In this document: one piece after another, positions 1 to 64,000 of the stretch
Numbering within the stretch: the stretch's first letter is position 1
Layout of the letters: the number at the start of each line of letters is the position of its first letter
Assembly (NCBI GenBank): GCA_951406725.2
Contig: OX597817.1
Location: forward strand, 120,032,001 to 120,096,000
DNA length: 64,000 bases
Direction of reading: 5' to 3'
Source: Octopus vulgaris
Taxonomy: Eukaryota
Position numbers and translations under genes: made by a program
Notes under the pieces: model-generated
Told to the model about the DNA's origin: nothing
What the model saw: the letters and a program-made list of their open reading frames with translations, nothing else
The model's database searches: none

Positions 1-2049
1 TATTTCATGAACTGAAAGATTACAGAATTGAAAAAATATAATACACATTAGGTGCCTGATATATAACAAATGATATTGGTGTTTGAATTTTCTGGATAAA
101 ATATTCTGTGTAAAATCCCACTTCATTGCACTAGACATGGGATACTTGACTATATATATAAGTAAAGATAAGATCCAAGGATCCAGGCATAGGAAGTTAG
201 CAAGCTTTGAATGGTCTGTAGAAGGTACAAAAAACAACTTTCAGGAAAAATAGATGTTTATTGAAGTAGAAGATTGTAAAATGTTAAAGTTCAATAAGCT
301 GAAAAAATTATTTTATAGTTCACAGTTAGCAACTAGGGTTGCTGTGTATATGAATAAACTTTGCAGCAATTAAGTTCCTAATCTGTAGCATCTGTTGAGA
401 ATGATTGCAATAGTTAACTTTCAGTGAATTTAGTCTTTCTCATTCACAAAATGGGCCCCACTTAATTTTGCTCAGATTGGTTTCAATTTTGGTGTATCGA
501 TGCAACTATGAATTTTGATTACGATCAACCAATTACTTTATCTTGTAAATTAAAGTTGGGAAATTTGGGCAATTTTAGCCAATCAACAGACAGAATGGCA
601 TTAGCAGCTTGTCACCATGACAACCACACGCTGTGTTGTGGTTCACTATTGTCTCAGTTAATTTTCCACACTTAATTCTTCATGCCACGAGATTATTTTC
701 ACCCATGTGTTTTGTTTTAATTTTTCTTTGTGTTAGTATATTACATATTTTTCTGTGCTTCTGAGTGTTAGTATTTTTACATATATGTTATTTCATATAT
801 TTTTGGGACTCATGAGAAGGATATCGTGGAACAGAGAAACTGTGGGTGATACAGATAATTTGATATTATTTTTGAATTCTGAATGCAAAACTGTATAAGA
901 TATAGGTATTCTTTTCCTTGGGACAATTTCTTTGTTGACCAGTGTTATTCTTATTGTAATTTACAAATCCAAGAATAAAAACATTACTCAACTTTGGAGT
1001 TTTGGAGACAGATGCCCCCTTAACACACACACACACACACACACGAATGCATAAATGTACATATAAACTGATAAATGAATACATACATCTACATGCACAT
1101 ATACATTAATGATGTACACAAATACATGACAGGTATACATAATACTGAAATACACATAAAGTAAACACATGCAGACAAATATATTAATATAACAAATTAA
1201 AAATAACAATAAAACCATACAGTCAGTGAAGAGGCAAAAGAAACAGTAAGATGATACATGTTGATTTTATCAGGTATTTCTGTTTCTTTAGAAACCTACA
1301 ATGAACAGGTCAGACACTAAACTGTAAATTTCACAGGGTACAACCTTAAAGTTGACACTGTCCCACTAAATGCAGAAAATTTTTGTCTCACTATTAGGTA
1401 AAAATATAGTTTTTTTTTTTTTTTCGATGTTTAAACCTCTATAACTTTTTTCTCCAATTTTTTTCTTCACAACATCATACCTACATAGCAATTGCGAATG
1501 AAAAAAACTAGATCCCTTTCAGTCAATACTATAGGCACACAGAAAAAATACACTTGCATGCACTAATATGTATTTGTTTTGTTTTACTGTTAAGTGATAA
1601 ACTACCAACTTACCTAGAACTATTATGTTCCCTTACTGACCAGAAGCATTATGTCGAACCTCCCTCTCTTCTAACAAATTCTAACTTATTACCACTCCTA
1701 TATTTTCTCTTTCTCTCCTTCTAACTTTCCTTCCCTTTATTTTCTTTGGCTCTGTTTTAATGCATTTACAGGGTGCTACAATATATTTATTCATTTTACA
1801 GCAGACATAGTAATTGCCCCTAGCCTAAATTCACAAAGACCTTCCCCTAGCCAGCTTCACTGTCACTAAAACTTTTTCCCCTACTCTTCTCTCACTCCTT
1901 TTCTTTGTTCATATTCTTATTCTTTTTCTGAACAGCCTTAGCCATTTGCTACTCCTATGTATTATTTCTTTATTATTTCTTCAAACATATGCTTTTGTTT
2001 TTGTTTTCTTGCTCTGTACTTGCCACACATTTTTAATCAAATCTCCTGC

Positions 2050-2260
2050 AAGTTAACATGGGACCCCTTGATGACAATGTAACCCTCATTTGACTAAGGT
2101 ATCTTTAGCTTGATAAGTAGCTAGTGGAGTACCTCTCATTGAGTAATTATTACTTCCATGGTTCTGCTGGTTAGGAAACATATGTAGCCTGGATTTTACC
2201 TACTCCATTCCCTAAATTTGGAGCTTTATAGGAGAGTATTGTAGTTCGCTTGAAGCATTG
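2050..2260 (-). mobile_element. Highly decayed CR1-clade LINE RT relic
   Basis: Minus-strand fragments read FLTSRTMEVII and GVP, resembling '[11 protein letters not shown]...GVPQG' of the intact RT at 50.2-51.4 kb; frameshifted. Confidence 0.3.
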
Positions 2261-2272
2261 GGTATTGTTTGT

Positions 2273-2450
2273 AAAGAATAAAAAGTTTTCAATGGTACAA
2301 CAATGCACTATAATATACACAATGGGCTGAAGAAGGAATAATAATTCCGAAATATCATATCAGACTATGGATAACTAGATTACAACAGGTAAATAGCCCA
2401 TTGTCTGTATCATAGTGCATTGTTGTACCATTCAAAACTTTTTATTCTTT
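2273..2450. repeat. 56-bp inverted repeat enclosing a hammerhead-like core (PLE pLTR-type)
   Basis: Arms 2273-2328 and 2395-2450 are near-perfect reverse complements. Confidence 0.85.
2320..2403 (+). ncRNA. Hammerhead ribozyme-like core (stem III disrupted)
   Basis: CTGAAGA(2327-2333)-A-GGAAT-aata-ATTCC-GAAA(2349-2352); CAATGGG/CCCATTG could form stem I. Confidence 0.5.
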
Positions 2451-2550
2451 GGAGTTTTATATATATAACTTGTCTCTCATTATGCGTTTACATATTTTTC
2501 ACTCCTGTTCTTATTGGGTAGTTTTTGGTATTCAGTCCTGTACTTAATGT

Positions 2551-3210
2551 ATCATCATCATCATTGCCATTTAACATCTGCTTTCCATGCAGGCAAGGGT
2601 TTGACTGTTTGACTGAGGACTGGCGAGCCAAAAGGCTGCACCAGGCTCCAATCTGATCCGGCAAAGTTTCTTCAGCTGGATTCCCTTCCTAATGCCAAAC
2701 ACTCTGAGTAGGTGCTTTTTACGTGCCACTGGCATGAGAACCAGTCAGGTGGTACTGGCAATGACCATGTTCAAAGGGTGTTTTTACATGCTACCTGCAC
2801 AGGAGCCAGTCTGGTGGCACTGGCAATGACCATGCTCAAATGTTCTTTTTCAAGTGCCACTGGCATATGTGCCAGTAAGGCGATACTGGCAACAAACATG
2901 CTTGAATGGTGCTTTTTATGTGCCACCAGTATGGGAGCCAGTCAGCAGCCCTGGCAACATTCACGCTCAGATGGTGCTTTTAATGTTCCACTGGCATGAG
3001 TGCCAATCAGGCGGTACTGTCATTGGTCACATCAGCGATTTTGATTTCATTTGCCTCAACAGGTCTTTGCAAACAAAGTTTATTGTCCAATGAATGAAGG
3101 GTACTCATAAGTGGGCTGGTTATACACCACTGGCATAGACCATGGGTCAATGCCTCACTTGGCTTGTCGGGTCTTCTCAAGCACAGCATATCTCCAAAGA
3201 TCTCGGTCAC
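2551..3210 (-). mobile_element. 5'-truncated RTE-clade LINE (ORF C-terminus, 3'UTR with ~60-bp internal repeats, (ATG)n tail)
   Basis: Minus frame ends DRDLWRYAVLEKTRQAK* (RTE-type DRxxWR terminus); same 3' end recurs at 10.6, 24.1, 29.9, 48.2, 56.8 and 60.7 kb. Confidence 0.75.
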
Positions 3211-3261
3211 TATGTATATATCTTATATATATATATGTATCTCTCCTCTCTCTCACTCTCT

Positions 3262-3321
<60 letters not shown>

Positions 3322-6300
3322 TTGTGAGTGCGTATGTATGTAAATCTATACAATTTATATATATGCATACATATATATATATATATGTGCATAAACTTAT
3401 CCATATGGAAGAAAATGCCAAGTTTGATATATTAGTGTAACGTATTATATAAACTAAATGACATCTTTGTCATTTAAATCTACAAACTAGCTTTATTTCT
3501 AATTGTTTTTTAATGTAATTATTTTTCAACACCAAAGAAAGTAATGAAAATTACATAAATAACTTTGATTATGCAAATTAATATTTTATATTTGCTTGTT
3601 TTTCAGAATATAAAATCATTTATCAAACTAGAAATTTGAAATCATTATTGTTGTTTTTAAACTGCAAATCTTCTTTTCTTTTCTTTTTGTTTCTGAACCT
3701 TTGTGATATCACTTTACTAATATTTAGCCAACTTAATTCATATCCTTATAGAATTGTATTATCAATTAAAGATATGTTTGCACAGGTATTCTTCAAATGG
3801 AACAAAGTAGTTCAGCTACAACTGATACAAATCAAATTTGGCAAGAAAGGTGCAGAATAAAGCTTAGTTATATTTTATATATCTTCTTAACTTAAGCATT
3901 AATTTTCTTTGTGTGTGAGTGAGGGATGATTTTTCCCTACATTTCTTTATTTAATCATTACTCATTTTAAATGCATGACAAATTATTTGCATAAAACGAA
4001 ACAAAAACAAATCACCCATATTGATTTGTTTGAATAAACTTCACATATGATGTAAACATGATAAGTTAACTAGATTAGAACAGCGACCAAACTTTCACTA
4101 AATTCAAGTACTATTCACATTTATTCATGATGTATTGTTTGGTTGCTATGAATACTGGTTATTTCCTTCAAAATATCCAGGGAAATACATTTTACTAATA
4201 ACATCCATGTACAATTTGCTTCAAGCTAAACTTTTTCTTGAATTTTTGATTTATTCTTTACTATTTTCTTTATTTTCATTAGCATTTGTTCCATCAGATA
4301 GTTCATAAAATATCAGTATGACAATTTTTTTCTATAATCAATACCTTTGTAAGCTATGAAAGAGCAACTAAAACATAAAAAAAAAGTAGCACAAGTAAAA
4401 TTTACCGTTTATGCATTATTCATGGTAAAATGAGAAGTTCTACTTCTAAATTGATTCTTCTATAAGGTCTCACTTGAGGAAATATCTGAACAAGGTTCCA
4501 GTACACCAAAATTATGTTACAAAGAGAATGTAGAGCACTATGGATGCAATAGGAAATTTTCAATACATTCATTATGAATAGGCTTTTTAGCTACATTTTT
4601 CTTTTCAATAAAAACAAATACAAAAATATACATATTATTTATTACTTTCATTGGGAATGAATGCAGTATCTGATTCTTGTTTCTGAGGCAAATATGAGGT
4701 ACAGAAGTTATTTTTTATAGCCCCAAGTTACCTAAATTGTATTTTATTTGGTTCTGACATCAATGAGCTTTAGGTCTATGTTGTTTTATTTTTATTGAAA
4801 TCCCTACTTTAATACTCTAAAAAGAGATAGATAAATTTTCAGAAAATTTTTAAATATTAATGATGTAAAAGTGTAGAGTTCCAGTTAGATCTGTTGGAAA
4901 GTTTTCATTATCATAGTAAAAGACACTTTATATGCTATCACAAATTTTATACTGCTTTGAGCAATAGTAGTCCATCTAAATGTAAATAGCTAACATTCAA
5001 TTCTAATGTTCACTGCTGTAATAGTAAGAGTCTTATGTCGATGACGGCTTCATTTCAATGCAAGGATTTGCACAGACCTTTTTAGAGAAAGCACTAAATA
5101 TACTATCTGGATATGAGTGCTTCTATGGTACAAGCAGCTTTGAGTTACACATATATTTATTAAAAGTTTATGCAAAAATATTAATTCTGAAATCATTAAG
5201 GAGGCAGTAAAAATTGAACAATTACAGCTGAAAAATTCCTGCTAAACATATCTTGTATGTGGCTAACTTTATATTGCATGAATATTATCAAAGATTGATT
5301 ATAAGATGAATCAACATGCACACGTGCATATATACATATATATATATATATATATAGAAAGAGAGAGAGGGGGGGTACATACATAAATGCACATGCACGC
5401 TGCATAAAGCATCTCTTAAATTTTAAAATGTTTTGTTAACATATGCAGTTCTATTTTCTACACGTAGGTGGCATATTATTAGACATTGATTATTCAAATA
5501 ATATGCCTGCAGATCATTCTACCAGAAGAAAGAGAATATGTTCAACTAAATTTAATTGGCAAATGTGTCATCCCTGCCTTTCTTATCATAACCTTACTTT
5601 TTATGTAGGCTTGCTAAATTACTATTAAGGATCTGTGACAAACATTCTCACCTAAAAAAAAAAACCCCCAACTATTGCGTTATTCTCCCAGTTCTTTTTC
5701 ATATCTCATAGGATAATTCAAACAGAGTAAGATAACAGGCAATGTGCATGTGTGTCTTCTGATATTTCTACTATTGCTAGTGAGGCTACATTAAGTGAAG
5801 GTTCTCAAAAAAATAAACATTTATTCAGTTCATATCTCTTTCCCTAGAGTTATTACAATTGAAATAAGAGACAGCCTTAACATTTTATGATGGTGATAAC
5901 ATACTCTGTAATCACGACCGGCGTTTCTCACTAATCACGTATAATACAAAGCAGCATATTATAGAGCTTCTTTTAAGTGGCGAATATTTCAAACTAGAAG
6001 TTCATAAGATCCTTATTTAGGAACAACAAAGGAATATGATATAATTGCATTATCCAAAAGCATGACATTTGCATAGAGCTTTCTTCAATAAAAACTATAG
6101 CATGTTAATTATTCTGAGCACATCTAAAGTATGCTACATTGTTTTCAAATTATTTTTAGTGCTGGAACTTAATTTCACACAATTAATAATAAACAAAAAT
6201 AGCATTGCCTTAAAGTTTGATTTGTAAGACTGATTCCTTTGCTAGATCACAATAACTGGATATAGTCTAAAGGAACCATGGACAAACTACAGCCAGTGGA

Positions 6301-7503
6301 TGATTCTGAATGGCATGCAAACAAAAAAGTAACGTTGAACTTTATTTGTAGTGCAACTAGCCAGATGATGTGCAACATCTTATGAAACTTACTTCTCAAA
6401 AAAAGTTCCTCATGCCTGATCTGAAGGAGGCTGTTTTCTTTCCAAAATATTGATGTTACAAATGATAATGCTCACAGATCTGATGAGACACATGTAGAAC
6501 TTACATGATAATAACATTAACAAGACATATTTTTACAAAAGAAAAAATCTAAGCTCAGCCTCTAAATTCTGCAATTACACAAATTTATAATTAGACTGTT
6601 AAGTAAATATGCAACCAACATTTTTATGCTATGATCTTTCCTTATTTTCCAGAGTAGTATAATAAAAAATTTATGTTTATTTCTCCAAATTATCATCTAC
6701 AGCCTTTGAATTCAAATTATGAAATAGTCAGATGATTAGATGTATTTGATTGGAAAACCAAAGTAGAATAACATTTCATATCAATAATTGATAATTAGAA
6801 TAAAATTAAAACATGAAACATTTTTAAGATTAAAATTTGGTTAAAATTTACTCATATTGCAAGCTCATGGATGATAAATTAACTAATTGTTAGACTAGAA
6901 AGCAAAATCACTTTCTAAGAATTATCACCTGAATAATTTAAATCAAATAATTTGGTAATTTCAAAATTATTTGAACAAGAAAAAAATTACATACAGTAAC
7001 TTGGAAACAGTAGTTATATTTTACAATTAAGCTTTCAGTTACCATAACACAGCATTTCAGAGGGAAAAGACAAGCTAATGGATTGGTAAATAACAATAAA
7101 ACTGATTCATTCCAAGCTACCTAAAAAAGTTTTAGTGACCCTAATTTCAGAACAACACTAACTGAATGTCTATACAAGTGTTAGTGGCACTCTAGTAATT
7201 ATTGTCAGGTTTTCAACCATATACTATTATGCAAATGAGAAGGACTTGGTACAAACTTTTCATATTTATTAATATGTAAACTGCCACTACTTTATCCTGA
7301 TTTTGTAGAGAAGTGAGGAAATCCTAATGAGTTATTAAATAACTATGGAACTGGTTAGCTCAATTCCCATTTCAAAAACAAGCAAAAATTACAAAACAAA
7401 CCAGCTCTCATGATTCTAATTTCAGAGAAACAGAATACATATTTATTTTCTAATTAATTTTAATGTAGTAACAGATATTATTCAAATTCTTGGTAATTCT
7501 TCC

Positions 7504-7539
<36 letters not shown>

Positions 7540-8229
7540 ACACCATTTATGTTTGTTGTATAATTAAACTATTTGTCAATCATCTCATAGGAATGTTCCG
7601 TAAGGACACTCAACTTAAATATTGATAGATACAGTTACAAAATTGATTTGTAACACAGCAACAAAGAGTTAAATATTATAATTGTCTCGTACTAGAATAA
7701 ATTCAAAATATTCAGCTCAACCAACCAAACTTTAAAATAAAGAATACCTTTTCCAACATATGTATATATGTATGTATATATATATATACACACACACACA
7801 TACATACACGCACACATGCACACACATATATATATATAGCAATTAAATCAACTTTTATAATAATTCTGTTATATTATTGTTATTATAATTAGAATATTAT
7901 ATTACTTTAATATTACACTGAATGAATTTGAATTGAATTAGAATTTATTTTAAGCAAGAGAAATACTAATTTAGTAAGATATAAATAAAACATGAATAAT
8001 AATGAGCACAAAATTATTGGACTTATAGTATAGTGAAGTAGAGCAATGTATGATAACCTCAAAGCTTGCAAAGACAGGATTGATATAAAATTACAAAATA
8101 GTTGTGCATTTCATTCCTTCATATATGTGTTAATGTGTTGAGAATATATATTCTTTGATAACCAGAATGTAATAATATCATAGAAACACATAAAAAAGTT
8201 TTTCACATTATAATTAATAACATTGAAAA

Positions 8230-8396
8230 ATATTTTAGGAATGAGAACCCAGGTTCGAAATTTCCCCCAAGACACCTGATGAAGGCTGGAGGGTGTATCA
8301 GCCAAACCACTGTGTTAACAACAAACAAGATGAGGACAAATATCCATCAAATGTAAATAATGTACATAATTCCTCATCTCTTAAATATAGAACTGT
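8230..8396 (+). mobile_element. PLE pLTR-like repeat with degenerate minimal hammerhead (8271-8316)
   Basis: GACAC-CTGATGA-A-GGCTG-loop-CAGCC-AAAC...GTGTT; 3' part recurs at 10307-10360 (-) and 58508-58578 (+). Confidence 0.6.
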
Positions 8397-8416
8397 ATTG
8401 ATTAATTTTAAGTATG

Positions 8417-8605
8417 ATAAGGTGGCAAGCTGATAGAATTGATTTTTCTCAAGCTTTATGTTCTGAGTTCAAATGCTGCTGAAGTCAACTTTGTCTTTCA
8501 TCCTTTTCCAGGTTGATACTAGTTGAGTACTGTAGTAGAAGTAACTGACTAAACTCCCAACCCTGCAAAGCCTTAGGTATTGTGCCTATAGTCAAAACAA
8601 TTATT
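8417..8605 (+). mobile_element. tRNA-derived SINE family A (octopus OR/CORE-type)
   Basis: aaggtggcaagctg head, B-box-like GAGTTCAAAT, 'ctttcatcctt' body, ATT tail; many copies in the window. Confidence 0.7.
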
Positions 8606-8923
8606 AATTTTAAATATTAGTAAAATCAATTACTTAAAGAATGATCAATAACATATTACTATGATATACAAGAAAAAATATGCTCATCACCATTATTATT
8701 TTACATTGATTTTACTAAACTAACATGGGGTACTGTATCATTTCGAAAACAGTAAGAGATGAAAGTGACCAAAATTTAGTTTTCATGCTATGCAACAAAA
8801 CCAACAGAATATATATCTCTTTGTTTGGAATTACTGCTCCTACCCAGAGTAGGTAGACTTCAATACAGCTTACAGAATTCATTTGCTCTCGCCCACTCTC
8901 AGTCTCTGTGTGTGTATACATAT

Positions 8924-8969
<46 letters not shown>

Positions 8970-8977
8970 ATGCTGAG

Positions 8978-9010
<33 letters not shown>

Positions 9011-9796
9011 ATATTCTTATGCACATGTATACACACACAAACCTATATGTATGCATATACACATCAACATATAGATGAGTGTGTGTGTAATTACATATAT
9101 ATATTTATATATATATATATACATACAAATATATGTTTATGAATATACATATATATATTTATATACATTTATATGCACACACACACATACATGTATATAG
9201 TATAAAACTATCATTTTATCAATGAAAGTTGCAAATAAAACTTTCAAATATTTATGAAACGATCATGATTTTCAAATACTTAGGGAAGTTGATATGATTT
9301 TGTAATAAATTGCCTACTATATAACAGAATATGTCTGATTTACAATAATATTTATTCCTATTTTGAGAAGCAAAAATTTATTAATTTGAAATGTAACAAA
9401 TTTTTGCCATAAATTTTTTTACATCAGTGGTAGTGCATGATTGAGTCAAAACTATTGTGGAGGCAGAGTTATTCTTCAATACAGGATACACATTTATTAT
9501 TGTAGAAACACAGACATGTTTAACATATACATTTTTAACCCTCTCTCCTCACCCACTCCATGTGTGTGAGTAATGATGTATGTATATCTGTATGCAAGTG
9601 TATAGCTGAGTGGTTAAGAAGTTCACTATGCAATCCCATCATCTCAGGTTCAGTTGCATTGAGTAACACCTTGGTCAAGGGTCTTTCTCCAGTAGCCCTG
9701 GACAACCCAAATGTCATGAATTTAGCAATACCATATGTGTCCAGATTTTATATATTAAAAAATAGGTTTTATATTAAGAAATAGGGGAATTTTGGA

Positions 9797-10306
9797 TAAT
9801 TATTTATTTAGTGCTTTCATCTCTTTTGAGAGAATCATCATGAATGACTTTTTCTTACAGAAAATTCATGCCTTTCATGTGTGTGTGTGTGAGTTAGTTG
9901 AAAACGCTTGAGTTGAATTGAGAAAAGAATGTTCTTTGTTATTTTAAATCTGTGTGGGCATATATGTGTGTGTGTTAGTGTGTATGTGTGTATGGATGTG
10001 AGGTGAATTTTAATTGAAGAGAGGAAGGAAGAAGAACAGAATGAAAGAAAGAAAGAAAGGGAGAATTGAGTCTACCTCTGGGGAGGTTGAAATTGCTTTG
10101 CACATTTTGGTAGCATGACAACTAATCAAAAATACAATGTAATTTCAACCATCCCAGAAAAGACACCTTTCTCTTTTCCTTTCTTTCATTCAATCCTACT
10201 TTTTTTTACTATATTTCACACACATATATAAAAAGCATAAGTTTTATGTAAAAAAGTCATTCATGATGAGTCTTTCAAAAGTGATGAAAGCATTAAATAA
10301 GTAATT
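9797..10306. repeat. ~500-bp degenerate palindrome with hammerhead-like cores in both outer arms
   Basis: 9797-9890 mirrors 10215-10306 and 10040-10112 mirrors 10122-10191; arms contain ATGATGA-n-TCTCT-caaa-AGAGA-TGAAA. Confidence 0.7.
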
Positions 10307-10646
10307 CAGTTCTATATTTAAGAGATGAGGAATTATGTACATTATTTACATTTGACAAATGACGTGTGTGTGTGTGTATTCCCCTTCAAGCTTGTTTACA
10401 GAAAACACTTTTGTGTATGCACATAAAAGCTCCCATCTTATCATGTCACCTTCGGTCTAGTAATTCCAACTTGCAACAGTAATTTTATGAGATCATACTA
10501 AGCTGTGCTGATACAATGTGGGATAAATATAGTAATAATAATAATAATCTGAGGATGCAATTTATAAATATTTCAATGCATTAGTATGTGAGATTCCTTG
10601 GACTATTATTATTATTATTACTATATATATATATATATATATATAT

Positions 10647-10830
10647 CCGGTGACATGTAAAAAACACCCACTACACTCACGGAGTGGTTGGTGTTAGGAA
10701 GGACATCCAGCTGTAGAAACACTGCCAGATCAGACTGGAGCCTGGTGCAGCCTCCTGGCGTCCCAGACCCTGGTTGAACCGTCCAACCCGTGCTAGCATG
10801 GAAAACAGACGTTAAACGATGACAATGATG
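10647..10830 (+). mobile_element. RTE LINE 3' end
   Basis: ggttggtgttaggaaggacatccagctgtag...gacgttaaacgatg tail; same family as 2551-3210. Confidence 0.75.
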
Positions 10831-10932
10831 ATATATATATAGCCAGAAGGTATATATTATACATGGTGCAAACATCATCCAATGTAGAACTCAATACATG
10901 AGCTGCTTATTTACATATCTATGTGTAAATGT

Positions 10933-11172
10933 GACCGGGTGATGTGTGTTTATGAGTGAAACACCTAAGCTCCACGCAGCTCTGGCAGAAGGTAATGGTG
11001 AACTTCTGCTGAATCTTTCACCACAACTTTCTCTCACTCTTTCCTCCTGCATCTTGCAGCTCACCTGCGACGGACCGGTGTCCCATCCAGGTGGGGAACC
11101 TATACACCAAGGAAACCAGGAAACTGGCCCTATGAGCCAGGCATGGCTCGAGAAGGAACAAACAACAACAAA
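10933..11172 (+). mobile_element. SINE family C, 5'-truncated
   Basis: Homologous to the full-length copy at 19615-19930; (AAC)n tail. Confidence 0.65.
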
Positions 11173-12258
11173 CATGTAAATATTAAAATATATTACATTT
11201 TATTTGCTGATCAAATTGACTTAGAACATGTCAAGGCAAAATGAATGCACACTGATTCTGACAAAACTTCAAAATATGATATTATATAAAAAGCAATTTT
11301 TCAGTTAGTTAAACAATACATGTCTTTAAAACTTGCAAAATGCATAGAGGATGAAAACTCAATTATCACTGAATTCAAGTGGCATAGTTAGTGACGAGTA
11401 CTTCGAACCCTCAATAGATTAGTTGAGAACAACCATTTCATTTCTAATATTTTGCTAACATTTATACTCCAATTTTACAGGAATTATATTTCATTCAGAA
11501 AACTCGCAAATTATTCAATCTTTAAGATGAAGAGGAAATAAAAACTATCATTTTCATGTAATGGCTCTTGATTATAATGTTCTTTTCTTAAATTCTTACA
11601 TATGTCAGTATCATTATTTCTGATTTTAAAAAATATATCCATTGATCCATGCATTGATTTAAAGTATCAAATATTCTATTCATCTCTATTTCAAATTATA
11701 CAACTATCCATTATTATAAATTGCGAATGCTATTAATTGTTCTTGTTTGATTTGTATATTTTCCAAGTTATTAAAATGTAGGGATTTTATTGTCATATTT
11801 TTCACTACTACAACAATTGAACAATAAAAACTGAAATAAAACCTTATTTTCTTCTCCAAAACTGAAACTAATATAATTGCTAAAAATGTCAAGAAAGATG
11901 TAATGAAGTACTAGTTAAGCTTGTCAATGGAGATATATAATGAATGAAATTTAAGGACAAATACTTGCAGAACTAACAATACTTTTCCTTTGCCAATTAA
12001 AAAAAAATTAGATAAATGAATAGATGAGATAAAATTATTATTTTTTCTCACATACCACAAAATATTTTATACCTTATCATTAAAGAATATTTTTTTGTCT
12101 TTGTAGCTAGGGAAGTTTATATTAATGTGTGTATATTTATCTATAGATATATCAACTTGTCTCTATCAGTCTATCTATAAATTTATATATATATATATAT
12201 ATATATACATATACACATACACACACATATATATATATACATATACACATATGCATAT

Positions 12259-12291
<33 letters not shown>

Positions 12292-13176
12292 CATGCACAC
12301 ATACATACGCATGTGTCTGTGTGAGTGTAAGTAACAGACAGAGTGTATACAGAGTAGAAAACTGAACTATATAGCTTGCACAGATAAAAGAACTCAGGTG
12401 TAAAACGTTTTTCTTTTGTAAACATGTAACTTTGAAAAGTACTCCTAGTTCATGTAATTTTTGTAACTAAGTTATTTTCATATTTACAGACTTGAGCTTC
12501 AATGAAATTCAATAAAATAAACACAAGCATAACAAATTACTAAGGTAAAATAAGTAAAGCTCAATAAATAAAAATGAATTCATTGAAATAAAGAAACATT
12601 TTACATAGATGCACTGAGTGGCATTCCCTTCATCAGCTGTCAATAACTTCAACATCTTTTGATACTGTCCCTTTTTCCAGTGATTCCAAGCAGCATTGAC
12701 AATACCAGGAATGTATCATGCTTTTTTTTTCTTCTTGTTTACACCTTTTTAAGTATGCAACTATCATACCATCTACTTATAAATGGCAAATGCATACATA
12801 TTTATGTGTTTTATACAGGATAATTATCTATGTCACTGAGATTTTGCATATACAAAAGGCTGTATTATGTATATATAAGCGTTTTCAGGCATGTGTGTGC
12901 ATGTGTGCTTGTATGTCTATGTGGTTATAATAGGTAGAGTCACTAATGCGAATATGCTTAATAAACATACTGACAGCATTTTATGGATAAATCTGAAAAT
13001 TGTAGTATAGATTAAAACCTATGACTAAAAAGATATAAAAGTAAATAAATTCTTTCACTAGTGCAAAAATAGCTTGTTTAGAATGCTACTACTTTGAACA
13101 AGTAAGGTATAGATTTTCCAAAAGTATTGAACCCTCACTGATTAGAGTTATATGCATTCAAAATAACAAAACATAC

Positions 13177-13266
13177 TTTATTCTGATGTGGAAAAAAACC
13201 CCTTTAAACCAATGTGAGTATAACCATCTCTATCTTTCTCAAAGTTTTCTATGCTTACAGAAAAAT
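13177..13266 (-). other. Candidate exon (DFSVSIENFEKDRDGYTHIGLKGFF...), host gene unidentified
   Basis: Acceptor cttccttgtgttttacatAG, donor GTatgt; best frame has a stop 4 nt before the donor. Confidence 0.3.
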
Positions 13267-13719
13267 CTATGTAAAACACAAGGAAGTACTTCAGATAAAA
13301 GTGCATACTCAACAATGGTACATTGAAAACTAAAATTTGAAACAAATAAAATTTATCTAATACAATAATTTTGAACAAGTTATTTTATGAGTAAGAAAGT
13401 AGGGACATGAAAGAACATCATAGTTTTAAAGAGAAACAAAATAAAACCATATCAAAATATATCTACATGTGGAAAGATAAAACACTAAAATTCAATATTA
13501 AAAACATATGTGTGTCTATAATGATATAGTGTAAAACTATAATATATCGATATATAAATATAAAATGGATCTTCAGTATAATTCAGTTACTGTCCTGATT
13601 CAATCAAAATGTTTTTAAATAGGATATACACAAAGCACCAGCTTAAAATTTAAAGTCAGCTGTGTGTGTGTGTGTGTGTGAGTGTATACATACACAGATA
13701 TATATGTATATATTTCTGC

Positions 13720-13768
<49 letters not shown>

Positions 13769-14475
13769 GTTTATATATTTGTTGTGCATATACACACACA
13801 ATTTTATACATGAAGACACAAATACATTTACACAAATAACATACACGTGTATATATATATATATATACTTCATATACATCATCACCGCCCTTCCAAATCA
13901 ACTCCACTCCTCATGCAGGTTGGAAGATCACATCCTACTCCAATGTCTTGATTATGACATGGTTTCTATGGCTGGAAACCGTTCCTAACATCAATTACAT
14001 CACTGAATGTTCTGGACCAAATTTCCATGGAAGACCAGTCTTGAGGTAATCACATACAGTGGAGGTAAGTAGATTAGTGAACCATGTAGTAAATAATACC
14101 ATGGTAACTTAGGCCTTTGAATTAGAAGCATACCAAAAATTAAGTCTGTTCTTGATGTCCTTGAAAGCCTTAAGGTTGTCTCAAGAATGCACCAGGAATT
14201 ATTACACCTTCAAGTTCCCAGAACCACTGATGTAGAAAAGTAAGGTTAGCCTATACTTCATCAGTTTATGACAGATGTCTGATCTCCTCCTGTGCCATGT
14301 AGATTCTATAAGACATCCTATCCCCAACAAAGACCAGGAAATAAAATATGGGGTATTTCAAACTTCTAAAATGAGCATGGACATCTCAACAAATGGACAC
14401 AAAACATGTCCAATGGTGGCTTTCCATAATGATATGACATTATGAAAAATGTCCAAATAATATTAAGTCTGGAAT

Positions 14476-14620
14476 AAGGTGGCAAGTTAGCATAAGCGTT
14501 AGCACACCAGGCAAAATGCTTAGTGGTATTTCATCTGTCTTTACGTTCTGAGTTCAAATTTCACCAAGGTCAACTTTGCCTTTCATCTTTCCAGAGTCAA
14601 TAAATTAAGTACCATTGAAA
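14476..14620 (+). mobile_element. SINE family A, 3'-truncated
   Basis: Matches the family A head and body. Confidence 0.7.
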
Positions 14621-14825
14621 CAATGGTAACATGTTTAAACAGAAATATGGTAACAAAAGGGTTAAGCTGGGGAGTTTTTTCTCCCACCTCCTAAACTGTT
14701 TCAAATTGCAGAGTCAAACAATTTTTACTCTGCACAAAGACCACTGAAGTTTGATGTGAGTTTCTCTATTAGAAATATATATATCATTAATGCCATTTTC
14801 TCTACATAACAGAAACAATAGTTAC

Positions 14826-14884
14826 CTTTGATTCTACTGTAATGTTATTTTTTGCAGGCTTTGTTTTTGCCATGTTGGAAATAT
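14826..14884 (-). other. Candidate exon (ISNMAKTKPAKNNITVESK)
   Basis: Acceptor tttttatAG, donor AAG|GTaac; single open frame; ATG in aacATGG context. Confidence 0.3.
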
Positions 14885-16517
14885 CTATAAAAAGTTTTTT
14901 AGAAAAAGCCCATAACTGATTTTCATAAAATCTAAATTGGTTCTGTTTCAAATGAAGTAACAAACCTCAAATAAGGTACAAATTAAAAGAAACACATCAG
15001 GTAGGTTAGCTTGTTTTGATGACAAAACTAACTCATTTTCTCTACATGTAACAAATTCTGCTCGTGGTTATGTCAATGCTATATCATTGTATTTACTTTC
15101 AATATGACACATCATTAAAACAGTTTTAAAAGATTTTAATCTTTCATTGTTATGAGAGTCAGCTGAAAACAGGGTACAAACCAGATATATACACTACTTC
15201 CTTTATATGGCTTTGATTTTTAAAACTGCAAGCTCTGGCTTACATGCAAGTAAATTAAAGGAAAATATCTCAATTCTTTATGATACTCAGTGCCAAGTGT
15301 TTTCGTCTTTCATCAAACTTAGACAAACTCAATGTTAGTTTATCTATAAAGTGTAAAACAGACAATTAATTATTTAAAATGTAAATAAATAAATATAGTG
15401 TTTTAATAATTTTGTAAAAATATGTCTCAGAGAAGATTAAAAAGATATTCTAAAAGTAAGTAGCAAAGATAGACATAATACAAATAGAAATTTATTATTA
15501 AAATTAGAATCCAGTCATAACATGCTCTCAGTTGGAATTTTACTCTCTGAAATGAATTATCATAGTGAACAGAAATTATCATGTCATACAAAGTTAGAAG
15601 TATAAACTAATTCACTATATGAATTTATGTATATTAATATAAAGAGAAAAAACTTTCAATCATGATACAAGTTGGCTGAACACATAAGTATGTATTCATT
15701 TAATGCAACTGTTTAAAGCTAAGAGTTTACACCACAAAAATTGTGCTTCTATATCTATATGAAGTGCCTCTAATACAATGAAATTTAATTGCATTAGATA
15801 AAGCGTATCATCTACCAAAACATGAAGTAAATAACAGGAAAGTTTAGACCAAATATAGATATTCAAAATTAAGAAAGCAACAAGAAAAACAGATTAAGTA
15901 CATGGAGATGAGATATGGGGAATTCAAACTTTTAAAGTAATATAAAAATGCATGTATGTGTATGTGTGTGTTTACATGCAATTCATATGTATGTATATAT
16001 ATGGAATGATTACAATTTTCAATATCAGTAAACACTGATATCACAGGCCATTTTGCAACAGCAGAGCTTGTGTCCCAACAAATGGACAAAATTGTTCAAT
16101 GGTGATTGTGCATATTGACTTGATGCCAAGTAAAAATCCCAAACAATATTAGGTCTGGAGTTAATTAATAAACAAAAGTGAGGCAGATAGAATTGCAAGC
16201 AGTAGAAACATTCAGCAAAAGCTGTATCATCTATTTATTTTTGTTTTATCACTCAGATAAGGAAGAGTTTTGTAAGACTTGCACAGGAAAAAGAAGAAAC
16301 GACACGTTATATATTGCTGCTGCATGAAACAATGCATCAAGATGTCAAGTTATTTGCAAACTGGGAACCTGGTTTGAATGCTTGCAACAGACTGAGGTCT
16401 GCTAAAAACACACAGAGCTGAGATGTGACAGATGAGGTTGATGCAGAAGTTTTGGTCATAGACACATTTCAGTTACTAATATCAGTTCTAGGGTACAAGA
16501 ATGGCTGTGTGGTTAAG

Positions 16518-17032
16518 AAGTACTAAACCTCTTATCCAGCAACCTTGGGACTGGGGTGGCCCAGATTTCTGGATTTTCCAGATTTCTGGACACAGGCTAA
16601 ATATATACCAAAAATGTAAAATAAACAATGAAAAGTAAAGAACAAAATTGTATAACATATACAAATTAATGCATTTCTAAAGCAAGGTCTGTTTGATCTT
16701 TAGTAAGCCACTTAAAATTCTTAAAACTCTTAAAATATAGAATACTGTACCACATACATATAGATAGGATGAAAAATAAACAAAGAAAATTAAAGAACAT
16801 AATTTTATTTAAGAGATACTGATATAAAATAATACACTTTTGAAGCAGAGTATGTTTGACCTTTAGTAATCCACTTAAAAACTGTCTTTGTGTGATGCAT
16901 ACACCACAGAAACCAAAACAAAGTGGACACATGGTGAACTACTTCAGCCCACAAAATTCAAAGCTAAATAGTTTCAAAAATAACCAAATTTCTGGTAATT
17001 CTGGATTCTAGATAAGCGGTTTGGTACTTGTA
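16518..17032. mobile_element. pogo/Tigger-like MITE
   Basis: TIRs aagtactaaacctcttatccag (16518-) and ctagataagcggtttggtactt (17008-17029), 19/22 match; TA at right end; subterminal (cagatttctgga)-like repeats. Confidence 0.6.
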
Positions 17033-18480
17033 GCTGTAAACAAGTATCACTGTCATAAAAATGGTGCACCTCATTTCCAGTCTTCCATGAAGCCATGTGT
17101 GTGTATTTGTGTATGTGCATGTGTGTTATTAATGCTGTACTGTTGAAATCTGATTTAGGCATTTTCTTTAATCCACATTTCTGATAAAAAGGCTTAAATT
17201 CTCCAAATCCTTCAATCCTTCACAAGGAAGTAATAACTTGCTTGGAAACAAGGGTTGACAACAAGAAAGGCTTCCAGTCATAAAAAAAACCTGCCTCAGC
17301 AAATTCAATCAAGCCTATGCAGTCATAGAAAATTAAATGTTAAAACATTTATGATAAATATAAATGTCTCTAAGATTCAGATGTTCATATTTTCACAGCT
17401 AAAAGAAGTACTTTAAATGTATTTCACTAAAATGTATTGTTATATGATACAGGTGCAGAAAGTTTATAAAAGAGTATTTGATACAGGATACTTTTGATTG
17501 CAAATTTTTATACTATCCTTTTTGGTACTAATTAGCAAAACAAAATTGGCCAGGCATTGAGGGATATAGAAGGAGAGGTAGGCCTAAGAACTCGTGCCGG
17601 AGATCAACATAAAAGAACTAGAGAAAGGGGGACATTCATGGCAGAGTATAAGTACAGAGGCCAAAAATTAAGCGACATGGAATTCAACTATAAGTGGCCT
17701 ATACTCCGTGTTGGAGGGTTAAAGGCATAAAAAATTTTTTTTTTTAATTGCCTTAAAAAAAAATGAGGGCACAAAAAACTAAATCATGACTTTGTATAGA
17801 CCTGACAGAATTCATTTGATCACATATTTGGCAAAGATTTTATATCCCTTGCTAGTGCTACCATGATAAGCTACTTCAAGTAAGCGGGTTTTGTAAATTT
17901 CACATCTGACATCAAGGCACAAAGATTTGCGACAATGGGATTTCCATATTAACCTCTTTCAATTAAAGATCACAAAAAAAAGAAAGTCCTGGTTGAAGGA
18001 TTCGGAGAACTTAAGCCTTTTTATCAGAAATGTGGATTAAAGAAAATGCCTAAATCAGTCTTCAACAGTATGGCATTAAAAATACACATGTATGCATGGA
18101 CACATGCACACACACAAACACATGCAAAGAAATACATAATACAAACAAGTACACTGTAAGAAAACAAGCCAATAACAGAGCTTCTATGTGGTCACTCAAC
18201 TGGTATGAAATAGCAACCAAACCTACCTCAAATAATACCTTACTGTTTAAAGCTCAAAACAGGATAGGCATAACTGGAAAATTTTTAGATTATAAGTGTA
18301 TTCAATCAGTGCTGACCTGGGGTTAAACAACATTATATACACTTATTGTTATATAACTCTATGTATAAGACTTCTATGAGTCATGCTGCAGCTTCACTGT
18401 TTAGTGAGTTATTATTAGCACATAACTGAACATCAAACTATTTTCTTGAGACAAACTTTGAAATATGAATGTTAGTTATT

Positions 18481-18735
18481 CTATGAGGTAATTTTTAAAT
18501 AGCCTATTAATCTTTGAACTTCTCTATTCTTAAGGTGATTGCATAATTCTTTCTGAAAAGTGGAGATAAAATATTGTGTATTGCAAAGAGCAGTTATTTT
18601 CATGTTGCATTTTTTAAGACCATGAATCAAGGGAAGCCTATTAAAAGACAGGCTTCTCAAATAAAAATCATTCTTTAATTGCAATTTAGAATCCAATATT
18701 TCATTTCTTTTGCTATTGGCTTGGTGTTTGTTTAT
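18481..18735 (-). other. Candidate (terminal) exon, 84 open codons, product unknown
   Basis: Long pyrimidine tract ...ttattatttttctttgAG followed by INKHQANSKRNEILDSK...LIGYLKITS*; not a simple repeat. Confidence 0.3.
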
Positions 18736-19614
18736 CTCAAAGAAAAATAATAAAAGATTTTTTTGCAGAAATAATCCCATTAAAGAGACCAATTATTGAA
18801 ATGATGACATGGGCTTTAAAATAATGACACAAATTTATAGATTTTTTTAGTATTATATTACATTTTATATCAATTTTATGGAAAAGTTGCAAACAGAAAA
18901 AAATACAATTTAAACTCATAATTTGTCATTATAGTCAAAATGTAACATAGTAAAGAAGATATTGATTTCTAGTAACAGAGAGAAGACTTGATCAATCCAA
19001 CAGTAAAATTACAAATTATTTCTAAACTAATCTAAACATGCCATAAAAATGATAGGCATTTCAATTCAGTTTTCATTTTTAAATTAAATATTTATAAATA
19101 ATATTAAGTCACTGAAAATATTTGCAAAGTAGTAAAACTTCATTAGTTCTAAATCGGTCAGATTGCTGGTCAAAGCTCTGCAAATTCTCAGGTGAAAATA
19201 CTTAGAAATGTTACTGACTCATTTAAGATAACTAAAAAAAAAGTATCAAATGCTATCCTTGTAGGTGAGTACTTCCACATCCTTTACCCAACAAAAACCT
19301 CAAATGCACAAATCTCACATAAGTTGCTCACAACACTGCAACCAATAAATATAACCAAAACTGAGAAATATTTACTCCACAGAGTAATATCCTGACAACT
19401 AACATAAAAGCAAAGGGCTCTTTAATGAATTACCTGAACCACAAACCAGCTTTCTGATATTCCACGTTGTTCTATGTTCAGGTCTCTTGTCAAGATAATC
19501 CCTACAAGCTAAATATCCTGCTCACAAATACCCATCTAAGATAGCTATATAAGTAATACTCATGTAGATAAAGCCACATTTCATTCCCAATCCCAACTAC
19601 ATACTGCACATTAT

Positions 19615-19930
19615 TTATTTATTTGTGTCCTTTTCAAGCCTAGCCAGGCTCATGGGTCCGGTTTCCCGGTTTCTGTGGCAAATGTGTTCCCCCCAGCTGG
19701 ACGGGATGCCAGTCCATTGCAGCATTATTCAAGAAACAGGAAGAAAGAGTGAGAGAAAGTTGGGGGTGAAAGAGTACAAGAGGGGTTGCCACCACCCCCC
19801 ACTGGAGCCTTGTGGAGCTTTTAGGTGTTTTCGCTCAATAAACACACACAACACCCAGTCTGGAAATTGAAACCACAATCCTCCGACCGCAAGTCCGCTG
19901 CCCTAACCACTGGGCCATTGTGCCTCCACA
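19615..19930 (-). mobile_element. Full-length tRNA-derived SINE family C
   Basis: A-box TGGCCCAGTGG, B-box-like GGTTTCAATTTCC, 'gctgcaatggactggcatcccgtccag' body, (AAAT)n tail. Confidence 0.75.
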
Positions 19931-20283
19931 CATACTGCACATGTAGAAAATTATTCCTTACTCAACCATCACACCACTACATGTACACAACTTCCAGGTT
20001 CAAGCATTTCTTTGATCAATCCAACACAAAATACCATTGTTTCTTACAATGTACATATACTCAAACAATGTGCTCCTGAGCTGGTTTCTGTTACTATCAA
20101 TGTTAAGCTGCAAACTACCTGGATTATTTGGACAAGAATATACTCCAATAATAGACAAGATAAGAGAACAGATAAAAAAAAAATCCCTTTCCTCCTTGAA
20201 ACAGTTTATTTTTATCTAAAAGGTTTGATAGTTAATTTGAAGCAAAAAGATGTTGTAGTAATTACAATACTGTGCAATGGAGA

Positions 20284-20335
<52 letters not shown>

Positions 20336-20339
20336 TTTT

Positions 20340-20525
20340 TTATAATAGATATAAAGCCTCAAGTTTTTCAGGATGGGGCTAATCATGTACATCAACCCCA
20401 GTGCTCAATTGGTACTTATTTTATCAACCTTGAAAAGAAGGCACATTCTGGCTGAATTTGAACACAGGACATAAAACCAAAAGAAATGCCAATAAGCATT
20501 TTGACTACACTTAGTTGGTAAGAGT
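20340..20525 (-). mobile_element. SINE family A, decayed, abutting (AAT)n
   Basis: Reverse complement of the family A body. Confidence 0.55.
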
Positions 20526-20609
20526 GAAGCTAAATAATAAACTAATAAATAAGGTGACATAACCATTGATATTTTTACTGGGTCACCAACACTTTGGGCT
20601 TCCAATCAA

Positions 20610-20860
20610 GTCTAAAGAGGGTCCCACTCTTTAGAAGATGGATGAAAACTGATAAAATTTAGAAATATTATGATCTAGTTGTGGAAAAATTATGAAACAC
20701 AAGAGTAAATATTGTTTCTTTGGTAATTATGGCACAACACCCAAACTACTATCTAAGACATCAAAGGATATTGGAAGTGAGGCACATTACTGACTTGCAG
20801 AAAAGTAGCATCGAGTATTCTGCAAATATCCTAATAAAAGTTCTCGAGTTGCAAGAATTT
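20610..20860 (+). mobile_element. R4/Dong-like non-LTR 3' relic
   Basis: KYYDLV...HITDLQKSSIEYSANILIKVL resembles the C-terminus at 33.3-33.5 kb. Confidence 0.5.
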
Positions 20861-23800
20861 TCACCAAACCTTAGCATAACATCTCTGTTCACTAAACAGT
20901 AATAGCTTTTGTTTAATAATAATGATGATATAAACAAATTTTCTGAAGACTTCTATGATATTGGTCAAATAAATAATGTGATATTACTTTGTTAAATAAC
21001 ATATTAATATCTTAATATTTCACTGTTTTAATGCATATTGACATATAACAGAGCTGATTATAACCACAAACTAAAATTTCACACGATATTAAATCCAAGT
21101 AGAAATTACTATAAACTATTTTCGAAACATTAATTTTCTGCTTTCACTCTTATATTCCCTAAAAAGAAAATACAATGATTAAATGGATAAATAAACAATG
21201 ATGTATTTAGGTATTCAAGAAAAGAAAACTATTTACATAGTTTCTTACTGGCCTTTTCCTATCAGATATTTTAGAGTTTCCTTGATATAATTAGAAATTC
21301 TATTTTTTGTCATTTCCATTTCTTTTTTACTTCTTTCTCGGTTGTTGTAAATGATTTGATTTGTTTACAAGTGATATAACATCTACAAATCAGTCAGGCA
21401 AACACAATTAAGTAAGCAACATAACAACTATTTCAGGAAATAGGTTGTTAGTCCCATGATTATTGCCTTTGAATGGTGACCAAAGTAATTATAAATCAGG
21501 TTTATAGGAATTATATGTGACTATGAAGACCATATAATTTAAGAAGAACTATTTGTAATAAAAGTCATTCCAAGAAAAGTTCTTTTCATTGCTGTTATCC
21601 AATATATGAGAGGATTCATTTAATCTGATCTTAGATTCACAATGGTATCATATTACTTGCTTATAATTATCTTGGCTTATTATGTTTAATAAAGAAACCA
21701 TATATGATTATATGATTATCTGATATTTTTATGACTGATATAATTGGTATACCACCTTCTGTTCTATAACAACCTTCAGCAAATAGTGTTTGCCAATGTA
21801 ATATTTGAAAGTTAATTAAACTATATTGTTGGTAAATGATTATTTGAAATTTCAATCTCAAGTTTTTTCCACACAATATTTACAGTATAATAGGAATTAA
21901 CTTTCGTATGAAGTTATTTTAAGGAATGGAAACTCATATAAATCAGAATAAGTTATATTAATAATATTTTCTGCAATTCAGTACACACACATACATTTAA
22001 AAATACAGACATATGTTAATATTTTTCAGTTTTCTATGTGCACAAGTGGAAAACCTGTCTTGCTAGAATTATCAGCTTAAGCATGAAAATGTATCGATTC
22101 AATTTGGAACAACGCAAGAAAGAAAATCTAGAAAAAAAAACAAAACATGTTTTTTTTTTATATCTGTTTTTTGGTTTTTGCTTGCTTTCTTATGGAGGGA
22201 AATGAGATTTTGTGTCCTTTTTCTTTTACCCAAAGGCATTAATAATATAACCAAAGCAAAATGATTTCAACTGGGAATAAAAACTAGGTTACAAACTTGG
22301 CATCCTTAGAGAATAACAATAAAATAATGATTCCTTACACAAGTTTGAAAAGAGAAGTACAGTCAATTGAATCAATCCTGTGCATGACTGGTACTTATTG
22401 TATCAGCTCTAGAGAGATAAAAATCAAAGAGAGGATTTTAACTTAAAATGTAGAGAAACAAAACTAAATACCTATTGTGTAGAATGTGTGCCCCAAAAAT
22501 GTTTAAAGTGCAGCACATTTGATAAAAGCTTGGAACAGATTAGAACTATAAATATAGAAATATAAATAAATATAACAGAATGTATGAATGTCTCATGAAT
22601 TAACAAGCAAGAATTATGTGGAAAGCATAAATAAAGAGGGAGAGACAAATGTTATTAACACCAACATTCTAATACAATTAAGTGTAAGAAAGTCTGAATA
22701 TTGAGTGTGTGTGTGTGAGAGAGACAGACAGATAAACAGGCAGACTGAATGAGATGATATTGTTGCAAAAAATATATATATACAGAGTACATTGAAGGTG
22801 CAAATAGCTTAGGACATTAGAAATAGGAAACAAGAACAAAAAAAGTACTGATGAAGGCAAGACCAAATAGAGAAGAATGAACTTAGACATTGCAATGTTC
22901 CTCACAATGCAGCCTTTTTTACCATATGGTACTACATAAAAGTAAAACTTCCTTCTTACTCACATAATTCTGAAGAGTAAGTTTAATAGTAAAAAGAGCA
23001 AGTTTAATAGCTGACAGCCATATCTGTCCTACACACATGAACAAGTGTTCAACAACATAACTCCACATAAGGGCAATGTAAAGATAATATACAAAAGCAT
23101 ACATAATGGCTTCCATGTTTGGAAAGGTCAATATTTTAGGTACCAGGAAATGCGATGATCCCAAATTTCAGATTAAAGTATTAAACAGAAACACAAAGTG
23201 AAAGCAGTATATTTAGCAAGATACTGGCCAATGGCAGAGTCACATAATTGGCACCCATTCCAGTGTCACGTAAAATGCACCTTTTGAGCATTGGGCCTCC
23301 CAGAAGCAATGCGGCTGATGCTGGTGTTGTGTGACTAGCACCTGTGCCAGTGGCACGTAAAAAGCATGGAGGCAAGCAGAAATGAAAGAGAGCTTTGGCA
23401 ATATGACATTTAGAAAAAGTTACAGCTTAGTTTTAACTGCAATAATGTCTTGGAGGATAATTAAACTTAAGAAAAACAATCTATATCCAAAAATCTGAAA
23501 GGAAGCAGCAAAGACTTATCTAGATGTAAAGGTTAATTGCTCATCAACAAGAGCCATAATCTTAGACTATAGAGGAGGAAAAAATATCCAAACATGGTAT
23601 GGATTGGAAACCACAGAAGTTTTTAAAATTTTTCTCCACACGTTTTTCTCTTGTTTAGAAACACTAAACAAGAGTAGGGTAGTACTAATAATGTCTACAG
23701 GTATGACAAAACCAGAGCTTTCATACAATGGAAATTATGCCAACATTGCAATATATTAAAGAAAAGATGTAATTTAAATATCCACCTGAAAAGATGTCTT

Positions 23801-24096
23801 AGAATGGCAAAACAATTACACACTAGAATACACCAATCTACACACACATGAAGATGGAAAATAATTCACTTGGTAGTGTTATTAAGAACCATATAAAAAG
23901 AAATGCCACCTTATTGAGGTATTAGCACCAACAGACACATGTTTCCCTACAACAGATGCAGGAATTAAACTAATATAAAGATTTGAAAATAGACAAAGCC
24001 AGAATAAACTGCTTTTATCATAACAGATGCCTTAGGAATGGTGAAAAAGACATGCAGAAAAAATACTTATCTAAAAAAAAAAACAGTACTTATTAA

Positions 24097-25372
24097 TCAT
24101 CATCATCATCATCATCATTTAACGTCCGCTTTCCATGCTAGCATGGGTTGGACGGTTCAACTGGGGTCTGGGGAGCCCGAAAGCTGCACCAGTCCAGTCA
24201 GATCTGGCAGTGTTTCTACAGCTGGATGCCCTTCCTAACGCCAACCACTCCGAGAGTGTAGTGGGTGATTTTATGTGCCACCGACACAGGTGCCAGACGA
24301 GGCTGGCAAACGGCCACGCTCGGATGGTGTTTTTTATGGGCCACCGACACAGGTGCCAGACGAGGCTCGCAGACGGCCACGCTCGGATGGTGTTTTTATG
24401 TGCCACCGACACAGGTGCCAGATGAGGCTGGCAAACGGCCACGATCGGATGGTGCTTGCTACGTGCCCACAGCACGGAGGCCAGTCGATGCGGCACCGGC
24501 TACGGCCACGTTCGGACGGCCCCTTGTGTGCCACGTGCCACCGGCACTGGCACCACAAAGATACAAATTCCATTGATGTTCATCTATTTTGATTTGTTTT
24601 GATTTTCACTTACCTCAACAGGTCTTCACAAGTGTCACAAGAAGGAAGGTATGCACAGGTGGACTGACTACGTCCCAGGTAGGGGCCATGGGTTATGGCC
24701 TGACTAGTCTTGCCGGGTCTTCGGATGGTGTTTTTATGTGCCACCGACACAGGTGCTAGATGAGGCTGGCGAACGGCCACGATCGGATGGTGTTTGTCAT
24801 GTGCCCACCGCACTGACTACAGCACTGATGGATTTCTTGTGTGCCACAGGCACTGGTACCACAAGATACAAATTCCATTGATGTTCATCTATTTTGTCTA
24901 TTTTGATTTGATTTGATTTGATTTTCACTTGCCTCAACCGGTCTTCACAAGTGTCACAAGAAGGAAGGTATGCACAGGTGGACTGACTACGTCCCAGGTA
25001 GGGGCCATGGGTTATGGCCTGACTAGTCTTGCCGGGTCTTCGGATGGTGTTTTTATGTGCCACCGACACAGGTGCCAGATGAGGCTGGGGAACGGCCACG
25101 ATCGGATGGTGTTTGTCATGTGCCCACAGCACGGAGGCCAGTCGATGCGGTACTGGCTACGGCCACTTTCGGATGGTTTTCTCTTGTGTGCCACCGGCAC
25201 TGGTACCACAAAGATACAAATTCCATTGATGTTCATCTATTTTGATTTGTTTTGATTTGATTTTGATTTTGATTTTCACTTGCCTCAACAGGCCTTCACA
25301 AGTATCACAAGGAGGAAGGTATGCACAGGTGGACTGACTACGTCCCAGGTAGGGGCCATGGTTTATGGCCTG
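24097..25372 (-). mobile_element. RTE LINE 3'UTR in tandem multimer (~62-bp subunits inside three ~300-350-bp units)
   Basis: (CAT)n tail at 24097; 'agatacaaattccattgatg' recurs at ~24560, 24864 and 25211; GC-rich and little diverged. Confidence 0.8.
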
Positions 25373-27435
25373 ATAAGCATTAAACATTACTGTAAAAACA
25401 TTGATGTTTAACTAAAATATACACACAGGTACATTTCAGAAAATAGTATTACTAACATTTGTTATTATTAAGGTATTCTTACACAACTTTTGTTACTGTC
25501 TAGCATTTTTATACATTTTCCCAGATGTATTTAGTGTATTTTTAATATAAGGAAAATAATGATGTATTTCTGAAGTCCTGCATGATAAAAATAAAATTAA
25601 TGGAAAAACACATCAAAGCAACCTTGAATACAAGATAACTAAAAACTTTACATAAGATAAGGATTTAATTCAAAATTAATGCCCTACAGTGAAACAAAAA
25701 TAAACGAAACTTTAAAGAGGAATAGTGTAGATGCAATAAATTAATACTTAAAATACAGTGGAATGCACTATGTATCAATACTCAAGCTGTTCCAGTAATA
25801 AGTTATAAAATGCTCAACTGGAAGCTATGTAAATTAGCAAGGAAAATAAAGATAGCATTTAGAACACACTATCCAAACACCATATGGGAAGTATACACTT
25901 ATCAGGATCAAGGGAGAAAGGGGTCTTCTGAAACTAGAAAAATACAGGCAAGTATCTACTGTAGAACTACAAAAATATTCAATAAAGGATGAAGCAGCAT
26001 GGCTGAGGATCTCAAACTAGTATATACAACAGGTAAGAAAATATAAAAACTATTTTCAAAGGCAACAAATATAGAAGTGAGGTTGAGTAAATATACATCG
26101 GTACATGTGCAATTAGATGCAGAAGTAACAGAAACAATTAATTAATTAAATGTTAAACTAAAATGGGATTTTAAAATGCCTTACAAAGATGTTGACATGA
26201 AAATATTTTACATGGGTAATACCCAAAAAGAGTAAGCTAAGCAGAACAGGATAAAGAGTATACCAGATACTATGAAGACATACAGTGAAGGAGAGTATAA
26301 AATGGGACTTAGGAAAATATGAAAGCTCAGAAGAAACAATAAACCACATCACTATGTGTACCCTGACTGAAAAGAGGGTGCATATGTGTGAAAAAATAGA
26401 CACAAACACACACACATGTATATGCTTATATATACATATAGATATATATGTACACACACAAATGCATACACATTAATGTACACATGTGTATGTACATATG
26501 TATGTATGTAGGTAGGTATGTATGTACATTTGCTTTGCCAACCAAACCTATACACACCTGTTGATAAATTAATGAAAAATTCTTTAACAAAGAAAATGAA
26601 CTGTGTATGTATCCATATGAGCAAGTACTTCAAATGACCCAACCTATCATATATGTGTATATGTAAATGAAAATATGTATGCAACCTTTTCTGCTTCTAA
26701 TTTCTTAAAAAAATTTATGACTGATAACTTGAGACTTCCTTTGATACAGTAAATTTACAATCCAAGTGTATTCTCTTTCCATAGACACCTTGGATGGTCT
26801 CTCCCTCTCTTCATCTCATTTATAAGACAAAATATAAAATTTTTTTCTTGAGTGGTTATATGTAAATGCTTTGAATGTACTTGCAAATAACTTGTTTAAC
26901 CCTTGCAAATAACTTGTTTAACCCTACCAAGTGATACTGATAACCAACAACAGAGTAAATTACTTTCCCTTCTGATGATAAGGCATTATAGAGTGATCAT
27001 GCATCCTAGTACACACAAGTGTACCAGGTGTATAGCACGACTCTGATGCAAGTCTGAGGAAGTGCCTAAAACTGGAAATATTACATAATTCTCTTTTAAA
27101 ATTTTCAAGTAAACTGGCATTGCAGATGCAGATGGTATGGAAACATTTGTAACTTATAATTAAAGATGTGCTTAAGAATTTTCTTTGTCTTCTTCTTTTC
27201 ATTAGATTATTTACTTTTTGCCAAACCATATGATCATATAAACACTACGAGTATTCCAGCTTTGGGTTGGATCCTGACAGTGTAGATAGCCCAGTATTTG
27301 GGTTGAGCATTTCTCTGGAAATAGCCTATTTCACACCCAACTGATCTTAACCATTTGCTCTATACCAAAATATACACTCTGTATATTTGAACTTATATAC
27401 ATACATACATATACATACCATATATATATATACTT

Positions 27436-27481
<46 letters not shown>

Positions 27482-27509
27482 GCTCATATATCAACACATG
27501 TAAATACAT

Positions 27510-27541
<32 letters not shown>

Positions 27542-27969
27542 CATTGGGCTATTCCTGCTTGACACATCAGGAAAAGCTTTCATTTGTGTACATTTCACTA
27601 TTCATAGGGACAATGCTCTAGCTTTAGCTAAGAATACCAATGGACCAACACAAGATCAGTAAAGAGAAGGATATTATCAATCTTATGAAAACATTTGATC
27701 TTAGCATAACAATAGAAACCAGCCTGATTGTTGTCAATTTCCTTGACGTATCTCCAGATGTACAAAATGATATTTACAAACCCTACAGAAAGCCCAACGA
27801 TAAACTTAGTTATATTAATGTAGGTTCCTGCCACTTCCCCCACCCATAGTGTTTAAGAATTTACTTAAGAATATTAATAAGAGAATTTCTAACCTCTCCT
27901 CCAATATATTCATATTTAATAATGCTGCCCCACTATATAACTATGCCCTTAAACCTAGAGAATTTAAAG

Positions 27970-28210
27970 AGCAAGCTGGCAGAAGCGTTAGCATGCCGAG
28001 CAAAATGCATAGCCATATTTTATCTGCCATTACATTCTGAGTTCAAATTCCGCCGAGGCCGACTTTGCTTTTCATCCTTTCGGAGTCGATAAATTAAGTA
28101 CCGGTTACGCACTGGAGTCAATGTAATTGACTTAATCTCTTTGTCTGTCCTTGTTTGTCCCTTCTATGTTTAGCCCCTTGTGGGCAATAAAGAAATAAGA
28201 AATAAAGAAA
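27970..28210 (+). mobile_element. SINE family A (young, CpG-rich) nested in the PLE
   Basis: gctggcagaagcgttagc...gagttcaaattccgccgagg...aaagaaata tail. Confidence 0.8.
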
Positions 28211-28712
28211 AGAGAACATAGACACACGAAAATTATCTTGTTCACACCCCCTTACTCCCTGGAGTGACCTTTCATATAGGTAAATATTTCTTGTCACTTA
28301 AAGATAGACATTTTCCAATACAACATAAGTATAGAAAACATTGTAGTAGGCATAACCTAAAAATTAGTTTTAGTTCAACTCCAAACCTTAAAAACATAAT
28401 TACACACAATGCAACACAACAACATGAAGCCAGCTAACCCTAACCCTAACCCGTTAAATGAAGCCACCATAAATTCTACAGAACACAAAAAGAAACATAT
28501 ATATATATATACGTATATTTATATGTATAAATGTCTAAATATATATGTATGTGCATGTATGTATGTAGACATTGTGAATGCAGGAGGTTTATGTCTATGT
28601 ACTGTGAGAATATGGCTGCGTGTATTTTTTATCTTTTTTCGTTTTTTTTTCGTTTTCTGCCTATAAGAGTAACTTCCCTTTTATTCAACAGTTTTTCATA
28701 GAGTTTGTTGCA

Positions 28713-28778
28713 ATTAATAGCCGATGAGAATGCATCGTAGCTCTTTGCTCTGATATTTGAAACTCCAAGCACTATAAT
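28713..28778 (+). ncRNA. Degenerate hammerhead in the PLE pLTR
   Basis: ATAG-CCGATGA-G-stem-TGAAA-CTCCAAG-CA-CTAT; stem I ATAG/CTAT. Confidence 0.45.
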
Positions 28779-28916
28779 GACAACTTTTTACTGTTCTAAA
28801 TTATAGCATATATAAATATTCCTCTATTTATCTAATAGTGAGGTCTCATTCTTTTGTTGTTACATTTTATTATTCTTATTATTATTATTATCATTATTAT
28901 AAATATTTATATACAC

Positions 28917-28962
<46 letters not shown>

Positions 28963-28991
28963 TAGCAAGGAAAACGGACGTTAAATGATGA

Positions 28992-29025
<34 letters not shown>

Positions 29026-29149
29026 CAAGAGAGTTTGAGGTTGTGAATACAACCAACTAAGGGATAATATTTATCCAATATACTGCTGGTAGAATACCCA
29101 GTTATTAATACACAAGTGTTTTTTTTAATGCATGGCAATTACACTACTG

Positions 29150-29387
29150 AATGTAATAAATGGGTGAGGGTAAAATCAAAAATAACATAGTAAAAACAGA
29201 TTTTAGTTTAATTAGCAAACATTTTATAAATGGGAAAAACAAATATTGGGAGATAATCAATAGTAAAACAATAAGAATAGGCTATAGTCTAACACATAAC
29301 CTAGCTACCATCATCTCCTCAATTAACAATAGAAAACTGGACACCTATCTATGTAAAAAAAAAAATACAGAAGTAATACAAACATAA
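29150..29387 (+). mobile_element. Second PLE RT C-terminal relic
   Basis: FSLISKHF...KYWEIINSKTIRIGYSLTHNLATIISSINNRKL parallels the 28.3-kb segment. Confidence 0.6.
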
Positions 29388-29415
29388 ATAATAATAATAA
29401 TAACAACTATAATAA

Positions 29416-29446
<31 letters not shown>

Positions 29447-29554
29447 AGAAATATACACAGATATATATATATATACACACAGATACATATATATACACAC
29501 ATATATATGTATATGTGTATAAATATATAGATAGATAGATATAGATATACATAC

Positions 29555-29587
<33 letters not shown>

Positions 29588-29719
29588 CACACACATTGAT
29601 ACACAGCCACACATTTAGAGAATAGACACAGATAGTGACAGTGCAGAGTTGTGTTTCATACCCTGCAAACTAAGCCAATTTTATGGAATACCCACTCAAA
29701 ATACTATTATCTATGCTCA

Positions 29720-29930
29720 TCAGTAAAAGACATGTTCCAAGACTGAAATACTAATTCCATACGAAGCAACGATACTCTGAAAGTAATGCAAGAAAATATC
29801 CAAACACAAAGAGCTGGAAATTGAGATATCCAGAACACTGGGAATGAAAACAGAAATATTTCCTATACTATATGATTTAGGGATTATTAAAAAGAGAAAA
29901 CATGTAAATTTTAAACCAAAACTCAGGTCT
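29720..29930 (+). mobile_element. R4/Dong-like RLE relic
   Basis: KELEIEISRTLGMKTEIFPIL..LGIIKK resembles the 31.9-32.2 kb fragment. Confidence 0.5.
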
Positions 29931-29932
29931 TA

Positions 29933-30478
29933 CATCATCATCATCATCATATAACATCCGCTTTCCATGCTAGCATGGGTCAGATGGTTTGACTGAGGAC
30001 TGGCAAACCAGATGGCAGCACCAGGCTCCAATCTTTATCTGGCAGAGTTTCTACAGCTGGATGCTTTTCCTCACATCAACCACTCTGAGAGTGTAGTGGG
30101 TCTTTTACGTGCCACTGACACAAAGGCCAGTCAGGCAGTCCTAGCAACTACCATGCTCAAATGGTGTTTTTTACATGCCACCTGCACAGGAACCAGTCTA
30201 GCGGCACTGGCAATGACCTCGCTCAAATGTTTTTTCACATGCCACCAATACAAGTGCCAGTAAGGCGACGCTGATAACGATCACACTCAAATAGTGCTTT
30301 TTACGAGCCACCGGCACGGAAGCCAGTTAGCCACTCTGGTAACGATCACGCTCGGATGGTGCTCTTAGCATTCCACTAGCACGGATGCCAGTCATAGAAT
30401 TTGATTTCAATTTTTCTTGCCTCAACAAGTCTTCGCAAGCAGAGTTTAGAGTCCAATGAAGGAAAGGTACGCATAAGT
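29933..30478 (-). mobile_element. RTE LINE 3'UTR
   Basis: (CAT)n plus the same body as 2551-3210. Confidence 0.75.
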
Positions 30479-30829
30479 ATATATATATGTACAATATGTA
30501 CATATATGGACAATATACAGAAAAAAACTGGTACATACATATCACATACAGGATTCTCATCATAATCATATTTAACATTTACTTTTTCCATGGATGCATG
30601 GACTAGCTGGAATTCACTGAGGTAAATTTTCTATAGCCAAATGCCCTTCCTATTACCAACCCTCACCAAACAGAGTAATATTTTTCCTTTATTAGCTCAG
30701 GCTTTACAGAAGGCTAGAACTGAAAAGCATTACTTGTATGATGGCAATGTTCATTTACAACTATTAGGTGATGTCAAGTCAAGCAGACACAGTCACCTAT
30801 ACACAGACACATCACGCATACAGTAACAT

Positions 30830-30862
<33 letters not shown>

Positions 30863-31169
30863 ATGAACTTCCTTCAGTTTCTAAGATCAGCCTAGAGCTA
30901 TAGCAGAAAACAATCATCCAAGATGCCATGTTTGGTGTCAATGACTTTAACAAGAAATGTGTGGGAAGTGAAGTTCAGAACCACACATCAATGCCTGCGT
31001 GTATTATATTCTATTATAAATTCAGGTAGAATTTACAAAAGATGTGCATATCTAAAACAAAAACCAAAAAAGAAAATATTGCATCATAAGAATAATAACA
31101 TCTAGTTTCAGCTCACGAGCTGTGGCCAAGCTGGGGCACCGCCATTCAATAATAATAATAATAACAATA

Positions 31170-31845
31170 ATAATAATAATAATAATCCTGTCTACAATAG
31201 GCATAAGGCCTGGAATTTTGGGCGAAATTACACTGACTTCCATACTTGCCAGGAAATTATTTTATCAGCTCAATGCTGAATGGATGAAAGGCAAAGTCGA
31301 ACTCTGCAAAGTTGGAACATAAAGACAGACAAAATGCCACTAAGCATTGTGCCCAGTATGCTAACAATTCTGCCAGCTTGCTATCTTCATAATAATAAAA
31401 ATAACAACAATAATTCTTTCTAATTTTGGCATAAGGCTAGGGATTTTAAGACAAAGAGCAACTCAGTTATGACAACACAGGTACATGACAGGTACTTTAT
31501 TTTATCGAGACCAAGAAAAGAAAGACAAAGTTAACCTTGGGTGAGATTTGAGCTTAGAACATAAAGCGCCAAAAAAATGCATTTGGTTTGCAGGCTAATG
31601 ATTCTATTAGTTCACTGCCTAGTAGTAGTAGTAGTAGTAGTAGTAGGAGGAGGAGGAGGAGGAGGAGTAATGGTTTCAAATTTCCGCACAGGGCCATCAA
31701 CTGATGAGTGCTGAACTGGTCACTTATTTTATCAACCCCAAAATATGACCTCAGCAGAACTTGAACTCAGAAGGTAAAGATGGACAAAATATCACTAAGC
31801 ATTTTACCCATCATGCTAACAATTCTGCTAGCTTGCCACTTTAAT
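31170..31845 (-). mobile_element. Three tandem SINE family A copies separated by (AAT)n/(AGT)n
   Basis: Repeated reverse-complement family A bodies at ~31190-31390, 31415-31620 and 31670-31845. Confidence 0.7.
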
Positions 31846-31896
31846 AACAGTAATAATAATGATAAAAAATAATAATCATAATAATAATAATAAAAA

Positions 31897-32295
31897 ATCA
31901 TCAGGTAAAAAAATGCCTACTCATCAATGTATCAATACCAACAGATGACAATGCTTCTCTAAAAGAAACGAAGAAACTTTCAAAATACAATGACCTGGAA
32001 ATAGAGCTAACTCGAATGTGAAGCCTAAAAACAGGCACAGTTCCTATAATAGTAGGCACATTAACTATGATAAAAAAAATATTCAGACAAATACTTGACA
32101 AAAACACCAGGACTAACAAGTATATATAACATACAGAAAATAGCACTACTAGGCATTGCACATATCTTAGGTAAAACACTTCCAATACAGTAACCGTAAG
32201 AGTATCACAACAAACCAAAGCACATACCCAAGGCACACAGAGCTGCACTGGATAGTGAAGTAAAAGCACATCGTAAAGATAAGACTACTGAATGA
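31897..32295 (+). mobile_element. R4/Dong-clade non-LTR 3' fragment (restriction-like endonuclease)
   Basis: KCLLINVSIPTDDN..LKE.KKLSKYNDLEIE..RM*SLKT.TVPIIVG...YNIQKIALLG.AHIL; flanked by (AAT)n. Confidence 0.75.
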
Positions 32296-32516
32296 TAATG
32301 ATCTTTTCTGTTATAGGCACAAGGCTTGAAATTTGGCAGGTGGTGTGTAGTCGATTACATTGCCCCCACTGTTTTACTAGTACTCAATTTATCAATCCTG
32401 AAAGGATGAAAGGTGGAATTTAAACTTAGAATGTAGCATCAGGTGAAATACCACTAAACATTTCATCGAGCATGCTAACAATTCTGCCAGCTCACAGCCT
32501 TAATAATAATAATAAT

Positions 32517-32762
32517 CATAAGCTCATGGGAACTGCTCATATCCTATGCAAAATACTTTCTATGTAATCTCAAGGTTTAAAACAAACATAATTTTCGGTT
32601 TTTGTTTTTTTAGACATTTACTAGTACAACACCAAAAATAAAACAACAAATATATGACACACTAGGCATAACAACAACATGAACTTCCAACCTGTTGTCT
32701 CTTGAGGTCTCTGGGTGAGACTTGGAGCCAACTTGTACAAATATAAAGCAAAAGTCAAACAT

Positions 32763-32766
<4 letters not shown>
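32517..32766 (+). mobile_element. R4/Dong-like extreme 3' end
   Basis: LMGTAHILCKILSM* plus 3'UTR between two (AAT)n tracts. Confidence 0.6.
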
Positions 32767-32807
<41 letters not shown>

Positions 32808-32809
32808 TC

Positions 32810-33557
32810 ATGCAACAAATCACAAATGTTGGAAGTAAAGAGCAGTGCATCTGGCTGACAGACAGGAACTTGAAATGAGAGACCAAAACACTAATTATAG
32901 CTGCTCAGGAACTGGCCATTAGAACAAATCTCATAAAGGCAATGATTGACAAAACCCAGTCAGAGAGCAAATGTAGAATCTGCAGGAAAGGAAATGAAAA
33001 TATCAATCACCTTTTGAGTGAGTGCAGTATGCTAACACAGAAGGAGTATAGGTCCAAGCATGATTGTGTAGACAAAAGAATGGGACATTAGCTGAGTGTG
33101 TGGCTTCAAAATAACAGACAAAATATGAACACAAACTACAGGCTGTTATATAAAGTGAAAAATTATCAGATTCTGTGGGACTTCCCTATAAATGACTAGC
33201 CATACTACTGAAGCAAGAAGGCCAGATATGATTATAGAAGCCAAAGGTTTTGCAATTTGCTTTGGTAGCAAAGTTGATAGCAAAGAAATTGAAAAAAGGT
33301 TGACAAATATCAGGATCTAGCCAGAGAGCTGAGGAGACTGTGGAAGACTAAGACAATAATTATTCCAGTAGCAATAGGTGCACAAAAAAATGCTACCTAA
33401 AAGACTGAAAGAAATTGGAATTGAAACTCATATTGTCAACCTGCAGAAAAAGTATCAGCTGATATACTGCAAGAATGCTAGGGAAGATTCTGGAAATTTG
33501 AGATTTTTATCAGCAGAATTCACGATATTATCCCTGCTAAATAAATTAGCATATACT
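32810..33557 (+). mobile_element. R4/Dong-clade fragment: CCHC zinc knuckle plus RLE domain
   Basis: IIAAQELAIRTN...KCRICRKGNENINHLLSEC...WDFPI...RRPDMI...KYQDLARELRRLW; frameshifts; (AAT)n on both sides. Confidence 0.8.
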
Positions 33558-33704
33558 ATAATAATAATAATAATAATCCTTTCTACTACAGGCACAAGGC
33601 CTGAAACTTGAGGAAGGGGAATAGTCAGTTACATCGACCCCAGTATTCAAGTGGTACTTTTTTTATTGACCCCAAAAGGATGAAAGGCAAAGTGGACTTC
33701 AGCA

Positions 33705-33765
<61 letters not shown>

Positions 33766-35139
33766 TCTTTCTAATTTAAGGACAAGGCCAGCAGTTTTGA
33801 GGAAAGGAGCAAGTTGATTACACCAACCTAATAATAATAATGATAATTAATGAGTGTCAAATTGTAAAATATCTAATCTATTAATAATTAAATTATGAAA
33901 TCAAAGCAAATATTATGGATTTGCTCTCAAATTATATCTAAATAAAATTGTTTCATATATCTTTTTTATGGGTACTATCAAGTTGGTGTAGTAAAGAAGT
34001 CAGTTTCATAGCAACATGGCTCTGAGTTCCATCCCAGTCAACTTTATTGCTTGTCATTCTCCAAAGCCAATAGTAACTACAAGACAATGTGCCAGGGTTG
34101 ATATAATTGACTTTAACCTTTGAAGGTGTTACCACTGCATGGCTACAGTCCAATAAAACAATAAATGAATTCTTTCAACTCTTAGATTTAAATATGGTCA
34201 AGAACTACAAATCATATTGCAGAAAATTAATGGAAGCCACACACGGCATGAAAAAACACAATGAAAATATATTCTCATACATCAAACATATTTACAAATA
34301 TTGTTCGAGATTAAACCACAGTACAGTATACAGAACCACAAGCTAATAAATACATTATATAACAATAATTAAAATACAAGCATAAAAAGAAAATCAGAAA
34401 AGTTTAATGCTGAACTGACAATGATTTCAGAAAATGGAAAAAAAAAAAAAAAACAGGTGGAAAGAGAAAAAGAAACTAAAAAGCAATAATCTGAGAATTG
34501 TTTAAAAAATGGAAAAAAAAAACAAGAATTGCAAAGACCAGATGGAAATAAAGTGAAACAGAAGAAAATTCTGAGGTTGAATAGAATATTGAAAAGTTAT
34601 CAGCAGACAACATCACAGACATTTGACATCTGATTTGTACAGTTGTTAACTAATATTGCAGAGTTCGTGCTGATAGAATGGACGAATAAAAAGAATACCT
34701 TTTGGTGGAAGAGAACACTCCAAACAGACATCAGAAACATGAGAGGGGGAAAAAACTTTAGTAAAACTCATTGTTGGTATTGGGAATATTTGCAACAGAA
34801 ACTGAGTAATATATGGAAAGAAGTAGCTTAATGTCTCTATTTTATAGTTGTAGTTGTGTGTATGAGTGTATAGGCTGGAAATTGCAGTGTTAGTGACCGT
34901 CTTTATGCCATTCAGTCAAGTATCCCTCTTCAGGATGCTTAAGTGCACCACACAAGAATGATATGAAAACCATACTGCATTGAAGTTCTCAACTGAATTT
35001 TGAAGTTTAAATAGTTTCTGGCTGAGAAAAGAAGATGTATATTTCTCATGTAATTTTAGCTATGGCAATGACAAGTTCCTTCACTCCTTAGGGGTCGTTG
35101 GGGCACTGCAGCCATGCAGAATATCTTGGGTGAGAAAGC

Positions 35140-35460
35140 CTGGCAGAACCTATCCCTATCCAGGCTATATTCATTTCTACAGCTGAGTGGACTAGAGCAA
35201 CATGAACTGAAGTGTTTTGCTCAAGAACACAATGGATGCCCAGTCCAGGGATTGAGATCACAATCTTACAGTGATGAATCCAACACCCTTAAACACTAAG
35301 TGACATGCCTCACTAGTGGTACTCATTCCTATAGCTGAATTGTCTGAAGCAGTGTAAAAGGAAGCATTTTGCTCAAAAACATAATGCATTGCCTGGTCCA
35401 GGAATTGAAACCACAATCTTATGATCATGAGTCCAACACCCTAACTAATGTAGCCACTAA
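35140..35460 (-). mobile_element. Two tandem tRNA-headed SINE fragments
   Basis: 'gtgttttgctcaagaacac...ggattga..cacaatctta..gatgaatccaacaccct' occurs twice. Confidence 0.55.
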
Positions 35461-35789
35461 ATTACAAGCTGTTTCATTGCAAATATAATATGAGCATCTA
35501 AACTTTAGACTCTAAAGAGAAAAGAAAAAGCTCCTGCTAGATGGAATTAGTGAAATTAGGAAAAGAAAGCAAAGTATAAAAGACCACATACTAATTAACT
35601 AATCTCTTATGAAGATGTATATATGTAACAGGTAACAGAAATGAGCATCTCATGAAAGTATATATATCATTGGAACCAGAATCATTTTAAGGTGTTTGGT
35701 ATTGCCAACAGTTTTTATCAGTGTATTTTTGAGAAATATATAAAAATGAAGAAACAGAATTCTATTTCACTTTTAGATATCTTAAAGTG

Positions 35790-36240
35790 GATTATGTGTC
35801 TATCCTCATGTGTGTGGTCATGGCCAAAAATAATATGCTCCCAAATACAAGTATCTGAAATGGAGTTACTTTGAAGGGTCTCCAGAGTAATGTTACTTGA
35901 CAGGATGCATAACTTAGAGATCAGAGAGTTTCTGCTGGTTGAGCCACTACTTCACATTGAGAGGTCACAGATTTGGTTCCTATGGACATGCGATTAGAAT
36001 GTTACAAATGGTGAAGAAAAGTATCACAAGACAAATTCAAATTGAGCCAATCAGCAGGATACTGAAGAGTCAATTGAGAAGGAGTTAGGTGGATAGTAGC
36101 CATAGTTTCAGTCAGTTACACAAGGGAATCCAGGTACAAAGTGCAATGCTGGTTACTTCTGACAGGAACCCATAGATGAGGCACCCAAGGACCCTACCCT
36201 CATGTTCCTTCCAAGAATAGTGAGTGGAGAAGATGACTGG
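35790..36240 (+). mobile_element. Decayed RTE LINE ORF C-terminus
   Basis: SEMELL*RVSRVMLLDRMHNLEIREFLLVEPLLHIERSQ..YGH matches the RTE C-terminal pattern. Confidence 0.65.
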
Positions 36241-36257
36241 TTGGCTGGCTGGATATA

Positions 36258-36486
36258 TTAACTTCTGTGCATTCACATTAGTCAGTCAACACTAATGTAT
36301 ATTTATTCACATAGTTTTCAAATTAATCAGACATTATCTTGTAGCTTTGATGTTTTGATGAGGAAACTGTTAATTCTGAAAATGATACTGCAGGGTAAGT
36401 GTTAAAAACCAGATCTGGCCAGTTTGAGCATAAAAGAAGTAGAATATTTTGGTTGGACATAACAGGTTTAAATGTGAAAGGGTTAA
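36258..36486. mobile_element. piggyBac-type MITE (TTAA-flanked)
   Basis: TTAA at both ends, right end aaagggTTAA; homologous copy at 62218-62436. Confidence 0.6.
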
Positions 36487-38299
36487 GCATGTACCATTTG
36501 AGAAAGGAATCATTTAGACATTTTTCTTCACTTATTTATCCACTTCAACTTTGTAGATAAAAAAAACAGGTTTTAATATCACCTGTTATTCTAGAGGCAC
36601 CTGAGTTCAACCAACTGTTCTTTTGGGCAATATGAAACCAATTGGCAAAGATTAAAATCAAACTGGCCCTTTCTTCCAAACAAGAATATTATTATTTTTC
36701 TTGTCAAGGCTTATGTATAAAGTAAGGTATTTAAAAAAGTGCTACATACATATGATGAAAATCATTTGAAGTTTTCAGAAGTTTTACTTTGATTTTGCAT
36801 ATGACATAAAAACAAACAATACCTATACAAATAATCTTAGAAATTATCATTAACCTCAACAACATCATTGTTATTATTATTATCATTACTATTATCATCA
36901 TCATTTGTATTTTACTTACAAGGATCTGTTTGTATTTACTTTTGTTATTGCCATATAGATGATGTTTTTCAAAGAATTCTCAAAGATTGGATATTTTGCC
37001 TTTGTAAACTTGTATGCAAAGCTTAGTTTCATTTTATTATTGAAATCAAAAAGGAATTCTATTAAACACCCCTTTGGCTCAACTAGACATCGTTGGATAT
37101 TAATACCCTGTTCAGAAATTGAATATTTTTTTTACATGCTTTATGATTTTATATGACTAGTAAATTTTGTGATGTGGTAAACTTTTTTACAAAATGAATG
37201 AAATGTATTTGAACATTTTGTTTCACTTTTGTTTTGGCTTTATTTATATTTGCATCAAGACAAGTGAGAAAAGGCTCCAAATGAAAAAAAACGAAAGGTA
37301 AAAAAAAATCACATTCCAATGAACATGAAGCAAAAAAGAAATATAAACAACCCTACTTTGTAAGAAGAAATGCATATCTTAGAAATAGAAAACTGTTCAT
37401 ATCTCCAACCCTTAAAATGTAATAATGTTTTACTGAGTAGCTTTGAGAAGCAACAACACAGGCACTCCCACACAAACACAAATGTCACCAAACAATAAAT
37501 GAACAAGCAAAAGCAATTTAGCTAAAATTACCTCCAACATTCAATCTCTAAATATAGAAGAGGCACAGTTGAAAGTGTAAACATAGTGAAGCTGCATTCA
37601 TAAGAATTTCATCTCTTTATTTCAAGAAGTTATTCACAGGAGTAAATTTTTGTATCTTTCTCTCAGAAAGAAAGGAGGACCTTCTCTGAGGTAACAGGAA
37701 GTCATATAAACACATATAATCTTGCCCATACAGATGGGGAAAAAGAAATAAATAAACATGGCTTTTGAGGTTTCAGACAAGGCATAGAAACATGCAGAAA
37801 TTATGTAGAAAATACATCCATTCATAAGTTCGTACCCACTTCATGAGGCAGCTTAACACAAGGTGACAGTCATGAGTACAGCAACTGACATTAACTCTTA
37901 GTTCATTATTAAGTGTCAATGTCACTTATAAACATTTTTAGTACAATGTTGGTGGACGTTAAGCACAGAAGTAATGAGAAATGTATTGGGAGGAATTACA
38001 AATGGACAAGCAATTCTTTATGATTTCACATACAGAAAAAAACCCATTCCAGACTCATGCTCAGCCACTCATTCATACTGATTACTCTCAAATAACACAA
38101 AATATTTGAGCTGTATCCAGCTGAGCTATGTGTATAAAGAGAATAGTATCACAGGTCAAAACTACGAGTGGGTATAGCCTGCTGGTGTATAACAGATTTT
38201 ACAATTGTTATGTGTGTGACAGTGAGAGCCACTGAAAGGTTATCTGTCCAGTGTGGCTGAAAAGGCAGAAAAAGAGAGAGTGGGGAAAAAAAATAACAG

Positions 38300-38838
38300 C
38301 AGCAGCATTTCATCCATCCTTAAGTTCTGAGTTCAAATTCCACTGAGGTCAACCTTGCTTTTCCTCCTTTCAAGGTCTATAAAATAAGTACCAGTTATGC
38401 ACTGGGGTTTAATATAGTCAATAAGCCCCCTCTCCTACTTTCCTAAAAATTTTCAGATACTGTGCCTACACTATGAAGGATTATTATTATTACTATTATT
38501 ATCCTTATTCTTCTTCTTATTATTATTATTAAGGAGTGGGGAGGTTGGTGTGATTGGTTAGTAGACTTGTCGTGAATATAGGCGTTGGTTCGATTCCACT
38601 GCACACTAGCACCTGCTTTTCTTAAAGGCAGCAAGATGGTAGAACCGTTAGCATGCTGGATGAAATGCATAGCGGTATTTCACCCATTGTTCCATTCTGA
38701 GTTCAAATTCTGCTGAGGTTGACTTTGCCTTTCATCCTTTAGGGGGTTGATATATTAAATACCAGTGAAACTGCGGGGTCAATGTAATTGACTTATCCTC
38801 TCCCCCAAAATTGCTACCCTTGTGGCAAAATTTGAAAC

Positions 38839-38889
<51 letters not shown>

Positions 38890-39595
38890 GGTGACAGGCT
38901 GGCAGAATCATTAGCAGGCCAGGCAAAATACTTACTGGCATTTTGTTCATCTTTACATTCTGAGTTCAAATTCCACTGTGGTTGGCTTTGTCTTTCATCC
39001 TTTCAGGGTCAATAAAATAAGTACCAGTCGATCACTGGGGTTGATTTAATCGACTTAGCCTCCCTCCATAAATTGCTGGCCTTGTGCTAAAATTTGAACC
39101 CATTATTATTACTACTACTGTGATGAGTTGGTAGAATTTGTTAGCACGTTAGACAAATGCTTTGCAGTATTTCTTCTGGCTCATTATGTTCTGAGATCAA
39201 ATTTCACTGAGGTCAACTTTGCCTTTCATATTTTTAGGATTGATAAAATAAAAACTAGTTGACCATTGGTGCCAATGTAATCAGCTAGCCCCAACTCCCC
39301 GCAAATTTGAGGCCTTATGCCTATAGTAAAAAAGAATCAAGATTATTGTTGTTATTATTAAGGCTGTGAGCTGGCAGTTAGCATATTGGACAAAATGCTT
39401 GGTAGCATTTCTCCTGGCTCTTACAGGAGAAATGTTCTGAGTTCAAATTCTACTGAGGTCGAATTTACCTTTCATCCTTTCTGGGCCAATAAAATGAAGT
39501 ACCAGACAAGTACTGAAGTCAATGTAATTGACTATTTCCCACCCCTTAAAACTGCTGTCATTGTGCCAAAATTCAAAACCATTATTTTTATTATT
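38300..39595 (+). mobile_element. Head-to-tail array of five SINE family A copies joined by (ATT)n
   Basis: Copies at ~38300, 38625, 38888, 39120 and 39360, each with gagttcaaatt..ctgagg and ctttcatcctt. Confidence 0.85.
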
Positions 39596-40229
39596 GTTAA
39601 GTCTACACATCTTGGAAAAGGAACAGTAAGCACTGGAAATATTTAAGTTCATAATGTAGAAGGGATATAACTAAACATAAAAGAGACATTTTTTTCTAGT
39701 ACACAGCCAATTTTACCACCCACAGTCCTTTCACTTAAAATTTTCAAATAAAGCAATATTTTGATTTAATGGACTGGTACTTTAGTTATTATGCCTATGA
39801 GAATAAATGGCAAAGTTGATGTGATTTGAACAAAGAAATTGAAATGACAGGAATAAATAGCACAAAGCATTTATTTAGTTAGTTTGCCATTTCTACAACT
39901 CCACCAACTATTAAAATAATAATATAATGTCTAGCACACACTCAAAGCCACACACTTTAGTAAGGAAGCTATAGTTTATTAAACTGAACCTAGTATTATC
40001 TGATATTATTTTACTAAGCCTAGATATAATAAATGCAAAGTTGTCCCCAGTGTTTTTGCACATAAACATGTATATCAAATTATTGCAACTAAATTTCTAC
40101 CATTTCACTGAAGTCATTTAGAATTCTAGATAAACTTAAAAGGAAATTTATTTAATGCACATTGACTGATCTAATTCCAACTCTATCAACAAAATCAACA
40201 ATATAAATGTGATATAAAAGCCTTGATAA

Positions 40230-41186
40230 AACCCAATATAGCTGAACCTCAGTGAAGAGTGAGGTGCTCTCAGGTAGGCCAAGGTACCCTCAGGTGGGCC
40301 ATCTACAAGCCAAAATGAAGAGCTGATTGAGAAGTTTTGGTGAATAATCATGAAAATTGCTCACAAAGTGGGAATAAGCATAGGCTCAGTGCATTCCATT
40401 TTAATGGAGGATTTGTACAAGCAGGGAATGTTGATGAAATTCATCCCCAAGGTGTTGGTAGAGCAGCAAAAGCAACTCCACATGGAAATCACTCAGGACC
40501 TGCTGGACTGTACAAACTACAAACCAGACTTCATGAAAATCATTATCACTGGTGATGAGAGATGGGTTTATGTTACAACCCAGAAATCTATGCCAGTCCT
40601 CCCAATAGAAGCATCTGTTATCACAAAGGTCCAAAATAGCATGACAGATTTGCAACAATCTGAAGGTAATGTTGACCTTTTTCTATGACTTCTGTAGCAC
40701 TTTACATCATGACTATGCATTACAAGACCAAACAATCAATAAGGAATACTGCCTGGAGGTTATATGTTGCCTTTGTGATGCTGAGCATCAAAAGCAAACA
40801 TCTGGGTAATGAAGAATTGGTAACTTCACCATAACAATGCACCCACTCATAATCCAAGCTTTCCTGGTCTAAAACAACACCTCACTTGATCGATAGGCTC
40901 CCTACTCTCTCAACTTGGCACAGTGTTGGCTCTTCCCCAAACTAAAAAAAACCATGCTGAAAAGAGTAATTTGGCTCACAAGAGGAAATTATGTAAAGAA
41001 CAACAGCAGAGCTCCCTAGCATTCTAGAGATGTTTCAGATGTGTTAGTAGCAGTAGCAGAATTGATGGGAGAACTGTATGAACTCCCAAAGGAGTGTTTC
41101 GAAAGTGATTAAATATAATTTGTGAAGTGTACTAAACTGTTTTGTTTTATGCCCGAAGGTCAGATACTTTTTGAATGAACCCTGTA
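40230..41186 (+). mobile_element. Decayed mariner transposon
   Basis: IAHKVGISIGSVHSIL...FIPKVL...IITGDERWVY (first D), later LHHNNAPTH and PYSLNLA (YSPDLAP-like); right TIR actttttgaatgaaccctg+TA. Confidence 0.85.
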
Positions 41187-41604
41187 AATAAGAGAGGTAA
41201 GTATTTCTTCAACCATTGTTGATTAGTTTGTCTTTTATTATAATCATATATATTTTCTCTCATCAGTAACATTTTAAAATTAAGACTAGCCTCTTATCTG
41301 GCTTTATTATCATATCATAGATAATTAGAAAATAATTACAAACTATAAATGTTGACTAAAATTATTAGAAAATAGAATCCCACAAAGCATGTAACTTCAC
41401 AAGAAACACTACTTCAGTATACAAAAATGTTTTTTTACATTAATACAACTGAATATATTCATGGGGTAATCATTCTGAATGAACACCTACAAGTTAATTA
41501 AAATTCTATTCAAACAAGTACATGTGTATAATATATATATATACATATAGTGTTGACTGCTGAGTAAAAAAGTACTTGATACCATAGTAAAGGTTAATAT
41601 TTCA

Positions 41605-41741
41605 TTTTGGTTGAGTCAGTCTCTTGCAACTCTGAGTTTTGTCTGTGGCTGCAAGATTCTTCAGGGAAGTTACAACTCTTGCCTAAAGACCCTGTGTACC
41701 CACAAGTTAAATTTGGAGTAGCAAGAGACTGACTCAACAAA

Positions 41742-41742
<1 letters not shown>
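41605..41742. repeat. Inverted pair of degenerate minimal hammerheads
   Basis: Arms ttgagtcagtctcttgc / gcaagagactgactcaa; minus core CTGAAGA..AAAA-CTCAGAG-TT; plus core CTCTTGC-CTAAAGA..TAAA-TTTGGAG-TA-GCAAGAG. Confidence 0.65.
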
Positions 41743-41791
<49 letters not shown>

Positions 41792-42254
41792 TCATCGTTT
41801 AGCGTCCGCTTTCCATGCTGGCATGGGTTGATATATATATATATTCTTTGATGAAATCCTTTCAGAATGAAATTATAAAACTTCTTTGCTCATGCAAACA
41901 CTATTAGCTTTTCACTTTGATTTGCAATGCAGATTTGCCCTAAAAGAATCTTTGACATTGTTTGATTCAATTTGCATTTATGTGTGGAAATGTATGTGAT
42001 AGAAAGATTACAATTTCATAACTTTATTGATTGAAGATATTAAGAAACTTGAGAGGTTTTCTACATTTAGACTTAATCCATCAAAAGATGAATCAATAGA
42101 TTAAAAATTTGGAATCAGTACTATGTAAATATATAAGAAGCATATACTTTTACTCAATTTTAAATTTTACTAATTTATACTATTGTTTTATATTTTGTCA
42201 TATCTTTCTGTTTTCATTAATGTGTACACAATTTTGGATCAAGCAGGTTTACAA

Positions 42255-42525
42255 AATCATCCATCATCATAGTGGACCTCCATCAAAGGTTTCTCAAAGT
42301 GTCTAAGGACAGAAAGTTAAGATGGCATGGCTATGTAACAAGATCTAGTGTCCTCACAATAACCATTCTTCAAGAACTCATAGAAGGGAGAAAAGGTGGA
42401 GAATGCAAAGTAAAAGATGGATGGGCAACATTAAGGAATGGACAAGCAAACCATTAGTGGAGACCCAAGTTTTGGAATGCAATCACCACAAATAGAGAAC
42501 ACTGGTGTATGATATGTCATGACAG
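42255..42525 (+). mobile_element. RTE-group LINE C-terminal relic
   Basis: RKLRWHGYVTRSSVLTITILQELIEGRKG; shifted frame KRWMGNIKEWT. Confidence 0.65.
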
Positions 42526-42673
42526 AACCCCTTTGATTCTATTAGGCAAAGATCCATTGCAAGGTTGTTAATATGAGTTTGCAAGGCACTTTTCATATAA
42601 TTATATATATGTTCTCAAATATCCACAACTTCTAAGAAGGGATTCAACATAACATTTTCTCCATCTGTTAGTT

Positions 42674-42739
<66 letters not shown>

Positions 42740-44539
42740 CTAAGAAAGATTTGATCATAATGATTGTATTCCATTCTTGGACAATATAATGTCTAAAGCT
42801 AGAAGATATGTAAACACACTCGACACCTTCATTAAAATAATGAAAACACAATAAGTAAATACAAATAATTTAAGACTAATACAATCTTGCCTCAGACTAT
42901 ATTTTTTCTTAGTCATGAAGAAATTTTGGATCATCTTAAACATAAGGAAAAGATGATAACATGTTAATGCATAGAAGAATACACTCTCCTTTCATCTAAC
43001 AAGAATTCTTTGTTATACTGACATTTTTTAAAATTTTATTATTTCTTTTTGCATAGACACAAGTTTCTTTACAAAATTCCAGTGATTTTTCAATTTCCTC
43101 TATGAAGTGAGTTTTTCACTTCTCAACAACCATTTCATGGCCTGAGGGTCACAATTCAATAAAATAGGATCTGTAGAATTCTCTTTTGTCGTATGTGTTT
43201 CCGTTGATTTTTCTAATTTGCTAATGTCAAGAAATTCTATATCTAGCTACATCGTTGGTGCCACTGTAAGAGAAACTTGTTTTGCATGCATATGTGTGAA
43301 AATAACTCGGGTGTGATTAGCAATTCAGGACATGCACCCAAGAAACTAGTTATAGGAAATCATCAGATTTATGTCATTTGTATACAAAATATTATGACAT
43401 CTACATGATTGGCTTGCTAATTTTTTTTATGGATACAAACATTGATAAATTTGTCAACATTCAAGTTAATTTCTGCTATATGTTATTACAAACAACAGGT
43501 TGCTCTGATCACTACTGACAGTTCTATAATATCTTAGCCTCACCTAAATATTGGTTCATAAATCACTGTTATCTGTTAGAATATCATTCATTATATAATA
43601 AGCTTTGTGAGATAGGTGTTTTAATGAATGAATCTATGAAGAATTGCTAAGAAATTGCTGGTGTCTCTATAAATAATATCAATGTGATGGAACGAGATTA
43701 ATTTGAGAAAATCAAGGATTTTATCATGGAAATTGAAGAAACCCCAAATTCATCATATACAAAATAATGCATGCAATTTTCCAGTTGATAAAAAATTTCT
43801 ACAGCAAACAACACTTTCAATGAATATTAAAGACTTAAGAGATACAGGTCTTGAGGGAACCACCTTTAGATTTATTTCAGAATTACAGTGAGATTTCCTA
43901 GAATTCAGAAATGAAGGCAATATCTACATTGCTAGATTTTAACATTGATACGAAATTCTTATAATGATGGGAAATTTTTTATTCTACATGGTGACTTGAC
44001 AATATGTATGTAATTGCTCAAATAAGGACATACAAGTATACACTTAAATATTTATATGCAAACTCACACACACACACACACACACACATTTTTACACAAA
44101 TTTTAGGCAATAAATTATATATACTTGTTCAGTGTTATTATGGTTGTAAAAGGTTTCTAAAATATTAGTTAATACTGTTTTTAATTCTTGTCACTAACTT
44201 TTTTTTAGTTTAAACATTAATTATTTTACTTTCTTTTCATTTTAAAACACCCAATGACAAAAAATAGAATCAACAGTGTAATTGCAAATAATAAAAAAAT
44301 TTAACAGACAAGATTCCTAAAAATGTTTACACTTGAAAGTAATTACTGAAATTATTGTACTGGAGTAGAGATTCTGTTGTAATTTCAAATATATATTTAA
44401 ATAACTTTATTAATGCTCTTGAAATGACAAATATAATGAAGACATTTTCTTTATTTAATGTACTGATAATGTTATTCATTTCTTCAGGAACTATTTTACT
44501 AAGTTTAATGTATATATTAGCACAGGTGTGGTTTATAGG

Positions 44540-44905
44540 TGCAGGCATGACAGTGAATTGTGTGGTAGGAAGTTTGCTTCACAGCCACATGGTTCTGGTT
44601 CTATTCCACTGCATGGCACCTTGAGAAAGTATCTTTTACTATACCTGCAGGCCAGCCAATGCCTTGCAAATGAATTTGGTAGAGGGAAACTGAAAGAATC
44701 CTATCATGTGAGTGTGTGAACCACCACAACTTGACAACCAATGCTAGTGTGTTTACATCCTTGTAACTTAGCAGTCTGGTAAAAGCGATTGACAGAATAA
44801 GTAACAGGCTTTTAAAAAATAAATACCGAAGCCAATTCATTTGACAAAAACCCTTCAAATTGAGCCCCCAGTATGGCTGCAGTGTTAAGACTGAAACAAG
44901 TAGAG
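44540..44905 (+). mobile_element. tRNA-derived SINE family B
   Basis: tgtggtaggaagtttgcttc..ccacatggttctggtt head, 'ggaaactgaaagaa', 'gactgaaacaagta' tail; copies at 56.2-56.7, 61.1-61.5 and 63.7-64.0 kb. Confidence 0.7.
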
Positions 44906-47900
44906 TATAGAAGATGTGAAAGTAATCCAGTTTACTAAACAAAATGTAAGCCATAATTAATAAATGATAGGCTGTAGATTATCCACAATTTATAAATAAC
45001 GTTTATTGCAACAAGAAATAGAAATTTACAAGACCATCCTCAACCAAGTAATTTCCATTTATAATACACTTAGCCTAAAATTTTAAAAGCTTTATTATAA
45101 TGGCAGGTCAGAGATGAACCACGTGCAAACTGCCAAATTAACTGTTATGAAGTTCAGTTAGATAAAATCTGATGAAGCAAAGTAACATTTTGTGATGAAA
45201 GATTTGACTAAATTTAAGCTCTTGATATACTTTCATTTAAACAAATTAAATCAATGTTCAAGCCATGCTTTGGGAACACTCAAATGGTGAAGTAATCATG
45301 TTATGTGTGAATCAATAATGTAAAAATGAGCCAAATGAAGGAACCTCCAAATTTAATATCAATTCTGAGCAACCTAAAAGTATTTGAGCTACTTACTACC
45401 TTACATTTTAAGACAAATTATTAACTTGTTCCTGCAAATAGTCAAAATTCTAAATGATAATTCTTCTTAAAATTCAATTTTAAGCTTACATGAACACACT
45501 GCAGTTGCAATCTCATTTAATTTCAAGAAGCCTTTACAAATTATGCTTCTTAAAAGAGGAAACATTATTGAATAAATACTATATTACTTCAGGCTGTTTT
45601 CTTTTCTTTTTGTATGCTGCTAATTAATAGTTATATGAAACAAAAAAATACAAGAAAAAAAACATATTATTTGAGCATGCAGATAAAAAATAAATTCAAT
45701 ATATATATATACACAATGAAATAGAAAAAATGATTTTTAAGCTTAGAACCTCATTGGAAATGATCCTTCAAGCCCTTTCTATTTATAGGAGCAAAAAATG
45801 AGCATTCAACTAGTTGTGAAGTATTATTTGTTTTAGCTTTTATTTGTTTTACTTAAAACAAAATATTAATTCTAAAACTGAGAAATTGAAAAAATAGAGT
45901 TGGAGTATCTAAGATGAACATTGCTTATTTTTTTAATTCATCAAAACCGCTTAACATACAATACATAGGTGTTATTAAACAAAGAAGGAATCTGAATCTT
46001 ATATTTATGAGAATCTCAAATATTTGAACTCCAATTTTGTAGTGACAATTTTACTCTAATTTAGTTTATTCAGACAGAGTAACAATGGTTAGCAACGTTT
46101 CAAAAACATTCCAACAGAATGAAAAGAGAACATTGTAAAGTTAGAAAGAGGAAACGGATTTGTTGTGCTGCAATCATTTTTCTTCACCTGCAACCTAAGC
46201 CTATTTAAAAATATCAGCTTCCCTCATTACAATGAATTTATATTCACATTCTAAAAACAAATTATACATATGTTAACTATTTTCCTTGATAATGTAAATT
46301 ACTTCTGCTATTTTAACTCTTGTTAATTACTGCTATTTTGCTGTATTTTCCCAACAGTGCTAACAAACATGTTAAAGCCCATTTTGATAAAGCACTTATG
46401 AAATATATTATTTGGATGTATTTGTTCAATATTATAACATCAAATTTCGCTGTGTAAATACATTTTCAATGAGAATGTGTTTAACAGTCACCTTATTCCT
46501 TAAAATACAAAGCTGCTATAATACTTGGGCATACGTAATGGCTAAAGCATCTAATTAATCTAGACATCAATAAGATAATAAATGTAATTGGATGTTGAAA
46601 AAAATATAATAAACACTTGTTAGTTAGTTAGCTTCTGTAAAATACCGCTATTTTTGGTTGTAAAAGGTTAAAACAAATTCAAGTCATTTAAGGTGAACAG
46701 AAATGTTCAGTGTATAAGTTCAAGGTCATAATCTATATTCAAATGCTATCATCTCAGACTTTAGTTGTTATCCTGATTTACAACCAACTGCAATTTACAT
46801 TTTTAATTACTGCTGAAAAAACAACAATTCCAGAAATTTCATAAAACATTTTAAGACAAAATAACTTGGATTGTTGTAATACAAAGAGCTTGTGTGAAAG
46901 GAATAATTAAATGTTTCAGTTCAAATATTTAAATGAAATGAAAATAATTTTAATTCAAACATTCATTAGAGGCTCATACGATATGAAAAAGGTGCATTAA
47001 TCATTAATTGTGGAAGAATGAATAAAGATTCAATCAGTTTGCTTTTAACAAACTTCAGGAGTGAACCATTTAATCTAAGAAAAGGTAATATTTTGTTGTT
47101 TTTGTTTTGATTTTTTTAAACACTAATTTGCATCCTTCATTCAGATACACATTCACTAATGTTTCAGCTGTCTCTTTGCAATCAAGAAATATCATCATCA
47201 CATAGTTTCTAAAATGAACTTTCTTGTACTGGAAAAAATTTGGTTTCTATTCTCATATGGACTTGCTTCCATTCACATACCTAATGGTCTCTGGATAAGA
47301 CTTGTTGATTGCATATTAAAATTAGTATAAAAGTAAATAAGAAGAATGCTAGAGTAAAATCATCTAACAACAATGTGCGGAGAACTAGATACAAAAAAAA
47401 AAACAAGACAGTCATGGGTAGAATATATTAAATTATTGGTCTACTTGATCATGGTATGGGGCTAAAAAATAATTAAAAGAGATATACAACTGAGGACTGG
47501 TAAATACTTTTGACTTTTAGATTGATTCTTATTATTGCTTGATATCATTTCAAATTTTTATGCTACAAATATTCTCAGGAGAGGTTATATCACACACTAT
47601 AAATCTTCTCAACCTGAAAATATAGGGACTTCAGCCTGGTGAGAACAAATCAGTAAATCACCTTCAAACGTAACAAAATTTAACTATTAGGAAAGGAAAC
47701 AAAAAAATCTATATATTAATAATAAAGAATTTCACTTTAAAGGAAGGACACCAAGTGGGAGACAATGTTGATGACTGTATCAAGGGCAGCCATCACAAGG
47801 TCTAGTCCTTGTTGTAATATGTAGTTTGTGTACTTCAATGATCCTGAGAGCTATGGCAGAGGAGCACAAGGTCCAGGTAGGGCCTCCCATGCTGGACAGG

Positions 47901-48187
47901 TCAAAGGATGAAGGCCAGATCAATGTGCAATAAATGGGTTAGGGTTTGCATAGGGTCAGCCTATGTTAAAAATAAATTTGCATAGGACCAACGACCACCC
48001 ACCTACCAAAAAAAGAGCAAAGTTACCCAAGCATTAATGACAATTCAAAACTAACAAGACATGGGAAAGGAAGGCCTTATAGCCCAGTGTCAAGTACTGG
48101 AGAGAAAAGTTATCAAAGTCCAATGATCAATATTGAACGAAGGGCTTAAGTGAAAGATAGTATCAATCACAATCTTTACACAGTTAC

Positions 48188-48545
48188 ATCATCATCATTT
48201 AATATCTGTTTTCCATGCTGAAATAGGTTGCACAGTTTGACAGGAGCTGGCCAACCAGACAACTGTCCAGACGCCAATTGTCTGTTTTGGCATGGTATCT
48301 ACAATCAAATACCCTTCTTAATGCCATCCACTTTACAGAGTAAGATGGGTGCTTTTTATGTGCCACTAGCATGAATGCATTTACACAGCAGCAGCAACAG
48401 TGTATTTTACATGGCACCAGCCCAAGTGCATTGTACATAGTACTGACACTTGCAAAGGACATACCTGTATGTATGCATGATAGTGATTTCACTTAGCTTG
48501 ATGTGTCTTCTCAAGAACAGAAAATTGTTTCGACACCTGCTCCCT
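48188..48545 (-). mobile_element. RTE LINE 3' end, older subfamily
   Basis: (CAT)n tail, family body and gtcttctcaagaacag ORF-end remnant. Confidence 0.6.
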
Positions 48546-49501
48546 TGTTATTTCCTCAGTGAGGCCCAAAATCCATTCTGACTACACTACTCTGTTATGA
48601 AAGAACACACTGTATAATGTAGTATTAAATACTACGCTAAAAGCAAAATGGAATGGCTACAGCAGGAAAGCATTTTCATCATAGGTTACTCAATAAAGAG
48701 TAAAATGACACAAACAATGACAATGTTGTTATAATGGGCTACATATCCAAATTAAGTCTATATGTTTTTAAGGATTTAAATTTTATGGTAATATAAACAT
48801 AAAAGACACTTTTTATTGCATTTTTATGAGCTTTATGGCATCTATATTAAATACATTTATGTATTGAACCTAGATTAAATACACAAACGTTTTCTAGGTC
48901 CTATAGTGACATTTATACATGAGAAAATGTATGTGTATGTATTACCTAGCTATATGTGAAAGAATATCAATATTTTCTTGTATGTCATACTAATGTATGT
49001 ATCATGTATGAACACAGATAAAAAAATGTTTGGCTTTCATCAAATGTAATAATTGTGTTTTATTTATGAAAATACACAAACATACAAATACAAATACACG
49101 TGTGTTATCATTCTGCTTGTCTCTCTTATGATTATAATATAAGAATTTTCATTAAAATTTATTAACATGCAAATATACATTCAGTGATTCTATACAAATT
49201 ACTCTTGCAATTTTAAGCAAAAATTAGATCACATTTCAGTTTGTATAAAATTTTATACATATTTTTGTAGCTGTGATTAAAATAATTTCAAATATAAATC
49301 AAAATAAATAACAAAATGTTGATACTATTTTTGTTGGTGTGATTTTAATTTCTCAATTAACTAGAATATTTATAAGAAAAAAATATATATATTAATAAAT
49401 CCATAAATGGAATCTTTATCTACATCAAAAAATTACTTTCTTTCTTAACATTTCAATAGTTCAAGCATATCTACATACATCTACATATATATATATATAT
49501 A

Positions 49502-49871
49502 CTAGCAGTATCGCCCGGCGTTGCTCAGGTTTGTAAAGCATTTTTAGAGAGTTATAGCCAAAAAATAGCAAAAACAGGGAAAAAAATTATGGTAAATTTT
49601 TTTTTGTGATTTAAAAAAGGTGGAGTTGCGTCCCCTAGACAGTTTGTGGTTCGTGTTTCTGATTCTCGACCCCATGTCGAATTTATCGATTATTTTCAGA
49701 ACTGGGAGAACTTTTCAAAATTTTCGCTGCGTTAGTTTTGAATTATGACATTGAGCTATGGGTGTGTCAAGTTTCATCAGAATCGGTTGAAAGCCGTGGT
49801 CAGGGTGAGGGTACAAGCAAACAGACACACAGAAACACGCACAGACAAACTGGCGTTTATATATAGAGAGA
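49502..49871 (-). mobile_element. Non-autonomous Helitron
   Basis: Minus strand starts TC (49871-49870) and ends CTAG (49505-49502), inserted between A and T; imperfect GC-rich hairpin CCTGAGCAACGCCGGG just before the CTAG. Confidence 0.75.
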
Positions 49872-50095
49872 TGTATATATATATATATACATACCCATAT
49901 ATACCTACCTACACACACACATACATATATATATAAATATATACGCACAGGTGTGTGTGTGTATATATATATATATGCATATATATATACACATATATAT
50001 ACACGCATATATATAAACATATATCTATATTATGTATATATATATACATATATGTATATTATATGTAAGTATGTATATATATATACATATAATAT

Positions 50096-51421
50096 ATACT
50101 TTGATACTTTGATACTTTGATAGGTTTCGGCCATTATTGGCCCAGGCCATGTCTAACTTAATAGCACCACCTGGTGAAGTCTTTCAAGTCAGAATTTGGG
50201 CACTATGGCCCACTCAAGTAGAGAGTTATTGTTTACAGAGACATATCTGGGTGTAGGGGGTTTATCCGGGATTTCTTGAAGGAATCTGTCCAAAGACTTC
50301 TTGAACCCTATAGGGTCAGTTTCTGTTTTAATGTGTTTTGGTGTAATGTTAAAGAGAGCGGGGCCAATTGAGGTGAAATAATTGTGCCGTATTGTTGTTA
50401 TGAGATGAGAGTGCGATTTTTGTTTTGGGCAGATGGCACGGGGCCCAAGCCTTGGATGTACCTTAAAGGTGATGACAACATCATTTGGGCAATGCTGATG
50501 GAATATTTTCCACATCATGCAGATGATGTAGCGCTCACGACGACGTTGGAGAGAATAGAGTTTTAGCTTTTCTAGTCGACCCCAATAGTCGAGGCCTGTC
50601 ATGCCATCTATCTTTTTTGTGATTGCCCTTTGAGGTGCTTCAACTCTTATGATACCTTGTATTGTGTGGGGAGACCACAGTGGACAACAGTATTCAAGGT
50701 GGGGTCGGGCAAAAGTGGAGAAGAGAATGATAATGGTGTGGATATCTCTCGACTGGAAAGTTCTGAGAATCCAGGAACACATTCTGCGGGCCATGTCAAC
50801 TTTGGTGTTTATATGAGTGGCCCAGCTTATGTTGTTGTCCACAATTACTCCCAAGTCTCTGATGTTGTTGGACGCCGCGAGAGTTTCACCTGAAGGAAGG
50901 GAGTATGGGAGTTTCAGGGCATCCTCTTTTCCAAAGTGGATTAACTCAAATTTATCCTCGTTCAGCAGCATATTGTTTTTTTCTGCCCATTGGATAACAG
51001 CCAGTAGATCTGACTGAAGGCATGTCCGGTCACTCGCCTCATTTATGACCTTCAGTAGCTTGGAGTCATCTGCAAAGATTTTTATGTTGCTGTGCTTGAT
51101 AATGTCATTAATGTAAATGATGAAAAGAAGTGGGCCCAGCACAGTGCCTTGCGGAACGCCACTACTGACTTTGGCTGGGCTTGATTTTACCCCTTCAACT
51201 ACAACATGTTGAGATCTGTCTGTCAGGAAACACTTGATCCATTTCAGTAACTTCCCAGAGACACCAATGTTGGATAGTTTTTTCAATAGGATCTTGTGAT
51301 CGACCCTGTCGAAGGCCTTACTGAAATCAAGGTAGATGACATCGGTGTTGGAGCCCTCTCCCAAAGCTCTCAAAATGTCCTCAAAGTGACGCAGGAGCTG
51401 CGTTAGGCAGTCCCTTCCATT
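50096..51421 (-). mobile_element. 5'-truncated CR1-clade LINE inserted in (TA)n
   Basis: RT ORF, short 3'UTR and 8-bp (TATCAAAG)3 tail; TA-rich microsatellite on both flanks. Confidence 0.9.
50189..51421 (-). CDS. Reverse transcriptase (CR1-clade LINE ORF2, C-terminal ~410 aa; no true start)
   Basis: [48 protein letters not shown] motifs, uninterrupted; the N-terminal YI stretch of the called ORF is microsatellite. Confidence 0.9.
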
Positions 51422-51550
51422 ATATATATATATGTATATATATACATATATATATATGTATATATATACATATATATATATGTATATATATATAATATAT
51501 ATATAATACATATATATATATATATGTGTATGTATATATATATACATATA

Positions 51551-51639
<89 letters not shown>

Positions 51640-51697
51640 TATATATTTATCAATATATATATATGTATATATATATAATATATATATATATTTATCA

Positions 51698-51752
<55 letters not shown>

Positions 51753-51825
51753 TGTATGTATATATATATATACATATATTCGCTCTGAGATTTATCATTG
51801 TTATATATATATCATCATCATCATG

Positions 51826-51897
<72 letters not shown>

Positions 51898-51935
51898 CAT
51901 ATACATACATATACATATATATATATATTATATAT
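51422..51935. repeat. ~500-bp imperfect (TA)n microsatellite
   Basis: Directly visible; source of the poly-YI ORFs. Confidence 0.95.
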
Positions 51936-52126
51936 GTAGTTGAAGTGATTCAAATACAATTAAAACAGAAATATAGATAAAGGTTATTAAATTATTATAC
52001 CATCATAACCTAAAATATCTAAACTAGGTTTATAATACATTTAACACTAGATATTTACGTAACAAAACAACAGTATCAATATTATATACAATTTGTAATG
52101 TGAAATTATTAGTGAAATGTACTTAC

Positions 52127-52181
52127 CATAATGTGTGACTTTGGAAAAACCACATGAAAATCACAGATCTGGCCATAAAAC
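52127..52181 (-). CDS. Candidate 55-nt internal exon (FYGQICDFHVVFPKSHIM or GFMARSVIFMWFFQSHTL), gene unidentified
   Basis: Consensus acceptor gtttcatttatttttcAG|G and consensus donor ATG|GTAAGT; two open frames. Confidence 0.55.
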
Positions 52182-52438
52182 CTGAAAAATAAATGAAACT
52201 TTTTAGTACCTAATGAATATATTCAATGAGAGAAATGATAAAAATTGTTCAAAATATTTGCACATGAATGTGTGTGTATGTAGATACACATACACACATA
52301 TACATACACCTACATGATCCTCATCAAGCAGATGTGTAAATAGAACACAGGTATATATATATATATATATATATACACACGCACACACATATTTAGTGTT
52401 GAATGTCAGAAGAAAAATGACTCAATATTATTGTAGGG

Positions 52439-52492
<54 letters not shown>

Positions 52493-52496
<4 letters not shown>

Positions 52497-53020
52497 GCCC
52501 AGATGCAGTACCAGGCAGTGGCTCTCTTGGCTTCTCATCTCAACTGATTGGAAGTGTTATAATGTACATTGTTTTGTCTTGCTATAAAAGATGGGCTACA
52601 GCAAATATTCTGCTCAATGCCCAGTTGAGCATGTCCCTTGGCGGCTGGCAATATGTGCATCTCTAATCATGAGCAAAAGTAGCAAGAGAACATCTTAGAC
52701 ATTTGTTGAGAGGAATTCATTGGGGTTTGGATAATTCACCTTTGGAAACATGGGTGTTTCATTAATCATCCTTAAACAACCCTTATTCAGGGACCTTTTG
52801 AGAGGGATGGGCTACTCGACCTGAAGAAAATTCTACTGGGCCCCACCTGCAAGGTCATGTGCTGTTAATCTTCATATGAAATCACCATGTCATGCACATA
52901 TGGTTGTGATGCATATTCCTGGTATGCCCTTATCAGATGGGTAGTCATGATGGGTATACTGGGCTTTGTATATTTTACCCTAGTAACACTTTCATGGCAT
53001 GCACGGCTCTCTCACTCACT
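52493..53020. repeat. Unclassified ~530-bp higher-GC insertion bracketed by (AAT)n
   Basis: Abrupt composition change; (AAT)n on both sides; no recognisable ORF. Confidence 0.4.
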
Positions 53021-53921
53021 AATAATAATAATACATTCCACTATAAGCACAAAGCCCGAAATTTTGGCAGGAGGGTGCCAGTTGATTACATTGATCCCAA
53101 TGCTCAATGGGCACTCATTCCATATATCCTATCCCAAAAGAATGGTATTTGAACTCAGAAAATAAAAAGAGACAAAATGCTTGATTCTACCAGCTCACCA
53201 CCTTATTAAGAATAAGAATAATACATATATACATAAACACACACACATCCACAAAAGATTCAAGGAGTTTTCATCAGGGTAGCTCAAACTAATAGGTATG
53301 TGCTCTGAGTACTCAAGTAGGTATGTCACTAAAATTCCAGTTTGAAAAGCAGTTCAAGTTGTGGTTTTTGTAACTACCTTAATCAAAGCAGCTAGAAGTG
53401 ACTTCTCCTTGAGTCTGTAGGTACAGGTTAAAGTATAAAGGAAAGCCAAACAATTTAGCAAGATTTGATAAGGACATTTAATTTAATTTAGCTATATAAT
53501 TCAGTTATATAATGAAATAAAAACTATATAATAAATCAAATGAAACCTATATAATGAAAGGTAGAGATAGTCTCTGGCTGCTGTTTCTGGGAGTCCCAGC
53601 TATTAAAACATCATGCCCAGTGAAAACTCCATATGCTGAATATTCCGTCATGAGAGTGAGATAGGTTAAACATATGAAACAGTGGAATAAATTTCTTCAT
53701 CAATGATAGTTATTGTGGTTCTTTATGTCCAGAGAAGGAGGAGAGATCCAAATAAATCCAGTTAGATAGGGAATTCCATAGATAAAGCCATGATCAGAGA
53801 GACTGGTTAGATAGTAACATATAGCTAGGGAAAATGGATGCTTACCTAAGGAAAATGCTTGCTCAAGATACCATGCAGTGGGACACTGAACCCAGAACCA
53901 TGTAGTTAGGAAGAAAACTTC

Positions 53922-54149
53922 TTAACCCTTTCGTTACTGTATTTATTTTGAGATGCTCTGTGTTTCTTTCAATTATTTTAAATATAACAAAGAATTTAGT
54001 AAAATAACTTACGTATCATCAAGCTAGTGTTAGGAACATAAATTGTGACTAAGGCTTGGTGGAATTTTTAAATTCAAAACTTAGGAAAACAAGACATTTT
54101 ACCATAGAGCCAGAACCAGTTTTGGCCGGGTTAGTAGCAAAAGAGTTAA
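53922..54149. mobile_element. piggyBac-type MITE with TTAA TSD, inserted in a SINE B head
   Basis: TTAA-ccctttcgttac ... gtagcaaaagag-TTAA; flanks rejoin to 'aaacttcttaa(a)cacacagccacgcctg'. Confidence 0.8.
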
Positions 54150-55555
54150 ACACACAGCCACGCCTGATGTATATATGCATCTGTGTGTGTGTGTGTTCAA
54201 AATTAAATATATGAATTTAACAGAAACTTATTGACATACATCTGCCATTGCTAGGACAAATAAAGGTACATTGCCTGTAAAATTAAACAGAAAGTCAGTG
54301 GAATATATTTCACTGTACTTGGTCTCAATATTAAAATTGAGAAACAATGGTTTTGTAATTCATAAACATTGAATTTATAGTGGACAAGAATGATATATCG
54401 TAATAGTTTTCAATGATTTTACATTATTGAAATGCCTTGCATTATGAATTGTAATCTCTAGTTTGTGGCAATTAATATTATTCTCATCATGCGCAGGAAT
54501 GTCTATTATGCACATCATGACCAACATAAACATACACACATGCATCCATCCAAGGAAAAGTTCTGTCTGAGCCATTAGAATTCTCATCCACGAGAATTTA
54601 ACCTATCCTGAGAGACTTCTATATAGACGTGTATATACACATTATATATAATGTGTGGCCATGTGTATGTGTGGGAGGTGTATGTACAAATAGATGGAAA
54701 GATAGACAGAAGGTACATGCACACACACACACATGGGTCATGCTATAGACATTACAATCTGTTTTGGTGAATTTTGATACATATACATAGACACACACAC
54801 AAATATATATATACACAAACACACACACAAACATATACAAATATACTTATACACACATGTACATACACAGTCACAAATACATACACACACACAAACATTT
54901 ATATCTTGTTCATACTTAGTTTATCTTACAAATTCATTGTCTTCATAAGCAGATGTAAAGTGATAAGGTACTGAACAGAACAACTCACTAACCCAACTAA
55001 AAATAATAAATATTTTACATTATAACTCAGTATTACAAAAGAGAAATTCACTGTTAATCTTCATTCTTATTCTATCTTTAAGTCAGTTTCAATTTTGAAA
55101 CAAATTTAAGTAAAATGAGCTGGAAATCTTTTATTGTCATCATTTTAACACCTACTATTCCATGCTTGCATGGCTTCGATGAAGTTTTATTGAGGCAGAT
55201 TTTTTCTTATGACCAGGCACATTTTCTGTCACTGACCTTTCACCTGTTTCCAAACAAGGTGATATTTTGCACGGCCTGACATGTACTCAGTATATTGGAG
55301 ATGAATGACACTGCTTGTATGACAGTGACAATCATTTACAACTATTACATAATATTAAGAAAAAGAGAGACAATCACACATACATCCAATCCCCATATAT
55401 ATATATAATAGGCACTAAATGTGACTAGGGTGTTAAAAAATACCTACATTGCTAGAAATAAGAGCTAAAATGCTCTAATGTTGCATGTAACGCACATGAA
55501 TGAAAACATACATTAACAGGGACCATAAACGTCAGAAAAATACTGACCGAGAATT

Positions 55556-55606
55556 CTTAAGACTGATGCATCAGTTTTGGCAATATCCATTGCCATCATC
55601 AGTGTT
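55556..55606 (-). ncRNA. Type I hammerhead ribozyme motif (G12>A)
   Basis: CTGATGA-T-GGCAAT-ggat-ATTGCC-AAAA-CTGATGCATCAG-TC^TTAAG. Confidence 0.7.
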
Positions 55607-56016
55607 CAGCTACTCTTCAGACAGGTTTCCCTATTAGCATATATGTTTGCATCATCCAAATTAATGGATGATTTAACGATTTGGTAATGTGTATACAGAA
55701 AATTAATATAAACAGCAGGTTGCAATGTTTCACCAAAAACGAGAATTATAATTGTCACTAAATGTGACTAGGGTGTTAAAAAACACCTACATTGTTAGAA
55801 ATAAGAGCTAAAATGCTTTAATGCTGTAGTTAATGCACATGAATGAAAACGTATACACTAATAGGGACCATAATTGACTGAAAAATGCAACCTTCTGTTT
55901 ACATTAATCTTGTGTATACACATTAACGAATCACTAAATCATCCATAAATTTTGGATGATGCAAACATACATGTTAAAAGATAAACAGATGCGGAAATAG
56001 CCAAACACCAAGCTGG

Positions 56017-56066
56017 CTTAACTGATGATGGCAATGGAAATTGCCAAAACTGACATCAATCTTAAG
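56017..56066 (+). ncRNA. Type I hammerhead ribozyme motif (G12>A, stem III eroded)
   Basis: CTTAA-CTGATGA-T-GGCAAT-ggaa-ATTGCC-AAAA-CTGACATCAA-TC^TTAAG; stem I CTTAA/TTAAG. Confidence 0.7.
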
Positions 56067-56179
56067 AATTCTTGGTTCATATTTTTCGAACAATTATGGT
56101 CCCTGTTTTGATTCATGACTTAACTGCATCATTGCAATCTGGTGTTTATATTAATTTTATGTAAATATATATATATTTT

Positions 56180-56228
56180 TTTTCTTTTATTGGTTTCAGC
56201 CATTTGACTGTGGCCATGCTGGAGCACC

Positions 56229-56266
<38 letters not shown>

Positions 56267-56287
56267 TAGATAGATAGATATACATAT

Positions 56288-56344
<57 letters not shown>

Positions 56345-56660
56345 CAGATAGAGAGTATAATGGGAGCTGAAGGTAGATGACAAAAAAATGCACCATTGGA
56401 AGGAACCAACCATACAATTGACTCAGAGAAATTTGATATCTGCCTGGATACCATGTCCCTCCTCTTACTCTGTGTGTGTGTGTGTGTATGTGTGTGCATA
56501 CGTGTGACTGACTTCTTTCAGTTTCTGTCTACCAAATCCATTCACAAGGCTTGGGTCAGCCTGGGGCCATAACAGAAGACACCTGCCCAAGGTGTCACCC
56601 AGTGGGACTGAATCTGAAACCATGTAGTTGGGAAACAAACTTCTTACCACACAGCCATAC
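56180..56660 (-). mobile_element. SINE family B interrupted by TA/GA microsatellites
   Basis: Head at 56510-56660, tail at 56180-56231. Confidence 0.7.
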
Positions 56661-56778
56661 TTGGAATTCTATATTCATTGATAATGCAAAATAAACATTC
56701 CTCGCTGATGCATGCTATGATGCAAGCCCTCTGATGTTCACAGTCAAATGGTTGAAATGGATAAAATGGTATTTAAGA

Positions 56779-57082
56779 CATCATCATCATCATCATCGTT
56801 TAACGTCTGCTTTACATGCTAGCATGGGTTGGACGGTTCAACTGGGGTCTGGGAAGCCAGAAGGCTGCACCAGGCCCAGGCGGATCTGGCAGTATTTCTA
56901 CAGCTGGATGCCCTTCCTAACACCAACCACTCCATTAGTGTAGTGGGTGCTTTTTACGTGACACCGACACAGGTGCCAGACGATGATGGCAAACAGCCAC
57001 GATCGGATGGTGCTTTTTATGTGCCACCGGCACAGAGACCAGATGAAGCTGGCAATGGCCACGAATCGGATGGTGCTTTTTA
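56779..57082 (-). mobile_element. RTE LINE 3' end
   Basis: (CAT)n plus a body nearly identical to 24097-24450. Confidence 0.8.
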
Positions 57083-57206
57083 AGACAGATTTACAAAAAT
57101 GACAGCTATCATTGACATTCATTATTTGTCAATTTCAAGAGACCAAATATACTCTATCAAAGCATTTTATGTTACGATTATACATGCCATTATTTTAAAC
57201 AAGTTT

Positions 57207-57425
57207 AAGGTGGTGAGCTGGTAGAATTGTTAGCACGCTGGATGAAATGCTTAGTGGTGTTTCACTTGTTGCTATGCTTTGAGTTAAAATTCGCCCAAGG
57301 TTGAATTTGCCTTTCAACCTTTTGAGGTTGATAAATTAAATACCAGTGAAACACTGGGGTCAGTGTAATCGATTAGCACCCTCCCCACAAATTTCAGGTT
57401 TTGTGCCTATAGTAAAAAGGATTAT
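57207..57425 (+). mobile_element. SINE family A, full length, with probable TSD
   Basis: 'attattttaaacaagtt' at both 57189-57205 and 57421-57437. Confidence 0.8.
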
Positions 57426-57915
57426 TTTAAACAAGTTAATAAATGTCCTTTAAATTATTTCAATTAGTTATAAAAAGGTATCTTTTCCTTAATTTTGATA
57501 AACAAATCAAAAATAGTCAGGCAGTTAAAAAAAAAAATAGAAAATTCTTTGGCACGCAATGAATTTGACATAAATAAATGTTAAAACTATTTTCTGCCAG
57601 CCCCACCATTGCATGTTTCTATCAAAGGAAAAGAAATAAATGTTTTCAGAAAAATAAAGGGTCAAGTGAATGTAGCATGCAAAAAGTGGAATAATAATAA
57701 TAATAATTAAAACCAATGCATGAGTGTGTGTGTAAACAGAATGACATATATATAGATACCAATACATGTGTGTGTAGGTGTGTGTGTGTGTGCGTATATA
57801 TATATATGCATGTGTATGTGCATGTATATATAGATAGATAGATATATGCATGTATTATGTATGTATATAGACAAATATATACACGTGCATAAAGACATAT
57901 ATATGCATACATTTA

Positions 57916-57962
<47 letters not shown>

Positions 57963-58307
57963 TTGTTTACATTCAATTTTTTTCATATTGCTAATGTTAA
58001 AGTGAAATGCACCCCACCTCCATTACTACCATTAGCAGGATAATTGCTTTTACTACAATGTGATACACTACCCACCAAGTTAAGAAGTGGAGTCTGAGAG
58101 TCATGTGTTTTGCCCAAAGGCATAAACAAAATCGTTCTATCAACATATAGAAATTCATCTCAATGCTTGCATGAGCATCTAAACAAGTGCATGCACACAC
58201 ATACACACACTGAATATAACCATATAACAAACAGCATATAACCATAAGCTTTGTAAATTATTTACTGTTTCACAAGTTAAAATTGACTACCTCATTAGCT
58301 GGATAAT

Positions 58308-58950
58308 ACAGTAGCAGACCTCTGATCTGGCTTCCGAAATCCAGAATTTCCAGAAGTCTGGGAATACTGTGCAATATCATGCAATATACTGTACCCTGTA
58401 TTGAGTAAGCAGACTCTGATTTTGAAGTTGATTAATTTGTATATTGTAGGTTAAAAATAGTTTTATTTACATTATTTACATTTGACAGATATTTGTCCTC
58501 AACATTAGGACAAATATCCATCAAATGTAAATAATGCAAATAATATACATAACTCCTCATCTCTTAAATATAGAACTGAAAAATAGTTTTGTTCTTCACT
58601 TTTCTAAGTGGATTGATAAACATTAAACATACTCTACTTTAAACTTGTATTAATTTGTAAATGTATATATTAAATATATACATTAAATATATATTCTAAA
58701 TTTTCCTGCATTTAATTTTCATCCTATAAACATTATACCATGTGCAAGTCACAGTATGATATATTTAAGAATTTTAAGTGGATTAATAAATATCTAACAG
58801 ACCCTCCATTACAAGTGAGTTCATTTGAATCTGTTAAATACAATTTGGCATTTTTCTTTTCAAAGTTTATTTTATATTTTAGGTATATATTTAGACTTTC
58901 TCCGGAAAACCAGAAAATTCAGAAATCTGGGATGCCAGATAATTTTTGAA
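58308..58950. mobile_element. Decayed pogo-like MITE containing an inverted pLTR fragment (58465-58578)
   Basis: Subterminal 'ccagaatttccagaa'/'ccagaaaattcagaaatctgg' repeats like the 16.5-kb MITE; TIR match weak. Confidence 0.35.
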
Positions 58951-59792
58951 TATGGTTTCACTCCAATCTTGAATTATATGCTAGGGTCATTGGTATTGTT
59001 CTGTCTTCACATATTAACTACTAGAAAAAAGGCCAAACTGATAAGGTCTAACAAATTTTTGAAGTAATAACTGTATAACTATTAAATAAAAGGTATTAAC
59101 ATTTTTAATTGTGTTAGAATGAAGGACAGTATTATTATATTGAAAGAGAGTTATGTAGTTAAATACATCGAAACAAAACTGAGCTTAAATACCACAAGGG
59201 GATATGGAGATTGTCATAACAATATTCAGTTCAGCATATTAAGAGTAACTAATTCATAACAACTTTATAGGACAAAGTTGCTAATGATATGCTTTTAACA
59301 ATTTCAGCACAAATCTACAACATAATAGAATCAATTGTTCCAACAAAATATTCTCCAGAGCAAGAGACATCAAATAAATAATTAAACAAAGGTATTTCAA
59401 TAATATAAAGGAATTCCCAAAACAACCAATCATATATGAACATCATATGCATTTTAATATACAGAACATAAGATTTTACAATAGCAAAGTTTAATTCAAT
59501 TTCGAATTTCAGTGACAGTAAAGGAAAAATGGTGTTAGCAATGATAATGATGCAGAAATACTTAGTCACCAAATCATACAACATACACACCACAATCAAT
59601 CTACCTGTCTGTCCATTTACATTATATATATAGATGTATGCATGTGCATGCATATATGTCTATATGTGTGTGTGTGCATATGTGAAAGTAAATACACACA
59701 CACACGCAGATACACACACACACACACATGTAAACACTTCTTTTATTCTTTTACTAATTTCAGTTCAAAAGCTGCAGCCATGTTGGGGCACA

Positions 59793-60110
59793 TTACTGGA
59801 AATCTCCTCTGATATGTAGCATTTGGTGAATGAGGGAATTGAATGTTGCTACCCTCATCTGTGTTTCCTGTCGTGAGGTAGGCTCATCCAGGACTCTTGA
59901 CAGGAGAAGATCCATTTTTGTTTTGAAAACACTTACATCTACCACATGACAGTCTCTCAGACTTTTTGGGAGGATACTGAAAAGCTGTGGGCCCTTGCAA
60001 CCCAAGCTATTGCAGTATCTGGTCCAGTATTCTGATGGCAATTTTGAGATCTTTGACACTATGTACAGGTGTCCCATTCTGCTGTTTGTGTAACACATTA
60101 AACTTTGTTG
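59793..60110 (-). mobile_element. CR1-clade LINE C-terminal relic
   Basis: GPQLFSILPKSLRD...FKTKMDLLLSRVLDEP...NSLI aligns with the C-terminus of the 50189 ORF ([10 protein letters not shown]...[16 protein letters not shown]...NSLL). Confidence 0.75.
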
Positions 60111-60256
60111 TAGTCCTCAGTCCACCTGTATATTGTGACCAACTCCTGTTGCTGGCGCACAACATCTGCATGGATTTGTATCCCTTGAGAGGCTTTTGTA
60201 TTGTTTGCATAGCTAGCAAGGGTAGCTATCTGAGCAGCTAATACAGATACACATTC

Positions 60257-60280
<24 letters not shown>

Positions 60281-60287
<7 letters not shown>

Positions 60288-60722
60288 TAAATTAGAGACA
60301 AAACCACTATTAGGCAAATCCTACAATGATAAACTTAAGCCAATACATAAGTTTATTTAATTTATATTATTAAAATATATAACAAAATTATTAAAAAATA
60401 TAATTAATATATCACTACGATCGCCAAGATAAATATTTAAACCACCTGATGAATGACTGTAACTCGAAAATTTAAAGAAATTAACAGCCATGAAACGATC
60501 TAAGTGATATATTAATTATATATTTTTTAATAATTTTGTTATATATTTTAATAATATAAATTAAATAATCTTATGTATTGGCTTAAGTTTTTCATTGTAT
60601 GATTTGCCTAATAGTGGTTTTTGTCTCTAATTTAATATAATATAAAATTTTACTATAAAATTGGATTCAATCCTAAATCTGATTTTTCCCTGTAAGTTTG
60701 GATTTATTCCCTAATATTTATT
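60281..60722. mobile_element. ~143-bp inverted repeat (pLTR-like) around a hammerhead, in (TA)n
   Basis: Arms 60281-60423 and 60496-60641 are near-perfect reverse complements. Confidence 0.85.
60441..60508 (+). ncRNA. Minimal type I hammerhead ribozyme motif
   Basis: CAC-CTGATGA-A-TGACTGT..loop..ACAGCCA-T-GAAA-CGATC-TA-AGTG; the inverted arm preserves CGATCGTA^GTG. Confidence 0.7.
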
Positions 60723-60740
60723 ATATATATATATATATAT

Positions 60741-61035
60741 ATCATCATCATCATCATCATCTAACATCTGTTTTCCATACTGGCATGAGTTGGACAGTTT
60801 AAATGAAAAGTGGTAAGCAGGGGAGCTGCACTAGGTTCCAATCTGATTTGGCATGATTTCTACAGCTGGATGCACTTCCTAACACTAACCACTCCAAGAG
60901 TGTAGTGATTGTTTTGTACGCCCCACTGGCACAGGAGCCAGTTGTAAAACACCAGCATCAGCCATGTCTGTGATCTCTCAGGCATGGTATATTGCCAAAG
61001 GTCTCAGTCGCTTGTTACTGCCTCCATGAAGCCCG
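60741..61035 (-). mobile_element. RTE LINE 3' end
   Basis: (CAT)n plus family body. Confidence 0.7.
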
Positions 61036-61074
61036 AATATATATGCATATATATATATAAATATATATATATTT

Positions 61075-61317
61075 TATTTTATTCTTTTACTTGTTTCAGT
61101 CATTTTGACTGTGGTCATGCTGAAGCAATGGCTTTAGTCAAGCAAAGTGACCCCAGGACTTATTCTTTGTAAGCCTAGTACTTATTCTATTGGTCTCTTT
61201 TGCCCAACCACGAAGTTACGGGGACGTAAACACACCAGCATCGGTTGTCAAATGATGTTGGGAGGTGGGAGGACACACATAAACATATACATACACACAT
61301 ACATATATATATCTATA

Positions 61318-61355
<38 letters not shown>

Positions 61356-61523
61356 TATGTATATATATATATATATATACACATACACATATATACGACG
61401 GGCACCTTTCAGTTTCTGTCTACCAAAACCACTCACAAGGCTTTGGTCGGCCTGAGACTATAATAGAAGATACTTGCCCAAGGTGACACGCAAGCTACTT
61501 ACCACACAGCCACTCCTGCACCT
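61075..61523 (-). mobile_element. SINE family B, near full length with internal TA microsatellite
   Basis: ggtgcaggagtggctgtgtggtaagtagc head and gactgaaacaagtaaaagaat tail. Confidence 0.8.
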
Positions 61524-61868
61524 ATATATAACACACGTACACACACCACTAGCTTCTGATATCTTTTGAATGACAGTCACATTAAAGGCACATGTATATG
61601 TATGTGGAATGCTCAACTACTTACTAATTTAATAACCAAGTAGTTCAGTTGATCTAACACTTGCCGTTGAAACTCAGAGATCTATTTACTTTACTTTTAC
61701 ATAGATTCTTTGTATGTACATATGTTTACACATACATATATAAACATGTGCATACATTTTGCCTGTGCATGTGAATGCATTGATGCTGAAGTACCATCAT
61801 GAATTGGCAAGGCAGGATCAGCTTTTGATAAACTACAGTATTGCATATGGGACAACCTAGGTATTTAC

Positions 61869-62156
61869 ATTTATACCAAATAAAATGATATTGCAGGATA
61901 GGTGTGAGAGGCTGTTTTGAACATAAACAGAAAATTTGACCAGATATGCCCAGATATGCTAATGGATCAACTTTACAATGTTGTCATCCTTCCAACTCTC
62001 CTCTATGATACTGAAATTTGAATACTGTACCATTCCCATACTACAAGTGCTTAATTTTTTACAGATGCCTTGCCTAAGGTTAGATTCTAAGAGGCATTCT
62101 AGACTTCCCAAAAGAGAATTTTTGAGATATATACCAAAGTACCCACTTAACTTAAT
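61869..62156 (-). pseudogene. Candidate exon (IKLSGYFGIYLKNSLLG...WKDDNIVK/FGIN) interrupted by a 90-bp insertion
   Basis: Acceptor tttgatttacttccAG; removing 61882-61971 gives a stop-free 198-nt frame ending at GTaaat. Confidence 0.4.
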
Positions 62157-62430
62157 CTGGAAGTAAATCAAACTTAAATATATCAAAATAATATTAACAA
62201 TTCAACCTTAAAGAACTTTAATCTTTTAGCATACATATTACTCAGTGAAATGTAATGCTTATGTATTCACATTGTTTCAAATTAATCATGCATTATTTTG
62301 TAGATTCACGAATATGATGATGTGATTTTTGTTTATTTTCAAAATGATATTGCAGGATAGGTGTGAGAGGCTGTTTTGAACATAAACAGAAAATTTGACC
62401 AGATATGCCCAGATATGCAAATGGATCAAC
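61882..62430 (+). repeat. 90-bp direct repeat (61882-61971 / 62341-62430)
   Basis: 89/90 identical; the second copy is the right part of a TTAA MITE (62218-62436). Confidence 0.9.
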
Positions 62431-62844
62431 GATTAAAATATATTCTGAAGCTATCAATAGTTCATTAAAACTATTTAACTGCAGTGATATATCAACATTT
62501 ATAATTAAATAATGATGCATAAATAATGAATTCCAGATTTTTGCAGTATGGCATAATTGTGTCAGTTACAGCCTCCTTATCTGAAAAGAAATTATCCTTA
62601 AGATCTCAGAATATGATCAACTTGGTGATGAAATAGTCATTATTTATTAATGTTATTCTTCAAATTTAAAGTTAGACTCATTACTATATAATGGCAAATG
62701 ATGGCTATTTTCATTGGTTCACGAAAAGCTCCAAGGTTTTCATACACATTACATTTGCCAATACAAAGAGAGGTTAGGAAGGGTTAAATTTCAGCAGCAA
62801 CTAATACTGTAGACAAAAAGAAGAACCTCAATGGTAATGTCGAG

Positions 62845-62893
<49 letters not shown>

Positions 62894-63078
62894 GCTTACA
62901 ACAATGTGATTATTCATTATTAGCATCATCTCCATTACTACCATACTGCTGATAATTGCGTAATGTTCATAACATAAATATTTGCTGCTGCTTATGTGAT
63001 AACTCTACAAATAATGATGACAAAATCATCTTAAACAAGCTAATTAATTACCTTACTGACATCACCATCATCATCATG

Positions 63079-63117
<39 letters not shown>

Positions 63118-63714
63118 ACACGTGTTTATTTTACAATTTCAGTATTCATATATTTCTTAAATGAAAATCTTGGATAGTCATATCTAAAGCATTTCAATAT
63201 ACTAGCTAACAAATCATATATAACTAAGAGACTGTACACAGTCATTTGACCTACAAGAAATAGAAGCCACATCTAGAAATCATGCACTCACATTATAAGA
63301 AAACATGTAAAGCCACACCAGGAACGATGGAATGGTTAGAAGTGAAATGTATTTTAACATGAATTTATTCAGTCAAGGTTGACTGAGGCCTAAACAACAA
63401 CTCACTCATTTAAAATCTTAGGGAATATTCAGCTTTTTAAAAAAATCAAACAAATCTATCAACAAAAACAAATATCTCATCCCTTACTGCAAATGAAATT
63501 TGTTTTGTTTTAATTAAATAAATGAAAAGAGAGTACATGCAAGAAAGAGAAAACAATAAGTCACTTGCATTAAACAATATAATCTTATTTTTTCTCACAA
63601 AGAAATGCAACATATATCCATTTATGTCTATTTAGTTTTTAATAAATTATTGCGACATATTTTATAGGATATTTGAAGATACTTGGTTTTCTTGTCTAAT
63701 TATAAATCATACAT

Positions 63715-63995
63715 ATTTCTTTTACATGTTTCAGTCATTGGACTGCAGCCATTCTGGGACAGCAACTTTGAAGGATTTTACTCAAACAGATCTTACTTTT
63801 AAGTCTAGTGCTTATTCTATTGGTCTCTTGCCAAACTGCTAGGTTACAGTGACATAAACAAACCAGCACCTGTTCTCACAAGGCATTGGACAATCTGAAA
63901 CTATAGTAAAAAACACTTTCCCAAGATGATATGTAGTGGGATGGGACCAAGAACTATGTAGTTACAAAGCAAGCTTCTTACCCACACAATGACAT
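63715..63995 (-). mobile_element. SINE family B, decayed
   Basis: Tail and head motifs as in 61075-61523. Confidence 0.65.
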
Positions 63996-64000
63996 CTGTA

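What the first reader, a model, noticed from the sequence alone, without database searches (positions are those of the whole stretch)
55413..56130. Best-preserved ribozyme locus: two complementary copies reconstruct a complete type I hammerhead
Seen: the minus copy keeps the 14-nt palindrome ACTGATGCATCAGT plus a GUC cleavage triplet. The plus copy keeps stem I (CTTAA/TTAAG), and both share the 6-bp stem II GGCAAT/ATTGCC. Consensus: CTTAA CTGATGA T GGCAAT ggaw ATTGCC (G)AAA CTGATGCATCAG TC^TTAAG. Stem III is long enough to fold as a monomer or pair as a dimer. The layout (full unit, partial tandem unit, inverted unit, no ORF) matches PLE integration products and gives a ~340-nt unit, in the size range of non-LTR retrozymes.
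Basis: partly seen in the sequence, partly recalled or inferred. Interest (0 to 1): 0.75.

Follow-up and report, generated by a model that had tools for sequence, protein, structure and literature searches.

The report
Decayed copy of an old retrozyme
This is one decayed, back-to-back insertion of a roughly 356-base repeat scattered through this animal genome; both of its hammerhead (self-cutting RNA) motifs lack the key catalytic G that most other copies keep, and the family likely spread long ago as a small RNA copied by Penelope-type retrotransposon enzymes, a known kind of element.

Summary
The motifs are there, and the family has GAAA, not AAAA: an 18-mer with G12 occurs 142 times in the genome, the A12 form 17 times. 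The locus is one inverted insertion (55404-56167, between (TA)n runs) of a dispersed, protein-free ~356-bp repeat whose copies are ~80% identical, so the burst is old. It is not well preserved: both hammerheads carry G12A, one lacks the 5' side of stem I, the other has a broken stem III. 29 of 75 sampled loci hold intact cores, so no reconstruction is needed. Insertions show Penelope-like (PLE) marks: two fixed 3' ends about 50 nt apart, the extra tail on one arm only (18 loci, never both), inversions in 38 of 75 loci, TA-rich targets. No partner PLE shares its sequence; expression is not shown. One twist, predicted only: the stem III palindrome can also pair with the catalytic strand, locking the monomer (21 of 29 copies) while a dimer could cut. 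The scan noted similar retrozymes before, in this genome and another. Verdict: new member of a known kind (type I non-LTR retrozyme).

The parts
55394..55405 (.). (TA)n run, left flank (target microsatellite; a target-site duplication cannot be delimited)
55404..55888 (-). Left arm, 1.4 units head to tail: unit positions 224-356, then 1-356, ending about 9 nt further at the family's 3' end A
55413..55756 (-). One full unit (344 bp; 14-nt deletion against the ~356-bp family unit)
55556..55602 (-). Hammerhead copy 1: core, stem II, 14-nt stem III palindrome, GUC; G12A at 55578; 5' strand of stem I deleted
55882..55888 (.). Inversion junction; the two arms overlap by about 7 nt
55882..56167 (+). 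Right arm: unit positions 28 to about 290 with small deletions, an internal deletion across the unit junction, then positions 25-67, ending at 3' end B (the tail)
56017..56066 (+). Hammerhead copy 2: stem I intact, G12A at 56046, 12-nt stem III with G16.2A (triplet AUC)
56125..56167 (+). PLE-type tail, present on this arm only
56163..56175 (.). (TA)n run, right flank

Best explanation
The locus is one decayed, inverted insertion of an old, dispersed, protein-free ~356-bp repeat that carries a type I hammerhead motif, and the family was likely copied from a circular or multimeric RNA by the enzyme of a Penelope-like retrotransposon. Shown: dispersed family, G12 in most copies, compensated pairs in stem I, two fixed 3' ends with a one-sided tail, inversions, more-than-unit insertions, TA-rich flanks, no ORF. 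Inferred: transcripts were cut by the hammerhead into unit-length RNAs and closed into circles; a PLE protein nicked a (TA)n target and began reverse transcription at two internal sites about 160 and 210 nt downstream of the cut site, one from each target strand, ran through the cut site and past one unit length, and the two cDNAs were joined back to back. Both hammerheads at this locus are predicted inactive (G12 is the general base; established knowledge, recalled).
For: Family: 40 of 40 scored candidates match, 1852 first-look candidates (not a copy number). G12 142 vs A12 17, reversed-pattern controls 0; among 32 rows picked by similarity alone 24 have G. Structure on 74 copies: 82.9% of cells paired, 79 double-sided changes vs 48.6 +/- 7.3 in shuffles, slid controls 30-48% paired; distal stem I pair UA 28 / CG 22. 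Layout of 75 loci: 38 inverted; of those ending in A or B on both sides 18 A+B, 5 A+A, 0 B+B; the window is A+B once its weak tail hit is counted. This is the one-sided PLE tail (10.1101/2021.04.23.441226, passages), explained by two internal RT start sites (PMC11167929, parts 1-2 of 4). TA run within 30 nt at 16 of 43 B ends vs 6.5% background. 35 of 75 loci exceed 370 nt on one strand (the first 30 loci were picked for a full unit). Arms of one locus share more rare changes than arms of different loci (1.21 vs 0.47 per 100 nt; 50 vs 8345 non-independent pairs). Intact PLE families exist in the genome.
Against: No cleavage or circle was shown. 5' ends do not pile up at the predicted cut. No PLE tested shares sequence with the unit, so the partner is unknown. 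Covariation lies in stem I; stems II and III have 1 and 0 pairs with double-sided change, pair-level measures do not beat the shuffle (285/500, 293/500), and relatedness inflates the cell count. Rfam: only 1 of 8 intact loci gives a weak hammerhead hit (RF00008, 28.1 bits, below the 48.5 cut-off). No long arrays, unlike several published retrozymes.
Confidence: 0.85

Rival explanations
1. The repeat is the orphaned terminal repeat (pLTR) of a coding PLE; the copies are 5'-truncated stubs of that element, not an independent retrozyme.
For: Same order as in the anole PLE: hammerhead, then two RT start sites downstream (PMC11167929). One subfamily has an ATG at the start of stem II, as there. 10.64898/2026.07.22.740005 (parts 1-3 of 5) derives retrozymes from pLTRs.
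Against: Upstream of the unit lies another copy of the unit, not an ORF: 35 of 75 loci wrap past one unit. No PLE ORF adjoins the unit in sense orientation in the 95 loci tested with four RT fragments; the nearby fragments (L009, L027, L079/L092) are separated by microsatellites or antisense. The ATG is missing in the larger subfamily (46 of 74 lack the inserted base). An origin from a pLTR remains possible.
Confidence: 0.08
2. The ribozyme was never needed for spreading: uncleaved read-through transcripts of tandem copies served as templates, and the motif works mainly as a protein-binding structure.
For: Hammerhead mutants did not affect PLE insertion in vitro (PMC11167929). The window's two arms share G12A and two other rare changes, and both-arm G12A is seen at 3 of 25 multi-arm loci (about 0.6 pairs expected by my rough estimate), as if dead templates were copied. 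The monomer is predicted to be locked.
Against: The core is kept across subfamilies that differ in stem I, stem III centre and cleavage triplet (GUC with the inserted base 26, GUA without it 40, of 74), and both triplets are cleavable types. Shared changes may also come from arm-to-arm gene conversion or chance (CA 13 vs TG 15 of 115 at this CpG).
Confidence: 0.15
3. Chance hammerhead look-alike inside an ordinary palindromic repeat (MITE-like or fold-back).
For: No Rfam hit at the locus; the unit is largely self-complementary.
Against: All core positions are the majority letter, compensated stem I, 0 hits in 30 simulated windows, variable ends with tails rather than fixed terminal inverted repeats.
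Confidence: 0.02

Closest known systems
Metazoan non-LTR retrozymes (PMC7229834; passages and sections 14, 17 read), e.g. mussel 350-390 bp, axolotl 330/350 bp
   Same: Type I hammerhead in a 170-400-nt, low-GC (37%), protein-free, self-paired unit (median z -2.8 as circle, 28 units); head-to-tail copies; co-occurs with PLEs.
   Different: Mostly dispersed 1-1.5-unit insertions, no long arrays seen; old; stem III is 4-5 bp plus a palindromic loop rather than 1-2 bp; predicted self-locked monomer, whereas that paper predicts most animal retrozyme circles leave the hammerhead free (some mussel circles excepted); expression not shown.
PLE insertions with inverted 5'-truncated copy and one-sided tail (10.1101/2021.04.23.441226, passages and section 11; PMC11167929, parts 1-2 of 4)
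   Same: Partial tandems, inversions, two fixed 3' ends, one-sided tail, (TA)n targets as in Neptune, Hydra and Naiad.
   Different: No ORF; tail about 45-60 nt rather than 30-40; no partner identified.
Dimer-acting hammerheads with palindromic helix III in PLEs and newt satellites (PMC4209133, parts 1-2 of 4; PMC6765202, passages)
   Same: Palindromic stem III/loop 3; optional extra base between positions 9 and 10.1.
   Different: Here the palindrome is 12 or 14 nt, long enough for a monomer; its 3' arm is also complementary to the catalytic strand; stem I is long with an internal loop.

Membership tests
Type I hammerhead ribozyme | Core CUGANGA ... GAAA ... NUH | tested here: met
   Family: majority letter at every core position in 74 copies; 31 exact core strings. 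The two window copies fail at G12.
Type I hammerhead ribozyme | Three stems, stem I open-ended | tested here: met
   90-93% of cells paired in stems I-III; compensation in stem I only.
Type I hammerhead ribozyme | Match to an Rfam hammerhead model | tested here: not met
   None at the locus; 1 of 8 intact loci weak, below cut-off.
Type I hammerhead ribozyme | Loop II to stem I tertiary contact | not tested
   A 6-nt loop II and a 4x4 internal loop in stem I are present; contacts not modelled.
Type I hammerhead ribozyme | Self-cleavage | not testable with these tools
   Needs an in vitro assay.
Non-LTR retrozyme | 170-400-nt non-coding unit with one type I hammerhead | tested here: met
Non-LTR retrozyme | Head-to-tail copies | tested here: met
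   35 of 75 loci over 370 nt on one strand, longest 797 nt; two G12 cores in tandem at L062 (the second has a short deletion in stem II).
Non-LTR retrozyme | Expressed as linear and circular monomer RNA | tested here: inconclusive
   Only contigs of runs guessed to be RNA were available; they cannot show circles.
PLE-mobilised element | Two fixed 3' ends, one-sided tail, inversions, variable 5' ends | tested here: met
PLE-mobilised element | AT-rich or (TA)n targets | tested here: met
   16 of 43 B ends vs 6.5% background; both window flanks.
PLE-mobilised element | Sequence shared with an autonomous PLE | tested here: not met
   0 of 27 further Poseidon-like loci, 1 unrelated-looking fragment in 55 GIY-YIG and Hydra-like loci, 0 of 5 full-length stretches; the sample covers three families only.
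Autonomous PLE | RT plus GIY-YIG ORF | tested here: not met
   No ORF in the element.

The most novel reading that the evidence does not exclude
The family carries a built-in dimer switch: the 3' arm of the stem III palindrome pairs over 7 bp with the ribozyme's own catalytic strand, so the monomeric circle is locked off and protected, while two units in a multimer pair through the palindrome and cut. This would be a sequence-encoded answer to how animal retrozyme circles avoid cutting themselves. Support: locked fold in 7 of 7 folds, 21 of 29 intact copies, 7 of 10 circular units with a recognisable core; the natural arm ranks 1-4 of 64 possible arms for locking in 5 of 8 copies, 9-15 in the other 3; palindrome length is 12 or 14 nt in 84 of 87 copies, with centres CG, AT, CGCG, CCGG. 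Against: one ancestral design, no covariation in the arms, a CCGA centre (12 of 100 listed) breaks the palindrome at one pair, the energy gap (median 4-5 kcal/mol) ignores tertiary contacts and Mg, and the dimer gain is small (median -2.6 kcal/mol in 8 best copies, rough sum).
Probability: 0.3. Interest if true: 0.55.

Novelty: new member of a known kind. Interest (0 to 1): 0.3.

Why it matters
The locus itself is a dead copy of an old repeat. The family adds population-level evidence that animal retrozymes are integrated by PLE enzymes: it shows the one-sided tail and inversions that PMC7229834 did not use when proposing PLEs as partners. It also offers a cheap test of a question raised there (what keeps the hammerhead quiet in animal retrozyme circles), using natural intact copies. 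Searches for hammerhead + octopus or cephalopod returned no description of this family; Repbase/Dfam, subscription papers and bioRxiv supplements were not available, so it may be annotated there. Earlier notes of this scan describe similar retrozymes.

Tried and rejected
Rfam: no hammerhead at the locus; microsatellite-driven miRNA hits are noise. RNA: no RNA holder listed. Contigs of four and then two runs guessed to be RNA hold diverged family pieces, mostly the 3'-terminal part, in the same profile as two DNA-like runs, with no deep contig across the hammerhead; contigs cannot show level, ends or circles, so this is no evidence either way. Partner search: RT fragments beside L009 and L027, and the Poseidon-like element beside L079/L081/L092/L093, proved to be separate insertions or a segmental duplication; my notebook label 'Naiad-like' for the L009 protein was wrong, its family has the DKT and CxCX5C marks of Hydra. 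'CpG decay explains everything': only partly; family-wide CpG transitions are 0.128 vs 0.095 per base at other C/G, though 8 of 12 ungapped CpG sites are changed in the window's minus unit. A G12A sublineage: no link with the window's other rare changes. Cleaved linear monomer as template: 5' ends do not cluster at the cut and many arms pass it twice. Conserved ORF from the ATG at stem II: absent in the larger subfamily. One search had a descriptor error and is replaced. Alignment A1 holds 74 of 89 full-span hits (of 102 hits); 15 truncated, rearranged, deleted or duplicate rows were left out, and rows from L031 on were picked by G12-containing patterns. One search's end list includes false hits from the unit's self-complementarity; removes them. 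The Lunse et al. dimer paper was not held. No look-alike earlier finding by sequence.

Full report
Observation. The window lies in a 2.8-Gb genome of 227 contigs; earlier scan notes call it octopus (not checked). A relaxed hammerhead descriptor finds these two sites only, and none in 30 simulated windows. Rfam does not recognise them. Both copies have A where G12 belongs.

The family. The unit matches 40 of 40 scored genomic candidates, others at 77-83%. 28 full units average 80.6% pairwise identity (68-86%) and give a 356-position profile. On 74 aligned copies the three stems are 90-93% paired, and stem I extends through an internal loop into a long rod; double-sided changes (79 cells vs 48.6 shuffled) fall mostly in stem I, while stems II and III barely vary and pair-level measures do not beat the shuffle. 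Two main subfamilies differ in an inserted base after A9 and in the triplet, GUC or GUA.

State of this locus. It is a poor copy. The minus hammerhead lost 14 nt including the 5' side of stem I; the plus hammerhead has G16.2A; both have G12A. The sixth pair of stem II comes from a C-to-T change of the first loop base, and the TGCA centre from two changes in CGCG that happen to keep the palindrome. The two arms share three rare changes including G12A; both-arm G12A occurs at 3 of 25 multi-arm loci. This may mean a dead template was copied, or gene conversion, or chance.

Anatomy of insertions. The window element is a left arm of 1.4 units on the minus strand and a right arm on the plus strand with an internal deletion, joined over about 7 shared bases, between (TA)n runs. 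Across 75 loci the 3' ends fall in two clusters, A just past profile position 356 and B at positions 45-81, about 160 and 210 nt downstream of the cut at 206. 38 loci are inverted; 18 end A+B, 5 A+A, none B+B, 15 are otherwise or partly unresolved. That is the one-sided PLE tail (10.1101/2021.04.23.441226, passages), which PMC11167929 (parts 1-2 of 4) traces to two internal RT start sites downstream of the hammerhead. TA runs follow 16 of 43 B ends against 6.5% background. 35 of 75 loci exceed one unit on one strand, the longest 797 nt. 5' ends scatter and many arms pass the cut site twice, so the template was a circle or an uncut multimer. Copies within a locus are hardly closer than copies of different loci (0.826 vs 0.815), so most divergence came after insertion and the burst is old; they still share more rare changes, as expected from one template. 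20 further loci, picked with a query that covers B, mostly end at B.

Partner. The genome holds an abundant Poseidon-like family, and intact-looking Neptune-like (781 codons) and Hydra-like (717 codons) families (clade names are my reading of motifs given). None shares sequence with the unit. The (TA)n preference points to Neptune, Hydra or Naiad types, probably an older family not sampled.

Mechanism. Shown: dispersed non-coding family, hammerhead core and stems, PLE-type ends. Inferred: self-cleavage, circularisation, copying in trans by a PLE protein from two internal starts, one per target strand, giving back-to-back arms. This follows the model in PMC7229834 (sections 14, 17 and passages) and 10.64898/2026.07.22.740005 (parts 1-3 of 5). 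Expression could not be judged.

The twist. Stem III begins with the same five letters as the catalytic strand, so its 3' arm can pair with the core. The predicted monomer fold is this locked rod in 7 of 7 folds, 21 of 29 intact copies, median 5.3 kcal/mol below the hammerhead, and 7 of 10 circular units with a recognisable core. The natural arm is among the most locking of 64 choices in 5 of 8 copies. The palindrome is 12 or 14 nt in 84 of 87 copies (hand count); of 100 of 181 listed centres 33 are CG, 4 AT, 10 CGCG, 7 CCGG, 12 CCGA (not palindromic), none three bases long (hand count). A rough sum favours the dimer in 7 of the 8 best copies by a median 2.6 kcal/mol. Dimer action through a palindromic helix III is known (PMC4209133, parts 1-2 of 4; PMC6765202, passages); locking by a long stem III in an animal retrozyme did not turn up in searches (listings only). 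It rests on nearest-neighbour folding of one ancestral design, so I give it 0.3.

Verdict. Searches found no paper on this family; repeat databases and closed supplements could hold it. The scan noted similar elements before; my reading was fixed before that look-up. Interest 0.3.

Noticed in passing
L131-L157, about 2400-2750 in ORF orientation: An abundant Poseidon-like PLE family (12,729 first-look candidates, ~87% pairwise identity) whose 3' terminal repeat has a tRNA-like head with A- and B-box-like motifs, an (AAT)n run and a minimal hammerhead.
   Followed up: partly
L188-L213, L217: A very young Hydra-like PLE (717-codon ORF, DKT and CxCX5C marks, 150 scored matches 99-100% identical to the query, tandems about 2.6 kb apart and inverted pairs); no hammerhead found by my descriptors.
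   Followed up: partly
L214-L216: A young Neptune-like PLE (781-codon ORF, ~98% identical copies) with a U3-A8 hammerhead-like motif in its terminal repeat.
   Followed up: partly
window 27546-27753 (+): Fragment of a PLE reverse transcriptase, 62-77% identical to the Hydra-like family.
   Followed up: no
window 50189-51646 (-): Reading frame of a LINE-type reverse transcriptase behind a (TA)n run.
   Followed up: no
L094-L097: A segmental duplication of at least 6-10 kb (96-99% identical, three contigs) holding a Poseidon-like fragment, an antisense retrozyme fragment, a 261-bp palindromic element and a LINE with endonuclease and RT frames.
   Followed up: partly
L095:5008, L153, L165, L201: A second, different minimal-hammerhead-like repeat with a short stem II.
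   Followed up: no
window 55286-55357: A piece of another, far more abundant repeat just left of the element (very high summed contig depth).
   Followed up: no
window 2711-3019, 24264-24454, 56946-57082: A 62-65-bp GC-rich minisatellite unit recurring at three places in the window.
   Followed up: no
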